From: a virus
IMG/VR virus record: IMGVR_UViG_3300007513_000005
DNA length: 64,000 nucleotides
Reading direction: 5' to 3' (one strand)
The notes beneath the pieces were generated by a model. It was not told the origin of the DNA, made no database searches, and saw nothing but the letters and a program-made list of their open reading frames with translations. Numbering within the stretch: the first letter of the stretch is position 1; each line of letters opens with the position of its first letter. This document shows positions 1 to 64,000 of this stretch, in pieces. The position numbers were made by a program, and so were the translations under genes.

Positions 1-117
1 TACTCTGTCCCTAAACAAGTAAAACCAATACGCCCTAGTCTCTTTGATCAACAGCCCTGTACCAATATCTGTCATGATCATGTCGCCTGGTTTTACATTG
101 TACCTCTCTTCTATCAA
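1..117 (-). CDS. Small hypothetical protein, N-terminal part only (runs off window edge)
   Basis: Manual translation MIEERYNVKPGDMIMTDIGTGLLIKETRAYWF... from a TTG overlapping the upstream stop; not in the ORF track. Confidence 0.5.
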   Translation of the reverse strand, partial: MIEERYNVKPGDMIMTDIGTGLLIKETRAYWFYLFRDRV

Positions 118-239
118 TCTCTCGTTCTCCAGAACAGATAAACCTGAAGGACAAACAAGGCCACTATCGCGAGAATATACCATTGCCTGTTCTCCATCGT
201 TATGACACCATACCAATCGTTTACTTCCATAACATTCAT
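114..239 (-). CDS. 41-aa single-pass membrane peptide
   Basis: Manual translation MNVMEVNDWYGVITMENRQWYILAIVALFVLQVYLFWRTRD; ATGA overlap with the upstream ORF. Confidence 0.45.
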   Translation of the reverse strand: MNVMEVNDWYGVITMENRQWYILAIVALFVLQVYLFWRTRD

Positions 240-412
240 TCTCTCACCAAACTTAAATCCCCAGACCACACCCAAAGTCTCTGCTCACCGAAGAGCACTA
301 GAAGTTTGCCCACCTCATTTGGCTCCTTGAGTATTATACCATGCTTCACCTTGGGGGATAACAAGGGATCATGGTGCCAGTGAGTATATTTTACCAAATC
401 TCCGACTCTCAA
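236..412 (-). CDS. 58-aa hypothetical protein (xVGDLV, KOW/SH3-like small phage protein)
   Basis: Manual translation MRVGDLVKYTHWHHDPLLSPKVKHGIILKEPNEVGKLLVLFGEQRLWVWSGDLSLVRE; abuts the DUF2061 stop. Confidence 0.6.
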   Translation of the reverse strand: MRVGDLVKYTHWHHDPLLSPKVKHGIILKEPNEVGKLLVLFGEQRLWVWSGDLSLVRE

Positions 413-616
413 TTATTTGTCAACACCAAACCTTGTCTTGTACCACAACCTCTCATGAGTATAGTATAGGACCGTCTTGGTCAAAATCTCTATGCCACTA
501 AACATTGCTGCATAGTCAATGCTACCAGTCATTATCCACGATAATATGAACGTGTCCAGTGTTCCTACAATTCTCCACGTTAGCGCCTTAGCGACGTGTC
601 TCTTCTTTTGTACCAC
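413..616 (-). CDS. DUF2061-family small membrane protein
   Basis: KALTWRIVGTLDTF...LYYTHERLW pattern is typical of DUF2061. Confidence 0.85.
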   Translation of the reverse strand: MVQKKRHVAKALTWRIVGTLDTFILSWIMTGSIDYAAMFSGIEILTKTVLYYTHERLWYKTRFGVDK

Positions 617-649
617 TATTACCTCTCCTTTGTTTGTTATTGTTTATAT

Positions 650-678
650 ACTATACCAGATATGTTTTATGAAGTCAA
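650..678 (-). promoter_or_regulatory. sigma70-type promoter
   Basis: TTGACT-17 nt-TATAGT upstream of the DUF2061 gene. Confidence 0.75.
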
Positions 679-691
679 TCTTTTTTTTATG

Positions 692-1063
692 TTATGGTAG
701 GGGGCGTCCAATATAATTATTCCAGGCATATCTCTTTCTCTTTTCGAGATAATCTTCCTCGTCTTCGCAGTCATATGATTCTCTTTCGAATGGAATGTCA
801 TAATACGCCTTCCTGCCGTTGCCGTGTCTCAAGTATCCCTTCATCCAGTACCATCCGTAAAGAATTAGAAATCCGACAAAAAAGCACTCGATTTGCTGCT
901 GAAAATGGATACACTCGTGGCGCCTGGTTGTTTCGCCTACTTCTCCGCGACACCAGACAAAAATACCAAGATTAATCGCTCCGATCTCAATTGGAGCAAT
1001 CTTGCTCAACCAAACTGGGACTCTACTATTCTCTATGAAAATAGGCGTTAATGATTTCAGCAT
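692..1063 (-). CDS. Small HExxH putative zinc metallopeptidase-like protein
   Basis: RHECIHFQQQ plus downstream PFERESY motif. Confidence 0.6.
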   Translation of the reverse strand: MLKSLTPIFIENSRVPVWLSKIAPIEIGAINLGIFVWCRGEVGETTRRHECIHFQQQIECFFVGFLILYGWYWMKGYLRHGNGRKAYYDIPFERESYDCEDEEDYLEKRKRYAWNNYIGRPLP

Positions 1064-1313
1064 CAGTCTTACCTCCGTCGTAAACCCACAACCATTTTTT
1101 GTAGAGCCAACCTTGACCGTTTTCAGACCTCCTTAGATTAGTAAAATATGATTCATACTTAACTCCTGGGACCATCCGTACAAGGGCCTTATCGCTATAA
1201 CCGTCTCCTCTTTGCTCTATCCTAAGAAGTAAACCGATCCACTCGTGTCTTGGAAAAATATAGTGATGAACAAGGTCCCCCACTTTCGGTTCTTTTCTAC
1301 TGGTTCGTACCAC
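1026..1313 (-). CDS. Hypothetical protein (KVGDLV type)
   Basis: 95-aa ORF in the co-oriented array, preceded by the late motif. Confidence 0.65.
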   Translation of the reverse strand: MVRTSRKEPKVGDLVHHYIFPRHEWIGLLLRIEQRGDGYSDKALVRMVPGVKYESYFTNLRRSENGQGWLYKKWLWVYDGGKTDAEIINAYFHRE

Positions 1314-1318
1314 ATAAG

Positions 1319-1326
1319 TAACTAGT
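1319..1326 (-). promoter_or_regulatory. Putative late promoter motif ACTAGTTA
   Basis: Matches the motif recurring upstream of structural genes. Confidence 0.5.
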
Positions 1327-1442
1327 ATTTACAAGAACATTCTGTCTGCTGATATTCAATTTGCCTATCGTAATCCCTATACCAAAACACTACCGCAGTC
1401 AATATTAGAGACCAAAGTATTAAGGAAGTTTGTTCAAGAACT

Positions 1443-2000
1443 TTAGGCGATAGTTTGATAGTTAGTCACCTCCACGACTTTCGAAAGGTCATACTTATAC
1501 TTAGCAGCAACGTTTGGTCTGCTCCTACTTTCCGCTTCTTGGATTAGGAACTTGAGCCTCTTAAACAACAACTCACAGTTTATATAAAACTGAAAGGCTT
1601 TGACCAACACACTAACACCCGTGAAACTCATGGAGGTAGTATTTTCACTGAAACAAGTTCTGTCCTTCATATCGTTTCTGAACTCAATCTTCATCATTGT
1701 CTTAGACTTTAATGAGAGTTCCCTTCCAGCTGAATGATCTACTTGAAAATATAAATCACTCAACCCTATTGTGTCCAAAGACTTATAAGTTTCACCAAAG
1801 TGATTGACCAATGCATTAAATCCAGCGTCGACGAGACCAACTCCGTTACCAGAAAATTCTCTCTCTTCCGAATTGTACTGCATCTTCAATGTAATGTCTG
1901 TTTGGTTCCTTTCTTCATATAAATTAAGTGATAGTAGTTTTAACTCTACCCTCTCTTTAAGATATTCCACGAAATACTTCAAGATAAGATCTCTGTTCAT
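1443..2000 (-). CDS. Protein resembling a stand-alone LeuA/CimA allosteric (dimerisation) domain
   Basis: FSGNGVGLVDAGFNAL resembles the GxGNGPVDAxFxAL signature; later S-x-S...VLVKAF..IN resembles the DIxxASxxAxxxAxN helix. Confidence 0.5.
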   Translation of the reverse strand: MNRDLILKYFVEYLKERVELKLLSLNLYEERNQTDITLKMQYNSEEREFSGNGVGLVDAGFNALVNHFGETYKSLDTIGLSDLYFQVDHSAGRELSLKSKTMMKIEFRNDMKDRTCFSENTTSMSFTGVSVLVKAFQFYINCELLFKRLKFLIQEAESRSRPNVAAKYKYDLSKVVEVTNYQTIA

Positions 2001-2380
2001 ACTGTTGTCTTTTCAAATCCCTGTGAAACTTTAAAAATTTTGCGAACGCCTTTTGTTTGTTTGATCATTCTGAGGATCTTTAATTTTGCATCCTCTGGTG
2101 ATCTGATCATTCCTGGTAGACTAGGTATGAACTTTACCTTCAACCCTGCTATGTAATCTGTTTCTGATATTTTCTGATTCTTTACCATGATGGTTACAAC
2201 GGTGATACTAGGGATTGCTCGAATATCGGCAACGATGTCCTCCAACCCTCTATATCCTCTCTCACCGCCAGATTCGGACTTGTATCCTAACATCATATAG
2301 AACTGGTAAACGCCCGTCTGTCGGGAGCGATCCTGCCTTTCTTGGATGAGCGAGTCAAAATAATCTTGAACTTCTTTCAT
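1997..2380 (-). CDS. Hypothetical late protein (possible virion component)
   Basis: 127-aa ORF directly downstream of a late motif; N-terminal LIQE. Confidence 0.7.
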   Translation of the reverse strand: MKEVQDYFDSLIQERQDRSRQTGVYQFYMMLGYKSESGGERGYRGLEDIVADIRAIPSITVVTIMVKNQKISETDYIAGLKVKFIPSLPGMIRSPEDAKLKILRMIKQTKGVRKIFKVSQGFEKTTV

Positions 2381-2396
2381 AAATAATACCTTACAT

Positions 2397-2404
2397 TAAA
2401 TAGT
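2397..2404 (-). promoter_or_regulatory. Putative late promoter motif ACTATTTA
   Basis: Intergenic, 17 nt upstream of the ORF start at 2380. Confidence 0.6.
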
Positions 2405-2417
2405 CAAAGGTGGAAGT

Positions 2418-2441
2418 AAAAGAGGGGCAAAAGCCCCTCTT
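2418..2441 (-). terminator. Rho-independent terminator after hsp20
   Basis: AGAGGGGC-TTTT-GCCCCTCT hairpin followed by Ts on the minus strand. Confidence 0.8.
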
Positions 2442-2447
2442 ATGTAT

Positions 2448-2882
2448 TTAGTCAATCTTGATTGACAGTGGTTGTACCTCTGGGCGCTGCGGAACTCTAA
2501 CTGAAAGCAAACCGTTCTCAAACTGCGCTTGTGCTGCAGCAAGATCAAGGTTGTCGTCATAGTTAACGTACGTTTTCGTGAAGTTCCTACGGGCAATGCG
2601 TTGGCGCTTCTCGTTGTTCTCGTCTACCTGACCAGTTATAGTGATTGACCGCTTATCAGTCTGAATGTCAATAGTGAGTTCTTTCTTCTTGAACCCTGCT
2701 AGGGCAAACTCCAGAATTGTAGAACCATCGTCGTCTCGATAAATGTCGGCAACGGGATAGCCCTTTGTTGTGTGCTTAATCGCACCATCCATAAAGTGTT
2801 GATCACTAAACAGATTATCTAAAACTTCACTTAAGTACTTGTGACCCAGAAGTCCTGGTCTATGTATTGCTATGTTGTTCAT
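2448..2882 (-). CDS. Small heat-shock protein (Hsp20/IbpA family)
   Basis: YPVADIY...ALAGFKK...RIARRNF...AQFENGLLSV alpha-crystallin motifs. Confidence 0.95.
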   Translation of the reverse strand: MNNIAIHRPGLLGHKYLSEVLDNLFSDQHFMDGAIKHTTKGYPVADIYRDDDGSTILEFALAGFKKKELTIDIQTDKRSITITGQVDENNEKRQRIARRNFTKTYVNYDDNLDLAAAQAQFENGLLSVRVPQRPEVQPLSIKID

Positions 2883-2950
2883 GTTATTTCCTCCTTATTA
2901 AGCAAGTTACATTTTATGATCAAGTCCCGAAGCAACTCAATCATACCTAT

Positions 2951-2979
2951 ATTATAAGCACTGCCCAATAGAATGTCAA
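2951..2979 (-). promoter_or_regulatory. sigma70 promoter (perfect consensus) for hsp20
   Basis: TTGACA-17 nt-TATAAT. Confidence 0.85.
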
Positions 2980-3314
2980 TAGTAAAGTTGAATAAAAATT
3001 ATTAAAACCGCTAGTCCGAAACAGACCATAGTCTTGGGCGTGAGCATCGACTCTCCCAATAGAAACCAAGTCAGTATAGGAAATATGATCAGTCCTGCCG
3101 AAGACCCTATAAATCTTGCTGTCCATGCTGAACCAGTCTCATCGACAATAAACTTCCAAGAATACCAAAAAGCAAGTGAACACGGCACACCCAACACAAA
3201 TGCTGCAGTGATTGGTTTGTCTTTCCACCAGTCAGAGATATATTGAGAATTTAATTGAAACCACCCTACGATCTGGCCAACGAAAACCAGTACGATACCT
3301 AACGACATCTTCAT
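2976..3314 (-). CDS. Four-TM DMT/EamA/SMR-like membrane protein
   Basis: Four hydrophobic segments; C-terminal LLGESMLTPKTMVCFGL matches the DMT LGE motif. Confidence 0.6.
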   Translation of the reverse strand: MKMSLGIVLVFVGQIVGWFQLNSQYISDWWKDKPITAAFVLGVPCSLAFWYSWKFIVDETGSAWTARFIGSSAGLIIFPILTWFLLGESMLTPKTMVCFGLAVLIIFIQLYY

Positions 3315-3664
3315 CAGTGTACTTCCAGACTCAGCGATGCATCTTTTAAAAGTTTCTTAGACTCAGATAATGCCAACAAACATTTCCAAATGTTTGCTAT
3401 CTCTTCTTCTAGAAGTTCAAGTTCTCCATTTTCGTTCAACTCAACAACCTCTATCAGTTCATCCAGGAAATTTCTAAATATAAAAGCGTTGACGCAGATC
3501 TTGTTTAACTCCTGATAAACAGTCTCTGAGACGTTCATGTCCTCACAATGTGCTGCTCTCAAAAGTTCCTTACTGAAGCTCAAACACTCAACAGTCCATT
3601 TGCGCCATTCTTCCAGAGAATCAGGTTTGAACTTCAGTTTGATATCACTATCTCCCGCTGACAA
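3314..3664 (-). CDS. Hypothetical protein
   Basis: 116-aa ORF, start/stop overlap with neighbours. Confidence 0.65.
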   Translation of the reverse strand: MSAGDSDIKLKFKPDSLEEWRKWTVECLSFSKELLRAAHCEDMNVSETVYQELNKICVNAFIFRNFLDELIEVVELNENGELELLEEEIANIWKCLLALSESKKLLKDASLSLEVH

Positions 3665-4049
3665 AACCCTTACCCCAAAAATGTTTGCTGTTTCTTTCTT
3701 CTGTTATAAGCAATACACTGATAAACATATCTTCTTGCTTTCTAATCACCTTAGCACTGTGAAGTTCTAGACTTCCATACTTTGGTTTCCTAATTCTTCT
3801 CTGAAACTTTCTTCTTGGGGGAGGGGCATTTAGAAATTCTATACACCCGTCTATTAAATCTTCATCGGTAACCGAAGGCGGGATGGAGTCCTCGACCCTA
3901 ATCCTCGCAGCAATTACCCACTTCTTCGATGCGAACCCTGGTACATTCCAAAACATACTTCCATGGTATCTACCGAATTTAGTCTTGCCTTTTGCAAACT
4001 TCCTAATACCTTCATGTTCATAAATCGGTTCTAAATCACAACTAATCAC
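3648..4049 (-). CDS. Hypothetical protein
   Basis: 133-aa ORF in the operon. Confidence 0.65.
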   Translation of the reverse strand: MISCDLEPIYEHEGIRKFAKGKTKFGRYHGSMFWNVPGFASKKWVIAARIRVEDSIPPSVTDEDLIDGCIEFLNAPPPRRKFQRRIRKPKYGSLELHSAKVIRKQEDMFISVLLITEERNSKHFWGKGFVSGR

Positions 4050-4296
4050 TTAATTCGCCTTTCAGGTCATCACAACCACCAACTAATTTAACTATACCAG
4101 TTTCTCCGTCGATGCGCAAGACAATTGGTACCGTGCGGTGGTCATAAAACTTCTTCGCTTCTTCTAGGAACTCTCGATCGTCCTCTAGGTCAAAAAAATC
4201 ATATTCTATACCAGCAAAATCCAGGAGATGCACAGCCTCTATACAGTACGGACAAGAGGATCGCCCATAAACTAAATAACTTGTCCCCCTAGCCAT
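4042..4296 (-). CDS. Glutaredoxin
   Basis: CPYC active site, TVP cis-proline motif, GGCDDL. Confidence 0.92.
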   Translation of the reverse strand: MARGTSYLVYGRSSCPYCIEAVHLLDFAGIEYDFFDLEDDREFLEEAKKFYDHRTVPIVLRIDGETGIVKLVGGCDDLKGELSD

Positions 4297-4573
4297 TGAG
4301 AAGTCTCCTGGTGTCCTTCATAGACTTCAATACCTGTGCGTATTCTCCCAGGACTGTAATTCTTGCTACAGATGATCCCATAGAATATACAACTTCTGTA
4401 AACTTAAGGTCGTCTGCGGTGTTACCATTAACTTCCTGGATGTTCTGATGAGAAGGACTCACCGAGATAATAGAGTTTGTATTAATCGACATTGGTGTTG
4501 TGCTGAACACGTCCCTAACCAATCCATTATTAAATGCAGAATCTCTCGACAGTACATCAAGCGTTATCATCAT
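4289..4573 (-). CDS. Hypothetical protein
   Basis: ORF track 4289..4603; GGAGG RBS favours the start at 4573 (MMITLDV). Confidence 0.65.
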   Translation of the reverse strand: MMITLDVLSRDSAFNNGLVRDVFSTTPMSINTNSIISVSPSHQNIQEVNGNTADDLKFTEVVYSMGSSVARITVLGEYAQVLKSMKDTRRLLNG

Positions 4574-4844
4574 CGCTAGGTGCCTCCCTTTTTGGTTCCA
4601 CAAACATGGCTTTCATGAACCCACTCAAGATAGACTCACAATCAGCGTACGATTCGGAAAGGTCCGCAGATAACTGCCTCATTCTACCCAGGTCGTTCAG
4701 GGACTTAACTCCCAGATCACCTGCGTGGATTTCCTGCGTTATCTCTTTGATTTGTGATATCAAATCTTCGTTCTTTTTCACAATTTCTTTAATCTTATTT
4801 GGTATTTCTTCCAAATCGATCGTATAAGATACTTTTACCTTCAT
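4557..4844 (-). CDS. Hypothetical coiled-coil protein
   Basis: 95-aa ORF with RBS. Confidence 0.65.
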   Translation of the reverse strand: MKVKVSYTIDLEEIPNKIKEIVKKNEDLISQIKEITQEIHAGDLGVKSLNDLGRMRQLSADLSESYADCESILSGFMKAMFVEPKREAPSDDDNA

Positions 4845-4859
4845 TATTTCTCCGTGTTA

Positions 4860-5129
4860 TTACAAAACTTTAATAAGCAATGCACTTGCAAGACCCACGA
4901 CGGCCGTAAACAAAGTCCAGATAACCTTGGAAGATGTATCTCTCCAGGACTCAAGCGCCCTGATGCGTGCGTAGAGTCCCTCATCTGGGTTGTATACGGC
5001 TTCTTTGATCTTGCCGACATTCTCCATCATCTCATCCTGTCGATCCTTAACTGTCTCAATTGCTAAACATAACTTATCTAGTTTTCTAGTCAACTCTAAC
5101 ACCAAGTTCCTATCAAGATCTTCTGACAT
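4860..5129 (-). CDS. Coiled-coil protein with C-terminal TM helix (holin/XhlA-like candidate)
   Basis: RIRALESW followed by VIWTLFTAVVGLASALL; late motif upstream. Confidence 0.5.
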   Translation of the reverse strand: MSEDLDRNLVLELTRKLDKLCLAIETVKDRQDEMMENVGKIKEAVYNPDEGLYARIRALESWRDTSSKVIWTLFTAVVGLASALLIKVL

Positions 5130-5160
5130 TTATTAACCCTCCTGGACTTCATCCACACAA

Positions 5161-5168
5161 TAACTAGT
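5161..5168 (-). promoter_or_regulatory. Putative late promoter motif ACTAGTTA
   Basis: Intergenic, between the groEL stop and the holin-like gene. Confidence 0.55.
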
Positions 5169-5182
5169 TGCGACAAGGGCAA

Positions 5183-6766
<1,584 letters not shown>

Positions 6767-6783
6767 TCACTTTGTATGGTTAT

Positions 6784-6812
6784 ATTATAATCAAGTATAC
6801 ACTAGATGTCAA
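6784..6812 (-). promoter_or_regulatory. sigma70 promoter (perfect consensus) for groEL
   Basis: TTGACA-17 nt-TATAAT. Confidence 0.85.
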
Positions 6813-6820
6813 GTGGTTTG

Positions 6821-7765
6821 TTAGATTTTTTCGGCAGCGGCCTTTGTTTTGACAGTCTTCTTTATTGTCTTGGATTTTTGAGCGGACGTCTCTTTCTTTC
6901 CTTGGATCGATGCGTCAGTCTTAAACCTCTCCGCAGCAGTAACGAGTTCCTGCAGCGTTGAAAAGAGATTCTTAAATTTTGAATCAAGTGCTTGAAAGAG
7001 TTTTTCTGTATAATCAACAGCATTCGATAAGTCCAATGTTCCTATGTCCTTAAATTCATATATTGAATCCTTTAGTTCGTCGGGTTTTAACACAAACGTG
7101 CCGCCCTTGACCAACCGATTCTTCTTGTTTCGGGACAATGAAGATTCCATCTTGTTATATGCATCTATATTTATGACAAATCTATAGAACCTAATCTTCT
7201 GGTCTTCTGGGAACTTTTCGCCAACAATGTAGGTCAAATATCCATCCGACTGGAGATGTGTACGCAAGTTCTTGTAAGATCCTTGTACATTCGATCCTGG
7301 TTTGATAAATTTAAGTGACACGGGCATTCCTGGGAAGTCCACATCGGCCAAGTTAGTCGCAGTGCTCTGGATTACCTTACCACCGAAGATCTCAGCCAGA
7401 AGGTGCTCAAACTGATACCCTTTGGCTGATTGATTTGGTGCGGACAACAGATTGTGCAAAGTGCGTAAGACATCAACCTTAGCGATAGATGCTACATGAT
7501 CGTTGATATCTATCTCTTCAGTTAAGAACTGGTTCATTCGCTGAATAAAACTACTCAACTCTGCAATGCTTCCAGGAACAACGTTTGCGACAGCTGTCTG
7601 AAGTCTTTTTAAACTTTCTGGTTTGGTTGCGTCTGATGCATCATTCATCCAGTTGAAGTCCATAACAATTGGTTGATACTCTATTGTTGCTGGTTCTTCC
7701 TTGTTCTCCGAAATAGGTTTTCCAACTTTGGCGAACAACTCAACTAAAAGATCTAAATCACTCAT
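6821..7765 (-). CDS. Putative PD-(D/E)xK restriction-like nuclease
   Basis: KGYQFEHLLAEIFGG...ADVDF...PVSLK fits the E...D...(S/E)xK pattern. Confidence 0.5.
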   Translation of the reverse strand: MSDLDLLVELFAKVGKPISENKEEPATIEYQPIVMDFNWMNDASDATKPESLKRLQTAVANVVPGSIAELSSFIQRMNQFLTEEIDINDHVASIAKVDVLRTLHNLLSAPNQSAKGYQFEHLLAEIFGGKVIQSTATNLADVDFPGMPVSLKFIKPGSNVQGSYKNLRTHLQSDGYLTYIVGEKFPEDQKIRFYRFVINIDAYNKMESSLSRNKKNRLVKGGTFVLKPDELKDSIYEFKDIGTLDLSNAVDYTEKLFQALDSKFKNLFSTLQELVTAAERFKTDASIQGKKETSAQKSKTIKKTVKTKAAAEKI

Positions 7766-8529
7766 AGATAATCATCTGCGATCCCGTATTTGATCGCTTC
7801 CTCTGCAGATAAATAGGCATCAACGTTGTTTAAAAGTAACTTTTTAATCTTGTTCCTGGTTAGTTTCGTACATGAACAGAGGTAATCAAAATACATGTTT
7901 TGTAACTCTTTGGTTTCCTTCATCTCATTCTCAATATTGGGAAACGAACCGTGATGTCCACTAATGACACTATGAAGCATCACTCTGCAGTTCTTGCCGA
8001 TCTTTCTTCGCCCCTTTGTACCGCTGGCAAGGATCAATACCCCTGCTGACATTACTTTACCGATACCAATCGTTTCGATGTCACAATCTTGCTTGATTGT
8101 ACTCATAATATCAATGATAGAAAACATATCAGATACAATACCTCCATGAGTGGAGATGTACAACTTGAAAGGCTTCTTCACCTCAACCATACTACCATCT
8201 TCAATCTCCACAACCGATGTCTTGGTGTGATCAAAGTAAAGCATTGCCTGGACAACCTCGGCCGCCATTCGTTCTGAGATGTCCCCATAACAATTGATTG
8301 CTCGTATATCGTCCTTATCGTCCTTACCTGCAATGTTATTGACGATGTATATCGGTTGCTTTCCAGAATCAATGATTTCATCGGCAAAATCATTTGCCAA
8401 TTCTTCAAGGGTCTCTTCTTTCTTCTTTTTCTTCTTTTTGGAAGATTTTCTCGGCACTACGAATTCTCCAAAACTATTGTTTATCAATCCCTCTGGTGCT
8501 TCGACCTTCTTAGATAACTTTCTTGGCAT
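7762..8529 (-). CDS. clpP: ClpP-like protease with a Lys-rich N-terminal extension
   Basis: ISTHGG, VMSAG (Ser), VMLHS (His), VDAYLSAEEA (Asp); AAGGAG RBS favours the start at 8529. Confidence 0.92.
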   Translation of the reverse strand: MPRKLSKKVEAPEGLINNSFGEFVVPRKSSKKKKKKKEETLEELANDFADEIIDSGKQPIYIVNNIAGKDDKDDIRAINCYGDISERMAAEVVQAMLYFDHTKTSVVEIEDGSMVEVKKPFKLYISTHGGIVSDMFSIIDIMSTIKQDCDIETIGIGKVMSAGVLILASGTKGRRKIGKNCRVMLHSVISGHHGSFPNIENEMKETKELQNMYFDYLCSCTKLTRNKIKKLLLNNVDAYLSAEEAIKYGIADDYL

Positions 8530-8809
8530 TGTAAACTCTCTCCTTGTTTGTTGGCGTTTTTTCGACAATTCTGAACGGGAAAGTTCTTAAGAACGACTTC
8601 CACTTATTATCATTCTGAAACTCTCTTTGCAAAATAAGGATCGATTCCTTTCGCTTTGGACTAAATCCCGTAGAACATTCATTCCACTCACCCAACTCCC
8701 TTAACAAAGTCTTGACCTTTCGACCATCCTTATATCTTAATTGTATTCTACATACGACGGTCTTGTCGTCGTTCCTAACTTCTCTCCAAGCAACGATATC
8801 CATGCTCAC
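8510..8809 (-). CDS. Hypothetical protein
   Basis: 99-aa ORF in the operon. Confidence 0.65.
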   Translation of the reverse strand: MSMDIVAWREVRNDDKTVVCRIQLRYKDGRKVKTLLRELGEWNECSTGFSPKRKESILILQREFQNDNKWKSFLRTFPFRIVEKTPTNKERVYNAKKVI

Positions 8810-8811
8810 TC

Positions 8812-9162
8812 CTACTGTTTAAAATCTTTAAAATCTGTTTCCTGAAAGTACTTTATATAACTCTTTGGTGCACCTCTCAATATAATCGCTGTGCATACAA
8901 GATCCCACTTCCGTACGACCTCTTCTTCATTCGCACAAAGTTTTGAGATCTCTTCTTTTGAAAGTCCCGATTCTTCAAGATGTCCTTTCTTCATCTCGAA
9001 TGCAATCCTAAGTTGTTCTTTGAAATCTTGTGAAATCAACAGGAACTGTGCCATGATCTTCACAATCATGTCTCGCTGTTCCTTTGCGTGCATAAACCTG
9101 GAGAGTGCTCTTGTGAGCACTGCTCCAGTTACGAACCAAAATAATGAATAGGTTATTTCCAT
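8812..9162 (-). CDS. Hypothetical protein with N-terminal TM helix
   Basis: YSLFWFVTGAVLTRAL hydrophobic segment. Confidence 0.65.
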   Translation of the reverse strand: MEITYSLFWFVTGAVLTRALSRFMHAKEQRDMIVKIMAQFLLISQDFKEQLRIAFEMKKGHLEESGLSKEEISKLCANEEEVVRKWDLVCTAIILRGAPKSYIKYFQETDFKDFKQ

Positions 9163-9168
9163 GGTCTT

Positions 9169-9197
9169 ATAGTACCAAGTCCTTATGGTGGGGTCAA
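9169..9197 (-). promoter_or_regulatory. sigma70-type promoter
   Basis: TTGACC-17 nt-TACTAT upstream of ORF 9162 and the clpP operon. Confidence 0.65.
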
Positions 9198-9210
9198 GTC
9201 AAAAATCAGA

Positions 9211-9810
9211 TTACTTGCTTTTTTTAACAAGTGATTCAGAGATTCGCTTTGCAACTCTGCTTGCGATGCGCTCTGCGATCTCTTCGAGTTCTTCCTGATC
9301 TACTTCCTGAAGTGGTGCCTCTTCGTCGTCGAGTGGTTCCTCTTCAGCTGCTGGTTCATCAAGAGCAGGCTCTTCTTCATCGCCCAATCCCTCTTCAGCG
9401 CCACCTACTGCAGACAAAATCTGGTCGAGAATATCGCGAGCAGTCTGTAAAGAAGCAACATCACCTTCTGGGATATCAACCTCAACATCCTGTCCTTCTT
9501 CTGGACCTTCTTCAGCACCTAAATCGTCTTCGAGTCCTGGATCTTCTGGTGCTGGTTCTTCAGCAGCCATATCATCCTCAGCTGCATAGTCTAGTCCACC
9601 CTCTTCAACGGTCTCTTCCTCTAGTTCTTCCGTTGCCTCTTCGATCTCTTCTTCAACGGTCTCTTCCTCTAGTTCTTCCGTTGCCTCTTCGATCTCTTCT
9701 TCCTCACCAAAGACAAATGCCTTTTCGTGAATTGGTTTAAGTCCTGCTAGTTTCCAGAACCTCTTGGTTGTTGCCTCGTTTAAGAGTGCTTTCTTGTTTT
9801 CATTTGACAT
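9211..9810 (-). CDS. Highly acidic late protein, probable prohead core/internal head protein
   Basis: Very Glu/Asp-rich; RFWKLAGL resembles the scaffold C-terminal RMQRLAGI; late motif upstream. Confidence 0.6.
   Translation of the reverse strand: MSNENKKALLNEATTKRFWKLAGLKPIHEKAFVFGEEEEIEEATEELEEETVEEEIEEATEELEEETVEEGGLDYAAEDDMAAEEPAPEDPGLEDDLGAEEGPEEGQDVEVDIPEGDVASLQTARDILDQILSAVGGAEEGLGDEEEPALDEPAAEEEPLDDEEAPLQEVDQEELEEIAERIASRVAKRISESLVKKSK
9601..9700. repeat. Perfect 48-bp tandem duplication (EEIEEATEELEEETVE x2)
   Basis: 9603-9650 is identical to 9651-9698. Confidence 0.95.
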
Positions 9811-9851
9811 GTCATTCTCCTTATGAAAATAGTGTTTTTTGTTAACATTAA

Positions 9852-9859
9852 TAAATAGA
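9852..9859 (-). promoter_or_regulatory. Putative late promoter motif variant TCTATTTA
   Basis: Intergenic, upstream of the acidic protein. Confidence 0.5.
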
Positions 9860-9881
9860 GTCGAAACTTACAAAAAGGAGA

Positions 9882-10172
9882 TTAAAATTCATCCTTCAAA
9901 TCCTCCAGTAAATCCTGCGTCTCTTTCTTGTTAGATAGTTTCCTTAGTGCATTAATTTCTATCTGCCTCACCTTTAAATAGTTTATCTGCAGTCGTTCTG
10001 CACACTCATGCAGAGTCAAACCCTTGTCGGATCCGTCCTTGCCCTTTTCTTCTATCGAAATCAAACAACAGTTGTTCTCCTGTTCGTAGTCTATCCATTG
10101 TCTGCAGTCGGTGTTGGGGCATCCAATCTCCGATAGCTTGCATTTCTTGGCGCATTCTGGTAAACAACTCAT
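9882..10172 (-). CDS. Cys-rich protein with a sigma70 region-4-like HTH
   Basis: LTLHECAERLQINYLKVRQIEINALRKL; seven Cys in the N-terminal half. Confidence 0.75.
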   Translation of the reverse strand: MSCLPECAKKCKLSEIGCPNTDCRQWIDYEQENNCCLISIEEKGKDGSDKGLTLHECAERLQINYLKVRQIEINALRKLSNKKETQDLLEDLKDEF

Positions 10173-10534
10173 TCGGCGTCATCTTCTCCTCTTTCAATCA
10201 AATCAAAGACAAAGTCAATATCCTGATCGGTGATTCCCAGATCTCGCAGGGTTTGATTGCCTTGTTCAATGTCTTTGTTTTGTCTCTCAATTTTCTTTTT
10301 TCCAATTTTGTTCTTCTCCTGTTTTACTTTTGTAATGTACATCAAAATGTTTGGATCATTGTTGATGTACCCTGTAACCATAGACTTAAAGAAGTCGACC
10401 TGACTTATGCCATCCCTCCTTAACTTAAGTCTCAACTCCGCATGCCTCTTGTCTGTGTCTGCGAAAGTTATCTTTTTTTCTTCCTGTCCGTACCTATAAT
10501 AACCCACGATATAACCCACACGCTCTCCTGACAT
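10169..10534 (-). CDS. Hypothetical protein, possible ribbon-helix-helix regulator
   Basis: KKITF strand followed by two helices; start uncertain. Confidence 0.5.
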   Translation of the reverse strand: MSGERVGYIVGYYRYGQEEKKITFADTDKRHAELRLKLRRDGISQVDFFKSMVTGYINNDPNILMYITKVKQEKNKIGKKKIERQNKDIEQGNQTLRDLGITDQDIDFVFDLIERGEDDAE

Positions 10535-10751
10535 GCTCCTGGTCAGGGTTTTGACAGATTGTTTCGCTTATCGCAAAGCACATAGCCGTTCCCGTATAGT
10601 CCCTCAAAGTACAATTCGCGTTGCACTCCGATAGATGCCATACGGAAGACGGGTTGTAACAAACCTGTATACCGAGAGATCTAGTAACTGGTTCCTCTAC
10701 TGTGGAATTGTCACCACAACCAAGTACCACTATCAACAACAAATATCTCAA
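10494..10751 (-). CDS. Small Cys-rich lipoprotein
   Basis: MRYLLLIVVLGC lipobox; six further Cys. Confidence 0.65.
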   Translation of the reverse strand: MRYLLLIVVLGCGDNSTVEEPVTRSLGIQVCYNPSSVWHLSECNANCTLRDYTGTAMCFAISETICQNPDQEHVRRACGLYRGLL

Positions 10752-10891
10752 TCGAAATACCTCTCCCTAATGTATCGAATAAAGTCTTGCAAACAAAAGA
10801 GCGTAGCAACTATTGCCGCGAAGATCAGCGAAGTACCTATTGCGGTAGCTACCAGATCCCAATTATGTTCGATCGTACAAACTTCGTCCAC
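10748..10891 (-). CDS. 47-aa membrane peptide
   Basis: Manual translation (GTG start, AGGAGG RBS) with LVATAIGTSLIFAAIVATLFCL TM segment; stop overlaps the next start. Confidence 0.5.
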   Translation of the reverse strand: MDEVCTIEHNWDLVATAIGTSLIFAAIVATLFCLQDFIRYIRERYFD

Positions 10892-10892
10892 A

Positions 10893-11888
10893 CTAGTTCC
10901 TCCTAAGTATATGTGTACTGCTCTCTATCTGAGAAGCATTCGACTGAATAATAAACTCTGCCTTGGCCTGAAGTTGGGTTATGTTCCTTGCTCCAGAGTA
11001 CGAAAGACCTGATCTTACATTCTGCGTTAAACTTTCAACTATCCCCACAACCGACCCCTTATATGGAATCGTAGTGGAAATACCCTCAAGAGACCTGGCA
11101 GATCCGCGCCAATCCTGCTGTGCTTCCACTGATGCCATTCCCCTATAGACCTTATATTTACTACCATCAGTACTCTGAAAGGTCTCTCCAGGACTTTCGT
11201 CTGTGCCAGCTAACATTGACCCCAGCATCACAAAGTCTGCTCCTGCAGCAAGAGCCTTGACTATATCGCCTGCAGTCTTTATGCCGCCGTCAGCAATAAT
11301 CACTGCGCCGTCCTCATAACTACAAGTCAACACCGATTCAAAAGTTGGGACACCATGACCAGTCTGGACCCTGGTTGAGCAGATTGATCCACCACCAATT
11401 CCAATCCTTACTGCATCTGCGCCCCACTCCGAGAGGGCAACGTATGCCTTCGGTGTGGCGACGTTACCAGCGATGACATTAACTTCCTCACCATACTTAT
11501 CTTTAATTGTTTTCAGGGCCCTCTCAACCAAAACGTGATGTCCGTGGGCGACGTCTAAACAGAAAGTCGAAACACCCACATCATTAAGAGACTTGACCCT
11601 ATCCATGAAATCACCAGAAACACCAATGGCGGCGGCCGCGTTAGAAGGGGTCATCTGAATTTGCTCTTCTTTAGTGCAATATCTGTGTGTTATTGCAAGG
11701 GCGCCCAACTCTCCAAAGGTGCTTGCCATTCGCAACCCAGTTACCGTATCCATCGGACTTGATATGATTGGCAAGTAATACGTCCTATTCCCCAGCTGGC
11801 GGGTGAGGTCAATTTCCGATCTCGACTCCACGTCGCTAAATTGAGGCACTAATAAAACGTCATCAAAACTATGTGTTTGTCTTTTCAT
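10893..11888 (-). CDS. guaB: IMP dehydrogenase / GMP reductase family protein lacking the CBS subdomain
   Basis: [25 protein letters not shown] catalytic Cys loop, IIADGGI, YRGMAS; direction (IMPDH or GMPR) unresolved. Confidence 0.9.
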
Positions 11889-12141
11889 TTAATTCTTTTC
11901 CTATCTCATCAAGGAGATTCGTTGCCTTGGACCAGCAATCTGGACAATAAAGGTTTACTCGACCCTCTTTCTCCCTGACCACAACATTCCACGTTCTTAC
12001 TTGTTCTTTATTCATCCTATCATAGGGAGCGAGACAAGTCAAGCAATGATCTGGTAATTTGTCAAATAATCCAACTTTCACTTGCATATCTTTTTCTGCT
12101 TGCTTCTTTCTCGCTCTCTTTAGTTTTCTTGTAGCACTCAT
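11869..12141 (-). CDS. Small zinc-ribbon-like protein
   Basis: CLTC ... CPDC. Confidence 0.65.
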   Translation of the reverse strand: MSATRKLKRARKKQAEKDMQVKVGLFDKLPDHCLTCLAPYDRMNKEQVRTWNVVVREKEGRVNLYCPDCWSKATNLLDEIGKELNEKTNT

Positions 12142-12590
12142 ACGCCCGTAGACCCGAAACCGCCACCACCTCTTGATGTCTTACTTCCATAGACACTATC
12201 CTCCTCGATCTCCCATAGTTCTGGTTTTTCAATTCTCACAAAAACTCCCTGGGCGATTTTTTGACCAGGTTCGATATATTGAATGTCCTTACCTATGTTC
12301 TGGAGGTTTACGAAGATCTCTCCATCATACCCTTCGTCCACGACGCAAGCACCCGTGATCAACTGTGTCTTTGTAGCGATGCCCGACTTGTTCATGATCT
12401 GAAGCATACACCCTGGTGGTACCTCCACCTTCACGCCAGTCTCCAACAGACAACTCTTACCTGGTTTCAATCGTTGTATTGCATTGTCCATTGGACAGAA
12501 GAAGAAGTCCATTCCTGCGTCAGTCTTGTGTGCGCGCACTGGAACCTGTGCCGTTGGTCTTGTCTTGTAAACTCTAACAAATTCTTTCAT
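12138..12590 (-). CDS. dut: Trimeric dUTPase
   Basis: AGMD, KSG, GACVVDEGYDGEI, RGGGGFGSTG motifs. Confidence 0.97.
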   Translation of the reverse strand: MKEFVRVYKTRPTAQVPVRAHKTDAGMDFFFCPMDNAIQRLKPGKSCLLETGVKVEVPPGCMLQIMNKSGIATKTQLITGACVVDEGYDGEIFVNLQNIGKDIQYIEPGQKIAQGVFVRIEKPELWEIEEDSVYGSKTSRGGGGFGSTGV

Positions 12591-12970
12591 CTCAAAATCT
12601 CCTCAGATGGTCCTACCACCACTCTCTTCAACCCCTCATCCCTTCTGATGCTGAACGCTATGGATCTAGCATAACGAGGTTTACTGGGGTCCATATCATT
12701 TATCAAATATCTTGCGCCGCGTTCAATGCCCATGATCAACTTATCCCACGGGACATCATTCAACAACAACTCCTTTACTGTATGGTTTCTGTATTCTTCA
12801 GGTCTTGCAGTAGTGAAGATAATCATGCACCCTTCCCTCTTCCAAGTCTTTAATTTTTCCAACGCGCCAGGTGTAAGTTCTGGTTTTGTCGTCTTCAGTT
12901 CTTCAAACTTACGATATTTAAAGATGGTGCCATCAATATCACAAAATATAGTTCTCTTCTTTTCTGTCAT
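12587..12970 (-). CDS. Small HAD-superfamily phosphatase
   Basis: DIDGT (motif I), TTAR (II), LIND (IV). Confidence 0.85.
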   Translation of the reverse strand: MTEKKRTIFCDIDGTIFKYRKFEELKTTKPELTPGALEKLKTWKREGCMIIFTTARPEEYRNHTVKELLLNDVPWDKLIMGIERGARYLINDMDPSKPRYARSIAFSIRRDEGLKRVVVGPSEEILR

Positions 12971-13617
12971 GCTTCGCAGGTGCCTCCACTCAAGTCCCTC
13001 TCCTCTAAGAGTGTATAAGTAAATTTGTTTCCATACTTATCAGATGCGTCCTCGCATGTCTCCATAAACTCTGCAAAGTCCACACTACTTTGGAACACTT
13101 GACAACCTGCTGATACACCGCCAGTGTTAACTCGTGCATCCGAACCACGGTGCTTATGAATGTTAATACCGTACCAACCCTCGTCTTCTGGTCCGTGATA
13201 GTCTGGAGTTGTATCTCTGTTGTTGTCTCTCCATACGCTCACCTTACCGCCTCTTTGACATAGTGCGGTATGCCCCTTTTGACTATTACCATGCCAGTCG
13301 ATCTTGTAAGTGCTCCTGTATTGCCCAGGAACCAAAATTGCAGTACCCTTGTGCGCTACTGCCTTTAATGGCCATCTCAAAATAGAAGTACCTGGTTCGG
13401 TAGTTACTGGGTATACATCCGCCACCCACTCTCCGTCCACTTTATAGATAACGTTAATTGAGTCATCAAACTTTGATGCGTCACCAGAGTCGTTACGAAC
13501 TCCAATGATGTTCAAGTTGAGGTCTCCGTTCTCAAAAAATGCATAACCTTTACTGGTTAATGCCTGTTTGTATTGGTCTGCCATCATCTTGGCAGCGAAT
13601 CCTGTTAATTTAGCCAT
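12967..13617 (-). CDS. L,D-transpeptidase (YkuD)-like peptidoglycan enzyme, endolysin candidate
   Basis: GINIH...VSAGCQV His/Cys catalytic pattern; no signal peptide. Confidence 0.65.
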   Translation of the reverse strand: MAKLTGFAAKMMADQYKQALTSKGYAFFENGDLNLNIIGVRNDSGDASKFDDSINVIYKVDGEWVADVYPVTTEPGTSILRWPLKAVAHKGTAILVPGQYRSTYKIDWHGNSQKGHTALCQRGGKVSVWRDNNRDTTPDYHGPEDEGWYGINIHKHRGSDARVNTGGVSAGCQVFQSSVDFAEFMETCEDASDKYGNKFTYTLLEERDLSGGTCEA

Positions 13618-13628
13618 TGTGTTTCCTC

Positions 13629-16600
13629 CTATGCTAACATTCTAAAAGTTTTTCTAACTGATCTAGTGCTGAAACCCCACTGTGCATCCCAGTGAAGGCG
13701 TGCCATGTAGGGTCTGTTCACATAAACCTTATCCTTGTTTGGGTCGACACCCCAACACTTGATTGTATTCTCCTCAGAGTTGGAATCGATCACCTTAACT
13801 ACATAAAACAATTTACCATTTTTTGTTTTCTTTTGCAAGACTTCTCTTGGAATAAACCAACAAACCTGGAGTTCCGCATCGAACTCTGAAATGGGTGGTA
13901 TCATCAACTCGTCTATCTTGCTCTGCAGCTGCTCATTCATGACCGTGCTCATGGGAAAGATCCCAACTAGATCCACTAGATACTGTAACTTCTCCTCATC
14001 TGTGAAGTCCCCCTCTGGTTCAAACTTCTCAATGTTGTCTTCTAGGTTTTTCTCTTTGCGTGGGCGCTCAACTGCAACTGCAGACCAGAAGTGTTTCATT
14101 CCCGAAAACCTCTCATCCATCAAACAGTTCAGTGCCTGACTCAAACAGAGTGCAGAGACCGCCTTCTTGTTTAATTTTGAATAGATAATATTATCATTGA
14201 ACAGGAACTCCTCAATCTTATTGAAGGGTCTGTTGTCTATTATCTGCTGAATAGCGGTCATACCCAATCCCTTTATGGAAGAGAGTGGTTGAATCAATGT
14301 CTTGCCATCTTCACTGATCTCCCACCTGACACCAGAAGTATTCACATTAAGTGGTTCAATCTTATACCCATAAGATTTTGCAACGTTGATTGCGCGCTCC
14401 TTGCGCTTATCAGGTTCCTTGTCCAAGAAGGCAGCTAACCAGCACTCTGGATAATAATTAAGAAGATAAGCACATTGAAAAGAAAGCACGCAATAGGAGA
14501 CAGCATGAGATTTATTAAAACCGTAACCAGAAAAATACTTGAACTTGTCCCACAACTCCTTCGCTTCATGTTGTTTCATTCCTTTCTCTAGGCAACCTCG
14601 CCTAAACTTATCGTAGATCTTATCCATCTCTACCTGTGGGGCGCCTGTACCTTTCTTTGTGAGCAACTTGCGCAACTTATTACCCTCATCGAGTGACAAG
14701 TTCTTGCCCAATTTGTGAGCAAGCATAGCAATCTGCTCCTGAAAAATCAGGAACCCATAGGTCTCTTCGGTGACATCTCTTACATATTGATTGAGATACT
14801 CTACCTCTTCAGGATTTTCTTTAGCGCCGATGTACATCTTATCCACACCCGCAGACAGCGGTCCAGGGCGATAAATAGAAGTAATGGCGGCAAGGTCCGT
14901 AATATTATTCGGGCGACCATTCTTGCAGAAGTCCTGTGCCCCATTCTCTGTAAATTGGAATATTCCTGCCCATTTTCCCTCATGAAAGACATTCTTCCAA
15001 ACCTCCTCGTCATCCAAATTAATCTTCTCTGGATGTAACTTAGTTTCATAGAAAGTCTTAATGTCCTCAAACGTAGGATCACTAACACCCTCATACCTAA
15101 CTAGTATATGCCTGATTGCATCTTCAATCATACGCAACGAGGCGAGACCCAAGATATCAAACTTGATAAACCCCATCGTCTCTAGGTGTCGAACGTTTTG
15201 ACCTTCTGACCATGGTGTTTGTCGAACACCTCCAGAGTTAATGAGTGGCATCCATTCATTTAAATTCTCTCCAATCACCACACCTCCAGCATGACGAGAT
15301 GCTGATCGAGTCTGACCATACAATGCATTAACATGTGTCTCAACTTCTGGATATTTATTTAAAAACTTTTGTAGCGACTCTGAGTATTGCATAAGTTCTT
15401 CAAAGGTTGGACTGTAAACACCCGCAGTGATACCATGTGCCTTCTTCGCAAGAGGAGTTGCCTCGTAAACCATCTTGTTGGTTACCGCATTCACTTCAGC
15501 AAATGGAATCTTATAAAACTTCGAGATATCTTTTACAAGTGATCGCAGCTGCAATGTGTTCCAGTTTGTGATAGGAACAACAACATCGTCACCCCATTCA
15601 TCAATTAGGTGTTCTTTGAGTACCATAGGGTCAGAAACATCATAGTCGATATCAGGATATCCAGACCCACCTTTTGTTAAAAAACGCTCGAATTGTAGTC
15701 CGTAACGGATCGGATCTATCTGTGTGATACCCAAGGCATAAGCGACCAGAGAACCCGCAGCAGAACCTCTTCCTGCGCCTGTAAGTTGCATCCTCGTCGC
15801 TTCTTCTGCTATCTTCTTCATCGTCAAGAAGTATTTGCTAAAACCCCTGTCTTCAATTACGTTGACCTCATACTTGAGGCGTTCAATATACTCTGTCTTG
15901 TCAGCAAATCCCTTCTCCTTTGCTCCTGCGATACACAGTACTGCGAGCGCCTGGCCAGCTGACTTTCCATCGGGAACAACAAAGTCTGGGAGTCTTACTG
16001 TGTTATCTGGTAAGAAGGATTCAATCATGTTGTAAGCAATATCGTGTGTCTTGGTGATGGAGTTCAGAACCAAGTTGTCGTTATACTCCACCCCACACTC
16101 TTCGGAATACTTCTTATAACTCTCCCACATTTGGTCGCCATTCTTAGGATACAACTCGTACCCTATCTCCTCAACATCGATTGGTAATTCTTCACTCAAC
16201 CACTCTACCTTACGACCTAGAAATCCCAACCTCTTATATAACTCTCTGTCTTTCCACGCTTCTGGGGAATAGTAATGAGAGTCTGCTGTGGAGATCAGAT
16301 CAATGCCAAACTCATAATGCATCTGGATGATGAATTGATTTAACTTATGTTGTTCTGGGATATTATTCCACTGCAATTCTCCATACCACCTGTCACCAAA
16401 GATAGACTGCATCTTTTGCGTTGTCTTGCGCATAGCATCCAGTACTGCGTCTTCCCCCTCATCTCTGTTTTGCCAGAAGTCCCCAGCATAAATCCCACCA
16501 AGACAGGCAGATGCTGCAATGACACCCTCGCTATGCTTCTTTAGCATGGCATAGTCAATTCTAGGAAATCGATAAAAATAATCCCCCGAATAAGATTTGG

Positions 16601-17051
16601 AAATCATCTTATAAATATTCTGAAGTCCTGTCTGATTTTGTGCCAACAAGATCATATGACTCCTCCTATTAAGGATGGACTTCATCTTCTTCTTGGATGC
16701 TTCATTCTCGACAGTGGCGCCTGACTGCGTGGACTCAAGAGACTTTTTATTCTTTGCCTCTTGTCTTGCTTTTTCGTAATCCTCTTTCCAATTTGCAACA
16801 CTTGGCACGAAATATGCTTCACAACCGAATATTGGTTTGAACTCCTTTCCTTCGGACATCATCTTCTTCGCGTGAATGACCTGGTAAGCAAGACCGTTTG
16901 CATTACCGTGATCCGTAAGAGCAAGGGCATCCATGCCGTTATCGTAGGCATAATCCATGTGCTGCTGGGGGTATCCGAGTGCGTCGAATATTGACCCAGC
17001 TACTGAGTGGGCATGTAGTCCCACAAATGGTATCTCTGGTTGCTTTCTCAT
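13629..17051 (-). CDS. dnaE: DNA polymerase III alpha subunit (family C) with intact PHP domain
   Basis: LHAHS, TDHG, TADSHY PHP ligands; GRGSAAGSLV; PDIDYD catalytic motif; KFDILGL; YGFNKSHA. Confidence 0.98.
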   Translation of the reverse strand: MRKQPEIPFVGLHAHSVAGSIFDALGYPQQHMDYAYDNGMDALALTDHGNANGLAYQVIHAKKMMSEGKEFKPIFGCEAYFVPSVANWKEDYEKARQEAKNKKSLESTQSGATVENEASKKKMKSILNRRSHMILLAQNQTGLQNIYKMISKSYSGDYFYRFPRIDYAMLKKHSEGVIAASACLGGIYAGDFWQNRDEGEDAVLDAMRKTTQKMQSIFGDRWYGELQWNNIPEQHKLNQFIIQMHYEFGIDLISTADSHYYSPEAWKDRELYKRLGFLGRKVEWLSEELPIDVEEIGYELYPKNGDQMWESYKKYSEECGVEYNDNLVLNSITKTHDIAYNMIESFLPDNTVRLPDFVVPDGKSAGQALAVLCIAGAKEKGFADKTEYIERLKYEVNVIEDRGFSKYFLTMKKIAEEATRMQLTGAGRGSAAGSLVAYALGITQIDPIRYGLQFERFLTKGGSGYPDIDYDVSDPMVLKEHLIDEWGDDVVVPITNWNTLQLRSLVKDISKFYKIPFAEVNAVTNKMVYEATPLAKKAHGITAGVYSPTFEELMQYSESLQKFLNKYPEVETHVNALYGQTRSASRHAGGVVIGENLNEWMPLINSGGVRQTPWSEGQNVRHLETMGFIKFDILGLASLRMIEDAIRHILVRYEGVSDPTFEDIKTFYETKLHPEKINLDDEEVWKNVFHEGKWAGIFQFTENGAQDFCKNGRPNNITDLAAITSIYRPGPLSAGVDKMYIGAKENPEEVEYLNQYVRDVTEETYGFLIFQEQIAMLAHKLGKNLSLDEGNKLRKLLTKKGTGAPQVEMDKIYDKFRRGCLEKGMKQHEAKELWDKFKYFSGYGFNKSHAVSYCVLSFQCAYLLNYYPECWLAAFLDKEPDKRKERAINVAKSYGYKIEPLNVNTSGVRWEISEDGKTLIQPLSSIKGLGMTAIQQIIDNRPFNKIEEFLFNDNIIYSKLNKKAVSALCLSQALNCLMDERFSGMKHFWSAVAVERPRKEKNLEDNIEKFEPEGDFTDEEKLQYLVDLVGIFPMSTVMNEQLQSKIDELMIPPISEFDAELQVCWFIPREVLQKKTKNGKLFYVVKVIDSNSEENTIKCWGVDPNKDKVYVNRPYMARLHWDAQWGFSTRSVRKTFRMLA

Positions 17052-17863
17052 CTGTTTCCTTTCATTTTAATTGCCGCGCTGAAACAGTATCTCCAATCTG
17101 TTCCAATTTTGAGGGGATCTCTCATCATATCCTGATAGCCCTCCCACGACGAAATATCTTTATATGTATCTAGTTCAATTGAGCAACTGTTGTCACTCAT
17201 TATATCATCACCAAAAACTAAGTCAAGTGTATAATCACTTTTTACATCGATTCTTTTAAATAAGTAAGAGCAGTGCTTAAATTGTCTTACACTAAAACTA
17301 AACCCCATATGATGTCCAGTTAAGGCGCTTTCCCCATTGTGTGTATAAAAGAAAGATTCATTTTGCTTGATCAACCCCCTAGCCTCTATGTTCCTTGGGT
17401 CATACACTCCGTAGGGCATGGACACGTAGTATCTATATGGCACTATCCATTTAGATATCTTGTCACTGATCGTGAAACTTGCATTAACACCTTCCATAAC
17501 TGAAACACCAATCCCATCTTTGTTCATGTTCTTGTATGATATCGGTACATAAAATATTGGTACCGATGTCCTGTTCTCCTGGGGGAAGTTAGCAAACTTT
17601 GCTCTCTCATGTTGAGCAAGATTGAGAACAAAATCCCCGCAAACACTTTTAAGGAGTGGTGCAATAGACTCATCACAAACTACCCATATGGTCTTGCACC
17701 CAACATACGAACACTCTACAATACTTCTCTGTATAGCATAAAAGTTATTTGCAATCGGCAACATGCCTGGGTGGAGTACTAAATCTATATCAGAATCAAC
17801 CTTCGATACTGGAATGATGCCTGCTATATGCTTCGATAATGTTGCTTCGTTTCTTTCTGTCAT
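17048..17863 (-). CDS. Degenerate sugar-nucleotidyltransferase (GT-A)-like protein
   Basis: AGIIPV...HPGMLPIAN...IQRSIVECSYVGCKTIWVV mirrors the NTP_transferase N-terminus but lacks GxGTR. Confidence 0.55.
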   Translation of the reverse strand: MTERNEATLSKHIAGIIPVSKVDSDIDLVLHPGMLPIANNFYAIQRSIVECSYVGCKTIWVVCDESIAPLLKSVCGDFVLNLAQHERAKFANFPQENRTSVPIFYVPISYKNMNKDGIGVSVMEGVNASFTISDKISKWIVPYRYYVSMPYGVYDPRNIEARGLIKQNESFFYTHNGESALTGHHMGFSFSVRQFKHCSYLFKRIDVKSDYTLDLVFGDDIMSDNSCSIELDTYKDISSWEGYQDMMRDPLKIGTDWRYCFSAAIKMKGNR

Positions 17864-18569
17864 AAAACTTTATCTTCTTGGTACTCTTATACACTGTCTC
17901 CTCCATTGAGACAACCATTCTTTCCATTACTTCCAATTTGGGCTTCCTTCTTACTGTGCCACCCTTGTGGATTAAAGGTCTGTGTACTCCTCCCTGTTCC
18001 ATTAACAACTTCTGAGTAATGAACCTAACCATTGTATCAGAATAATCAAAGTCTGTCAACTGTTCTTTCGTTAAGAAAGATACAGAGAAAATCTCTTTCT
18101 TTCCCGTGGACTCGATCCTCGAAATAAAACTGCCATTTGGAAAAACGGGAACTAAATTAGATGCATCACAAAATTTCAACCTCATAAAATCGATAATTTT
18201 ATAAGAATCTCGACCCTCTGTTGCCAATACTTCCAGATCTACTTTGATTGCACTGTCTGGAAAGATGTGACACTTTTGAAACTGAATGTCAGTTCCTCTA
18301 ATTTTAAGTATGTTTTCCTCTATTCTCACATATTCCAAATCAAATGGATTAACAATCAATCCCTTCATCCCACACAAGAATTTAAGCATAGACCATGCCT
18401 CTGAATGTCTTGTAGTGGTCAGCTGCCCCACCTTTATCTGTTTGGCAAATTTGAGATCGACGGTGGGTAGTTGATGTCGGGGCAGGATTATCGGCACCTC
18501 TTCAGTATAAGACTTCATGAGAGCGCAGACATCCTGTCCGACTATAACCTCATCGAGTATCAATAGCAC
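17796..18569 (-). CDS. Hypothetical protein, possibly a degenerate Rossmann/FAD-binding fold
   Basis: N-terminal DEVIVGQDVCALMKSY resembles a beta-alpha dinucleotide start without GxGxxG. Confidence 0.5.
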   Translation of the reverse strand: MLLILDEVIVGQDVCALMKSYTEEVPIILPRHQLPTVDLKFAKQIKVGQLTTTRHSEAWSMLKFLCGMKGLIVNPFDLEYVRIEENILKIRGTDIQFQKCHIFPDSAIKVDLEVLATEGRDSYKIIDFMRLKFCDASNLVPVFPNGSFISRIESTGKKEIFSVSFLTKEQLTDFDYSDTMVRFITQKLLMEQGGVHRPLIHKGGTVRRKPKLEVMERMVVSMEETVYKSTKKIKFYDRKKRSNIIEAYSRHHSSIEG

Positions 18570-20626
18570 ATACCCATGGCAAAATCATACCTGGAACCAT
18601 ATGATTCATCTATTACAATCCCAGAGACGTTCATGAACCCTGAAGGTGTTACATACGTTGCCTCCTGCTCAGATGATCCCAAACAAATGTCATCCAAGAT
18701 AGACATTAAGTCATCATACATTTGCTGTTGGTTGCGAGATAGTTCAAAAATAGTTCCATTGCCACTTGTCACATAGTCGTTCCAAACACGAGAGCGCCTT
18801 TCTGCGAAAGCATAAAACTTTAAGTTCGGAGTAGATTCAAGTGCTTCCAAGACTTGAGTTGCAGTGACAGTTGGAACCAAGTAGGACTGTGCATATTCAT
18901 CACTAAATAAGACAATAATCCTATCTGCGTTTGGTCTCCAGTTCACCTTGAAGAATTTTAATTCTGGGATTGAACCCATTCTATTGGCCCAAGTTGCTTG
19001 AGCAAAGTTATAGTTAACATTGCCAGAGATGTTTTGCAGAGCGAGTAAAATGGCATCCTTAAATTGCTCGTTGCCTGTCGAGTTGTCGAACTGCCCTACA
19101 TTGGAAAATGCTGTTAGGAACTGATCGAACTCAGTGATATTCGACTCCATAATAAGCATCTCTTGCGTGCCAGTAGGAGTAGGGGCTCCTTTAGGTCCAA
19201 CGATTAGTCCCCACTTCAATTTATCCTCTGCTGCAAAATTCTGAGCAAATCTATTCATTGCCATCCTCACTGCATTGATATAGTTCTCCATGGAACCAGA
19301 CCAGTCTACTAAAAATAAAATATCTGTCTCTGGAATTTCCTCTCCGTAGTCTACGATACCGTCACAGTCATCGTCAGCACCATTGCAGATTTCCTCCTGT
19401 GGTAAAGTTTCACCTCCACAAAAGTCAACGACTTGACCTTGTGTTGGGTGGTCTCCATACCACTGCCCTCTGTTACAAGACTGCTCTCCCATTTCGCAGA
19501 TTCCCACATTCAAGGTACCTTCAGGCCCAGTGTAGCAATCTCTAACAAGCTGTTCATCTATCAAACTATCACAGTCTTCATCGAAGTCGTTGCACATCTC
19601 AGGGTTTATGGCAACTCCTGCAAACTGATCGCACTCCTCACCAGGTTCTAACTCAGGAACCCAATGGCAAAGAGCAAAGCACTCGGTCATCTGAGTGATT
19701 TGGCACTCCTCATTAATACACTCGCAAGTCTTAAACCCCATACCACAAGTTAAGGGAGGTTCCATGCAGGGCACGAGCGCGCCCACTGACTCTGGTGGGC
19801 ATTGGCAGTTCAAACCTTCGTCAACTAGATTATCACAGTCATTATCCTCGCCATCGCAGGCTTCAGGTGCAGGTCTTTGAGCAGTGCAACCTATCCAGTT
19901 GCCGTTTGCACATATCTCTAAACCTGAGTTACAAGTAGTTGAACACTCTCTAATAAGTTGTTCGTCAGCTGAACCGTCGCAATCATTATCAAGTCCGTCG
20001 CAAATGTCTTCTGGAACCTGTCCACAACCACCGCAGGCATTTAACTGGTTTTCATCAACATTGCCATCGCAGTCGTTATCCTGGTTGTCACAAACCTCTT
20101 CCTCTTCAAAACAAGTAATACACTCTCCGTAGTAAAGTCTGCCCTTGTCACATTTAACTTCCTGTCTACCTGTGGTGCCATCTATTTCACAATCATAATA
20201 CATCGTGAAGTCTTCGTTTATCCCAGGAGGACAGTCGAATGCGTGTACACATTCAGATTCCTCTAAAATCTCTGCTGGTGGACAGTTTGGATCTCTGTTT
20301 CTATCACAGGGAATCAAATCTTCTCCACAAATGTCTAGGATTGCATATTTTGCCCGAATCTCTGTTCCCGTAGGTGGACAGTACCAAGTTTGGCGTTGGC
20401 AACAAGTCGGATTGCAGGTGCAATATAAATCATCAGTGTTCGCAAGATTAGCACAGGGGTCCACCCAAGCATCTACAGTGATATCTGGGATTTCAACAAT
20501 CTGAGTGTCAACAGAGGAATCAACAATCACCATTCTTTGTACATCTGGTGCTGGTGCAGTGCCGATGGGCGTCGAGTCTGTACAAGCAACAACAAATAGC
20601 ATACAGAACAAAATTCTACTTTTCAT
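18560..20626 (-). CDS. Cys-rich lipoprotein with five CDxxDxDCD metal-binding repeats and a C-terminal VWA domain
   Basis: LFVVAC lipobox; repeats EVCDNQDNDCDGNVDE, DICDGLDNDCDGSADE, EACDGEDNDCDNLVDE, EMCNDFDEDCDSLIDE, EICNGADDDCDGIVD; DILFLVDWSGSM MIDAS and IIVLFSDE. Confidence 0.88.
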   Translation of the reverse strand: MKSRILFCMLFVVACTDSTPIGTAPAPDVQRMVIVDSSVDTQIVEIPDITVDAWVDPCANLANTDDLYCTCNPTCCQRQTWYCPPTGTEIRAKYAILDICGEDLIPCDRNRDPNCPPAEILEESECVHAFDCPPGINEDFTMYYDCEIDGTTGRQEVKCDKGRLYYGECITCFEEEEVCDNQDNDCDGNVDENQLNACGGCGQVPEDICDGLDNDCDGSADEQLIRECSTTCNSGLEICANGNWIGCTAQRPAPEACDGEDNDCDNLVDEGLNCQCPPESVGALVPCMEPPLTCGMGFKTCECINEECQITQMTECFALCHWVPELEPGEECDQFAGVAINPEMCNDFDEDCDSLIDEQLVRDCYTGPEGTLNVGICEMGEQSCNRGQWYGDHPTQGQVVDFCGGETLPQEEICNGADDDCDGIVDYGEEIPETDILFLVDWSGSMENYINAVRMAMNRFAQNFAAEDKLKWGLIVGPKGAPTPTGTQEMLIMESNITEFDQFLTAFSNVGQFDNSTGNEQFKDAILLALQNISGNVNYNFAQATWANRMGSIPELKFFKVNWRPNADRIIVLFSDEYAQSYLVPTVTATQVLEALESTPNLKFYAFAERRSRVWNDYVTSGNGTIFELSRNQQQMYDDLMSILDDICLGSSEQEATYVTPSGFMNVSGIVIDESYGSRYDFAMGMCY

Positions 20627-20885
20627 TTTTGTTTCTCAACTTAAGGATTCCCTTTACTTCATTTAGGTCTTTTGAAGTTTCTTCGAGATCTGCTTGCGTC
20701 GATTCCAGAATCCTCAGTACAGTATCTGATTTTTCAATTATACGATCTATACTTTCATTGAGTGCTTGAGATTGAATCTTTGCTTCTCTCGCGCTCTCTT
20801 GACGCTCTGCCCCTTTATACTGATAAACCCCAAACAAACCCAAGGCAAAAACGCCATAGAATATAAAAATACTTCTTGTCTTCAT
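20616..20885 (-). CDS. N-anchored membrane coiled-coil protein
   Basis: TM segment IFIFYGVFALGLFGVY then heptads; GAGGAGG RBS favours the start at 20885. Confidence 0.65.
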   Translation of the reverse strand: MKTRSIFIFYGVFALGLFGVYQYKGAERQESAREAKIQSQALNESIDRIIEKSDTVLRILESTQADLEETSKDLNEVKGILKLRNKNEK

Positions 20886-20910
20886 GGTACCTCCTCGTAC
20901 GCTCCCTATC

Positions 20911-21393
20911 TCAACATCCATCTTCATCTAAGATAGATTTATATTTCTTCACAATCTTAATATAATGCATTCTATCATAAGAATTCTTCCAGCGCAAGCA
21001 GATCGTGCCAGTACTATAAAAGCACAACCCCTTGTTTACATTACCCTTGGCATAAACCCTTATATTGTAAGATAAGATTTGGGCGCCTACTTTTATTGAC
21101 ACTTTCGGGTTCTTCAACTGTTCGCAAGTGTATTTCCTATTTTTGGTTTCTGGTCCACCTGTCCATCTAGGTATTACCTGAGTGAGTCCGCATGCTCCCG
21201 CTGGCGAAGTGACCCACGGTACAAACGAACTCTCGGCCATAATTACGGCCGCCAAGAGAGATGGTTCAATGTCATTCTTTTCTGCTTCTGCAATTATTGT
21301 TGGAACATAAGAGCACGCTCTGCGTGATGAAGAATCTGTAAGTCCAAAACTGCTGCCGATAATTGCACAGAGTGCTAGCATTGAGACTGGCAT
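20911..21393 (-). CDS. Lytic transglycosylase (SLT) with N-terminal hydrophobic signal
   Basis: AVIMAESSF catalytic Glu, GACGLTQVIP, LKNPKVSIKVGAQIL. Confidence 0.9.
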   Translation of the reverse strand: MPVSMLALCAIIGSSFGLTDSSSRRACSYVPTIIAEAEKNDIEPSLLAAVIMAESSFVPWVTSPAGACGLTQVIPRWTGGPETKNRKYTCEQLKNPKVSIKVGAQILSYNIRVYAKGNVNKGLCFYSTGTICLRWKNSYDRMHYIKIVKKYKSILDEDGC

Positions 21394-22100
21394 TATCTCT
21401 CCTCCATCTTATTCAATATAAATGATTGTACTGAGTGTGGGAACAGACCCTCTACAATCTCCAGGCATGCCTCGGCAACCTGTTGGATCTCCCACTGGGC
21501 GCCCTCATGTGAGCGCAGCTGCACAAACTTAAGAAGGTTGTGTAAATTAACAGTTCCATAATATTTGGTGTATAAATTCTGAGGGAGGATACCTCTGGCC
21601 TGTTCCCTGCAGACACCCGCATCAAGCAGACTTTCAAACAACTTCAGACTCTCTGAGTGATGAGATTTTACCAAGTCTGCCGCTAGAGCGGAAACTGGAA
21701 ATCCTGACCTGTTGTATTCCAGTATTGGATTTGTTAATTTATCCTTACTCGCCTGTCTATTACTTTCGTGCTGGGTTCTAAATTCTCTAGGTTCATAGAA
21801 CTCCATATCTACAGCAGTATACCTTCTAGATATCTCATTGTATGCCCAAGTGCGGTGTCGATGATGCTGACTACGAATAAACAAAGGTACCGTGAACCTA
21901 AAAGTAACAGTGCAGTGCTCAAAAGGAGAAGAATGATTATGGGACATAAGATAATTGATGAGTTTGATGTCCTTCTCATCTACTTCTTCCTTTTCCGACC
22001 CAAAAGAGACCCGCGCTGCATTAACAACCGACAAATCTGAACCCATATGTGAAATGTATTCAACCGCACCTATATCGTCTCCATATAGTTCAATTCTCAT
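21393..22100 (-). CDS. thyX: FAD-dependent thymidylate synthase
   Basis: HSSPFEH, RHRTWAYNEISRRY ThyX motif; AGGAGG RBS favours the start at 22100. Confidence 0.97.
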   Translation of the reverse strand: MRIELYGDDIGAVEYISHMGSDLSVVNAARVSFGSEKEEVDEKDIKLINYLMSHNHSSPFEHCTVTFRFTVPLFIRSQHHRHRTWAYNEISRRYTAVDMEFYEPREFRTQHESNRQASKDKLTNPILEYNRSGFPVSALAADLVKSHHSESLKLFESLLDAGVCREQARGILPQNLYTKYYGTVNLHNLLKFVQLRSHEGAQWEIQQVAEACLEIVEGLFPHSVQSFILNKMEER

Positions 22101-22410
22101 TCGGCCTCCTGTAGATCCCAACTACATAGTTTTCTAAAATCATGTAGTGTGTTCTACCACCTGCTTCAACTTCCTCAATCATAGACTTGTCAACAACAAT
22201 CTCTTTCGGTCCGATTCTGTTAAACTTCAACTCATGAAAGTCCTTCTTACAATCAGAAGCAACATCCACTACGGTTGCCTTGATGAACCTGGACTCTTCT
22301 TGCTTGAAATCATCTGGTAAAATTACACCAGTGTCCGTCTTCTCTTCCTTGTAGTGTGGCACAATTGCAATGTGTCTGTTGACAGGTTTCAGCATCATCA
22401 AATCAGTCAT
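22090..22410 (-). CDS. groES: Co-chaperonin GroES (divergent)
   Basis: LKPVNRHIAI, KTDTGVILP mobile loop, YMILENYVVGI. Confidence 0.82.
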   Translation of the reverse strand: MTDLMMLKPVNRHIAIVPHYKEEKTDTGVILPDDFKQEESRFIKATVVDVASDCKKDFHELKFNRIGPKEIVVDKSMIEEVEAGGRTHYMILENYVVGIYRRPNEN

Positions 22411-22675
22411 CGGCGCCTCCGAAGTTTTGCTTTAGGTGGTTAAAGTAATCGGTAATCATCTCAAGGTCATCACCTTGCTTTAACATTCGATATACCTTGA
22501 CCGCCATACGCATGTCTTCTTTGGTCAACCAATCGTTCTCAGCATAACTGGATCTTAGGTCTTTCAGATGCTCCTTGAGAGGTTGCATCTCCTCTTCAAT
22601 GGCAACAAATGCCTTAATAAATTTGACGATGTGCTCGTCCTTTGTCATATGATCTTCTTCTTTATCACCAAACAT
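22403..22675 (-). CDS. Small helical DNA-binding protein (GapR/DUF2312/T4 DsbA-like)
   Basis: FIKAFVAIEEE..LKEHLKDLRSSY..KEDMRMAVKVYRM coiled pattern. Confidence 0.55.
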   Translation of the reverse strand: MFGDKEEDHMTKDEHIVKFIKAFVAIEEEMQPLKEHLKDLRSSYAENDWLTKEDMRMAVKVYRMLKQGDDLEMITDYFNHLKQNFGGADD

Positions 22676-22701
22676 AGTAACTCCTTTCCATTGGTAGAAT
22701 A

Positions 22702-22730
22702 ATAATACTAAATTATATCAATTAATGCAA
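22702..22730 (-). promoter_or_regulatory. sigma70-type promoter
   Basis: TTGCAT-17 nt-TATTAT upstream of ORF 22675. Confidence 0.6.
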
Positions 22731-22762
22731 GTGTTTTTTCAAACAAAATGAAATAAAATTAT

Positions 22763-22834
22763 TTAAGATTGAAGGGGCGGAAACATGTACCATACGTAGA
22801 TGATGGCCGCTTGCAACAACAGTAACCTTGCCAT
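22763..22834 (-). CDS. Candidate 23-aa hydrophobic micropeptide
   Basis: Manual translation MARLLLLQAAIIYVWYMFPPLQS; AGGAGG 11 nt upstream; starts 3 nt after the transporter stop. Confidence 0.35.
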   Translation of the reverse strand: MARLLLLQAAIIYVWYMFPPLQS

Positions 22835-22837
22835 CGT

Positions 22838-23773
22838 TCACGACACCTCCTGAACCAGTAACACAATAATGATCGAAACGGACAGTCCCAACATCATCTT
22901 CATGAAGTCCTTGGCGACAAGAGGAAAGACCTTTTTCACCTTTCTATCCATTCTCGTTGCAATGGCGAGTTCACGACCACAAAGCAACCCTACAAACACC
23001 CACGTTGTGCTCATGGGAATGTTGTTCATCTGCTTTAGGTACAGTAAGATAAAAGCATAAACCGCATCGATGATTGTGGCCGAGCGCACATAAGACGTAG
23101 AGGATTTCTCAATTACTATCTGCTGTATCTTGCCACCCTTGGTATAAAAGACATACCCCAACACAGACACCAATAACACAAGCACGCCTGACAAGAACTC
23201 TACGCTCATCTGTCTTGGTGCGAACACTGCTATGTTCGCGAGGTCATGACTTAGCCAAGTGAACCATAAGAATCCCGTTGTACCCCACTGGGCGATGCGC
23301 CAGGCACGTTCATGGTCTGGTTTAACCTTCTTCTTTTCGTCTAAGTATTTGGACAGAATCATCCAAAACCCGTAAGCTACAGTTGCTGCTATGGCATATC
23401 CAAGGACACTCTTAACCAACATCTTCTCAAAAACAACAGTACTAGCAAAGGCGGATAACACCAAGAATGTCGTAGAGACTGGAATGCCATATCTTGTCAG
23501 CAACAGTAAAACACCTGGTGCTAATGCATGGTACCACTCAACTGTTACGAAAGGTATCTTCTCTAGGCGTCCGAAGGATATGTCTCCTCCATATGCAAAC
23601 CAACTGTACAAAACAGTCGCAACAAGCACTGATGAGGCAGCTGCCCACAGTTTCCACCATGGCGTCTTCTTATTCGACACCATAAACGTTCCCAAGGTTT
23701 GAACGGCATCGTTACTCATAACCGCTGTGCCAGCAAGGGTGATCCCAACAAGGGGCAAAATCATCTCTAACAT
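22838..23773 (-). CDS. PiT/PHO4-like phosphate (or sulfate) permease
   Basis: Multi-TM; two inverted-repeat signatures SNDAVQTLG and SHDLANIA resemble GxNDxAN. Confidence 0.65.
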   Translation of the reverse strand: MLEMILPLVGITLAGTAVMSNDAVQTLGTFMVSNKKTPWWKLWAAASSVLVATVLYSWFAYGGDISFGRLEKIPFVTVEWYHALAPGVLLLLTRYGIPVSTTFLVLSAFASTVVFEKMLVKSVLGYAIAATVAYGFWMILSKYLDEKKKVKPDHERAWRIAQWGTTGFLWFTWLSHDLANIAVFAPRQMSVEFLSGVLVLLVSVLGYVFYTKGGKIQQIVIEKSSTSYVRSATIIDAVYAFILLYLKQMNNIPMSTTWVFVGLLCGRELAIATRMDRKVKKVFPLVAKDFMKMMLGLSVSIIIVLLVQEVS

Positions 23774-23863
23774 TTCTATAAACTCCTTTTAACTTGGATA
23801 AGTATACTCTATGTTAGAGATGTTGTTGTGCCATTTGTGTGAAGTGTTTGAGACAAGCAGGAG

Positions 23864-25726
23864 TCAAACAAACTTAATTTCACAAGCTCCGCCAGCGCAG
23901 GCAATTTCGCCCTGCAGATCTGTATTGTCTTCCTCTTCAACAACCTTTGAGAGGTCAACCTTAGTGAGGGATGCCATCATCGCTTCATAGGTCTCCTCTG
24001 CGCAGTCTTCGAAGGGTGCCTGGGTGTACGTTCCACCATCGTATGGCAGCACTGACAGTCCATTATAACTGTTCCTATTTTCCCACATCCATTCACCGAC
24101 GTCGACCCACTCAGCGTCCTTGATCGACACAGTTGCAGAAATATTGTGAGTATTCTGACCCTTTCGGAAACCTGGCTTTACCCATTCGTCCGTCACCTGC
24201 TTTACTCTCTTAAGCAACTGAAGAGCAGACTCTGTTCTCATTATAGCACCTTCTGGGGCTCGCTGAGGGATGGAGATAACTGCCGTACTGTGTGGGCTAA
24301 AGTACTCGTCTTCAACCAACTCAGGATGATTCTTCGCCAAGTAAGAATAAATCGGTTCATTCTTGCCAACACGAATACGACGAACATAAAAATCATTGTG
24401 CCAAGCATGAATACCAGAGGAAGTACCAAGCGCAAGACTTGTGGTACCAGCTGGTTTAACACATGTTGTTCTAGCTGCTGGTTTTACACCAATCAACTCT
24501 GCGACTCTAGCATTCTCCTTCTTGACAGTAGCGGCAGCTGCCTTCATATCCAAAAGAAGAACCTTGCCAGATGCAATACCCGTCATCGATACGCCAATGA
24601 GTGCATCTTTCTCTGTTGTTCTTCTCCATACGTCTCTAAGATAATGAAAATCAGTGTAACTCGCCTGAAGTGTTCCGATAAAACTAGCAGCGCGGACTCT
24701 GCTCTCCAAGTCCTCCTGCCCTTCCAAATCAGATACATTTACCTCAGTCAAATTACAAAACTGATACGGTCGGAGACCTATTTCACAGCAAGGGTTAGTG
24801 CCCCAGTCCTTATCATTGGAGAAGTAAAACCCAGGTTCTCCTGCCCCTGATGCTTTGACTCGGTCCCACAAATTCATAAAATATTCTTTATCAATCTTGT
24901 GTCTCAATAATACAACTGAGTTGTTTGCACGTCCTCTCTGTGGGTTTGTCTCCCACCAGTTGCCAGTCTTAGCAGAGATCATCTCCTCGTCGTCTGCTGA
25001 GAATAGCGATATAAGCGCTGCCCTGCGGATACCTCCCGCAAGTACAGCGTCTGCGATATGGCAAACCATATCGTGAACTTCAATAGAAGAAAGTTTGTCA
25101 CCGCTCTCCTTTTCAGATAACATACCTTCCAACTTCACAAGACACTCTCTTAGTGGTTGTGGTCCAGGTGCTTTGCCTCCCGATGTTACGAGTGCCGCGC
25201 CTTTTGGACGGATGTCTGTATAATCAAATCTAAGTCTAGAACCTCCATTGAAATAGGAACGAACCAATGCCTTTACAGCATCTGCCCAACCTTCAATAGA
25301 GTCGTTGACCAAAAACCTTCGTGTTCTTTTCATGTTTGGTCTAGTAATTTCTGGTAGTTTTTCGACGTGATGCTTTTGAACACTATATCCAACACCCGTA
25401 CCACCAAGCAGCAAGAACATCGCCTCGCCGAATGATCGCCAATCATCGATTGGCATGAAAGCGCAGTTAAAAATCCTGTTAGGAGCAACCTCAATTGGTT
25501 TGCCGCCAAACTGCAGGGACCTCATAGAAGGCAAAACCTTCTTGTCAAACACCAACTTATAATTTTTTCTAATCTGCAACTCTAGTTCTGGAAACTTCTT
25601 TAAGTGCATCTCCATATTTCTTGTAACCAGTTCATGCCACGTCTCTCTCCTGTTCTTTTCTGGCACATACTTGGCATATTTCATGTGCACAGTTATTTCT
25701 GACAAAATGTCATTTGATAAACTCAC
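23864..25726 (-). CDS. nrdJ: Class II (B12-dependent, monomeric RTPR-type) ribonucleotide reductase
   Basis: NCAF, TNPCCEI, TCVKPAGT, C-terminal CAGGAC; no beta subunit nearby. Confidence 0.93.
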   Translation of the reverse strand: MSLSNDILSEITVHMKYAKYVPEKNRRETWHELVTRNMEMHLKKFPELELQIRKNYKLVFDKKVLPSMRSLQFGGKPIEVAPNRIFNCAFMPIDDWRSFGEAMFLLLGGTGVGYSVQKHHVEKLPEITRPNMKRTRRFLVNDSIEGWADAVKALVRSYFNGGSRLRFDYTDIRPKGAALVTSGGKAPGPQPLRECLVKLEGMLSEKESGDKLSSIEVHDMVCHIADAVLAGGIRRAALISLFSADDEEMISAKTGNWWETNPQRGRANNSVVLLRHKIDKEYFMNLWDRVKASGAGEPGFYFSNDKDWGTNPCCEIGLRPYQFCNLTEVNVSDLEGQEDLESRVRAASFIGTLQASYTDFHYLRDVWRRTTEKDALIGVSMTGIASGKVLLLDMKAAAATVKKENARVAELIGVKPAARTTCVKPAGTTSLALGTSSGIHAWHNDFYVRRIRVGKNEPIYSYLAKNHPELVEDEYFSPHSTAVISIPQRAPEGAIMRTESALQLLKRVKQVTDEWVKPGFRKGQNTHNISATVSIKDAEWVDVGEWMWENRNSYNGLSVLPYDGGTYTQAPFEDCAEETYEAMMASLTKVDLSKVVEEEDNTDLQGEIACAGGACEIKFV

Positions 25727-27105
25727 TTCTTCGACCCTCCTTTAAACTCTTTATACTTTTCATTCAATAATTTCTTTTGTTTCTTTGCTGCATCTTTAAC
25801 AATATCTTCCATCTCCTCTTGCGTCATCGCCTTCGGCAAGACCTTGATTTTGACATTAGCAGTATCCATAAATATGGGGTATATCATACCATCGGGACCA
25901 TTTCTGTTCTTTGCGATGTAAATTCTTCCACTATTGGTATTTTTGTCCTCAACAGTTCTTGAGACAGAGAAAATAAAATCCGCGACGAAGCACTTATTGA
26001 ATGCTTCAGATATTGACTCCATAGTAATAACCTCTGCATTGAGACCAGACCGATTAGTCTGGGAGGCGGTCCAAATTGGGCAACCGACCTCCTGTGAAAT
26101 GCCACGCAATTCTTCATAAATAGCCTCAAGTTGGTGTCTTTTCTCTTCTTTTGAGGATCCCTCTGGTTTTATCAAGTCAGCATAATCTACAATAATTAGA
26201 TCTGGAACAAACTCCTGGTTTTTCATCTTCTCGATGTGGTTCTTTATCGTCTGGATAGTAGCTGACCTAGTAGGATACTCTTTTACGATGAGTTTACCTT
26301 TTAAATCCTTCAAGTCATCGTAAATCTGTTCCTTGAATGCTGTTATGTCATTGAGATGATACCCAGTAATGCAACTATCATATCTATTGGCGACAACAGT
26401 GTCAGCCAACTCTAGAGTGTAGTGCACCACATTCTTTCCTTCCTGCAGCGCTTTAGATCCAAGATGAACTAGCACCATGGACTTGCCAGCACCTGTTGGT
26501 GCAATCACAACACCAAGTTCACCCTTTCCAAGCCCACCTTTAGAGATATCGTCAAGTGGATCCCACCCAGTAGTAACTGGATTTCTTGCCTTCTTTTCAA
26601 ATCGCTGTTCAAAATCCTCCATATAATCATACCCGAGGTCATTTGAGGTTCCTAGTTTGATTGCATCGTTGATTACTTTTGCAACCTGGTCAAACGATGA
26701 CTTCTTTAACAGCGGAACACACCTGATCATCGCTTCTTGTAACTTCTGCTTCTTACAGAAGTCAAGGGCAGTATCCTTTATATATCCAGACTCTGAATGG
26801 TTGATTTCTTGAGACAATACCCTAGCATAATAATCCCTCAACATCTTCTGCACAGAGTCTTGCTCCTCAGTGATGCCAGTTCGCAATATGCTGGTCATTA
26901 TCTTTCTAGTGGGGTGTACGCCATACTTTTTCTTATACCCCTTGATCTTGTTAACAAAGACTCTGAGATAAGTTAATTCAAGGAAATTTATGTCCAAGAC
27001 CTCAAAGATCTGATCCGCAAAGGGACGATCATCCAAGATTAAGTGGCACAGGTTTTCTTGAAAGTTCTTTCCGAACTTAGAGAAGTCTTGATTCATTTTA
27101 TCCAT
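25723..27105 (-). CDS. dnaB: Replicative DnaB/gp41-like helicase
   Basis: APTGAGKS, IIVDYADL, TASQTNR, IAKNRNGP. Confidence 0.95.
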   Translation of the reverse strand: MDKMNQDFSKFGKNFQENLCHLILDDRPFADQIFEVLDINFLELTYLRVFVNKIKGYKKKYGVHPTRKIMTSILRTGITEEQDSVQKMLRDYYARVLSQEINHSESGYIKDTALDFCKKQKLQEAMIRCVPLLKKSSFDQVAKVINDAIKLGTSNDLGYDYMEDFEQRFEKKARNPVTTGWDPLDDISKGGLGKGELGVVIAPTGAGKSMVLVHLGSKALQEGKNVVHYTLELADTVVANRYDSCITGYHLNDITAFKEQIYDDLKDLKGKLIVKEYPTRSATIQTIKNHIEKMKNQEFVPDLIIVDYADLIKPEGSSKEEKRHQLEAIYEELRGISQEVGCPIWTASQTNRSGLNAEVITMESISEAFNKCFVADFIFSVSRTVEDKNTNSGRIYIAKNRNGPDGMIYPIFMDTANVKIKVLPKAMTQEEMEDIVKDAAKKQKKLLNEKYKEFKGGSKK

Positions 27106-28073
27106 TAGTTATAACTTACTCCTGATTCGATCATCGCATTGAATGTAGTCTTCAAGCAATCGATATTCAGGGAAGTCGCACCATCAACAGACATCATCTT
27201 GTTTATCTCGGTCTTGTTGAACATGGGTTTATATTCCTCAAAGGTTGAATTAATAAAGTTGGCACATTGAATGGAGATGAGCGGTGTACTCAGCTGCATT
27301 ATAGAGTAATTATCGCACACCTTCTTGTAATCGTCAATTACTTTATGATAAATTGCAAGTTTAGATTCTTCCCGCTCAGAATGCTCCTTGAGATCACTCA
27401 AATAGTAATCCCTCTCTTCGGAAAGAAACGGAAATGCCTTAGCAACAGTCTTAAGTCCAACACCCTGGAGTCCATCGATGTTGTCACTCTTGTCTCCAAC
27501 CATCGCCCTGGCAAGGGCAAAGTTACAGGGATGGATAGAATGTTCTTCCAGCACTCTGCTAGTATTTAGAATCTGATCCTGTGTTGGTCTCAACAGGAGC
27601 GTCCTATCGTCCAACAGCTGTATAAAATCCTTATCACTAGACACAACAACCTTTCGCCATTCCTGAAAGAGTGGCATTGATTTGACGTAAGCAATTACAT
27701 CGTCCGCTTCGACATTTGGTTGCCTAAACTGGATGATGGGAGTTTGGTTAACGTACTCAATACACCTAACCTGCTGCCAAATCTTATTTGTGTGAATCTC
27801 TGCAGGATTCATAGACTGGGACCATCGATTTAATTTCGGCGGCTTTCTACCTACCTTATAGTTCTTGTTCTGTTGTCGTCTTTTATTAGATCCATTGTCA
27901 CCATCCCACACAACAACCAAAAGGTCGGGTTTGATCTGTCGGCACAACTTATTCATCGTTTGCAGAAAACCAACCACACCTCCGATGGGGTCGCCATTGG
28001 GTGACATAGTGGGATTAACAATGTAGGATCTCATAAACTGGTTTTGCGCATCTACCAGCATTAACCTCTTCAT
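27105..28073 (-). CDS. 5'-3' exonuclease / flap nuclease (PolI N-terminal, T4 RNase H-like)
   Basis: LVDAQN, VWDG, EADDVI, SSDKDFIQL, GDKSDNIDG. Confidence 0.93.
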   Translation of the reverse strand: MKRLMLVDAQNQFMRSYIVNPTMSPNGDPIGGVVGFLQTMNKLCRQIKPDLLVVVWDGDNGSNKRRQQNKNYKVGRKPPKLNRWSQSMNPAEIHTNKIWQQVRCIEYVNQTPIIQFRQPNVEADDVIAYVKSMPLFQEWRKVVVSSDKDFIQLLDDRTLLLRPTQDQILNTSRVLEEHSIHPCNFALARAMVGDKSDNIDGLQGVGLKTVAKAFPFLSEERDYYLSDLKEHSEREESKLAIYHKVIDDYKKVCDNYSIMQLSTPLISIQCANFINSTFEEYKPMFNKTEINKMMSVDGATSLNIDCLKTTFNAMIESGVSYN

Positions 28074-28086
28074 ATAACTCCTTAGT

Positions 28087-28115
28087 AAAAAAAACCCCCT
28101 GCTTTCACAGGGGGT
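28087..28115 (-). terminator. Rho-independent terminator after recA
   Basis: CCCCCTG/CAGGGGG stem followed by T8 on the minus strand. Confidence 0.85.
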
Positions 28116-28130
28116 CGACCGAACACTATG

Positions 28131-29270
28131 TCAGTCTTTGGTGGGGGGATCCTCCTGATCATAAAAATCAGAAGCGTTTCCTGTTTTGTTGCTGAATTTC
28201 ATTATAACATCATCATCCATGATTTGCAAAACTCTTTTCTTAAATCTCTCATCTTGCAATTTCGAAACCCAATGTGCTCTCTGAAATTTCTCTTCCGTTC
28301 CGTCACTATGAACAAGAGCGTACCAAGCACCTGACTGCTTCAGGTTTTCAGAAATTTGAATTGCATCGAACCAACTTTCCTTATCTTGTACACCGACAGT
28401 ATCGGAATCACCCCAAAGGATCTTAAAGTTGCAAGTTCTACCAGTTGACCCAAATCGAGACTTTTCAATCTTACACTTCACTTCGGAACCAATCCTAAAA
28501 CCATTGTCATCCGTGACAAATGATGCCTTTGCCTTCCTTCCAGTTAACCACACTCTTAGAGAGTAGGAATATGGCAAAGTCTTACCACCTGGTGTCATGT
28601 AAGGCGTTGTCAATGCCTCAGATGGGGACCTAGTGATATTTGTTTTAAGTTGGTTTAATACCAACAGTGTAGCGCCAGCATTCGCAATAGGTTGTACCAA
28701 CTTGGGCATACCCTTAGATAACACTCGCGCCTTCATTGCCATCGACGATTGGGGATTGTAGTCCGATTCCAAATCATGCTCTGATGGAGTGAGTGCCAGG
28801 GAGTCCCAGATAAACAACCACTTTTGAGGCATCTTCAAGAGATCCTCAATTGTGGCCATCACCATCTCCACAGAGTGTGCCTGTACATAAATTAACCCAT
28901 TGTCTTCATCTTCAAGATCACATCCCGCTCTCGAAAGAAACTCTGGATCAATCGCCGACTCTGAATCAAAATATGCTACACGGTATCCCATCTGCTGTGC
29001 ATTAGCTGCTACCTGAGCTGCCATAAAAGACTTGCCCGTCGCTTCGAGACCTGCTATCTCGGAGATCTTCCCTACGGGAATTCCAGCGAGTCGACCCTTA
29101 CAAATAATAGAGTCTAACCATCTGGATCCCGTAGGAATCCACTCCTTGACCTTGGTTGGGTTCTCCTCCTTGAGATTATAAGCAACAACACCACCAGCAG
29201 ACTTGTTGAGTGACTTTATAATGTCCTTCGTGGACAAACCTCCTGGTTTCATTTTTGTTACTTTTGCCAT
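28131..29270 (-). CDS. recA: RecA/UvsX recombinase
   Basis: IPTGS, GLEATGKS, FDSES, IWDSLA, LNQLK, TPGGK. Confidence 0.96.
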   Translation of the reverse strand: MAKVTKMKPGGLSTKDIIKSLNKSAGGVVAYNLKEENPTKVKEWIPTGSRWLDSIICKGRLAGIPVGKISEIAGLEATGKSFMAAQVAANAQQMGYRVAYFDSESAIDPEFLSRAGCDLEDEDNGLIYVQAHSVEMVMATIEDLLKMPQKWLFIWDSLALTPSEHDLESDYNPQSSMAMKARVLSKGMPKLVQPIANAGATLLVLNQLKTNITRSPSEALTTPYMTPGGKTLPYSYSLRVWLTGRKAKASFVTDDNGFRIGSEVKCKIEKSRFGSTGRTCNFKILWGDSDTVGVQDKESWFDAIQISENLKQSGAWYALVHSDGTEEKFQRAHWVSKLQDERFKKRVLQIMDDDVIMKFSNKTGNASDFYDQEDPPTKD

Positions 29271-29281
29271 CCTACGTCACC

Positions 29282-30037
29282 TCAACCAAGAAGCTCATTA
29301 AATGCTGATGAGACAGCATCTGTTTCAGACTTGACCTCCGTGTTGCCACCTCCACGAGTGATCTCGGACTTGTCCGTATCGCCACTAAGATGTGCATCTA
29401 GGATTCCTCTCACTTCTTCGGTCGTCTTTCTTTCAAAGACACTGTCAATGTTCGGAACCTTTTCCAACAACTCTGCACATCGCTCGTCGCCGCCCACAGC
29501 GTCGTCACAAAGAACCGACTTGCGAGGGCGTGGTCGAATGTCTGTTGTAGGATAAGAAGCACCAGGCTGCTTACCGTACATCAACTTGAGGTCATTACCG
29601 TCCTCTGGATCAGTAATATCCCCATAATCAGGATCAAGGACGATGCCGAGAAGTTTCTGGTATGCTAACTTACCATAACCCCAGACCTTGACGCCTTCTG
29701 CCTCTTCCCCTCTCACCAAGACGGGTGAAAAGAATCTCTGCTTCGCAAACATACCCTTGGCGAGTTGCTTGCTCTCTTCGGTGCCTTCGTTCCATAGTTG
29801 ATTTGCGAAATCACAGACTGGACACTTATCTCCGAAGTTTCGTTTTGGACACAAGAAGGATTGATCACCCACTCCATAGTGGAAAAACTTCTCCTTGAAT
29901 GGGTCGCCATCCGCTGTCGGAACAATACGAATATTGTTCTCACCATCTTGTGGACGCCAGAAGTTGTTCTTCTTACCGTCACCCTTTCCTGATAATGAAG
30001 CCATCTTTTGCTTCATAAGATCTAAATTCAGTGCCAT
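29282..30037 (-). CDS. Single-stranded DNA-binding protein (T4 gp32-like)
   Basis: FWRP..GENNIRIVP, H...C..CPVC zinc site, WGYGK, acidic C-terminus AFNELLG. Confidence 0.88.
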   Translation of the reverse strand: MALNLDLMKQKMASLSGKGDGKKNNFWRPQDGENNIRIVPTADGDPFKEKFFHYGVGDQSFLCPKRNFGDKCPVCDFANQLWNEGTEESKQLAKGMFAKQRFFSPVLVRGEEAEGVKVWGYGKLAYQKLLGIVLDPDYGDITDPEDGNDLKLMYGKQPGASYPTTDIRPRPRKSVLCDDAVGGDERCAELLEKVPNIDSVFERKTTEEVRGILDAHLSGDTDKSEITRGGGNTEVKSETDAVSSAFNELLG

Positions 30038-30119
30038 TTTTATTACCTCCTATGGTATGTTATTTTTTTGCACACTTTCGGCTATAGCGGGTCAGCAAAT
30101 CTTCTGACCAACTTTCTAT

Positions 30120-30148
30120 ACTATACTAAACGTTTTTTTGTTTGTCAA
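30120..30148 (-). promoter_or_regulatory. sigma70 promoter upstream of ssb-recA
   Basis: TTGACA-17 nt-TATAGT. Confidence 0.8.
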
Positions 30149-30149
30149 C

Positions 30150-31388
30150 TTAATTGTCTAATTCTTTAAAGTTTTTTCTTACGTGATCGATGTCGTAAAG
30201 TTGCCCAACAGTCTCTACTGGATAAGATTGCGATTGCCCCATATACTTGACATTCAAGGTGACGCTTGGATAGGCGTCGCCGATAAGACGATCTAGGTAA
30301 TCGTGAAACTTAATTCGATGATTGTGCAAGTTTTTATCACCGCCCGAACCGGTAAGAGAAACTAGGACTCTAACTTCTTCTGGCAGTGCGCCGTTGTTCT
30401 GCTCCCGATGGTTCACAATCATGTTCCACAAGTCTCCACAGATCTGTCTTTTTGTGCCGTTTGCTTTTCCACTGTGTCTCTTGACGATAACCTTGTTAGA
30501 GTTTACGGACTCCTTCTCTTCTGATTCCATCTTAATCATTTCTGCATCAGAATATGAATACGCTGCTTTTTGTTCTTGATAGCACCAACTATTAAACACA
30601 TTCGTAATACACTTTGTTGCATATTCCTCGGACCAACGATATCCACTATCTTTGATAACATCTGGAAGCAAAAAATCAACGATTTTAGTTCTCAACCTAC
30701 CTCGCTGACTCTTCAGTGATCTTCTAGTAGAATTGTCAATCCTTTGATCTTCAAGTTGGCGGTTAATCTGATTGACAGCGGCAATCTCGTCTTGCAAGAC
30801 GCCAGAACCTGTTGTTAGCGCAGAAGCAATGCCATTCTTAATTGCTGCCTCACTGTTTGGTTCTCCGTTGTCTGGATGAGAATTTAGTTGTCTCAAATAT
30901 CTGTTCTTCTCATATCTTGTTTTAAGTGACATGAAATCCCTATCCAATATTGCTGGAAAATAAGTAAGATTTGTCAGAGGAAGCATTGCGTCCCTGTTGA
31001 ATCCTCCTATGCCCTCTAGAATATGGGTTACGTTGTTCAAATTATTGTATGGTATGAGATTTAGGGGGGTTCTAATTCCAAACTCTAATTTTCCACGCTC
31101 ATTAAGTACACCCTGATTCGCTTGAGCGGCAAACTGTTTGACCTTCGCATGATTGATTGTATCAGGGCGCACCTGATACTTTGACCTTTGCTTATTGTAG
31201 ACCTGCTCACCTACCTTCACAGCGATTAATCCTTCAATGTGTTCTTTGTGGTTTGAATCAAACATTTCTGGTTTAAATGCATTGTTTTCGTTACAACACT
31301 GCTTGATTCTCTCAGGCGTGTTGCAGTACTCAATAATCTGCTGAAACACGTCCTTGGTTTGTGGAAAATCCACTACGTTGTGAGGCAT
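30150..31388 (-). CDS. Hypothetical protein, weak ParB/Srx-like N-terminal domain
   Basis: QVR...GIRTP...IGGFNR pattern; 412 aa; has its own promoter. Confidence 0.45.
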   Translation of the reverse strand: MPHNVVDFPQTKDVFQQIIEYCNTPERIKQCCNENNAFKPEMFDSNHKEHIEGLIAVKVGEQVYNKQRSKYQVRPDTINHAKVKQFAAQANQGVLNERGKLEFGIRTPLNLIPYNNLNNVTHILEGIGGFNRDAMLPLTNLTYFPAILDRDFMSLKTRYEKNRYLRQLNSHPDNGEPNSEAAIKNGIASALTTGSGVLQDEIAAVNQINRQLEDQRIDNSTRRSLKSQRGRLRTKIVDFLLPDVIKDSGYRWSEEYATKCITNVFNSWCYQEQKAAYSYSDAEMIKMESEEKESVNSNKVIVKRHSGKANGTKRQICGDLWNMIVNHREQNNGALPEEVRVLVSLTGSGGDKNLHNHRIKFHDYLDRLIGDAYPSVTLNVKYMGQSQSYPVETVGQLYDIDHVRKNFKELDN

Positions 31389-31419
31389 TTGGGCCCTCCT
31401 TTTCTTTTATTGTTTTTAT

Positions 31420-31448
31420 ACTATACTAAATGTTTATTTGCTTGTCAA
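31420..31448 (-). promoter_or_regulatory. sigma70 promoter, near-duplicate of 30120-30148
   Basis: TTGACA-17 nt-TATAGT; 31 of 34 nt identical to the other copy; overlaps the tdk stop. Confidence 0.8.
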
Positions 31449-31988
31449 CTGTTTTTTGTAATGTTTGAAACATCTTGGTTCATACATTTCTGAACCGCCA
31501 ATTAATAACTCTCTGTCGTCCTCAAACTTTCTAAAAGTGAAGTAAGCATCTCTACCACACTTAGAGCAGACTGATGGACACTTCACCACGTTCGTTGCCC
31601 AGGGCATCATCTTTGACACTTCCTTAAAAGGTTCTGCCTTTGAGGATAGGTCCAGACTCGATACTAACACAGAGACACCTGACTTGTAAAGACTTATTGC
31701 AACATTACTTACACCTTTTATCATAAACGCTTCGTCGATGGCAACCACTTCGGCAGGATTCTCCTTTAAATGTCGGAGAATGTCCGCTCCAGACGTGACG
31801 CAATGAGCATCGATGCGTCCACCGTTGTGAGTTACTATCTCTCCAGCAGAATACCTGTCGTCGATCATTGGTTTGAATGCCAAGATCTTCTTTCCTTGAT
31901 ATTTGTATCTTTCCAGTGCTGCAATAAGTCTTGTTGTCTTTGATCCAAACATCGGACCAACAAACATGACTAGGTCAGGGTTTTTCAA
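31434..31988 (-). CDS. tdk: Thymidine kinase
   Basis: GPMFGSKTT, FKPMIDDRY, IDEA, CSKC...YEPRC. Confidence 0.95.
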   Translation of the reverse strand: MKNPDLVMFVGPMFGSKTTRLIAALERYKYQGKKILAFKPMIDDRYSAGEIVTHNGGRIDAHCVTSGADILRHLKENPAEVVAIDEAFMIKGVSNVAISLYKSGVSVLVSSLDLSSKAEPFKEVSKMMPWATNVVKCPSVCSKCGRDAYFTFRKFEDDRELLIGGSEMYEPRCFKHYKKQLTSK

Positions 31989-32000
31989 CTTAATCTCTCT

Positions 32001-32837
32001 TTAAAAATCTTGTACTTTTGAAGAATATGTCTTTATATAACAAAAATCTGTCTCATACTGAGTCTCGTAGACTCCGTAACTGTACTTGCACAGTTCTTCG
32101 TTTTTGTCTTTAATTAATTTTATAATATTTCTCTGCAGATTTTTGTCTTCTGCTAAACTTTGTTGAGAAATACCGTAATAAAGTCTGGTGTCCATTTTGT
32201 TTGTCAAGGGATACAGCAAACTTTCTTTTCCCTCTTTCATATCTAAAACTCCCAGAGTGCAAACTCTCCTAGAATCGTTTACTATCGAAAAGTTACTCAC
32301 CTCTGCATCCTGGTGGTCAAACACCATAACCATGTGGAAAACAGAAGCGATCAAACTGTTGATTGCAGGGTAATACTCTTTTATACTCGCATCTTCAACC
32401 AGTGTGTCCATTTCAGAGTTGCTTGTCAAGTATATGTTTTTAAATATGCCTGACCTAGTATACTCCTGCATTATAGAGAATACCATCCTTTCATGCATCA
32501 ACTGTTTTTCGTCAAGAAGGTCTAACTCTGGTCTAACGCAGACAACTGTAATTTCTTTGTCTCTAATTTGATACAAAAACTTGAGTGCAATAGACGAAAC
32601 AAAACTCGAACCGCTAAGTACAAAGATTACCTTATCTTTTATCTTGTCTTTCAGTCTTTTCGGTATTGTCTTGAAAGATTCTTCGTACTCTTCTGGGGTT
32701 TCTTTCTTTTTTACAACCAGTTTATCTTTCCACTCAACAGAGGAATCATCTACGCAAATAACATTGTACTGAGAGTATTTGTCGAACTGCATGGCAACGC
32801 GGCATCCGACACCGCCTAATCCTATTACTGTATACAT
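32001..32837 (-). CDS. Divergent tubulin/FtsZ-family (PhuZ/TubZ-like) protein
   Basis: VIGLGGVGCRVA N-terminal motif, IYLTSN, YPAIN; signature loop reads SGSSFVSS. Confidence 0.72.
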   Translation of the reverse strand: MYTVIGLGGVGCRVAMQFDKYSQYNVICVDDSSVEWKDKLVVKKKETPEEYEESFKTIPKRLKDKIKDKVIFVLSGSSFVSSIALKFLYQIRDKEITVVCVRPELDLLDEKQLMHERMVFSIMQEYTRSGIFKNIYLTSNSEMDTLVEDASIKEYYPAINSLIASVFHMVMVFDHQDAEVSNFSIVNDSRRVCTLGVLDMKEGKESLLYPLTNKMDTRLYYGISQQSLAEDKNLQRNIIKLIKDKNEELCKYSYGVYETQYETDFCYIKTYSSKVQDF

Positions 32838-33955
32838 TAAACCTCTTTCATTTCCCCAAAGTTTTTACCGATACCAGAGTTGACAACGTACTTTCCAAAC
32901 CTAGTGTCTGCAAATATACTCTTCGCCTCCAAAAACTTTTCTTTATCTTCTTTAGCAAAATCCAGTATAACAGAGTCGTGAAGCAAATAACAGATTTTTG
33001 TTCTAAATCCTTTAAAAAAATCTCTCAACTTATATGCCTGCTCGATGCAGACATCACTGCTCGTGCTTTGAACAATATAGTTTAGTGCCCTTCTTTCATC
33101 AGTTTCAATATATCGCAAAAAGGGGGTCTTTACGCCGTCTTTGTGACGATAGTTATCTTTGACCCAATCCCTGTTGTAAAGTCTCTCCAGCAGAGGATCT
33201 CGCGCTTCAGGGTTATATAACCAGGCGAAAGTTCGCTTCTTCATCTCCTCTCGGGTGATCTCGTCAGATGTCTGTTGCATATTCCATTCATGAATGTCGT
33301 TCAATGGTTGTTCCTTGCCCGAAAGTGCAAGGAGTGTACGCAACTCTGCAGCGTTGAAGTCAAATTCGACAAAGAGGTCATTCGATGGTTCCAAAGAGGA
33401 TCTGTCTTCCCTTTTCATGGTCAGGATAGGTATACCAGACTTCTTGTTGGACAACCTGCCTGTCCTCGTTCCAAAGATACTATAATTTGTGTTCTTCAGT
33501 TCCCCATTGTAAAGGTTGCTCTTGGCATTCATCTCTTCTGTTAGGATGTGTGCCTTTTTGAGTACATCGTAGTGCGCTGGCTTTCGAATATTCTCAAATG
33601 CATGCTTTATAATGTTTCCTTTGTCCTTTAGAAAGTCAAGCAAAATATCGGAAGGTATATAATCATATATACAGTGATCCTGCAGGTTACATTTCGATGT
33701 AACGACAGATTTCATGATTGCGGAAATTCTTCCCGAGGTACACTTCCAAGAATCAAGAATGAAAATCGGGCAGACCGATTCTATCTCCCCATCTGAGGTG
33801 TACAAATATGCATAGTCCACATCGTCCCTATCTGAGAGGTGATCTGTGTGCCTCCACGTCTTATTGAGTTCTGGTAGATTTTGGAAATCTGCCAAATCAC
33901 CAGAGACGTACATTTTCAAGCACTTCTTGTTATTGTCAATTATCTGAAAATACAT
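32837..33955 (-). CDS. Minimal family A DNA polymerase (polymerase domain only)
   Basis: TRTGRLS, DFNAAELRTL (motif A), KKRTFAWLY (motif B), NYIVQST, LLHDSV (motif C); only 372 aa. Confidence 0.88.
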   Translation of the reverse strand: MYFQIIDNNKKCLKMYVSGDLADFQNLPELNKTWRHTDHLSDRDDVDYAYLYTSDGEIESVCPIFILDSWKCTSGRISAIMKSVVTSKCNLQDHCIYDYIPSDILLDFLKDKGNIIKHAFENIRKPAHYDVLKKAHILTEEMNAKSNLYNGELKNTNYSIFGTRTGRLSNKKSGIPILTMKREDRSSLEPSNDLFVEFDFNAAELRTLLALSGKEQPLNDIHEWNMQQTSDEITREEMKKRTFAWLYNPEARDPLLERLYNRDWVKDNYRHKDGVKTPFLRYIETDERRALNYIVQSTSSDVCIEQAYKLRDFFKGFRTKICYLLHDSVILDFAKEDKEKFLEAKSIFADTRFGKYVVNSGIGKNFGEMKEV

Positions 33956-35058
33956 TATCTATAAATATCTGTCTTTATTTCAAGGATTTTTCTCTCTACA
34001 TAATCCATAGATCTTTCAAACCCTTCCTTTATGAGCAAACTATAACAGTTTTCAAGAAGTCTGTCAATCTTTGTTTTAGGAATATTTATTTTTTCTTCTA
34101 ATACGAGGATTTTAACATACAACTGAAACCACTTCTTATCCCCATATGCCGCGACAGCTGCGGAGGCAGGCGTTCTACTTGTGATAGTTGTACCCCTTAA
34201 CAAGGACCCATCCTTACATATCTTATATGTGGCCGTCTCTCCGTGAGCCGCGGTCAAGAGATCGTACCAGGACCCAATGCTATATTTGATCTTGTCTAGG
34301 TCGAAACCGCGACAGTTATAGTAAAAAGAACTTTGTATATCAGATTCGACACCAACGTATTGGCTGGCATATTCAAGCATTTGTCTGCTTTTGATGTTTG
34401 CGACTAGTGCCCAAGGCGCGTGGGCCATTAGGGAGAACCCATGTTGCGCTGCAAGATTAGCATATGCATCAAAAGAAGGACTGTTGATAATTTTCAACTT
34501 GGTTTCTATTCCGTCGACTGAATGTGATGCCTTCATTAATTCTATAACCAATCCAGTACCATGAATTGGACATAATCCAGATTTAACAAACCTGGAGTAA
34601 GTCACTGGAGACTGGTGCGAATAGTCTTTAATGGCAAGCAATACAACTTCCACAAACTGATCAAGACTTTTTATGCTATCCTTTCGCGGTAAAATATACT
34701 CGGAATAAATCACACTAAATAAATTTTCTAATTGCCTATCATACAATTCTAGCGGATTTACATACCCCCTCTGTGCCACAATGATTGGTATTCCCTCTAT
34801 GGGGTGAGACAACCTCTCATATTTAGCAGAAAATTCAACAAACGCATCAACAACAAAATTCAGAGCACTAATCTCAGTGCCTGGGATTTGCTCTATTGCT
34901 GAGTGGTTCAATGGGGCGATAGACTTACCATTCGAATCGATACGTCCATACATCTGATGTTTCGGAGACCTATTATCAAAAGACTCAAGACTGGGTTCGA
35001 ATTGAATCTCGCGCATATATCCTAAATTTTCTAGAAATTTTCTTTTTGAATCAGTCAT
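33955..35058 (-). CDS. Hypothetical protein coupled to the baseplate operon
   Basis: 367-aa ORF overlapping the hub stop and the polA start. Confidence 0.7.
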   Translation of the reverse strand: MTDSKRKFLENLGYMREIQFEPSLESFDNRSPKHQMYGRIDSNGKSIAPLNHSAIEQIPGTEISALNFVVDAFVEFSAKYERLSHPIEGIPIIVAQRGYVNPLELYDRQLENLFSVIYSEYILPRKDSIKSLDQFVEVVLLAIKDYSHQSPVTYSRFVKSGLCPIHGTGLVIELMKASHSVDGIETKLKIINSPSFDAYANLAAQHGFSLMAHAPWALVANIKSRQMLEYASQYVGVESDIQSSFYYNCRGFDLDKIKYSIGSWYDLLTAAHGETATYKICKDGSLLRGTTITSRTPASAAVAAYGDKKWFQLYVKILVLEEKINIPKTKIDRLLENCYSLLIKEGFERSMDYVERKILEIKTDIYR

Positions 35059-38000
35059 TAATCATCGCCACCGTCTCGGCATCTGTCAAGGTGTCTCCTC
35101 TTTCTATCTTTCTCATAATACGCGCAAGATTTCTTTCTTTTTTGGCCGTGGCTTGCCTCTCCAGAAGACGTTTCTTTTCTTCTTTGCTCTTGGGTTTGAT
35201 TGCCTCGATGGCCTCAGCCCAATCTACGGTCGATTCATTATAACACTTAAAGGAAGTCGAAAACCCTGATGAATCAATCTTGTGTTCCACGTTAATAACG
35301 TTATAAAGTCCAGTTAGTCCAACCTCCTTAAAAACTGGTGAATCAGAAATATCTGCGACACCTATCAAACTCGGCTTAACAAAAAAGGATAATCCAGGGT
35401 AAAAATCTATCAACCCGAAGCTCGTTATATCGACATTGTAAAGCTGCGGTATCATAATCAGGCCATTCTCCGATCTAAATCCTTTTTCTATGTTATCATC
35501 TTGCTTTGCCTTCATGCTTTGGTTCTCCACCTGCTTGAAAGAAATTTTTCTTATTATGCTCTTATCCTTGCCCACTTCCCATTTCGTTAATCTTAGTGCA
35601 TCTTGGATATTAAGTTCTGTCGAAGCTTGAGACATTGTGTAATAGTACACCGTTTCATCACCCCCGCCTTGTCCGTACCCTTCTGCATAGAGTTTGTCAA
35701 CTGATGGCGCTGTGCGCAATTTTTTAATCTTTTCTGGCGTAGTCCTGAATTGACCCACTTTCATACTATATGCTGATGTGTGTTTTCCAGAATCCAGAAC
35801 ATAATCCCCTTGATTGTAGTACCTCTGCACTTCCCTCAATAACGATGTTATTAATTTCTGCAACGTGAACCTTCTTGCTGTTGACTGTTCGAAATCCTTC
35901 ATGATCTTTTGATAAGTTTCCAGCGCAATAGGTATTTTATATAAATTATAAAAGTCACGATTGATACGAATATTTCCCAACATCACACTGACTTTATCTT
36001 TCTCCAGCACCTTGACACTTTCGCTAACTTTCAAAAATGAAGAAATTATATCCCCCATTGTAAAAAACAGAACAGCATGCTCGCTGTCGAGTGTCGCCAA
36101 TACCTGGGCGTGGCGGGCCAACTCATCATCAAGTTCTTTTTGAGCTTTCGCTACCTGCACTGATAATGGATCATCGAACCAACCGTCGTCGTTTCCTTTC
36201 TTGGCTCTCTCAAGTTTGTCTTGTAGAACCTTCACCTTTTTGGCATGGGTTTTGTTTTCTTCATCGAGGACAGCCTTTCGACCTTTTTTGGTTTTGCCAT
36301 CTCCCTCGGCAATCAGATCGACTTTAGATTTTATTTTCTTGGTGGGGTTGTCACTTTCAGTAGTCTTTTTAGTAGGAGATATCTCTATGTATGACTTATC
36401 AGTACCAGGCAGGCGATAATTTGCGCTATCAGCGGCGGCCTGTTCTTCCATTATACTCAACCCTGGAAGTTCATTACCTTCAGAATCTTTAGTTACGAGC
36501 ATTCTTTGAACCTTTACTCGCTTTTCTTCTGGTTTTAAGAATTCCTCATCCAGCGTCTTAGAAACCTGCATCCTAAATCTACATACTCTTCTAAAGTCCA
36601 CAACTTTCTGTGATCCACCAGTTGTACGCATCTTCGGAGGGAGCATCTGGTCGTCAGCAAAATTTAACTTATAGAAGTGGGGCCTCATAACCCTATTAAA
36701 GGCAGTATCGAACAACTTCTCTCTGTATGCTTTTCCTTCTATTGCGAACCTGTACATCTTGCTATTATCTGTCAGATGATTTAGTACGGCATTTATCTTC
36801 TTTGTCTTCTTTTGTTGAAAATAATCAGTGTGGACACTTATGTGAGTGGTCACTTGGTTGTGTTCCTTTTTGGGAATCTTCTTGAAAAAGGTTCGGATCT
36901 TCTTCTTAGTATCGTCGGAAGCAGTCGGATGCACCCTATTAATATACTCGTTCACGACCCTCTGTATATTTCTGTTCAAAGTCGGTTGTGTTTCTTTGGC
37001 CATTTGAGAGATTAATCCATCATAATAACTGTGGACGTGTGAGTCACCGTCGGACATTACATCAATATCTTGAAATACCTCACTGGTTCTTGAAACATAA
37101 TCACACTGAAGCATGAAAGACCCATCCTCATTGAAGTTGAATGAGTGTTTGTAATAACTCATGACAAAAGTCTTCAATTGCCTCTTCAATGACTTTACTT
37201 GCAGGGGTGTATAGTTAAGTGATTTGATTGTCTCCGAACTGGGCATGTTCCACCCCACTGTCAACATAAGGTCTTTTGGACTACCGTCTTCGGACCCTAA
37301 CCCCTCTGGCTGAATAAGTGGCAAATACAATTCACGTCCTCTCTTGCTGCTAAAAACAGACAAGTTGGATCCATAAAAAGTTATAGTTGAATCAATGTCT
37401 CTCTTGGCGGTCTCTGGGGTGTCACCTGCAAGACGAATTGTTAAATCTTGAAGACCCAGAACACTCTGGAAGTTATTAAGGGCAGTAATTCCTGTCCTTT
37501 TTTGAGTTGATAATCCCCTATTTTGAATGGGGATCGGTTTCTTTGTTTTCTTTTCGCGGTTATATACGAAGAACTCCACCCTTGGTGTTAAAGCAGCGAG
37601 TTGGGCATTATTAAGAGTGACAAGTGGATTTACTAAAAACCCCTCATAGTCCTTATTTTTGACATACTCCATTTTAAAACTAAAAATATTGGTGAGTCTG
37701 TTTGTGTCCAGTCCTGACTTTATCGAAAAAACGCGGCCTTTTGCTGCGATCGCAGAGGTGCGGGTCATGGCAGTTGTGTTCATTATGTGCGCTCCATACA
37801 TGCTTAGTAGGTGCTGATCCTTTGTTCCCTTTCTTAAGGATATATAGTTTTGTCGGATTCTATCAAAAGTGAATTCTGCGAATTGAGGTTTTATTGGGTT
37901 ATCCAGTGCATGGTCTTCTGTTGCCGTTTCTTGTTCAATTTCTGCAACGACTTCTGAGTCTGTACCGTACGCGGAGAGTAGTTTACCCGTTGTGGCGGCC

Positions 38001-38500
38001 GTTCCTAGACTCTTTTTTAATTTTGCTATTTTCTCGGCATTTGCTTCTCGGGACTTTTTATCTTTTTGGTTCTTGTTATTACGCAGGACTGTGATTAGTT
38101 CTGCAATTTCCTTATCAGCGTCGCCGCCAGCACCATATTTCTTTTCCCAGCCCTGGAGTTTCTTATAATCCTTTTTAGGACCTAATTTATACAAATTCAA
38201 ATCTTTGGACAATGGGTAGATTTTGCTATAATCTTCTACCGTCAACTCTTTGGCACTTGGGTAGTTGCCATCGTTGCGCGGTTTGATCACTTCATTGAGA
38301 TAATCATTGATTGGTTCATACTGCTTGGATTTAGGGCCATTCCTGTTGGAAGCTGCCATGTCGAGCATCTGCTTGGTGATACTTTGTTTAAAACTTTTGA
38401 TGTTGCTCTCGGCTTCTGCCTTAATACTGTCAACGATTTTCTGTTCAGCTGATGTGTATTTCATCCCTACCCCCTCACATAATCGTATATTAATTCCCAA
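35051..38500 (-). CDS. Large baseplate hub / late-control-D-like tail protein
   Basis: C-terminal YNVDITSFG...YPG...GLYNVINVEHKIDSSGFSTSF typical of the gpD/gp27 family; position after the LysM gene. Confidence 0.7.
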   Translation of the reverse strand: MGINIRLCEGVGMKYTSAEQKIVDSIKAEAESNIKSFKQSITKQMLDMAASNRNGPKSKQYEPINDYLNEVIKPRNDGNYPSAKELTVEDYSKIYPLSKDLNLYKLGPKKDYKKLQGWEKKYGAGGDADKEIAELITVLRNNKNQKDKKSREANAEKIAKLKKSLGTAATTGKLLSAYGTDSEVVAEIEQETATEDHALDNPIKPQFAEFTFDRIRQNYISLRKGTKDQHLLSMYGAHIMNTTAMTRTSAIAAKGRVFSIKSGLDTNRLTNIFSFKMEYVKNKDYEGFLVNPLVTLNNAQLAALTPRVEFFVYNREKKTKKPIPIQNRGLSTQKRTGITALNNFQSVLGLQDLTIRLAGDTPETAKRDIDSTITFYGSNLSVFSSKRGRELYLPLIQPEGLGSEDGSPKDLMLTVGWNMPSSETIKSLNYTPLQVKSLKRQLKTFVMSYYKHSFNFNEDGSFMLQCDYVSRTSEVFQDIDVMSDGDSHVHSYYDGLISQMAKETQPTLNRNIQRVVNEYINRVHPTASDDTKKKIRTFFKKIPKKEHNQVTTHISVHTDYFQQKKTKKINAVLNHLTDNSKMYRFAIEGKAYREKLFDTAFNRVMRPHFYKLNFADDQMLPPKMRTTGGSQKVVDFRRVCRFRMQVSKTLDEEFLKPEEKRVKVQRMLVTKDSEGNELPGLSIMEEQAAADSANYRLPGTDKSYIEISPTKKTTESDNPTKKIKSKVDLIAEGDGKTKKGRKAVLDEENKTHAKKVKVLQDKLERAKKGNDDGWFDDPLSVQVAKAQKELDDELARHAQVLATLDSEHAVLFFTMGDIISSFLKVSESVKVLEKDKVSVMLGNIRINRDFYNLYKIPIALETYQKIMKDFEQSTARRFTLQKLITSLLREVQRYYNQGDYVLDSGKHTSAYSMKVGQFRTTPEKIKKLRTAPSVDKLYAEGYGQGGGDETVYYYTMSQASTELNIQDALRLTKWEVGKDKSIIRKISFKQVENQSMKAKQDDNIEKGFRSENGLIMIPQLYNVDITSFGLIDFYPGLSFFVKPSLIGVADISDSPVFKEVGLTGLYNVINVEHKIDSSGFSTSFKCYNESTVDWAEAIEAIKPKSKEEKKRLLERQATAKKERNLARIMRKIERGDTLTDAETVAMIND

Positions 38501-38802
38501 TTGATCGGAATATAGATGGTGTCACCAATGTCAAGGTGTGCTTCGGTTGGCGCAAGATTGAAACTTGCTATGATCCACCACAATTCTGGATCGCCATAAT
38601 ACCTGTCTGCAAACTTAAAGTATTTATCGCCAATTTGCCATATGGCAAGTTCATAACTTACATTCTTTCTCAAATCGTCTGGTAGGGTTATGAACTTTGG
38701 TGTTGCGAACTGTGTTATTCTCTTTGTCCCCCTATTCTTTAACGTGTTGTGATACATCTTGTGACTATTAATAACCATGGTTCTGTTTGAATATCTACTC
38801 AT
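38467..38802 (-). CDS. LysM-type baseplate wedge protein (gp53/tail X-like)
   Basis: IGDKYFKFADRYYGDPELWWIIASFN...IGDTIYIP. Confidence 0.85.
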   Translation of the reverse strand: MSRYSNRTMVINSHKMYHNTLKNRGTKRITQFATPKFITLPDDLRKNVSYELAIWQIGDKYFKFADRYYGDPELWWIIASFNLAPTEAHLDIGDTIYIPINWELIYDYVRG

Positions 38803-39743
38803 TTCTTATCTGCCTTTGGCGCGTTGGCCTTATCTATTTTATCATTGACTGCAGATTTATTTACTTGTGTTTGTTTATTTTGTTTATTGTTTCGTTTCGA
38901 ATTCTTTGCGGAGGTCGACACGGAAACTTGATTGCCAGTGCCGCCTCTGGTCCTTTTCAGTGGTGAATTATTCACTGCTGCGGATCCTCGCTTGACATCA
39001 TGGAGAACGCCGCCTTGCGACTCATACCCATAGGGATATCCCGTTGCGTGGCCACCTAACCACTTCTTTGCACCACTCCACCCGAGAGAGTGTTCATGAA
39101 CAACAACAAAAGACATATTAACCTCAAACACTTTAGGGACAAAAGTATGACTCTTGTTTGTGGTTTGCCTTTCGTGTGCGTCGTTTGTCCTATTATAAGA
39201 CTTTACATCATTTGCGCTCATTGCTGGTGACATGTGATGAAACCCAGCTTCTAGATTGGGGGTGAAATCAACATTCTCCATCCATCCAGAAAGTCCACCC
39301 TTTAACACGCTTACTGCGTTTTGTTCTTGTCTTGCATCCTTGACAAAGTTTGCAAACTTCATTTTAAGTAACGGATAAGCGTTCATTACATTATGTCCGC
39401 CATTAGAACTGTAGGATGGATACAAAAACCCTATCAAATGCTCCAATTGGTGCATGTTGGCGTATCCCTCTTCGGGTGTAAAGGATGGAATACTCAACGA
39501 TAATGAGATTCTCCTTGTAGTGTTATTCCAAGATCCAATTGGATCAGCGCGGCCGAAGACATTCTGCGTGTTCCACTGACTTGTAAAGTTCTCATTAAAA
39601 CTGGTTAACCAAGCTGGAAACACACACGCCTTACCAGTTGCGATGTGCATAATTTCTATACTAAACCCAGCTTCTTCAAATCTCGACAATATCGGATCTG
39701 TGTGTTTTGCATCGACTGACCAGAATCCATCACCACCTGCCAT
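38799..39743 (-). CDS. Tail tube initiator / baseplate protein (gp48/gp54/gpU-like)
   Basis: SFNENFTSQWN...GRADPI..WNNTTRRISLS; position after the tape measure genes. Confidence 0.65.
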   Translation of the reverse strand: MAGGDGFWSVDAKHTDPILSRFEEAGFSIEIMHIATGKACVFPAWLTSFNENFTSQWNTQNVFGRADPIGSWNNTTRRISLSLSIPSFTPEEGYANMHQLEHLIGFLYPSYSSNGGHNVMNAYPLLKMKFANFVKDARQEQNAVSVLKGGLSGWMENVDFTPNLEAGFHHMSPAMSANDVKSYNRTNDAHERQTTNKSHTFVPKVFEVNMSFVVVHEHSLGWSGAKKWLGGHATGYPYGYESQGGVLHDVKRGSAAVNNSPLKRTRGGTGNQVSVSTSAKNSKRNNKQNKQTQVNKSAVNDKIDKANAPKADKK

Positions 39744-39744
39744 A

Positions 39745-41958
39745 TTATAACCTCTTTATTGCATTGAGTCCATCGACCACCATTTGACCTGCATCCCTCT
39801 CTTTCATAGATAGTTTCAAATCCGACTTTTTTGCTGCGATTTCGGCAACGATCTCTGTGATACCTTTTATCATCGTGGCCAAGGCGCCGTCTGCTTTAGC
39901 AGCATAAAACACATCATTCTTATCAAAAACGGGGGTCATATAATTGCGAGCAATGTTTGGAGTTGCCATAACTGGTCCCAGTGATTGGGCTGAATTTGAA
40001 TCCTCAGTTGGGGCAGCTTGGTTTGTCCCTCTCCTCGCAACCGAACTAGCACTGAACTGTAAATCCGTACGTGCTTCGTTCTTGCCTGCCTTTACGTTGG
40101 ATTTGCTTGAACCGCGAACCTTAGTGCCGCCAGGAAGTTTTAAGTTTGCATTGGCAACTGTTCCTTCCATCCTTTTTTGAATTTCATTCAAATTATCGGG
40201 ACCTTTTTTGGTGCTGCCTCCTTTTGTTGGCCACTTCTTTTCACGTTCGTCCTGTATTCTTTTTTCACGCTCTTCTCCACTGGTACCAGCGAAGCTTGCG
40301 CCTGCGCCCATGCCAATAACTGTGCCAATTTGAGCCGCCGAGCCGAGCCCGAAAGTGTTCATAGCCATACCCATCATTATGCTCGAAAACAGAGCAATGT
40401 TATCAGTGAAAAAACTTATCATGCCCACGACGACATTTGTTAACTCCATCAAACCCTTCTCCCCGCCAATGGCATTGACGAGCATTCTAATCGCCTGCTC
40501 CATTGCGGCGTCTATCTTTGTAGCGACTGACAACTGGTCTGCGATCTCTGATTGGGTTCCTTGCATATCTGTCGCCACTGCATCAAGACCCTCCCTGTCA
40601 CTCTCTAAAAGATCAGCTTCGGCGTCCATAAACTGCTTCAATTTTGCGACGTCACCGCCGAAACCCAATGTTGGTTCTTTTGCAAGTGCTCGCAATTCTC
40701 TTGCACTAAGTTCCTTGATCGATCTCCCTTCCTTAGCAAGGGAATCCATGATCACTTTTCTCTTTTCTGCTGGAGATTCAGCTGCTAGTAAGGCTTGAGC
40801 ACTGACAAGAGGAGCACCGAAAGCAATATTGATGCTTTGGGCGAACTTTGCGGCGCCTTCAAATGTATCCATATTTTCATTCATTTGCAACAACTGGTTA
40901 ACCTCTATTCCCAGTTTCGCTGCCATAAATGCTGTGTCTTTGAATATCCTGCGGCCCAGTTCTGCCTCGAACCTGGCCAGAATCGGTTGGGCGTTCTTAA
41001 AATCTTGTGCCATCTCTTGTGGAGGGCGCCCCAGTGCTCTGGCTACGCCTGCAAGGTTGAATAGAAGATCTTTTGCCTGTTCTGGTGTTTGTCCCAGTGC
41101 CTTAACTTGAGTTCCAATAATCTGCGCCTGAGTGTCCATAGACACCCCTAGTTTGCTCAATGTACCTATACCAGCTGTCAATGCAACCAGTTGAGAGTCC
41201 TCTCCTGTGGTCAATTCCGAGAACGATAAAAAATTCTCTTTAAGAGAAGATGCAGCTTCGGCAGCAACTCCTTCGAGATTTGTACCTATTTGACCCATTG
41301 CGGCAGCTGCTTCACCAACATTTAACTGCTCTCTAGTGATTTGGGACCTTTGGAAGAGTGCTGCGCGTGCTTTGTCCATCCGCAACATTGTTTCAAACAT
41401 TTTAGCGGTAATTGCAACTAGAACGTTTTGCCACTGCATTGTTTCCGCAATACCTTTGGTGAACCCTTCTAATAGACCTTTGCCTGATAAATTCTCCCAA
41501 CCTTTTGATAATCCAAAGGTAGCTTGCAACAACCTCTCGGCAGCTGCTTCACCTTTAGCTAATCCTTTATCGTAGTCTTCTTGAAGTTTGACTATTTTCT
41601 TGATTTCTTTATATCTCTTTCTGGCGGTTTCAAGTTCCTTTTCATCTACCTCATCCTGCGTGACCATAAACTCAATCTTTCTTTTTAGATCATATGCCTC
41701 TTGGCCCAAGAGTTCTAGTTTCTTCTTTTCAAGATCGATAACGCCTTCTATCTTATCTTTCTGTTCTGATAAGAGTCTATCTATGTCTTGGTATCTTTTT
41801 GAAAGTTCTTCTACACTTACTTTTCGGACATCAACTAATTGATCGCCCATCACTTCGGTAATTGCCTCAAGTAGTGTTTGGGCAAGTGCTGGATCTATTC
41901 TAGAGTTTGCAGCAGCTGCTTTGAGTTGCTCTATAAGTCTTTTACCCTGATCGCTCAT
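39745..41958 (-). CDS. Tape-measure-like protein, paralog B (737 aa)
   Basis: Long helical Ala/Leu-rich protein between chaperone and baseplate genes; shares motifs with paralog A. Confidence 0.75.
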   Translation of the reverse strand: MSDQGKRLIEQLKAAAANSRIDPALAQTLLEAITEVMGDQLVDVRKVSVEELSKRYQDIDRLLSEQKDKIEGVIDLEKKKLELLGQEAYDLKRKIEFMVTQDEVDEKELETARKRYKEIKKIVKLQEDYDKGLAKGEAAAERLLQATFGLSKGWENLSGKGLLEGFTKGIAETMQWQNVLVAITAKMFETMLRMDKARAALFQRSQITREQLNVGEAAAAMGQIGTNLEGVAAEAASSLKENFLSFSELTTGEDSQLVALTAGIGTLSKLGVSMDTQAQIIGTQVKALGQTPEQAKDLLFNLAGVARALGRPPQEMAQDFKNAQPILARFEAELGRRIFKDTAFMAAKLGIEVNQLLQMNENMDTFEGAAKFAQSINIAFGAPLVSAQALLAAESPAEKRKVIMDSLAKEGRSIKELSARELRALAKEPTLGFGGDVAKLKQFMDAEADLLESDREGLDAVATDMQGTQSEIADQLSVATKIDAAMEQAIRMLVNAIGGEKGLMELTNVVVGMISFFTDNIALFSSIMMGMAMNTFGLGSAAQIGTVIGMGAGASFAGTSGEEREKRIQDEREKKWPTKGGSTKKGPDNLNEIQKRMEGTVANANLKLPGGTKVRGSSKSNVKAGKNEARTDLQFSASSVARRGTNQAAPTEDSNSAQSLGPVMATPNIARNYMTPVFDKNDVFYAAKADGALATMIKGITEIVAEIAAKKSDLKLSMKERDAGQMVVDGLNAIKRL

Positions 41959-44582
41959 GCACTGCCCCCATTAATGGCATAGACCCTACTTCCAACCTCT
42001 AATGAGACTGAAGGGTCTATGTCTCTTAGTTTAATTAGACCTTTCCGTAAATTATCTAACTGCTCCAAAAGCACGCCGTCATGTTTTGAGTTCTCAAACT
42101 TTGCCTTCTTCATCGGAACTGGACTCATGGCAGTTAAGGTATCCTCGAACCCCATCAATTGTGATTGTGTCATCTCTTCAGCAACAAACTCCCCTTTTGC
42201 TCTTGCGATATCCTTCGGGGACATGCCAGACTTCTTCATGTGCTGTTCATCCAACTTCAATTTCATACTTCCGTCTTCAATCCCCATCTTTACAAACATC
42301 GGAACAAGGACGTTGTCGGCGAAGGCGTGCCCAATACTAGACGAAGCGAGCAATCGACCAATGTAACTTCCCAGGAGACCACCTGCCATATAAGCAAGAG
42401 GTGTCAAGGCGACACCGAGACCAGGAGCAACATTTGCTAGTTGCACAATCCAACCGCCTGCCATGCCACCCAACCATCCGCCGAGAGCACCTGCAACTGC
42501 CTCTAGTACCCCTCTGGCTTTACCTTTCACATCCAAAGTATCATCATTCAGAACCATTGCAGACTCACCTATTGCAAAAAGGGTTTCAACAATTGGGTAC
42601 TTAGCGAGGGCAGCGAGCATTTTGCTGTTTGCTAATGCTTCACCCAACTTTGATCCATATTTAGCAAGAAGTCCACCGCCCGATTTCGCTCCCGCTTCGA
42701 CTGCTTCGCCTGCAACAGTAGCTCCTATACTTGATGCTGCGCCTTTCGCGACATCATCAATACCACCTGCGGCCGATCCGGCTACCGAAGATGCGGCTTG
42801 AGTGGCTGCCTCGACGCACCCTGCTGCGCCTTTTGCTGTACCTGCTGCCCTTGCTGCGGCGAGCTGAGCCTTAAGTGTACCAATTTGTAACTTCATCCTT
42901 GGTATTCGCACGAAGTTATCGAATTTTGATTTCATGTATGCTGCGCTAACTGCCATCCCTGCCAAGGCAAGTGCTGGTATAGTTATCTTGGCATGCCTGG
43001 CCAAGAATCCGACCGTTTTGGCAATAGCTGGCATGTGCTTGTTGATCTGGTTGTTAAGTTTTTGGATCAGTTCTGCCATTGCAGCATCGATTCGCTTGCT
43101 TTGGTCTAGTGTTTTTTCTGTATCCTTCTTAATCTCTTCATCCGTTGCTGCTTCGTCTAGATTAGCTACCTTAGCATCAAAATCTGCGAATTGCCCTCTA
43201 ACTATCTTTTGAAAGTTTTCTGCACTCACCCCTGCAGACCCAAGATAACCCTGCATTGCGCGTTGAACGCGTTGATGTGGTACCCCGAACTGTGCTTCTG
43301 CTCTCTGATATGCTTCTGCAATCAATCTCACCTTGCCAGATGCATCTGCAGCAAGAAGGGCAACCCCATTAACAAAAGATCCGCCCAATAATGAATTTAG
43401 TTTGGCAGCTGTCTTCAGGGCGTTTTCTGATGTGTCCAAATCTTCAGTTAAAGACATCAAATCTTCGATCTTTACATTTGTTGCTCTCGCTGTTGCGGCA
43501 AGTCTAGCAAACATTTGCGGTGCACGTTTCCCGAATCGAGCATATGTTGGTAAAGTTTTAGCAAAGGACCCAAGAGACTCTTTCTGAGTCATCCCATAGT
43601 CTTTGCCCATCTTATAAAGGGCCCTTACTGTATGGTCCATCTCTTCGGCATCCATCCCGATACCCTTTGACATGGCTTGGTATGAACTCCCCATTGCCGT
43701 AACAGACACTCCAAGGGATTTTAACCTACCAGACATATTGGCCATTCTAACGATCTCTCCAGAGTCTCTAAAATCCTTAAAAACCTTCATCTCGCTTTGA
43801 AGATCCGCTAATATTTCACCAGCAGCTGCTGGAGACCCAGGACCATACACTGATGCCAACTCTTGGCCAATATCCATCATCTCTGTTGTGAGTCCCGACA
43901 ATCCAGTCTTCTGATACAGTTTTGCTCTTGCTTCATCTACTGCCTTAGCTTGTTCAAACATTTTCGTAAACACAGCAACCAGGATATTTGATGAGTTGAC
44001 GGTTTTCTTGAGTCCTTTCCCAAATCCCTTGATCGAACCAATAATGCCGTCTGGGCCTGAAAAGGAATTACTAACGCCGAGGACTGACTGGGTCATCTTT
44101 ACTGCTATGGATTCGCCTTTTGCTAGCGACTTCAACATGCTGTCATTTTCGTCTATTTCTTGCTTTAACAGTTTGTACTTTTCTTGTGCTCTTTTGGCAG
44201 CTTCTGTGTTCAACTCTCCAGCTATAGCATATTCTTCTATTTTGCTCTTTATTTTAGACATTTGAGATTGTGCGATCTGCTTCTTTACTTCGGAAGCCTC
44301 TTGAGTATCCCACTCCAGATATTTGCCCGCTTTTTCACTATATTCTTTATCTTTCTTGAATTTCTCTAAGAGATTTCTGAAGTATTCACCTGATGATGTA
44401 CCTCCAGTGGTGCCTCCAGATTTTCTTGATAGTATCTTTTCGTATTCGGATATTAAATCACTCAATAGAGCTTGATCAGAATCGGAAATCTCAGGAGAGG
44501 TTCCGTCGCCAGGGTTGTACTCACCCCCTTGTTCGAATTTCTTAAATAATTCTTTTAATTTTTGAGGGTTTATGAATGCCAT
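41955..44582 (-). CDS. Tape-measure-like protein, paralog A (875 aa)
   Basis: Helical, Gly/Ala-rich hydrophobic C-terminal region; follows the tail chaperone. Confidence 0.8.
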   Translation of the reverse strand: MAFINPQKLKELFKKFEQGGEYNPGDGTSPEISDSDQALLSDLISEYEKILSRKSGGTTGGTSSGEYFRNLLEKFKKDKEYSEKAGKYLEWDTQEASEVKKQIAQSQMSKIKSKIEEYAIAGELNTEAAKRAQEKYKLLKQEIDENDSMLKSLAKGESIAVKMTQSVLGVSNSFSGPDGIIGSIKGFGKGLKKTVNSSNILVAVFTKMFEQAKAVDEARAKLYQKTGLSGLTTEMMDIGQELASVYGPGSPAAAGEILADLQSEMKVFKDFRDSGEIVRMANMSGRLKSLGVSVTAMGSSYQAMSKGIGMDAEEMDHTVRALYKMGKDYGMTQKESLGSFAKTLPTYARFGKRAPQMFARLAATARATNVKIEDLMSLTEDLDTSENALKTAAKLNSLLGGSFVNGVALLAADASGKVRLIAEAYQRAEAQFGVPHQRVQRAMQGYLGSAGVSAENFQKIVRGQFADFDAKVANLDEAATDEEIKKDTEKTLDQSKRIDAAMAELIQKLNNQINKHMPAIAKTVGFLARHAKITIPALALAGMAVSAAYMKSKFDNFVRIPRMKLQIGTLKAQLAAARAAGTAKGAAGCVEAATQAASSVAGSAAGGIDDVAKGAASSIGATVAGEAVEAGAKSGGGLLAKYGSKLGEALANSKMLAALAKYPIVETLFAIGESAMVLNDDTLDVKGKARGVLEAVAGALGGWLGGMAGGWIVQLANVAPGLGVALTPLAYMAGGLLGSYIGRLLASSSIGHAFADNVLVPMFVKMGIEDGSMKLKLDEQHMKKSGMSPKDIARAKGEFVAEEMTQSQLMGFEDTLTAMSPVPMKKAKFENSKHDGVLLEQLDNLRKGLIKLRDIDPSVSLEVGSRVYAINGGSA

Positions 44583-44593
44583 TTAGAAGTCCC

Positions 44594-44914
44594 CTACTTA
44601 AAAGGCCAAACTAAACCCGTATCTCTTTCAAAAGATTTGATTGACCTATCTAACTTGAATTTGTCTTTAAACGTCTTTGGATTGTTTAAACCATATTGAG
44701 ACAAAGAAGAGAGGTACCTTTTTTCGCCTGCAAGCGTCCTGACAAAGGAATCCACCTGTGCTGGTGATCCTTTAACAGATACAGGAAAATATTCACCCGT
44801 AAATAGAGCGTCCAAGACCATTCTCAACCTTGCGCCCATAGCGACCAAAAAACTTTCGTCGATCTTTGTGAAGTCTATTACAATTGGTTCTTTCTTATTC
44901 ATAAACGTCTCCAT
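44594..44914 (-). CDS. Hypothetical late protein
   Basis: Late motif immediately upstream; the start may be 44902. Confidence 0.7.
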   Translation of the reverse strand: METFMNKKEPIVIDFTKIDESFLVAMGARLRMVLDALFTGEYFPVSVKGSPAQVDSFVRTLAGEKRYLSSLSQYGLNNPKTFKDKFKLDRSIKSFERDTGLVWPFK

Positions 44915-44917
44915 TAG

Positions 44918-44925
44918 TAATTAGT
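44918..44925 (-). promoter_or_regulatory. Putative late promoter motif ACTAATTA
   Basis: Intergenic, upstream of ORF 44914 and the tape measure genes. Confidence 0.6.
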
Positions 44926-44954
44926 TTGGCAAGTCAAAAGAGGATATTGTTTGT

Positions 44955-45141
44955 TTATTTCTTGATCTTTTCAGCTTCCTTGTTCCTTTCTTCAAAGTAC
45001 TTGGAGAGTCTTTCCACAAACCACCTTCTAATGGTTATAGGTAGGTCATAAACATCGAAATAGTTCCAATTACCGTGCTGAACTAGATAAAATATCTGTT
45101 CGTGCACATGTAACATATAATCAGAGGTCAGGCCAAAAAAA
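44955..45141 (-). CDS. Second (T-like) segment of the tail assembly chaperone, probably reached by frameshift
   Basis: FFGLTSDYMLHVHEQIFYLVQHGNW..YDLPITIRRWFV; +1 frame relative to the chaperone, entered at a T7 run. Confidence 0.6.
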
Positions 45142-45987
45142 CGTCGCCTCCAGGGGTACCTCCGTTTCGGCTTCGGCACCGCAATACATACACTCAAAAT
45201 CTTCCTTGAGTCTTACAGTTGGAACAAGGGAAGCATAGTTCTTTCTCAAGAACCTAGAATCTCTCGCTGGCATTTCACCTATCATCTCATTCAAATCAGC
45301 TGGGTTTGCGATTTCGTCAATAGATACAATGATCATCTTTAAGAAGTCCGTCGTATTGGTTTCTGCCAACTTGTTCTTCTTCTTTGATGACATTCTACTG
45401 GCCATCCTAGATTCATCCCTAGACGTCAACAACCTAACAACAACATTTTGCCCTGACATAGGGAGAGTTGTCTCGAAGTGCCCTTGATGATTTGTCTTAA
45501 AATTCTCTGACTGTTCAAACTTCTCAAAATACTTATGATATTCTGATAGGTCAACTGTGATGTCACAGTCTGTATTGCACTCTGGGCAGGTTATCTTTAC
45601 TTCATAATCAGGCCCATACCCTGTTACTCTTGCAGCGACCATAATTGCTGACTTATCACCGATAAGCAGATCTGCTACCTGAATGCTTTGATCGACCATA
45701 ATGTTCTGAATGAACTTATCAATTGCCACTCCCTTTCTTAAAAGAGCGGGAGATGTTAAGATATCTTCATCCCTGGCTGTCATGAATCTAATCTCAACTG
45801 TCTCTTGACCGTGGAGAGGGTGATTCTGTGGATAAAACAGACCCCTAGACGGCAGTTCGACGAATTCGGTGTTTGCCGTTCTTCTTACTGCTTGTACTGG
45901 GGGTTGTGGACTTTGTAACTCCTCTGGAGCTGTTTGTTTTTTGGCAGGAGGCGCTTTGCGCGCCATCCTGTTCGAATTTCTACTCAT
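45121..45987 (-). CDS. Tail assembly chaperone / baseplate hub assembly protein (gp26-like)
   Basis: VELPSRGLFY, MTARDEDIL, LLIGDK..I...R..GYG, CPEC and CMYC zinc pairs, ends FFWPDL. Confidence 0.85.
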   Translation of the reverse strand: MSRNSNRMARKAPPAKKQTAPEELQSPQPPVQAVRRTANTEFVELPSRGLFYPQNHPLHGQETVEIRFMTARDEDILTSPALLRKGVAIDKFIQNIMVDQSIQVADLLIGDKSAIMVAARVTGYGPDYEVKITCPECNTDCDITVDLSEYHKYFEKFEQSENFKTNHQGHFETTLPMSGQNVVVRLLTSRDESRMASRMSSKKKNKLAETNTTDFLKMIIVSIDEIANPADLNEMIGEMPARDSRFLRKNYASLVPTVRLKEDFECMYCGAEAETEVPLEATFFWPDL

Positions 45988-46039
45988 TTAAACCTCACTT
46001 TACTAAAACTATTATAAACCAAAATAAATATTTTTTTTA

Positions 46040-46666
46040 TTAAACTCCTGGTGCTAATCCAGTAAGTCCTGCCTGTGCGCCTTGCCCAGACTGTTGAACC
46101 TGACGAAGTGCGCCCTTATCTGAAACGCCCTTAGTATCAAGTCCTGCCCAATCAAATCTCATCGTAAGTTCAACGTTTACAAGATCGTCAGACTCATAAT
46201 CAAGATCACCAAAGTTAACACTCTTAATCCAAGGATTATATAGAGACCAGGTCTCGATCGGAGATCCATTCTCATCAATCGTGTGAATATACACTCTACC
46301 ACCCACTGCGCTTGTTGCCTGCTTCTTAGAGAAGGTAACAATATTGCTCGCCTTACCTCTACCCAGAGGGTCATTCAAGAAGTTGTGCGGTGCAACGTAA
46401 CCAGACAATTCAATCAAGTCCAACATGGTCTTTGATGCATCTGGATCAACTGGATCAACAAGAGTCATACTGATCTCTTCCCACTCCAATCTCCCAGGGT
46501 AATAAAACTTATAGTTAATAAAACTATGCTCAGACTCCGATACCGAAAAATTGGGTTTACCCGTTGTCTTCACGATCCACTGCGGGATACCATTAAACGA
46601 TAACAAAAATCTGTATTTTCTCTTTGGCTCAATTGAAGCATCTGACCAAAATTTCTGACTTGCCAT
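46040..46666 (-). CDS. Tail tube protein (gp19-like)
   Basis: EPKRKYRF, GKPNF, YPGRLEWEEISMT, FGDLDYESDD..LTMRFDWA; directly after the sheath. Confidence 0.88.
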   Translation of the reverse strand: MASQKFWSDASIEPKRKYRFLLSFNGIPQWIVKTTGKPNFSVSESEHSFINYKFYYPGRLEWEEISMTLVDPVDPDASKTMLDLIELSGYVAPHNFLNDPLGRGKASNIVTFSKKQATSAVGGRVYIHTIDENGSPIETWSLYNPWIKSVNFGDLDYESDDLVNVELTMRFDWAGLDTKGVSDKGALRQVQQSGQGAQAGLTGLAPGV

Positions 46667-46689
46667 TATAAAAATCCTCCTAACACTAT

Positions 46690-46697
46690 TAAATAGT
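46690..46697 (-). promoter_or_regulatory. Putative late promoter motif ACTATTTA
   Basis: In the 43-nt sheath-tube gap. Confidence 0.65.
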
Positions 46698-46709
46698 GTC
46701 TATTATTTT

Positions 46710-49700
46710 TTAATCTTCAAATGATGCACCTGAATTGGTGATCATGAAGTCGATCGCAATGAACTCAATTGCTCTGGCAGGCTTCAAGAAGATCTTTGCG
46801 TACATGATATTTCTATCAATCAAATCTGGTGTCGTTGTTGTCTCATCAAGTACAACCTTGAATTCCGTCAAACCAAATCTAGACTTTACACCGTCCAGGA
46901 AAGGTTCTACAGAACCACGGAATCTATCCCATGTTGCTTGTACGTTCTGATCGAAAAGCAACGTTGCTGCTCTTCTTGACACCTCTTTCTTGATGTAGAT
47001 CATCAAGCGACGTACATTAATTCTATCAAGTGCTGAAGGCGTTGCTTGAAGCGTCTTCTGACCAAACACCACAATGCCCTCTGCTGGGAACTGCGCGATT
47101 GGGTTAATATTCGCCTCATATAGATCGTCTCTCTCTTTCGAAGAAACTCTCTGAGATACTGCAAGTACTGGCAGACCGCCAGCACCCTCTGACAATCCAC
47201 CTCTGGTGAACCCTGCAGGTGCGAACCATAACTCAGATCTTGCCTGAGTGCTACCAAACGTTCCAAGTGCCACAACTGACGGTGGTACCCAAATCTGTCG
47301 GTCGCTGATCTGGTCAGAGACCTTAACCCAAGGATAGAAAGCACAAGCATAACTTGAGTTCAACCCTCTGTTCTCTATATTGTCAACTGCTGTTCTGACC
47401 TTTGAATTCTGAATTCGGGTCTTGAAGTCATCAGTATTCTCTGTTGATGGAATATAACCGCCTGCCTCGATATCAATGACAGCGAGAGTGTCTGCGCGGT
47501 CCTCACACGTTCTAATCATGTGATTTGTTATTCTCGTGTTCGTGATGCCTGGGATGGCAAGAGCGTTCATCTCTACCACCTCTGGATCTGCGACAGCGTC
47601 GATGCCGCGCTTAAGTGTCGCGATTTCGTATGCTGTTGTCTCGTCACCAGAAGAGAACTTGGAATTTCTAAATGGTTCCTTCTCCGTAATATCAAAACCA
47701 TCAAACCCACCATATACTGGGCAAGTGAATTTTGCGAACCCTGCCTTAACTAGGTCCTTATATCCACCTCTCTTGGCGGTGTAGGACTTGTTGAGTGCTC
47801 TAGATCCACTGACATATACCGCTGTGCCAACATCTACTGGAGTGATTGACCCCTGGTTCTTACCAAGGTTAGATGCCAGAGATCCCGACTTACTTACTAT
47901 GATAAGGTCATCCAAAGTGAACATGAATGAATTCTCTACCTTTGCGGATGCTGCAGAGGCGTCATAAACACCTGCGCCCAAGAACCCACTACCCATGCGG
48001 CGAGTAATGTCGACGAACGAAGGATCGAACTTTGTATCTGTTGGTGTTCTGTATGTCGAAACACCAAAGAATGAGTTCTTCGGATTTGACAGACCCTCTT
48101 CAGATGCTGAAAGTCTCATTGGTAATGTTGGATAGACCAACGATGCAGTCAATTTCTGTGGGAATCCCAAATAAGGGATGTTCGTACTACCTGCTGACTT
48201 GATACCTGTTGCGCTTGTGCCAGCGACTACGTCTGACGATGCGGCTAAAATAGCGGACCCAGTTGCTGCGCCCATAAATTTACCTTCGCCATTACTTCCA
48301 GAATCATGTACGGTAAATGCGCCAAATCCAGTTGCAACCTTGGTTTCGCCTGTAGCGATTGTACCCGTCTTGTATCTAGGCGGACCATAGAAACCGAATG
48401 GCATACTGATCGGATCGGTAACACCGTTATCAACATCCTGATCAACCAACACTCTAAAGAATGAAGAGTTGTTGTCATAATTACCGTAAACCCTGTATCT
48501 CTTGTCTGTTTCGTCCCACTCTCTGTACTTGTCACCGACTTTACGTCCGATATAGTTACTAGAGTTAGGGTTTAGATTACACTGTGAGAATCTCTCCAAA
48601 ACAACTGGCCTTGCATCGTTGTCAGAAATTCTTCTGACCAACACTGAAAATGTTCCGTAAGGATCTACGTCATTACCTGCCTTTACATCGGTAATTGAAA
48701 CTTTTAAGTTTCTGGTGTTCCACCCACCGTCGTTAATACCAACAAATCTAAACAACTTCTGCATCGCCGCTGCTTTGTATCCAGTACCAATAGCATTTAA
48801 ATCCTGAGAAAAGATCCAAGGCGTTCTAGAGTCCTGGTGGGCGATTGCTCTTACCATGCCGCTTGTCGTACTATGAAGAGGTACAATCATAGCGCATAGG
48901 GAACTATCAGCAGATAACTCGCCTTTGTGAAGCGATCCACTGGTTCCTAAGAATCCGTGCGTGTCTTTAGCAAATCTGTCGAATGACTCTCCCAACCAGT
49001 ATTTTGTTAATCCTGCTGCCTGAGTCGTGTCACCGTTTGTCAGTGTAGGGTTCGTGTTGAACACCTTTCTAATATATTTGTCCGAATTTCTATCAAAGTT
49101 GAAGGTTACTCTTCTTTCTGCCTTTGCGCCGTCTGTAAGAAGTGCTGAGAACTCCATTTTTGATGAATCCGTCGATTGTACAAGTACGTGAGAACCAGTG
49201 CCGTGGATACGTGCGCCTGGCCAGTGTGCTTTTTCACCAGCAAGGTGTCCAATGGTGCCCGTCAATGCCATTGCGCCCTTTTGGAAGTACCAAACAGCGG
49301 CAAGGTTACCTTCCATTGCTCTGTTTTGGTTTAGTTTCTCACCTTGTGATGTGATTGAGGCATTTTCCCCAACTAAACTGCTACGTCGGTCAACACCGCC
49401 CGTAGAAAAAAGATACAAACCATAAACTGCTGATTTGGTGTCATCGACAGCAGATGCATCCAAAGACTGATCTAGCGTCCAACCTGCGGCGCCAGCTGAA
49501 GTTGCTTGCGGGTCTTCTGTGCCCAACAATCTAACGACATTAACAGGCCCCGCGTTTTTCAAAAATGCTTGGGCAGCATATGCGGCGTAAGTTGGCGCAG
49601 TTTCGTTGCCTTCTCTCCAAACATCACCACCCTTACCTCCTGGGATTGGGTTGCCAAACACTTCAATGAATTGTGACATGCTATCGACCCTAAGAGGGAT

Positions 49701-49832
49701 CATACCTGGACCTTTTGCTAGGCGACCAACGATCGTTGGACCTACGTCCTCTGGCTCTCTTGCCAATTGTGAGTTATCGATCTCATTGAGAAAGATACCT
49801 GGGGATACAAATTTAAATCTCTTTACAGACAT
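46710..49832 (-). CDS. Contractile tail sheath protein (gp18-like, 1040 aa)
   Basis: SPGIFLNEID N-terminus; WFAPAGFTRG, INPI, VVFGQKT, DRINVRRL, PARAIEFI C-terminus. Confidence 0.96.
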   Translation of the reverse strand: MSVKRFKFVSPGIFLNEIDNSQLAREPEDVGPTIVGRLAKGPGMIPLRVDSMSQFIEVFGNPIPGGKGGDVWREGNETAPTYAAYAAQAFLKNAGPVNVVRLLGTEDPQATSAGAAGWTLDQSLDASAVDDTKSAVYGLYLFSTGGVDRRSSLVGENASITSQGEKLNQNRAMEGNLAAVWYFQKGAMALTGTIGHLAGEKAHWPGARIHGTGSHVLVQSTDSSKMEFSALLTDGAKAERRVTFNFDRNSDKYIRKVFNTNPTLTNGDTTQAAGLTKYWLGESFDRFAKDTHGFLGTSGSLHKGELSADSSLCAMIVPLHSTTSGMVRAIAHQDSRTPWIFSQDLNAIGTGYKAAAMQKLFRFVGINDGGWNTRNLKVSITDVKAGNDVDPYGTFSVLVRRISDNDARPVVLERFSQCNLNPNSSNYIGRKVGDKYREWDETDKRYRVYGNYDNNSSFFRVLVDQDVDNGVTDPISMPFGFYGPPRYKTGTIATGETKVATGFGAFTVHDSGSNGEGKFMGAATGSAILAASSDVVAGTSATGIKSAGSTNIPYLGFPQKLTASLVYPTLPMRLSASEEGLSNPKNSFFGVSTYRTPTDTKFDPSFVDITRRMGSGFLGAGVYDASAASAKVENSFMFTLDDLIIVSKSGSLASNLGKNQGSITPVDVGTAVYVSGSRALNKSYTAKRGGYKDLVKAGFAKFTCPVYGGFDGFDITEKEPFRNSKFSSGDETTAYEIATLKRGIDAVADPEVVEMNALAIPGITNTRITNHMIRTCEDRADTLAVIDIEAGGYIPSTENTDDFKTRIQNSKVRTAVDNIENRGLNSSYACAFYPWVKVSDQISDRQIWVPPSVVALGTFGSTQARSELWFAPAGFTRGGLSEGAGGLPVLAVSQRVSSKERDDLYEANINPIAQFPAEGIVVFGQKTLQATPSALDRINVRRLMIYIKKEVSRRAATLLFDQNVQATWDRFRGSVEPFLDGVKSRFGLTEFKVVLDETTTTPDLIDRNIMYAKIFLKPARAIEFIAIDFMITNSGASFED

Positions 49833-49887
49833 ACTGGAAATCTCCTTATAACGAAAAATTACAAAATATTATTTATTTTCTCTCTAT

Positions 49888-49895
49888 TAAATAGT
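49888..49895 (-). promoter_or_regulatory. Putative late promoter motif ACTATTTA
   Basis: Upstream of the sheath gene, just after a terminator. Confidence 0.65.
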
Positions 49896-49920
49896 CTTTG
49901 AAAATTCCAAAAGTTAGTAA

Positions 49921-49960
49921 AAGAAACAAGAAAAGGAAGTGGGGGGCGTGAGCCCCCCAT
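49921..49960 (-). terminator. Rho-independent terminator after the long fibre gene
   Basis: GGGGGGC-TCAC-GCCCCCC hairpin followed by a pyrimidine/T tract. Confidence 0.8.
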
Positions 49961-49973
49961 TTAGGTAGGTTTA

Positions 49974-52900
49974 TTATAATGTCTGTGATCCAGATAGGTA
50001 CTGAACTACCACAACATCATCAGCGTCCATTGTAAGGGTTTCATGCAAGAAAACCTCGCCGCCGTTATAGTCGATTCTATAGTCACCGTCTCTTGGGTTA
50101 CCTGCAACGCCGTTACTCTTCACAAGAAGAAGACCATTGAAGTAAACCATCTCCGAACCAGACACCATTGAGATGTAAGATCCTGAAGGAGGTAGAGAAC
50201 AGGTTGTATATAGCGATCCAGAACCCTGAGTTGGCTGTGATCTATTCACAATCTTCTTAGAAGATCTACTGAATATTCTTCTGTGCCAACCGACGCTCAA
50301 CTGACCATTGTTGAATACAAGTCCACCATGTGAATTGGTTGCGCTTTTAACGATATCGCAATTGAGATGCGCTTTCTTGATCACATCATTTGTAACAATA
50401 TCATTCAACTGCAATTTATCAACAGTGAGCGTATGCGGTGTTGTTTTGGATCCAGACAATATATCTGAAGTTATCTTATGGATCGTTGCCGTTCCAGAAC
50501 CAGAAATGGTTGACGTTGCCGTCAACGTTCTAACTTCAATCTTGTCAACATCAAGTAAGTGTCCATCTACAGTAGAACCAGACACCGTACTAGTGATCGT
50601 CATTGACACGCCGTCAACATCGTTACCAGTAAGTTTGTCTGTATCTAGGGTATGCGCCTGAACGGTTGTACCCGAGACTGTTGTAAACGTAGCTGAGGTG
50701 CCATCCAGATCTCCAATGTTTGCTTGATTTGAATCAATTTCAAAGATCTGTGCGAGAGCACCCGTTACAGTCTGCGCATTGAAGGTAGAACCACTCATAA
50801 TCGAGTCCTGGTTACCGATCGCAGTGTTGATTGTTACAGTGTGGAAAATACCCACTGAACCAGAGATAGATCCCGTGACACCAAATCTCTGACCACCATC
50901 ACTGACAGAACCACTCAAGGAAGCACCCTGTGTTGATCCGATCTTTAACAAGAGATCAAGTCCTGCTCCAGAACCAGCGTCACCCATAACAATACTTGCT
51001 ACGCCAGCTGAACCAGTACCTGCTGTACCACCAATCTGAAGACCAGCGCCTTCGGCGGCCACGCCTGTTGAACCACTTGCGTACGCAATGTACTGCTTTT
51101 GTGGAACTTCGAAGTGTTCAGATGTTGTCACGCCAGAAGTAATCTTTCTAGCTGAAAGGTCATCTACCACAATCTTGTAGAACTTACCAGATGAACCTGA
51201 TATGTCATTACCAGTAACAACATGGAGGTTCGAAGTTCCAGAAGATGTGATATTGGTTGCGACTACCTTGCGGAAATCACCCTCATCACCATCAATCTTG
51301 TGAATTACTGACGTTCCAGAAGATGTGACTACGTTTGCGGTTGCCTTATTAAAGGTACCTTCGTCCACGTCTGTCTTATGGAATGTAGAAGTTCCAGAAC
51401 CAGTAACGACTGTTGCAATAACCTTGCGGAAATCACCTTCGTCTGAATCAAGTTTATGAATTTGTGCCGTTCCAGAACCAGTGATCATATAAGCAGCACT
51501 TGCTCTAGCAGTGGAGAATTTAACCCCACCGAACGTTCCCTCATCAACATTAATCTGGTGGATCGATGCTGTACCTGAACCAGAGATCACAGAAGCGCCT
51601 GAATCTAGGTTTAATTTTCCTACTGTCAATGCATCAACATCACCCTTATGAAGGGTAGACTCTGCTGTAGACGACGCGGTTAACACACTTAAGTATGTCG
51701 TTCCGTACTTGTTTCCAGCTGCACCAAGATTGAGTCCGCCATCAGTAGATGGTTGAAGTGTTGTTGCAGTTAGATCCAATTCGTCTGTTCCGTTAATGTT
51801 CAACTTAAGTGTAGTTTTTGCATTAACCGTCAAAGTAGTTTTGGCACTAGAATAAATCTCGCCAGTAGATCCTGAAACACCAGTATAAGCAAAAACTACT
51901 TTACCAGCATTTGAAGCAGTCAAATGTACACCATCTGTGGTAATCTTAGCGATACCATCGAAACCACTTCCGTCGTTATACTGAATTGCTCCTTCATTAC
52001 CTCTCGCTGCATTCGAGAGAGATAGTGCAGTCTTCAGTTGAGTAAAACTAAATGCCTTGGTTTCATTGTCTGATGCGTCACCACAATAAAAATAATCACC
52101 ATTCACAAAGTCAACGTGATCGTTTCTTGCCTGTGCTGATGTATCCAAATGAACAACCTGAACAGATCCAGATCCAATATCATCTCTCTGTACTGTACTC
52201 GAACCTAACTTAACTGTTGTTACGACACCATCTTTTATTAACTTGGTGCCTATCTTTGTTACTGCCATTGATGCTCCTCCTACGGCTATGTAATCGCTAA
52301 ATGAGCTGGCGGTTACGTGTACCTGCCCGCTATCAAAACTATACTTACTGGTGGCGAGTTCTGCCCATGCACTGGAAGCGTTCGACCTTCTAAAGATTCT
52401 TATTGCCGATGTGCTACCTGTGATGTTCCAAGATAGAATCGCAGGACTACTAAAAGATGTACCGTGAGGAACAAATCTAATAATGTCTGACGATGCTCTT
52501 GGAGCAATAATCGCTGTACCTAATGCTGAAATATCCGTTGTCGCTGTGCCTTTGCCAGCACTTTGAGATAGAATCGCTACTGTTACAGTGGTGTTACCAG
52601 ATAGCGCTCCAGCTGGGATATTTGCTTGAGCGGAAGGGTTAGTGTCAGTGTTACCTGCTTGTACCAATCCACCGTTTGCTGCCACAACAGAACTAGACAC
52701 CTCGCCATCAATGGCGGTGGGTTCCACAGCACCTTCGGTTCCCAGACCTGTTGTAAAGACATGAAAGTTTGTCGCAGACTGGTTAAGGGAAGCGTTTCTG
52801 CCTGGTTCCAAAGAAAGTATACCACCTCCAATAAAGATCTGCCCTGGGGCACGATCTTCTGGGTTGGTGTTGTAAATCTCTGCCATACCAGATTGAGTTA

Positions 52901-53963
52901 GAAACTCCGATCTCCACCCACCTGGATATCCTCCAGTGTTTGATCCATTCTCTAGAACATACACAGAGTCAATCGTAAGTGTATCGTGGTAAGTCGCATC
53001 CATTCTGTAGAATATCGAACCCTTATAGTGCTTCGAACTGTAACCAGTCAAAGCTCCCGAACCACCGTCGAAAGAGGACCCAGTCAAAGTATATGCTGGT
53101 TGATTTTGTCCAGAATATCCCTGCGATGAAGATGCGTGAACTTCTACTTGTGCGTTGTTGAAAATGAGAAGTGAATTACTTGCCGTATGCCACTCCATAG
53201 TCATACCAAAGTAAGAACTTGCCTGAGAACCAGTTATTGAGTATGCTGATGCTGCACCAGCACTTGGAACGTATGATGGCCATCCGTCCAAACTGGATCC
53301 TGTTCTTTGAACAATCCAAACTTTATTGTTGTTGGAATCGCCAACTGCGAATTCGTCATTTGTTCTCAACCATCTCGCAGAATAAACATCCTTTGAGGAT
53401 TGGTTCGTAACTCGCACTGTTTGTGTCCAGTTCCAACCCGCATCGGCGTCGTCTGCAGAACCCGAGTTGAAGACCCAGACATACTGATCGCCAGCAGAAC
53501 CAGGTTCATGGTATGCCAACAATGCGTCTTTGTCCGCACTTATCTCAAGTTTCCAATTTGTTGCGCCTGATGAGTTGTCATTTCTGGTTATGACCTTGTG
53601 AAGACCAAAGTCGACGCCGCCGGCTGATGCCGTGACAATCCCCATTTCTTCGTATGCGTCATTTGTTGTAAAAATAAACTCTTTGTTGTTAACCCACACA
53701 AGATCGATCAATCCACTTGTTGTTCTCTGTGGGACAGAGGATATTAGATCCCAGACACCATTCGATCCAGACTTTCTAACATCAATACCGTGATTTAAAC
53801 TTGAGTCGTTGTTCCTATACCTAGTAGGAATAATCATCAACTCCCCGTTTGGACTAACCAAACCTGAACGATAACTTCTGGCATCTGCTGAACTCAATGA
53901 AGAGGAAACTGGTCCTCTCGTGTTTAGCACTCCAGCCTTATTATCTAATATTGTATAAGCCAT
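49974..53963 (-). CDS. Long fibre/adhesin: beta-propeller-like head + ZU5-like domain + repeated fibre module + C-terminal beta module
   Basis: Propeller-like N-terminus; ANIPAGALSG...FVPHGTSFSSPAILS ZU5 pattern; from Met566 collinear with the 758-aa neighbour; 26-aa repeats. Confidence 0.75.
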   Translation of the reverse strand: MAYTILDNKAGVLNTRGPVSSSLSSADARSYRSGLVSPNGELMIIPTRYRNNDSSLNHGIDVRKSGSNGVWDLISSVPQRTTSGLIDLVWVNNKEFIFTTNDAYEEMGIVTASAGGVDFGLHKVITRNDNSSGATNWKLEISADKDALLAYHEPGSAGDQYVWVFNSGSADDADAGWNWTQTVRVTNQSSKDVYSARWLRTNDEFAVGDSNNNKVWIVQRTGSSLDGWPSYVPSAGAASAYSITGSQASSYFGMTMEWHTASNSLLIFNNAQVEVHASSSQGYSGQNQPAYTLTGSSFDGGSGALTGYSSKHYKGSIFYRMDATYHDTLTIDSVYVLENGSNTGGYPGGWRSEFLTQSGMAEIYNTNPEDRAPGQIFIGGGILSLEPGRNASLNQSATNFHVFTTGLGTEGAVEPTAIDGEVSSSVVAANGGLVQAGNTDTNPSAQANIPAGALSGNTTVTVAILSQSAGKGTATTDISALGTAIIAPRASSDIIRFVPHGTSFSSPAILSWNITGSTSAIRIFRRSNASSAWAELATSKYSFDSGQVHVTASSFSDYIAVGGASMAVTKIGTKLIKDGVVTTVKLGSSTVQRDDIGSGSVQVVHLDTSAQARNDHVDFVNGDYFYCGDASDNETKAFSFTQLKTALSLSNAARGNEGAIQYNDGSGFDGIAKITTDGVHLTASNAGKVVFAYTGVSGSTGEIYSSAKTTLTVNAKTTLKLNINGTDELDLTATTLQPSTDGGLNLGAAGNKYGTTYLSVLTASSTAESTLHKGDVDALTVGKLNLDSGASVISGSGTASIHQINVDEGTFGGVKFSTARASAAYMITGSGTAQIHKLDSDEGDFRKVIATVVTGSGTSTFHKTDVDEGTFNKATANVVTSSGTSVIHKIDGDEGDFRKVVATNITSSGTSNLHVVTGNDISGSSGKFYKIVVDDLSARKITSGVTTSEHFEVPQKQYIAYASGSTGVAAEGAGLQIGGTAGTGSAGVASIVMGDAGSGAGLDLLLKIGSTQGASLSGSVSDGGQRFGVTGSISGSVGIFHTVTINTAIGNQDSIMSGSTFNAQTVTGALAQIFEIDSNQANIGDLDGTSATFTTVSGTTVQAHTLDTDKLTGNDVDGVSMTITSTVSGSTVDGHLLDVDKIEVRTLTATSTISGSGTATIHKITSDILSGSKTTPHTLTVDKLQLNDIVTNDVIKKAHLNCDIVKSATNSHGGLVFNNGQLSVGWHRRIFSRSSKKIVNRSQPTQGSGSLYTTCSLPPSGSYISMVSGSEMVYFNGLLLVKSNGVAGNPRDGDYRIDYNGGEVFLHETLTMDADDVVVVQYLSGSQTL
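52274..52281 (-). promoter_or_regulatory. Internal Shine-Dalgarno AGGAGGAG, 5 nt before the in-frame ATG at 52268
   Basis: AGGAGGAG-CATCA-ATG GCA GTA ACA AAG; the product begins MAVTKIGTKL, like the paralog start MAKTKIGTKL. Confidence 0.65.
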
Positions 53964-54015
53964 AATTTAATTATTCTCCTTTTGTTATTATGTAAAATAA
54001 AATAACAAACACATA

Positions 54016-54049
54016 AACGAAACAAGAGGGGGGGTTACCCCCCTCAAAA
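54016..54049 (-). terminator. Terminator-like hairpin between the two fibre genes
   Basis: GAGGGGGG-TAA-CCCCCCCTC stem with a T-rich tail. Confidence 0.75.
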
Positions 54050-54056
54050 CTAAGAC

Positions 54057-56333
54057 TTAAGAGATCGTTCCCGAGAGAAACTGAACGACAAGAATATCGT
54101 CAGCATCCATAGTAAGACTCTCGTGCAATTCAACTGTCACAGGACCATTGCTGCTGTTGTAGTCAATGGTATAGTCACCGTCGACTGGCGGTCGCTGCGT
54201 TGCTGGTGCAGGGATGAGAAGAACACCATTTAGGTATACCATCTCGGAACCTGACATGATGATCGTCGGAGCCCCGCTTGTTGTTGCCAAAGATGCAGTC
54301 GTATATAGAGAACCAGAACCCTGTGCAGGTGCTGCTGCTCTGTTTGCAACAGATGTATCTCTAGAGAAAATCTGTCTCTGGTGTCCAATACTCAAAACAC
54401 CGTTTGCAAAGTTAAGTCCACCGTTACCGTTGTCTATATCATAAACAATATCTCTGTTTAAGTTTGCTGCCTTGACAACATCAGTCGAAACGATAACACC
54501 CACGTTCAATTTGTCTGTGTCCACATTGTGTGCGGTCAAGACTGAACCAGATAATACATCTGAAGTTACCTTGTGGATTGTTGCTGTTGCTGAACCAGAA
54601 ATGGTCGATGTTGCATCTATTCTTCTAACCTCGATCTTATCGACGTCAAGAAGGTGAGCATCAACGGTCGAACCAGATACTGTTCCCGTGAATGTTGCAG
54701 AAGTTCCGTCAAGATCCTGAACGGTTACCTTGTCTGCATCAGTCGTGTGAGCCTGAACAGTTGTACCAGATACCGTAGTAAAGGTAGCAGATGTACCGTC
54801 CAAGTCAAGGATGCTTGCCTGGTCTGCATCAATCTCGTGATACTGTACAATCGTACCTGACAAGGTGTGGAATGTACCCTTAGAACCAGAGAATGATGTT
54901 GCCGTCAATCCCTTCGCTACGTCCAATTCCTGGAAAATACCAAGAGATGCTGAAAGTGTACCAGACACACCAAATAATACTGCGTCATTCTTTCTACCAC
55001 CTGTGGTTGAAAGCGAGAGACCCTGTGTGGAACCAATCTTGAAAAGAAGATCAGAACCAGCGCCGCCGCCTGCGTTACCCAAGATTACACTTGCGATACC
55101 GCTTGAACCAGAACCTGCAGTGCCACCAATCTGAAGGCCTGCGCCCTCAACAGAATCACCTGCGGATCCTGATGCCGCAGCAATGATCTGCTTATTAACG
55201 ATTTCAAAATGCTCTGAAGTCGTAATGCTGGATTTGTACGTTCTTGCGTCAAGAACATCTACAACCAACTTGCGGAACTTACCAGAAGAACCAGAGAGTT
55301 CATCTGCCGTTACGACATGGAGGTTTGATGTACCAGAAGACGTAATGTTTGTAGCAACTACCTTACGGAAGTCGCCTTCGTCGCCGTCAATCTTATGGAA
55401 GAGCGATGTGCCCGAACCAGATACGACAGTACCGATAATCTTGTTAAAGGTACCTTCGTCAACATCAACCTTGTGAAAGAGTGAAGTGCCTGAACCTGTA
55501 ACCACAGGTGCGATAACCTTATTGAAAGTACCCTCATCTACGTCAACCTTGTGAATCTGTGCGGTTGCCGAAGCAGAGAGGTTTGTTGTCTTTACAACAT
55601 TAAATGTTGCGTCATCTACGTCCAACTTGTGAAGCGTAGAGGTACCAGAACCAGTGATGGTTGTTGCTGTTACCTTTCTTGCGTCAAGACTATCTACATC
55701 CAACTTGTGGATTGTGGAAGTTCCTGAACCAGATACTGCATCAAGATACAGTGTTCCGTATTTCTTTGCTGCTGCACCGAGGTTGAGTCCACCGTCCGAA
55801 GAAGGCTGAAGTGTTGTTGCATTTAGGTCCAACTCATCGGTTCCGTTGATATTGAACTTTAATGTCGTCTTTGCATTGACCGTCAAAGTGGTTTTAGCGC
55901 TAGAATAAATCTCGCCAGTAGAACCTGAAATTGCAGTGTATGCAAACACTACCTTACCGCCGTCAGAAGCGGTCAAGTGAACACCGTCTGTTCTAATCTT
56001 TGAGATAGCGTCCATCGCATTTGTGCCGCCTTCGCCGTGAAACTGAATGTGTCCTTCGTTACCGACAGCTGCATTAGATGCTGAAACCGCTGCTTTGAGG
56101 TGTGCGAACGTGACCGTCCTCATGCCACCGCTTTTGCCCTTAGATGCGGATACGATTAAGACGTCGGCATCCTCAAGATGCGCCACGTCGCTACGTGCTT
56201 GGAATAGGTCTAAGTGACCGACTTGAACTGAACCTGATGCGATCTTATCGCGAGTTACTGCGGAAGTATTTAACTTCGCAGTTGTGATGGCACTATTTGC
56301 CAATAGTTTTGTGCCAATTTTTGTTTTAGCCAT
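54057..56333 (-). CDS. Fibre protein paralog (758 aa) with 26-aa beta repeats
   Basis: HKVDVDEGTFNKxxxxVVxGSGTSLF repeats; shared N- and C-terminal modules with 49974..52268. Confidence 0.78.
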   Translation of the reverse strand: MAKTKIGTKLLANSAITTAKLNTSAVTRDKIASGSVQVGHLDLFQARSDVAHLEDADVLIVSASKGKSGGMRTVTFAHLKAAVSASNAAVGNEGHIQFHGEGGTNAMDAISKIRTDGVHLTASDGGKVVFAYTAISGSTGEIYSSAKTTLTVNAKTTLKFNINGTDELDLNATTLQPSSDGGLNLGAAAKKYGTLYLDAVSGSGTSTIHKLDVDSLDARKVTATTITGSGTSTLHKLDVDDATFNVVKTTNLSASATAQIHKVDVDEGTFNKVIAPVVTGSGTSLFHKVDVDEGTFNKIIGTVVSGSGTSLFHKIDGDEGDFRKVVATNITSSGTSNLHVVTADELSGSSGKFRKLVVDVLDARTYKSSITTSEHFEIVNKQIIAAASGSAGDSVEGAGLQIGGTAGSGSSGIASVILGNAGGGAGSDLLFKIGSTQGLSLSTTGGRKNDAVLFGVSGTLSASLGIFQELDVAKGLTATSFSGSKGTFHTLSGTIVQYHEIDADQASILDLDGTSATFTTVSGTTVQAHTTDADKVTVQDLDGTSATFTGTVSGSTVDAHLLDVDKIEVRRIDATSTISGSATATIHKVTSDVLSGSVLTAHNVDTDKLNVGVIVSTDVVKAANLNRDIVYDIDNGNGGLNFANGVLSIGHQRQIFSRDTSVANRAAAPAQGSGSLYTTASLATTSGAPTIIMSGSEMVYLNGVLLIPAPATQRPPVDGDYTIDYNSSNGPVTVELHESLTMDADDILVVQFLSGTIS

Positions 56334-56413
56334 TTTAATTGCTCCTTAGTGTATGTTTTTTATTTTTTCACTAACAAAAACCAACAGCACATTAAACGGA
56401 CTGGGTTTGTGAA

Positions 56414-56629
56414 TTACGAAAAGAGAACCTTCTTCAGATTTCTAACGTTATTATCAAACTTACAAAACTCACTATTCAAGAACTCTAACGAAAGAGCTTG
56501 GCACTCACCTAACCTATCATCAAACTCAAAATGAAACTTTCCTGAATCTAATCGCCTACATCTAATCAGGTTAATACCCTTTAACTGCAAGTAAGCGGCG
56601 ATTCCTATATCAGATGTTGTAAAATTCAT
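56414..56629 (-). CDS. DUF5659-like small protein
   Basis: TSDIGIAAYL...GKFHFEF pattern. Confidence 0.65.
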   Translation of the reverse strand: MNFTTSDIGIAAYLQLKGINLIRCRRLDSGKFHFEFDDRLGECQALSLEFLNSEFCKFDNNVRNLKKVLFS

Positions 56630-56647
56630 ATTATACCTCTCTCACTT

Positions 56648-56655
56648 TAAATAGT
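56648..56655 (-). promoter_or_regulatory. Putative late promoter motif ACTATTTA
   Basis: In the 28-nt intergenic gap before ORF 56629. Confidence 0.65.
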
Positions 56656-56657
56656 CT

Positions 56658-57098
56658 CTACTGCTTAACAAACGCTAAATTTCCTGTACCGTTGGAATCT
56701 AATTCCAATGTGTATCCTGCGTTTGGATCTAACTTATACTTTTCTCGAAGAAGTTGTAAGATTTGCTCATTACCTTCCCTGATTCTCTCAATCTCTTCTA
56801 ACATTAGAATTTTTTTCACCTCATGATCTCTCATGTAGATCCCATATTCAGTAAGTTTACCATTCATATTATCCCTACCATCGAGCAATGATTGGGTATC
56901 ATCTGGATATAAAACAACATAAGAGTCGTCAAAGGGTTCCTCTTCTTCCTCTTCTTCTTCTTCCCATTCTTCCTCAAGATCGTCGGGATCCATACCCGCC
57001 TTAAGGGTTTCTGCGGCAAGTAACGCCTTGTTGGCCAATTCTGGATTTTCTTCTTTCAAATCATCCAGCATTCCCAATAATTTATTTAAAACTGACAT
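56658..57098 (-). CDS. Hypothetical acidic protein
   Basis: Poly-Glu tract DDLEEEWEEEEEEEEEPFDD. Confidence 0.7.
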   Translation of the reverse strand: MSVLNKLLGMLDDLKEENPELANKALLAAETLKAGMDPDDLEEEWEEEEEEEEEPFDDSYVVLYPDDTQSLLDGRDNMNGKLTEYGIYMRDHEVKKILMLEEIERIREGNEQILQLLREKYKLDPNAGYTLELDSNGTGNLAFVKQ

Positions 57099-57115
57099 TC
57101 TCGCATCCTCCTTCT

Positions 57116-58339
57116 TTAATCAGCAATATAACTAAATAGTATGTTCGCCTCATTCTGGGGCGCTTCTTCGAAAGTAACCACCCTACCAGACAAAGTATAG
57201 TCATTATCTGCCCCGATAAGCATCAAAAGACCTTGGTTAAACACCATAAGTGTTCCTGCAACAAAATCCTCTGGTACTGTAAATTGTGTAGTCGATCCGT
57301 CAGCTGTCTCGGTGGGTGTTTGGGCAACTTTGTAATTAGTAGTTGTCACAGAGTCTGCAGAAGATGACGATCCTCCACCTCCACCACCGCCTGTGGTAGC
57401 TTCCGTTGTTGTTGCGCCTGGGTTTCTAACTTGCTTGTAGTTTGCAATATTGTCATCAACCTTTGGTAACAACAAGTCTGATTTAAGTCCTTCAAGTCCA
57501 TACAATCTCCCGTTTACAGTATCTAGGTCATCACCAGTAATTATCCTCTCCCTCGGTATCTTAACTTCAACAATGTTTTCTCGAATAGAAACATTTGGTT
57601 GAAGTCTATTGACATTCTCTCCAGTTAGCCACCCAAGAACCTCAATGTTGAGTTTTGTCTCAAACTTTCTTTCTTCGTTTGAAAAGTTGCTTATATTGTT
57701 GTTCTGAGAGAAGTCCTCCTGTATAAACGCTTCATACCTTAATCTCCCCTCTTCAATTATTACGTAATTGATGCCACCTGGTCTTGTTATGAAGGGTGTC
57801 ACTATTTGATTCATTTGTTGTTGATATTCCGTTCTTAGGGTTATTTCATACTGGACCGTGACATAGACTGGTAGTGGGATTGTTAATGTCTCATAGACTA
57901 TCTTGCTATTCTTCTTTGAGAAATTTAATTGTCCTGCCCTTTTATACATCGAAGCATTTGCAAAATTAGAAGTCTTATCTTGCTTAATTCGCCTGGAAAC
58001 TGATATGGATCCGCCCTTTACTTTATCAATAGGTGGAATATTTGCAAACACAGTACCCTTCCTCGAAGGATCCTTGGTGATGTTAGATCTCTCTATTGTT
58101 ATAACTGGCAGAACCAGGGTACCGTCCTTGTCCCTGAATCTACTATCCTTCTTACTTTGAAATAACCTTTCAGATGAAGTCCATACCACTGGCACTTTCT
58201 TAAACCCAGTTGGCGTAATGCACCTAATGTCTAGCGTTTCTTCTATAAATTTATGCATTGCTAGATCGATCGTTTCCATCGTGGACGGGGGAAAAGGAAT
58301 ATCTTCCAATCTTCTAGATTTTGTGACTGATAATACCAT
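57116..58339 (-). CDS. Tail terminator/sheath stabiliser (gp15-like) paralog with a C-terminal beta module
   Basis: IDLAMHKFI, VPVVWTSSER, LPVITIER, PVYVTVQYEITLRTEYQQQMNQI; GGGG/SSS linker then an extra domain. Confidence 0.78.
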   Translation of the reverse strand: MVLSVTKSRRLEDIPFPPSTMETIDLAMHKFIEETLDIRCITPTGFKKVPVVWTSSERLFQSKKDSRFRDKDGTLVLPVITIERSNITKDPSRKGTVFANIPPIDKVKGGSISVSRRIKQDKTSNFANASMYKRAGQLNFSKKNSKIVYETLTIPLPVYVTVQYEITLRTEYQQQMNQIVTPFITRPGGINYVIIEEGRLRYEAFIQEDFSQNNNISNFSNEERKFETKLNIEVLGWLTGENVNRLQPNVSIRENIVEVKIPRERIITGDDLDTVNGRLYGLEGLKSDLLLPKVDDNIANYKQVRNPGATTTEATTGGGGGGGSSSSADSVTTTNYKVAQTPTETADGSTTQFTVPEDFVAGTLMVFNQGLLMLIGADNDYTLSGRVVTFEEAPQNEANILFSYIAD

Positions 58340-58347
58340 GCCCTACC

Positions 58348-59193
58348 TCACAACCCATATTTTGCCAACTCATCTGGGTCGACAATGGTCCTTTCTTTTG
58401 GAATCTTAACTTCTACGATTGTCTCATTAACTACCTTGTGAGGTGTCTCTTGATTTATGCCACTTCCAATCAGGTGCCCAAGCACCTTAATATCGAATTT
58501 TGTTTCGAATTTTCTTTCTTCGTTTGAAAAGTTGCTTATGTTGTTTTCATGTGAATAGTCCTGCTGGATAAATCCTTCATACCTGTGATTACCATCTCTG
58601 ATGATGATATAGTTAATGCCGCCTGGAACTGTCATAAAAGGCACTACAAGGTCGTTCATTTGCTGCTGGTACTCCGTTCGGAGGGTAATCTGATACATCA
58701 CCGTAACATAGACTGGCAAGGGGATAGAGACCGTCTTATACACGGTTTTTTCAGTTTTATCTGGAAAGTTCAATTGCCCTCTCCTTCTCTTGGAGTGGGC
58801 GTTCTTGTAGTTGGAAGTCTTATCTTGCACGATCTTCTGCATAACGGGGATGGTGCCACCCTTTATCTTATCTGTTGATGGTATGTTTGCCCACACTGTG
58901 CCCTTCTCGCTAGGACTTTTTGTCATCGAGGTCCTCTCGATAGTGATAACTGGCATGATTAGAGCGCCTTCAGCATCCCTAACACGACTATCCTTTTTGC
59001 TCAACACTGATCTTTCAGCTGATGACATTATAACTGGTACTTTCTTAAACCCAGTTGAGGAATTTACGTGTAGATTCATTTGCTCATCCACGAACTTATA
59101 CATAGCAGTATCTATATTCTCAATTCTTGAATCGAAAATACGCTTGCCTTCGTAGTCGTTAAGTTGTTCGCTGAATGGTTTATGACGTTCCAT
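58348..59193 (-). CDS. Tail terminator/sheath stabiliser (gp15-like) paralog
   Basis: IDTAMYKFV, VPVIMSSAER, PVYVTVMYQITLRTEYQQQMNDL; collinear with 57116..58339. Confidence 0.8.
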   Translation of the reverse strand: MERHKPFSEQLNDYEGKRIFDSRIENIDTAMYKFVDEQMNLHVNSSTGFKKVPVIMSSAERSVLSKKDSRVRDAEGALIMPVITIERTSMTKSPSEKGTVWANIPSTDKIKGGTIPVMQKIVQDKTSNYKNAHSKRRRGQLNFPDKTEKTVYKTVSIPLPVYVTVMYQITLRTEYQQQMNDLVVPFMTVPGGINYIIIRDGNHRYEGFIQQDYSHENNISNFSNEERKFETKFDIKVLGHLIGSGINQETPHKVVNETIVEVKIPKERTIVDPDELAKYGL

Positions 59194-59671
59194 TAAATAG
59201 ACCCTCTCTTGCCTTTATGCATTCGGCACTTATTTCCATCATGTGGTCGCGCTGACCAAAGATTTGAGTTGGTTCATTTAAAGTCGCGATCTCATAATAA
59301 GTTTCACCATACAAAATAAAATCACCCTCTCTAACAAACAAATTCTGATCCTCTGTCAGTCTGCGTTTATGAAAATGCACTACAATTTTTGACAATCGAT
59401 CTACGCCTAAGTTGGTCGTTTCCGTCTCATACCCTTGCCACTCCACAAGAGCATAGACCATAATTGGATTGAGAAAGGTCTTGTTCATTGCTTCGCCGTA
59501 TATTGGATGAAAATTTGTTTCCTCAATAGACACTGGGTAGTAGACCACCTGTTGCCCAATGACTCTTTCGATAATTTCATCACTAACCTGTTTTACAAGG
59601 TCTCGTTCCTTCTTACCAGTAAAGAGCGGTGGTGGTGGCGCTTCTGGTTGATTCCACTTATTATCTCCCAT
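59180..59671 (-). CDS. Neck/head-completion protein (gp14-like)
   Basis: EIIERVIGQQVVYY, HPIYGEA, EGDFILYG; position after the gp13-like gene. Confidence 0.78.
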   Translation of the reverse strand: MGDNKWNQPEAPPPPLFTGKKERDLVKQVSDEIIERVIGQQVVYYPVSIEETNFHPIYGEAMNKTFLNPIMVYALVEWQGYETETTNLGVDRLSKIVVHFHKRRLTEDQNLFVREGDFILYGETYYEIATLNEPTQIFGQRDHMMEISAECIKAREGLFNGTS

Positions 59672-59677
59672 AGTATA

Positions 59678-60931
59678 TTACCCCACATACACCGAATAGG
59701 GTATTCTCTGCAAGACTTTTTCAGCTGCTTCGACCTCCAGTGCCTCCTTTTCCGCAATCTTTTGATAAGTAAGTTCGGAAAGAGTTGTTTTAAGTTCTTC
59801 TCTGAGAGCGTTCTGTTCTTCTTTGCCCTGTGATACTAAATCAGTTCCGTTGAGGGTTATACTATCACCAGGAATGGGCAATGAAGCAAACTTGGATCTG
59901 ACCTGTCCTAGTGTTTCCTTGGATAGAGCGAGCGCGAATCTCCTGATCCACTGCTTACCAATTGAATTGATAGTGTCATAAGGCAAGTTAGAGAATGGCA
60001 ATGTATTCATGTTATTAACCCCCTCTAGTTCGCCTCGACCATTAGTGTCATCGTCCAAGTTAGATGAGGGGACAGAGAATTCTACCCACATTTTAGTAGG
60101 TCCGCCACCATATGGAATCGGAAACAATCTTATCTTATTGTTCCTAAGTTCATATGACCAATGAGACATTCTAGTGTATATGGCGTCCTCGAATGCAAGT
60201 GCTTGTGCCTTGTTTTGCCATGCTGGTACAAGCTGGAAAGTGGAATCATCCGAGAATTGTCCATAATTGTGAAAATTGCCAATCACATTCAACCCACCGT
60301 AGTACCCATAGAATCTCCACATTGCACTAGGCGTCTTGTAATACACTTTTTTAATCAATATCCTTTTGCCATTAATCTTGCCAGTGTATGGTGCGCCTGA
60401 TTCAGAGGAAATTATGTCCTGTAGATCATAATCTTGCTGCCCTACAGTGACATCAAATGACGCGGAGTATTGTACAGAATCCTTTAATCCTATTTCTGAT
60501 CCAATTTTCTCAGAGACGCGTCTGGAAAAACCATAATCAAATTTAGGATACTTCAAACTACCCGAGGCTGCGCCTGAAGTTAGTTCACCCTTATGATCGA
60601 ATGTCCCTGTTGCATGACCCAAAAAACTAGGCAATGCATTGTTTGCCTGATGTATGTTTATAAGATATGAATACTCAAGTACTGCTTCTTCGTATGCAGC
60701 ATATATGTTTCCATCTGAAAGTTCTATATCCAGCACATCACCGCCAAGTTTCTTATATGTGTGTGCAACCTGGTCGACCGCACCTGAAATAAAGTTTCTA
60801 GAATACAGCACACTACTGTTTAATGAATATATTTTATATGGTAAAGATTTATTCACATTACCATGACTACCAGTCTCTGGCAAGATGCTCTTGCTAGAAG
60901 TGCTAGCTGGTCTTAATGTTGGTAAAGACAT
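59678..60931 (-). CDS. Neck protein (gp13-like)
   Basis: KKLGGDVLDIEL, WIRRFALALSKETLGQVRSKF..IPG..ITLNG. Confidence 0.85.
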   Translation of the reverse strand: MSLPTLRPASTSSKSILPETGSHGNVNKSLPYKIYSLNSSVLYSRNFISGAVDQVAHTYKKLGGDVLDIELSDGNIYAAYEEAVLEYSYLINIHQANNALPSFLGHATGTFDHKGELTSGAASGSLKYPKFDYGFSRRVSEKIGSEIGLKDSVQYSASFDVTVGQQDYDLQDIISSESGAPYTGKINGKRILIKKVYYKTPSAMWRFYGYYGGLNVIGNFHNYGQFSDDSTFQLVPAWQNKAQALAFEDAIYTRMSHWSYELRNNKIRLFPIPYGGGPTKMWVEFSVPSSNLDDDTNGRGELEGVNNMNTLPFSNLPYDTINSIGKQWIRRFALALSKETLGQVRSKFASLPIPGDSITLNGTDLVSQGKEEQNALREELKTTLSELTYQKIAEKEALEVEAAEKVLQRIPYSVYVG

Positions 60932-60954
60932 TTAATTGGTCCTCCGTGTCTAAG

Positions 60955-60962
60955 TAATTAGT
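60955..60962 (-). promoter_or_regulatory. Putative late promoter motif ACTAATTA
   Basis: Upstream of the neck gene RBS. Confidence 0.62.
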
Positions 60963-60998
60963 CTTAAACTTAACAAAACGCTAGGACTTCAAATTTCT

Positions 60999-61364
60999 TT
61001 ACTCTTCAGTCTTCTTTGTAGTTCTTCTTGTAGTTGTTGTTTTTTTTCTTGTTGTGCGCTTCTTTCTGGGTTTTGGCGTCTCAACATCAACAACCTCATC
61101 TTTAACTGGTTCTTCGATTTGGACTACCTGAAGTTCTGGTTCGGGAATCCGTGGAGGTGCTTGGACCTCTTTCTTTTCTTCAACTGGTTCGTTTGTTACA
61201 ACTTGAACCTGCTCTTCTTGCTTGATCTCTTCACTGGTGTTCATGTCAATTTCGATCAATTTGTTCTCAACCTCTCTCTTGTCAAAACCAAGTGCTGATC
61301 GCTTTGCAGCATACTTCTTGGCATATCTTGTCATTGTCATTCTTTTTCTACGTTTACCCATCAT
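60999..61364 (-). CDS. Small protein with basic termini and an acidic middle
   Basis: MGKRRKR... and ...KPRKKRTTRKKTTTTRRTTKK; late-motif variant upstream. Confidence 0.65.
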   Translation of the reverse strand: MMGKRRKRMTMTRYAKKYAAKRSALGFDKREVENKLIEIDMNTSEEIKQEEQVQVVTNEPVEEKKEVQAPPRIPEPELQVVQIEEPVKDEVVDVETPKPRKKRTTRKKTTTTRRTTKKTEE

Positions 61365-61394
61365 TAAACTCCTTTAACTAAAACGATTATAACA

Positions 61395-61402
61395 TAAATA
61401 GG
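61395..61402 (-). promoter_or_regulatory. Putative late promoter motif variant CCTATTTA
   Basis: Just downstream of a terminator, upstream of ORF 61364. Confidence 0.5.
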
Positions 61403-61410
61403 TTTTTAAT

Positions 61411-61445
61411 AAAGAAAAACCCCCAACCAAATTGGAAGGGGGTTT
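61411..61445 (-). terminator. Rho-independent terminator
   Basis: AAACCCCC..CCAA/TTGG..GGGGGTTT hairpin plus T tract. Confidence 0.75.
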
Positions 61446-61470
61446 GACTTGTAGTAAGGCGAGTTACTTT

Positions 61471-61905
61471 TTACTGGTCAGCAAATGCTGGTGCTGTTTC
61501 GCTAACCACGCCGCCAGACAAGTACCAAAGGGTTCCATCAGAAACACATTCAATTCTTGTGCCTCCTGCTGGGTCATTTAAGGTTAACTTACTGTTACTG
61601 CTGCCGTTTGGTGCAACAGATGCGTTGTCTGCATTTGTATCTAAGTGAACCACGCCGCCCAAAAAGTATCTATCATCTGAACCCGTGTCAATAATCAATT
61701 CATCATCACCTGCCTGTGAGGTTACAATAAATGTAAACACGGTGCCGTTCTCTGGAGCGGAAGGAAGTGTAATTGTACAATCTGCCGCTAGTGCAATTGC
61801 ATAAATCTCTCCACTTTCTGCAAGTGTTAAAGTCTTGCTCGTTGCTGTAATCTTTTCTAGTCTTCTTCTAGAAGCATCATATGCTGCTCTACCTACTTTT
61901 GCCAT
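61471..61905 (-). CDS. Probable capsid decoration / head-associated protein
   Basis: Beta-rich 144 aa (TITLPSAP..GTVFTFIV) directly downstream of the capsid gene, with its own late motif. Confidence 0.55.
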   Translation of the reverse strand: MAKVGRAAYDASRRRLEKITATSKTLTLAESGEIYAIALAADCTITLPSAPENGTVFTFIVTSQAGDDELIIDTGSDDRYFLGGVVHLDTNADNASVAPNGSSNSKLTLNDPAGGTRIECVSDGTLWYLSGGVVSETAPAFADQ

Positions 61906-61957
61906 TTTATAAATCTCCTTTTAATTAATAAAGGCTATCGCCTTACCTTTTATATTA

Positions 61958-61965
61958 TAAATAGT
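61958..61965 (-). promoter_or_regulatory. Putative late promoter motif ACTATTTA
   Basis: Between the capsid terminator and ORF 61905. Confidence 0.65.
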
Positions 61966-61987
61966 TTAAACTAAACCAAACTCACAC

Positions 61988-62022
61988 AAAAAAACGCCCT
62001 ACCACAATATTATGGTAGGGCG
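61988..62022 (-). terminator. Rho-independent terminator after the major capsid gene
   Basis: CGCCCTACCA/TGGTAGGGCG 10-bp stem plus T7. Confidence 0.9.
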
Positions 62023-62047
62023 AATCTTTTAGTTGTCGGACACTTTA

Positions 62048-63799
62048 TTAAGCGCCTGCCTCACCAAGGAGACCTCTTACGACAACAAGACCATACATAT
62101 CTGGTCTAACCATCTTCTTAGCGTAACGGGTCATGACACCCTTACGTGGTACGAAGTCTTCCGTACCGAAAATGGTAGGTGTTACCTGGAGTGGTACATA
62201 TGGAGCGTACACATAACCGCTTTCAAGGAAAGAGTTACCTCTACGACCTACAAGAAGAATGTTTCTTGGGAAGTATGGATCAACCATAACATCAAACTTC
62301 TTGCTCAATGAACCAGTCTTAACAGCACCAATGTCACCACGGTCAGCGTCTGCCGTAACAGATGCGCGGAAACCGCTTGTGAACTCAAGGATGTTAGCAA
62401 CCTCTGGACCACAAACAACAAAGTTTGCGCCACCACGAAGTGTCTTTCTGTGGATCTGAGCGCTCACGTCATTGATTGTCTCAATGAGAGTCTCATACCA
62501 CTCGCTAACAGTACCTGTGAAGTCAGGTGAAGCACTGGTTGCACCAAGTTCACTGCCGTTGCTATCAACGAAAAGACCTGGAGCGCGTGACCAGTAGCGT
62601 GTACCTGCCTTAGCACCCTGGATCAAGTCAGAGAGAATCTCCTGGTCGATTTCAAGAGCAATTTGCTCAGAAAGAATACCAGTTAATTCAACCTCTGCGT
62701 CAAGGTTGTGATAAGCATTGAGGTCCTGACCTAATTCAGGAGTCCACTTTGCCTTCAACTTCTTTGTAGCAGCTGTGACCGCTACGCTGTCGACCTTGAT
62801 GTCGATTTCTGGGATGTTTCTTGGGTTGCTATTGTTAACTGTTGATCCACCTGTGGTATCACGACCAGCACCTTCAAGCTCCCACGGCTCTCCACCAACG
62901 ACTGAACCAAGTCCGCCGCCAGCTGAAAGCGTATCTGCTATCGGGAACGCTAGAGATGCATCATCTCTGGTAGGCGCGAACACGTCCGAAGCATGTCCGG
63001 TGAAAGTCAAAAGCAAGACCTCCTGGCTAGCACCTGTACCACCAGAGCCGGTGATTCTCGTCAAACGGCGGACCAGCTTTGCATGTCCGTAGTTTCCAGA
63101 ACCGTTAGATGCCGAAATTGCCGAAGCATTGACCGCACCAGATGGGAAAGTAGTCGGCAAGTGATTTCTATAAATAGAAACAACCGAAACTACGTCGGTG
63201 CCCGAAAGAAGATCAGGATCCCAGCGAATCAACTTCTTCTGTGCGGCAGTCATTGACGAAGGCGCTACGTTAGTAAGCCCCGTGCTCATGACCTTTGCCT
63301 GGCTCTGTGAACCAGTTGCGCTAGTGTAACCATTCGCCAGGTCATAAAAACCACCTGCTCCAACGCCCGTAGCAGGATTAAGATCAACACCGTCAATCAA
63401 CCCCTTCGCTACAACGTTACCACCATAGATAGATTGTCCTGCTAGACCGCGAAGGCGATCATCAGTCATTGTAAAGTCCAAGAAGAAGATAAGTCCACTT
63501 GGAAGACTCATTGGCTGCACGCTAACGAGTTCATTTGCAATCAACCCACCGAATACACGACGGACGATTGGGAAAGCAACTGATGCGAAACCTTCAACAT
63601 CACCTGCTGCCATTGAGGACGCTTCACGAAGAAGCTCCTTTGCTTGGTTCTCAAGGAGAACCGCCATACCATTCTTGGATTGCTCATCAGTAATACCTTC
63701 TAAGAGACCAGTCTTTTCCCACTTCGCAAGAAGTGCTTGACCTTCCTTAGACACGTCACGTCGAACAATACCTTCAGTTAATTTTTCTAATACAGACAT
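62048..63799 (-). CDS. Major capsid protein (T4 gp23-like)
   Basis: KWEKTGLLEG, LLENQA, VRRVFGGLIANELVSVQPMSLPSGLIF, KLKAKWTPELGQDL, YAPYVPLQ, GVMTRYA. Confidence 0.97.
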   Translation of the reverse strand: MSVLEKLTEGIVRRDVSKEGQALLAKWEKTGLLEGITDEQSKNGMAVLLENQAKELLREASSMAAGDVEGFASVAFPIVRRVFGGLIANELVSVQPMSLPSGLIFFLDFTMTDDRLRGLAGQSIYGGNVVAKGLIDGVDLNPATGVGAGGFYDLANGYTSATGSQSQAKVMSTGLTNVAPSSMTAAQKKLIRWDPDLLSGTDVVSVVSIYRNHLPTTFPSGAVNASAISASNGSGNYGHAKLVRRLTRITGSGGTGASQEVLLLTFTGHASDVFAPTRDDASLAFPIADTLSAGGGLGSVVGGEPWELEGAGRDTTGGSTVNNSNPRNIPEIDIKVDSVAVTAATKKLKAKWTPELGQDLNAYHNLDAEVELTGILSEQIALEIDQEILSDLIQGAKAGTRYWSRAPGLFVDSNGSELGATSASPDFTGTVSEWYETLIETINDVSAQIHRKTLRGGANFVVCGPEVANILEFTSGFRASVTADADRGDIGAVKTGSLSKKFDVMVDPYFPRNILLVGRRGNSFLESGYVYAPYVPLQVTPTIFGTEDFVPRKGVMTRYAKKMVRPDMYGLVVVRGLLGEAGA

Positions 63800-63820
63800 T
63801 GTATTGTAACCTCCTAATAT

Positions 63821-64000
63821 TTAATTGTCTTTATTAATACCAGCTAATCGCTGCATTCTTTCAGCAAAAATATCTGCTGAAGTAGCTCGTTTCTCTTCAC
63901 GAGAACGAACCAGTAAGCTAGATCTTCTATTGTTAACTGCCTCACTCAGCGATTCTGGACTCTTCTTTTGACTAGTCTCCACTGTGTTTTGAAGGGTTTC
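63821..64000 (-). CDS. C-terminus of prohead core/scaffold protein (gp22-like), truncated by the window edge
   Basis: Manual translation ...ETLQNTVE...SLSEAV...FAERMQRLAGINKDN*, immediately upstream of the capsid gene. Confidence 0.8.
   Translation of the reverse strand, partial: ETLQNTVETSQKKSPESLSEAVNNRRSSLLVRSREEKRATSADIFAERMQRLAGINKDN

What the first reader, a model, noticed from the sequence alone, without database searches (positions are those of the whole stretch)
18560..20626. Phage-encoded myxobacterial-style integrin-like surface lipoprotein (Cys/Asp repeats + MIDAS VWA)
Seen: a lipobox, a Cys-dense stalk with five C-D/N-x-x-D-x-D-C-D repeats, and a C-terminal VWA domain with an intact DxSxS MIDAS. 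A second Cys-rich lipoprotein lies at 10494. Known: these repeats are abundant in Myxococcota surface proteins, and the Myxococcus gliding adhesins CglB and CglD are VWA lipoproteins; Cgl lipoproteins can be passed between cells by outer-membrane exchange. Inference: the host is probably a myxobacterium or a related predatory deltaproteobacterium. The phage may display an adhesin on infected cells to alter gliding, aggregation or kin contact, to mask its receptor, or to reach neighbouring cells. This is the best candidate here for an undescribed host-manipulation system.
Basis: partly seen in the sequence, partly recalled or inferred. Interest (0 to 1): 0.8.

Follow-up and report, generated by a model that had tools for sequence, protein, structure and literature searches.

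The report
Integrin-like lipoprotein of marine phages
A large uncultured marine T4-like phage carries, inside its DNA-replication operon, a gene for a lipid-anchored, cysteine-rich protein ending in an integrin-type binding domain; the gene is real and conserved in hundreds of related phages, but its job and the phage's host are still unknown.

Summary
ORF 18560..20626 (-) encodes a 688-aa protein with these parts:
- a lipoprotein signal (VVAC, Cys15) and a disordered tether;
- a Cys-rich N-domain with no fold match in the PDB;
- five C-[DN]-x-x-D-x-D-C-D (PF11617/MopE) repeats;
- a C-terminal VWA domain with an invariant DxSxS...E...D metal site.

The second small Cys-rich lipoprotein (10494..10751) is also real.

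New here: the protein belongs to a family that looks phage-restricted. At least 450 IMG/VR contigs carry it. Its slot is usually fixed: thyX-[variable]-LIPO-p257-p271-dnaE. No full-length cellular homologue was found. The neighbouring SLT gene occurs in about a third of relatives. The Rz-like gene occurs in 2 of 84 relatives. So this is not a lysis gene.

The "myxobacterial style" reading is supported by the repeats and by one Myxococcaceae protein of the same layout.

The host is unresolved:
- phage GC is 42%;
- the cultured relatives infect Flavobacterium and Microcystis, and no copy was found in any deposited phage genome;
- about 5% of sampled Bacteroidota also carry the repeats.

Function is inferred only: an envelope-anchored, metal-dependent binder made early or mid-infection.

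Other windows of this scan noted the same family on other phage DNA.

The parts
20582..20626 (-). Lipoprotein signal peptide, residues 1-15, lipobox V-V-A-C with Cys15
   Evidence: Sequence. Cys15 is invariant, and all 46 aligned homologues have [LVI][ASTVG][GAS]C signals followed by a near-invariant Asp at +3.
20468..20581 (-). Disordered tether, residues 16-53, rich in Pro/Ser/Thr/Asp
   Evidence: pLDDT below 50 over residues 16-53. Mean pairwise identity is lowest here, 31%.
20117..20467 (-). Cys-rich beta-strand N-domain, residues 54-170, no known fold found
   Evidence: Predicted strands with pLDDT 70-87. Foldseek gives no match at E<=0.001, and the best VIA-wide Z is 3.0. Mean pairwise identity is 61%, with invariant Cys.
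19337..20116 (-). Stalk of five MopE-type Cys/Asp repeats (three contain DxDxDG) with small beta-hairpin modules, residues 171-430
   Evidence: PF11617 E 1.1e-14. Repeat positions. This is the only part that matches cellular genomes.
18677..19336 (-). VWA domain, residues 431-650, with metal site D441/S443/S445 (19292..19306), E520 (19067..19069) and D576 (18899..18901)
   Evidence: pLDDT above 90. Foldseek E 1.5e-6 to integrin beta I-like domains. VIA Z 15-18 to many VWA domains. The profile finds only integrin beta-8 in the PDB, at a marginal E 0.01. The metal-site residues are invariant.
18563..18676 (-). Variable C-terminal tail, residues 651-688, ending in the invariant Cys687
   Evidence: Low pLDDT. 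Mean pairwise identity 26%. C648 and C687 are invariant.
17796..18569 (-). p257, unknown function; its start overlaps the end of the lipoprotein gene; always downstream of it
   Evidence: Synteny in about 70 loci. The overlap is conserved. No match in Pfam, PHROGs, NCBIfam or the PDB.
17048..17863 (-). p271, possibly nucleotidyltransferase-like; always follows p257 and precedes dnaE
   Evidence: Synteny. No PDB sequence match. The ESM Atlas gives only a weak lead to NTP_transferase clusters, score about 0.9.
20616..20927 (-). Rz-like membrane protein with a coiled coil (probable start at 20885, MKTRS...); its stop overlaps the ATG of the lipoprotein gene; a variable insert
   Evidence: phrog_9841 E 2.3e-4. 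Sequence. Present only in the window and in L007 among 84 loci. No embedded lipobox ORF.
20911..21393 (-). SLT lytic transglycosylase with a hydrophobic N-terminus; a variable insert present in about a third of relatives
   Evidence: PF01464 E 2.1e-17. Endolysin-type PHROGs. Synteny.
10494..10751 (-). Second, small Cys-rich lipoprotein (85 aa, VLGC|GD...)
   Evidence: By eye, similar small lipoproteins lie directly upstream of the big lipoprotein gene in L027 and L081.

Best explanation
The gene encodes a member of a family of exported lipoproteins that looks restricted to phages.

Molecular picture (partly shown, partly inferred): after signal peptidase II cleavage and lipidation at Cys15, a roughly 38-residue flexible tether holds the protein on a membrane of the host envelope, most likely the outer membrane. 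The body is rigid and disulfide-bonded. It consists of a novel N-domain and five MopE/DxDxDG repeats that probably bind Ca2+. It ends in a VWA head whose metal site (DxSxS...E...D, integrin beta-I-like) would bind an acidic residue of a protein ligand.

Timing (inferred): the gene sits between thyX and dnaE and is translationally coupled to its neighbours, so it is probably made early or mid-infection together with the replication genes.

Role (not tested): I think it remodels the surface of the infected cell by binding a host envelope or matrix component. The most likely effect is masking the phage's receptor, which would exclude superinfecting phage or stop progeny sticking to debris. The alternative is a change in the cell's adhesion or motility.
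For: - The signal, lipobox Cys and 40-odd Cys are invariant over 46 homologues of 46-85% identity, which indicates export to an oxidising compartment.
- The VWA fold is predicted with high confidence and the metal-site residues are invariant.
- The family is large and looks phage-only:
  - more than 2000 protein hits, the best 120 full-length;
  - 450 IMG/VR contigs;
  - the VWA domain alone finds only 222 clusters among 1.84 billion representatives, and the top hits have the same layout or are fragments;
  - the short 387-393-aa forms also sit on phage-like contigs;
  - no full-length match in 185,579 species genomes.
- The gene order thyX-[variable]-LIPO-p257-p271-dnaE holds in about 70 of 84 loci, with overlapping stops and starts.
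- It is not in the virion block. The ACTAKTTA motif seen upstream of structural genes is absent between 17 and 26 kb of the window.
- The lipoprotein diverges faster (41-85% identity) than DnaE (75-92%) or RNR (85-94%). That fits a surface-interaction protein.
Against: - No experiment or expression data exist. Lipidation, final location (periplasmic face or cell surface) and the ligand are all unknown.
- Known exclusion lipoproteins such as T5 Llp are small and lie near receptor-binding genes (from my own knowledge). This protein is 688 aa and lies in the replication module.
- No hypervariable ligand-facing region stands out. The metal-site strands are the most conserved part. That argues for a conserved target rather than an arms race.
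- Early timing is inferred from gene order only.
Confidence: 0.55

Rival explanations
1. Host-behaviour manipulation. The protein mimics gliding or adhesion lipoproteins of a myxobacteria-like host (CglD/CglB type). On infected cells it changes gliding, aggregation or kin contact, and it might pass to neighbours by outer-membrane exchange.
For: - It has the same layout as CglD as published: lipoprotein, DxDxDG repeats, Cys-rich stalk, beta-I-like VWA.
- It has the same layout as the Myxococcaceae protein P0122.
- The nearest cellular repeats are in Myxococcota.
- A 10.8-Mb marine MAG with 46% GC carries 322 repeat matches and a GltF match over the family cut-off.
- A related phage that carries the lipoprotein (G012) has a weak GltF-like gene, E 1.6e-9 and below the cut-off.
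Against: - No GltF-like gene in this record.
- The VWA domain has no close cellular relative.
- The host is unknown, and phage GC of 42% is far below that of classical myxobacteria.
- The cultured relatives infect other phyla.
- PF11617 is not exclusive to Myxococcota.
- No CglD sequence was available for a direct comparison.
Confidence: 0.2
2. Lysis accessory. The lipoprotein is the outer-membrane partner (an o-spanin-like component) of the upstream Rz-like protein, and works with the SLT enzyme in envelope disruption.
For: In this window the order is SLT, Rz-like, lipoprotein. The stop of the Rz-like gene overlaps the ATG of the lipoprotein gene, and no embedded lipobox ORF exists.
Against: - The Rz-like gene is present in only 2 of 84 loci, and SLT in about a third. 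The lipoprotein is kept regardless.
- The slot upstream of the lipoprotein gene holds unrelated inserts in other relatives: a small lipoprotein, or a cytidylyltransferase-like gene.
- At 688 aa with a VWA head, it is unlike any o-spanin I know of.
- The Rz-like match itself is weak, E 2.3e-4.
Confidence: 0.05
3. Metal handling. The Cys/Asp repeats bind Cu or Ca, and the protein acts as a periplasmic or surface metal scavenger or buffer during infection.
For: The Pfam family is named Cu-binding_MopE, 'putative metal-binding motif'. There are three DxDxDG motifs. Another first-reader note (e1-5874431), unchecked here, reports a metallothionein-like mini-gene elsewhere in this genome.
Against: The Pfam name is only putative. 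DxDxDG in such modules is usually structural Ca2+ binding, as in the COMP-type repeats cited for CglD. This idea does not explain the conserved MIDAS VWA head.
Confidence: 0.05

Closest known systems
CglD of Myxococcus xanthus, a beta-integrin-like gliding lipoprotein (bioRxiv 10.1101/2023.10.19.562135)
   Same: Lipoprotein with DxDxDG Ca2+-type repeats, a Cys-rich disulfide-bonded stalk, and a VWA domain whose best structural matches include integrin beta I-like domains and which carries a DxSxS metal site.
   Different: - It is 688 aa against 1130 aa.
- The repeats are Cys-containing MopE units rather than the COMP-like N-terminal domain described for CglD.
- The N-domain has no known fold.
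- It is encoded by a phage in a replication operon.
- No sequence-level link to CglD was shown, and no Glt genes are present in this record.
Myxococcaceae MAG protein P0122 (L139:4455-8063)
   Same: Lipobox (LLAGC), MopE repeats, then a C-terminal VWA with DNSGS...TDE motifs. It is alignable to residues 169-581 at 27-33% identity.
   Different: It is 1203 aa with about 20 near-identical repeats. It lacks the phage N-domain. It is cellular, with 73% GC, and its function is unknown.
T5 Llp-type phage lipoproteins that mask the receptor (from my own knowledge, not tested here)
   Same: A lipoprotein encoded by a lytic phage that acts at the host outer membrane early in infection. This is the role I favour.
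   Different: Llp is about 60 aa, lies next to the receptor-binding gene and has no VWA or repeats. There is no sequence similarity: PHROGs gave no hit.
Short-form phage MopE-VWA lipoproteins (P0206, P0239; 387-393 aa)
   Same: Lipobox, 3-4 MopE repeats and the same VWA subtype, on phage-like contigs among nucleotide-metabolism and RNA-repair genes.
   Different: They lack the N-domain and part of the stalk, and they belong to other phage lineages.

Membership tests
Bacterial lipoprotein (signal peptidase II substrate) | Basic n-region, hydrophobic h-region and a lipobox [LVI][ASTVI][GAS]C | tested here: met
   MKSR...FVVA|C. All 46 homologues keep the signal and the Cys.
Bacterial lipoprotein (signal peptidase II substrate) | Actual lipidation and membrane anchoring | not testable with these tools
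   Needs globomycin treatment or lipid labelling.
PF11617 Cu-binding_MopE repeat proteins | Pfam score above the gathering cut-off, with several repeat units | tested here: met
   54.8 bits against 27. Five units.
VWA domain (PF00092) with MIDAS | Pfam score above the gathering cut-off | tested here: not met
   20.9 bits against 23.8. The sequence is divergent.
VWA domain (PF00092) with MIDAS | VWA alpha/beta fold | tested here: met
   pLDDT above 90. Foldseek E 1.5e-6, probability 1.0. VIA Z 15-18, rmsd 2.2-3.7 over 165-195 residues.
VWA domain (PF00092) with MIDAS | DxSxS plus a Thr or Glu plus an Asp as metal ligands | tested here: met
   D441, S443, S445, E520 and D576 are invariant. The geometry was not inspected and metal binding was not tested.
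CglD-type beta-integrin-like gliding lipoproteins | Layout: lipoprotein, DxDxDG repeats, Cys-rich stalk, beta-I-like VWA | tested here: met
   compared with the published description.
CglD-type beta-integrin-like gliding lipoproteins | Sequence homology to CglD itself | not tested
   No CglD sequence could be fetched. Indirect evidence: no NCBIfam hit, and the VWA-only search gives phage-type proteins on top.
CglD-type beta-integrin-like gliding lipoproteins | Works with the Agl-Glt gliding machinery | tested here: inconclusive
   No GltF (NF033764) in this 81%-complete record. There is a weak GltF-like gene in one relative. The host is unknown.
o-spanin (Rz1-like) | Small outer-membrane lipoprotein whose gene is consistently paired with an i-spanin gene | tested here: not met
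   It is 688 aa. The Rz-like neighbour is present in 2 of 84 loci.
Virion structural protein | Lies in the structural module, or matches virion protein families | tested here: not met
   It lies between thyX and dnaE. No PHROG hit. The structural genes lie at 35-64 kb of the window.

The most novel reading that the evidence does not exclude
A widespread clade of marine T4-like phages has kept for a long time its own integrin-like adhesin. The adhesin is displayed on infected gliding bacteria (marine myxobacteria-like lineages). It controls how the infected cell sticks, moves or contacts kin, or it spreads to neighbours by outer-membrane exchange. That would be phage control of host social behaviour through a eukaryote-like adhesion module.
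Probability: 0.15. Interest if true: 0.85.

Novelty: new variant of a known kind. Interest (0 to 1): 0.55.

Why it matters
VWA/MIDAS lipoproteins are known as bacterial adhesins (CglB, CglD). My searches found no described phage-borne family of them: PHROGs gave no hit, no deposited phage genome gave a match, and four literature searches found no such report.

This family is conserved in hundreds of large marine phage contigs and sits in a fixed slot of the replication operon. It is therefore probably important for infection in the sea.

Finding its ligand could reveal the receptor or surface biology of an abundant uncultured host. It could also show a new way in which lytic phages rework the host envelope.

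The protein also offers a compact bacterial-world model of an integrin-like head on a Ca2+/disulfide stalk.

Tried and rejected
- Lysis-cassette reading: rejected. The Rz-like gene is in 2 of 84 loci and SLT in about a third. The slot upstream of the lipoprotein gene is a variable insertion site.
- Recent capture from a host: rejected. No full-length cellular homologue was found, and the VWA subtype is seen almost only in phage-type proteins.
- Fold of residues 54-430 modelled alone: no Foldseek match at E<=0.001, and best VIA-wide Z of 3.0. Neither an EGF-like nor a COMP-like assignment can be claimed.
- Host inference, none decisive:
  - The phage GroEL is 40-44% identical to GroEL of every candidate genome, which gives no signal.
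  - The G012 relative, classed 'provirus', shows even GC, phage-like gene order and no obvious host flank.
  - No tmRNA was found, only 2 tRNAs.
  - The VWA domain was not found in the six genomes of the phylum of marine MAG NP119.
  - The GltF-like protein of G012 is no closer to the low-GC MAGs than to others.
- p257 and p271: no match in Pfam, PHROGs, NCBIfam or the PDB. The ESM Atlas gave only a weak nucleotidyltransferase lead for p271 and nothing for p257.
- Atypical contexts of the gene in 11 loci gave no functional hint: an HD domain, DUF2201 and DUF4268.
- Literature searches for phage MopE/VWA lipoproteins and for Mel-JY01 found nothing relevant.
- The complex-prediction job was not used, because I do not claim any specific partner.
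- My Myxococcota PF11617 scan used a stricter E-value than the Bacteroidota scan. Only the comparison at E<=1e-12 is valid: 32 of 101 genomes against 10 of 201.
Full report
**1. What is there**

The minus-strand ORF 18560..20626 encodes a 688-aa protein.

- **Signal.** It starts with a textbook lipoprotein signal, MKSRILFCMLFVVA|C.
- **Repeats.** The regex C[DN]..D.DCD matches five times, at residues 179, 209, 257, 345 and 414. Only 5 of 20000 residue shuffles give even one match. Pfam PF11617 (Cu-binding_MopE) scores 54.8 bits against a cut-off of 27. Three of the units contain DxDxDG.
- **VWA by sequence.** Pfam VWA is just under its cut-off, 20.9 against 23.8 bits.
- **VWA by structure.** An AlphaFold2 model built on 46 homologues gives pLDDT above 90 for residues 430-650. 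That part matches integrin beta I-like domains first in Foldseek (E 1.5e-6, probability 1.0). It matches VWA domains of all kinds at Z 15-18 in a search that does not rely on Foldseek. A profile of the family finds only integrin beta-8 in the PDB, at a marginal E of 0.01, over the motif WR..A.R(I/L)(I/L)..(S/T)D.
- **Invariant residues.** In the alignment, Cys15, some 45 further Cys, D441/S443/S445, E520 and D576 are invariant. The Glu sits in a G-x-E-x-x-x-D-A-I motif. From memory, that resembles the beta-integrin PEGGFDAI motif, in which a Glu rather than a Thr completes the metal site.
- **Other regions.** Residues 16-53 are predicted disordered. Residues 54-430 were folded alone (pLDDT 77.9). 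They gave no match at E<=0.001 in Foldseek and a best Z of 3.0 in the wide search.

**2. The setting**

The window is part of a 146.6-kb IMG/VR virus record estimated 81% complete. All genes in the window lie on one strand.

The phage is T4-like:
- Gp23-type capsid protein (4e-70), tail sheath and a gp15-like protein;
- gp32, RecA/UvsX-like protein, DnaB-like helicase, 5'-3' exonuclease, GroEL and ClpP;
- class II RNR and ThyX;
- a DnaE-type polymerase.

By capsid protein, the nearest isolates are Flavobacterium phage vB_FspM_immuto (46%), Microcystis phage Mel-JY01 (42%) and Rhodothermus phage RM378 (32%). A published analysis describes an immuto-like group of 155-190-kb phages whose regular polymerase is of family A, B or C (PMC11348598). 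This phage plausibly belongs to that group.

A tblastn search with the lipoprotein found nothing in 50,697 deposited phage genomes, which include those isolates.

**3. The family**

- The word-indexed search gave more than 2000 hits. The best 120 are full-length at 46-85% identity and come from marine metagenomes, Tara included.
- IMG/VR holds 450 contigs that encode a relative.
- In 84 loci examined, the order is nearly always RNR-p90-GroES-ThyX-[variable]-LIPO-p257-p271-DnaE, with overlapping stops and starts.
- The variable slot holds one of these inserts:
  - an SLT transglycosylase, in about a third of loci;
  - the Rz-like gene, only in this phage and in its 96%-identical relative L007;
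  - a small Cys-rich lipoprotein that by eye resembles the one at 10494 (L027, L081);
  - a cytidylyltransferase-like gene (L020, L071, L076).
- Eleven loci carry the gene in other contexts. One (L044) has two tandem copies.
- The lipoprotein diverges more (41-85%) than DnaE (75-92%) or RNR (85-94%), and less than p257 (about 19-62%).
- Within the protein, the tether and the tail are variable, and the metal-site strands are the most conserved part.

**4. Relation to cellular proteins**

A scan of one genome per species (185,579 species) found no full-length homologue. Only the repeat region (about residues 170-430) matched. Nearly all matches were in Myxococcota MAGs, at 27-45% identity over the longer stretches.

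One Myxococcaceae MAG protein (P0122, 1203 aa) has the same order of parts: lipobox LLAGC, about 20 MopE repeats, and a C-terminal VWA with DNSGS.

The VWA domain alone was scored against 1.84 billion representative proteins. It found only 222 clusters at E<=0.001. The best are proteins of 600-790 aa with the same layout, or fragments. A short form of 387-393 aa also lies on phage-like contigs, next to CYTH, RtcB, endonuclease VII, thymidylate synthase and RNA ligase genes.

The head domain is therefore a phage lineage of its own, not a fresh host copy. CglD as published (1130 aa lipoprotein; COMP-like DxDxDG region; EGF-like Cys stalk; beta-I VWA) has the same overall design. I could not fetch its sequence, so homology to CglD is untested.

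**5. Host**

For a myxobacteria-like host:
- The repeats are enriched in Myxococcota. At E<=1e-12, 32 of 101 sampled genomes match, against 10 of 201 Bacteroidota.
- Low-GC marine genomes rich in these repeats exist. MAG NP119 (10.8 Mb, loci at 46-47% GC) has 322 matches at up to 59% identity, and a GltF match over the NCBIfam cut-off.
- One relative that carries the lipoprotein (G012) encodes a 79-aa exported GltF-like protein, E 1.6e-9 and below the cut-off. I followed this lead from earlier notes of this scan.

Against it:
- The phage has 42% GC.
- This record has no GltF-like gene.
- The cultured relatives infect Bacteroidota, Cyanobacteria and Rhodothermus.
- PF11617 occurs in about 5-6% of sampled Bacteroidota, sometimes in dozens of copies.

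One further clue: all three lipoproteins predicted in this phage have Asp at +3 (C-T-D, C-G-D, C-G-D). The family consensus is C-S-D. This partly resembles the Bacteroidota surface-export signals SDDDD and SDDFE (PMC5080379).

GroEL gave no signal. I rate a Myxococcota-like or allied gliding host at roughly even odds.

**6. Mechanism**

- **Shown by sequence or model:** an export signal with lipobox, an invariant Cys framework, Ca2+-type motifs, and a VWA head with a complete, invariant metal site.
- **Inferred:** lipid anchoring by a flexible tether to the outer membrane; a rigid disulfide/Ca2+ stalk; metal-dependent binding of an acidic residue on a protein ligand; expression with the replication genes. 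The expression timing rests on gene order, coupling and the lack of the ACTAKTTA motif found upstream of structural genes. That motif is a lead from another first-reader note and is itself unproven.
- **Role (speculative):** masking of the receptor or of another envelope protein (exclusion of superinfecting phage, protection of progeny from debris) seems the most ordinary use of an early lipoprotein in a lytic phage. Manipulation of adhesion or gliding is the more novel alternative. A lysis role and a metal-scavenging role are unlikely, for the reasons given under the rival explanations.

**7. Novelty and verdict**

Within what I searched, the family is undescribed: no PHROG, no match in deposited phage genomes, and no paper found. 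Several other windows of this scan noted the same family on other phage genomes, and two follow-up reports linked it to GltF in giant marine phages.

I file it as a new variant of a known kind, the VWA/MIDAS lipoprotein adhesins. Interest is moderate, and would rise if a gliding host and a behavioural effect were shown.

Noticed in passing
window 20616..21393, and loci L020, L027, L071, L076, L081 just upstream of the lipoprotein gene: The gap between thyX and the lipoprotein gene is a hot spot for gene insertion. Different relatives hold an SLT gene, an Rz-like gene, a small Cys-rich lipoprotein, a cytidylyltransferase-like gene, or nothing.
   Followed up: partly
window 20616..20927 (-): The Rz-like membrane/coiled-coil gene has no embedded or overlapping small lipoprotein ORF. 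Its stop overlaps the ATG of the 688-aa lipoprotein gene (ATGAAAAGTAG). The phage's real outer-membrane spanin partner, if there is one, was not found.
   Followed up: partly
window 18560..20626, window 10494..10751, and genome C1:1643-1933 (outside the window): All three predicted lipoproteins of this phage have Asp at position +3 after the lipid-modified Cys (C-T-D, C-G-D, C-G-D). The big family's consensus is C-S-D. This may be a host-specific sorting signal. It partly resembles the Bacteroidota surface-export signal.
   Followed up: partly
window 17048..18569 (-): Two genes of unknown function (p257, p271) always follow the lipoprotein gene with overlapping starts and always precede dnaE. 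p271 has a weak nucleotidyltransferase-like signal. Neither has an export signal.
   Followed up: partly
L044:3983-8609: One related phage contig (145 kb) carries two tandem copies of the lipoprotein gene, of 767 and 768 aa, both with MopE repeats.
   Followed up: no
L179:1435-1674 (G012, a 188-kb related phage): A 79-aa exported protein matches the GltF/CglF gliding family weakly (E 1.6e-9, 35 bits against a cut-off of 90). It lies after an IMPDH-like dehydrogenase gene and a multi-pass membrane protein gene, about 17 kb from that phage's copy of the lipoprotein gene.
   Followed up: partly
G001 (MAG 'Deltaproteobacteria bacterium NP119'; loci L119, L120, L167, L170, L174, L191): This marine 10.8-Mb genome (loci at about 46-51% GC) has 322 matches to the phage repeats and a GltF match over the family cut-off. 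Its GTDB phylum holds only six genomes. It is a candidate host type that was not tested further.
   Followed up: partly
window 5183..6760 (-): The phage GroEL is only 40-44% identical to the GroEL of every bacterial genome tested. It is an old phage lineage, not a recent host copy.
   Followed up: partly
window 22838..23773 (-): A 311-aa protein present only in the closest relatives has a weak, below-cut-off match to the PHO4 phosphate-transporter family.
   Followed up: no
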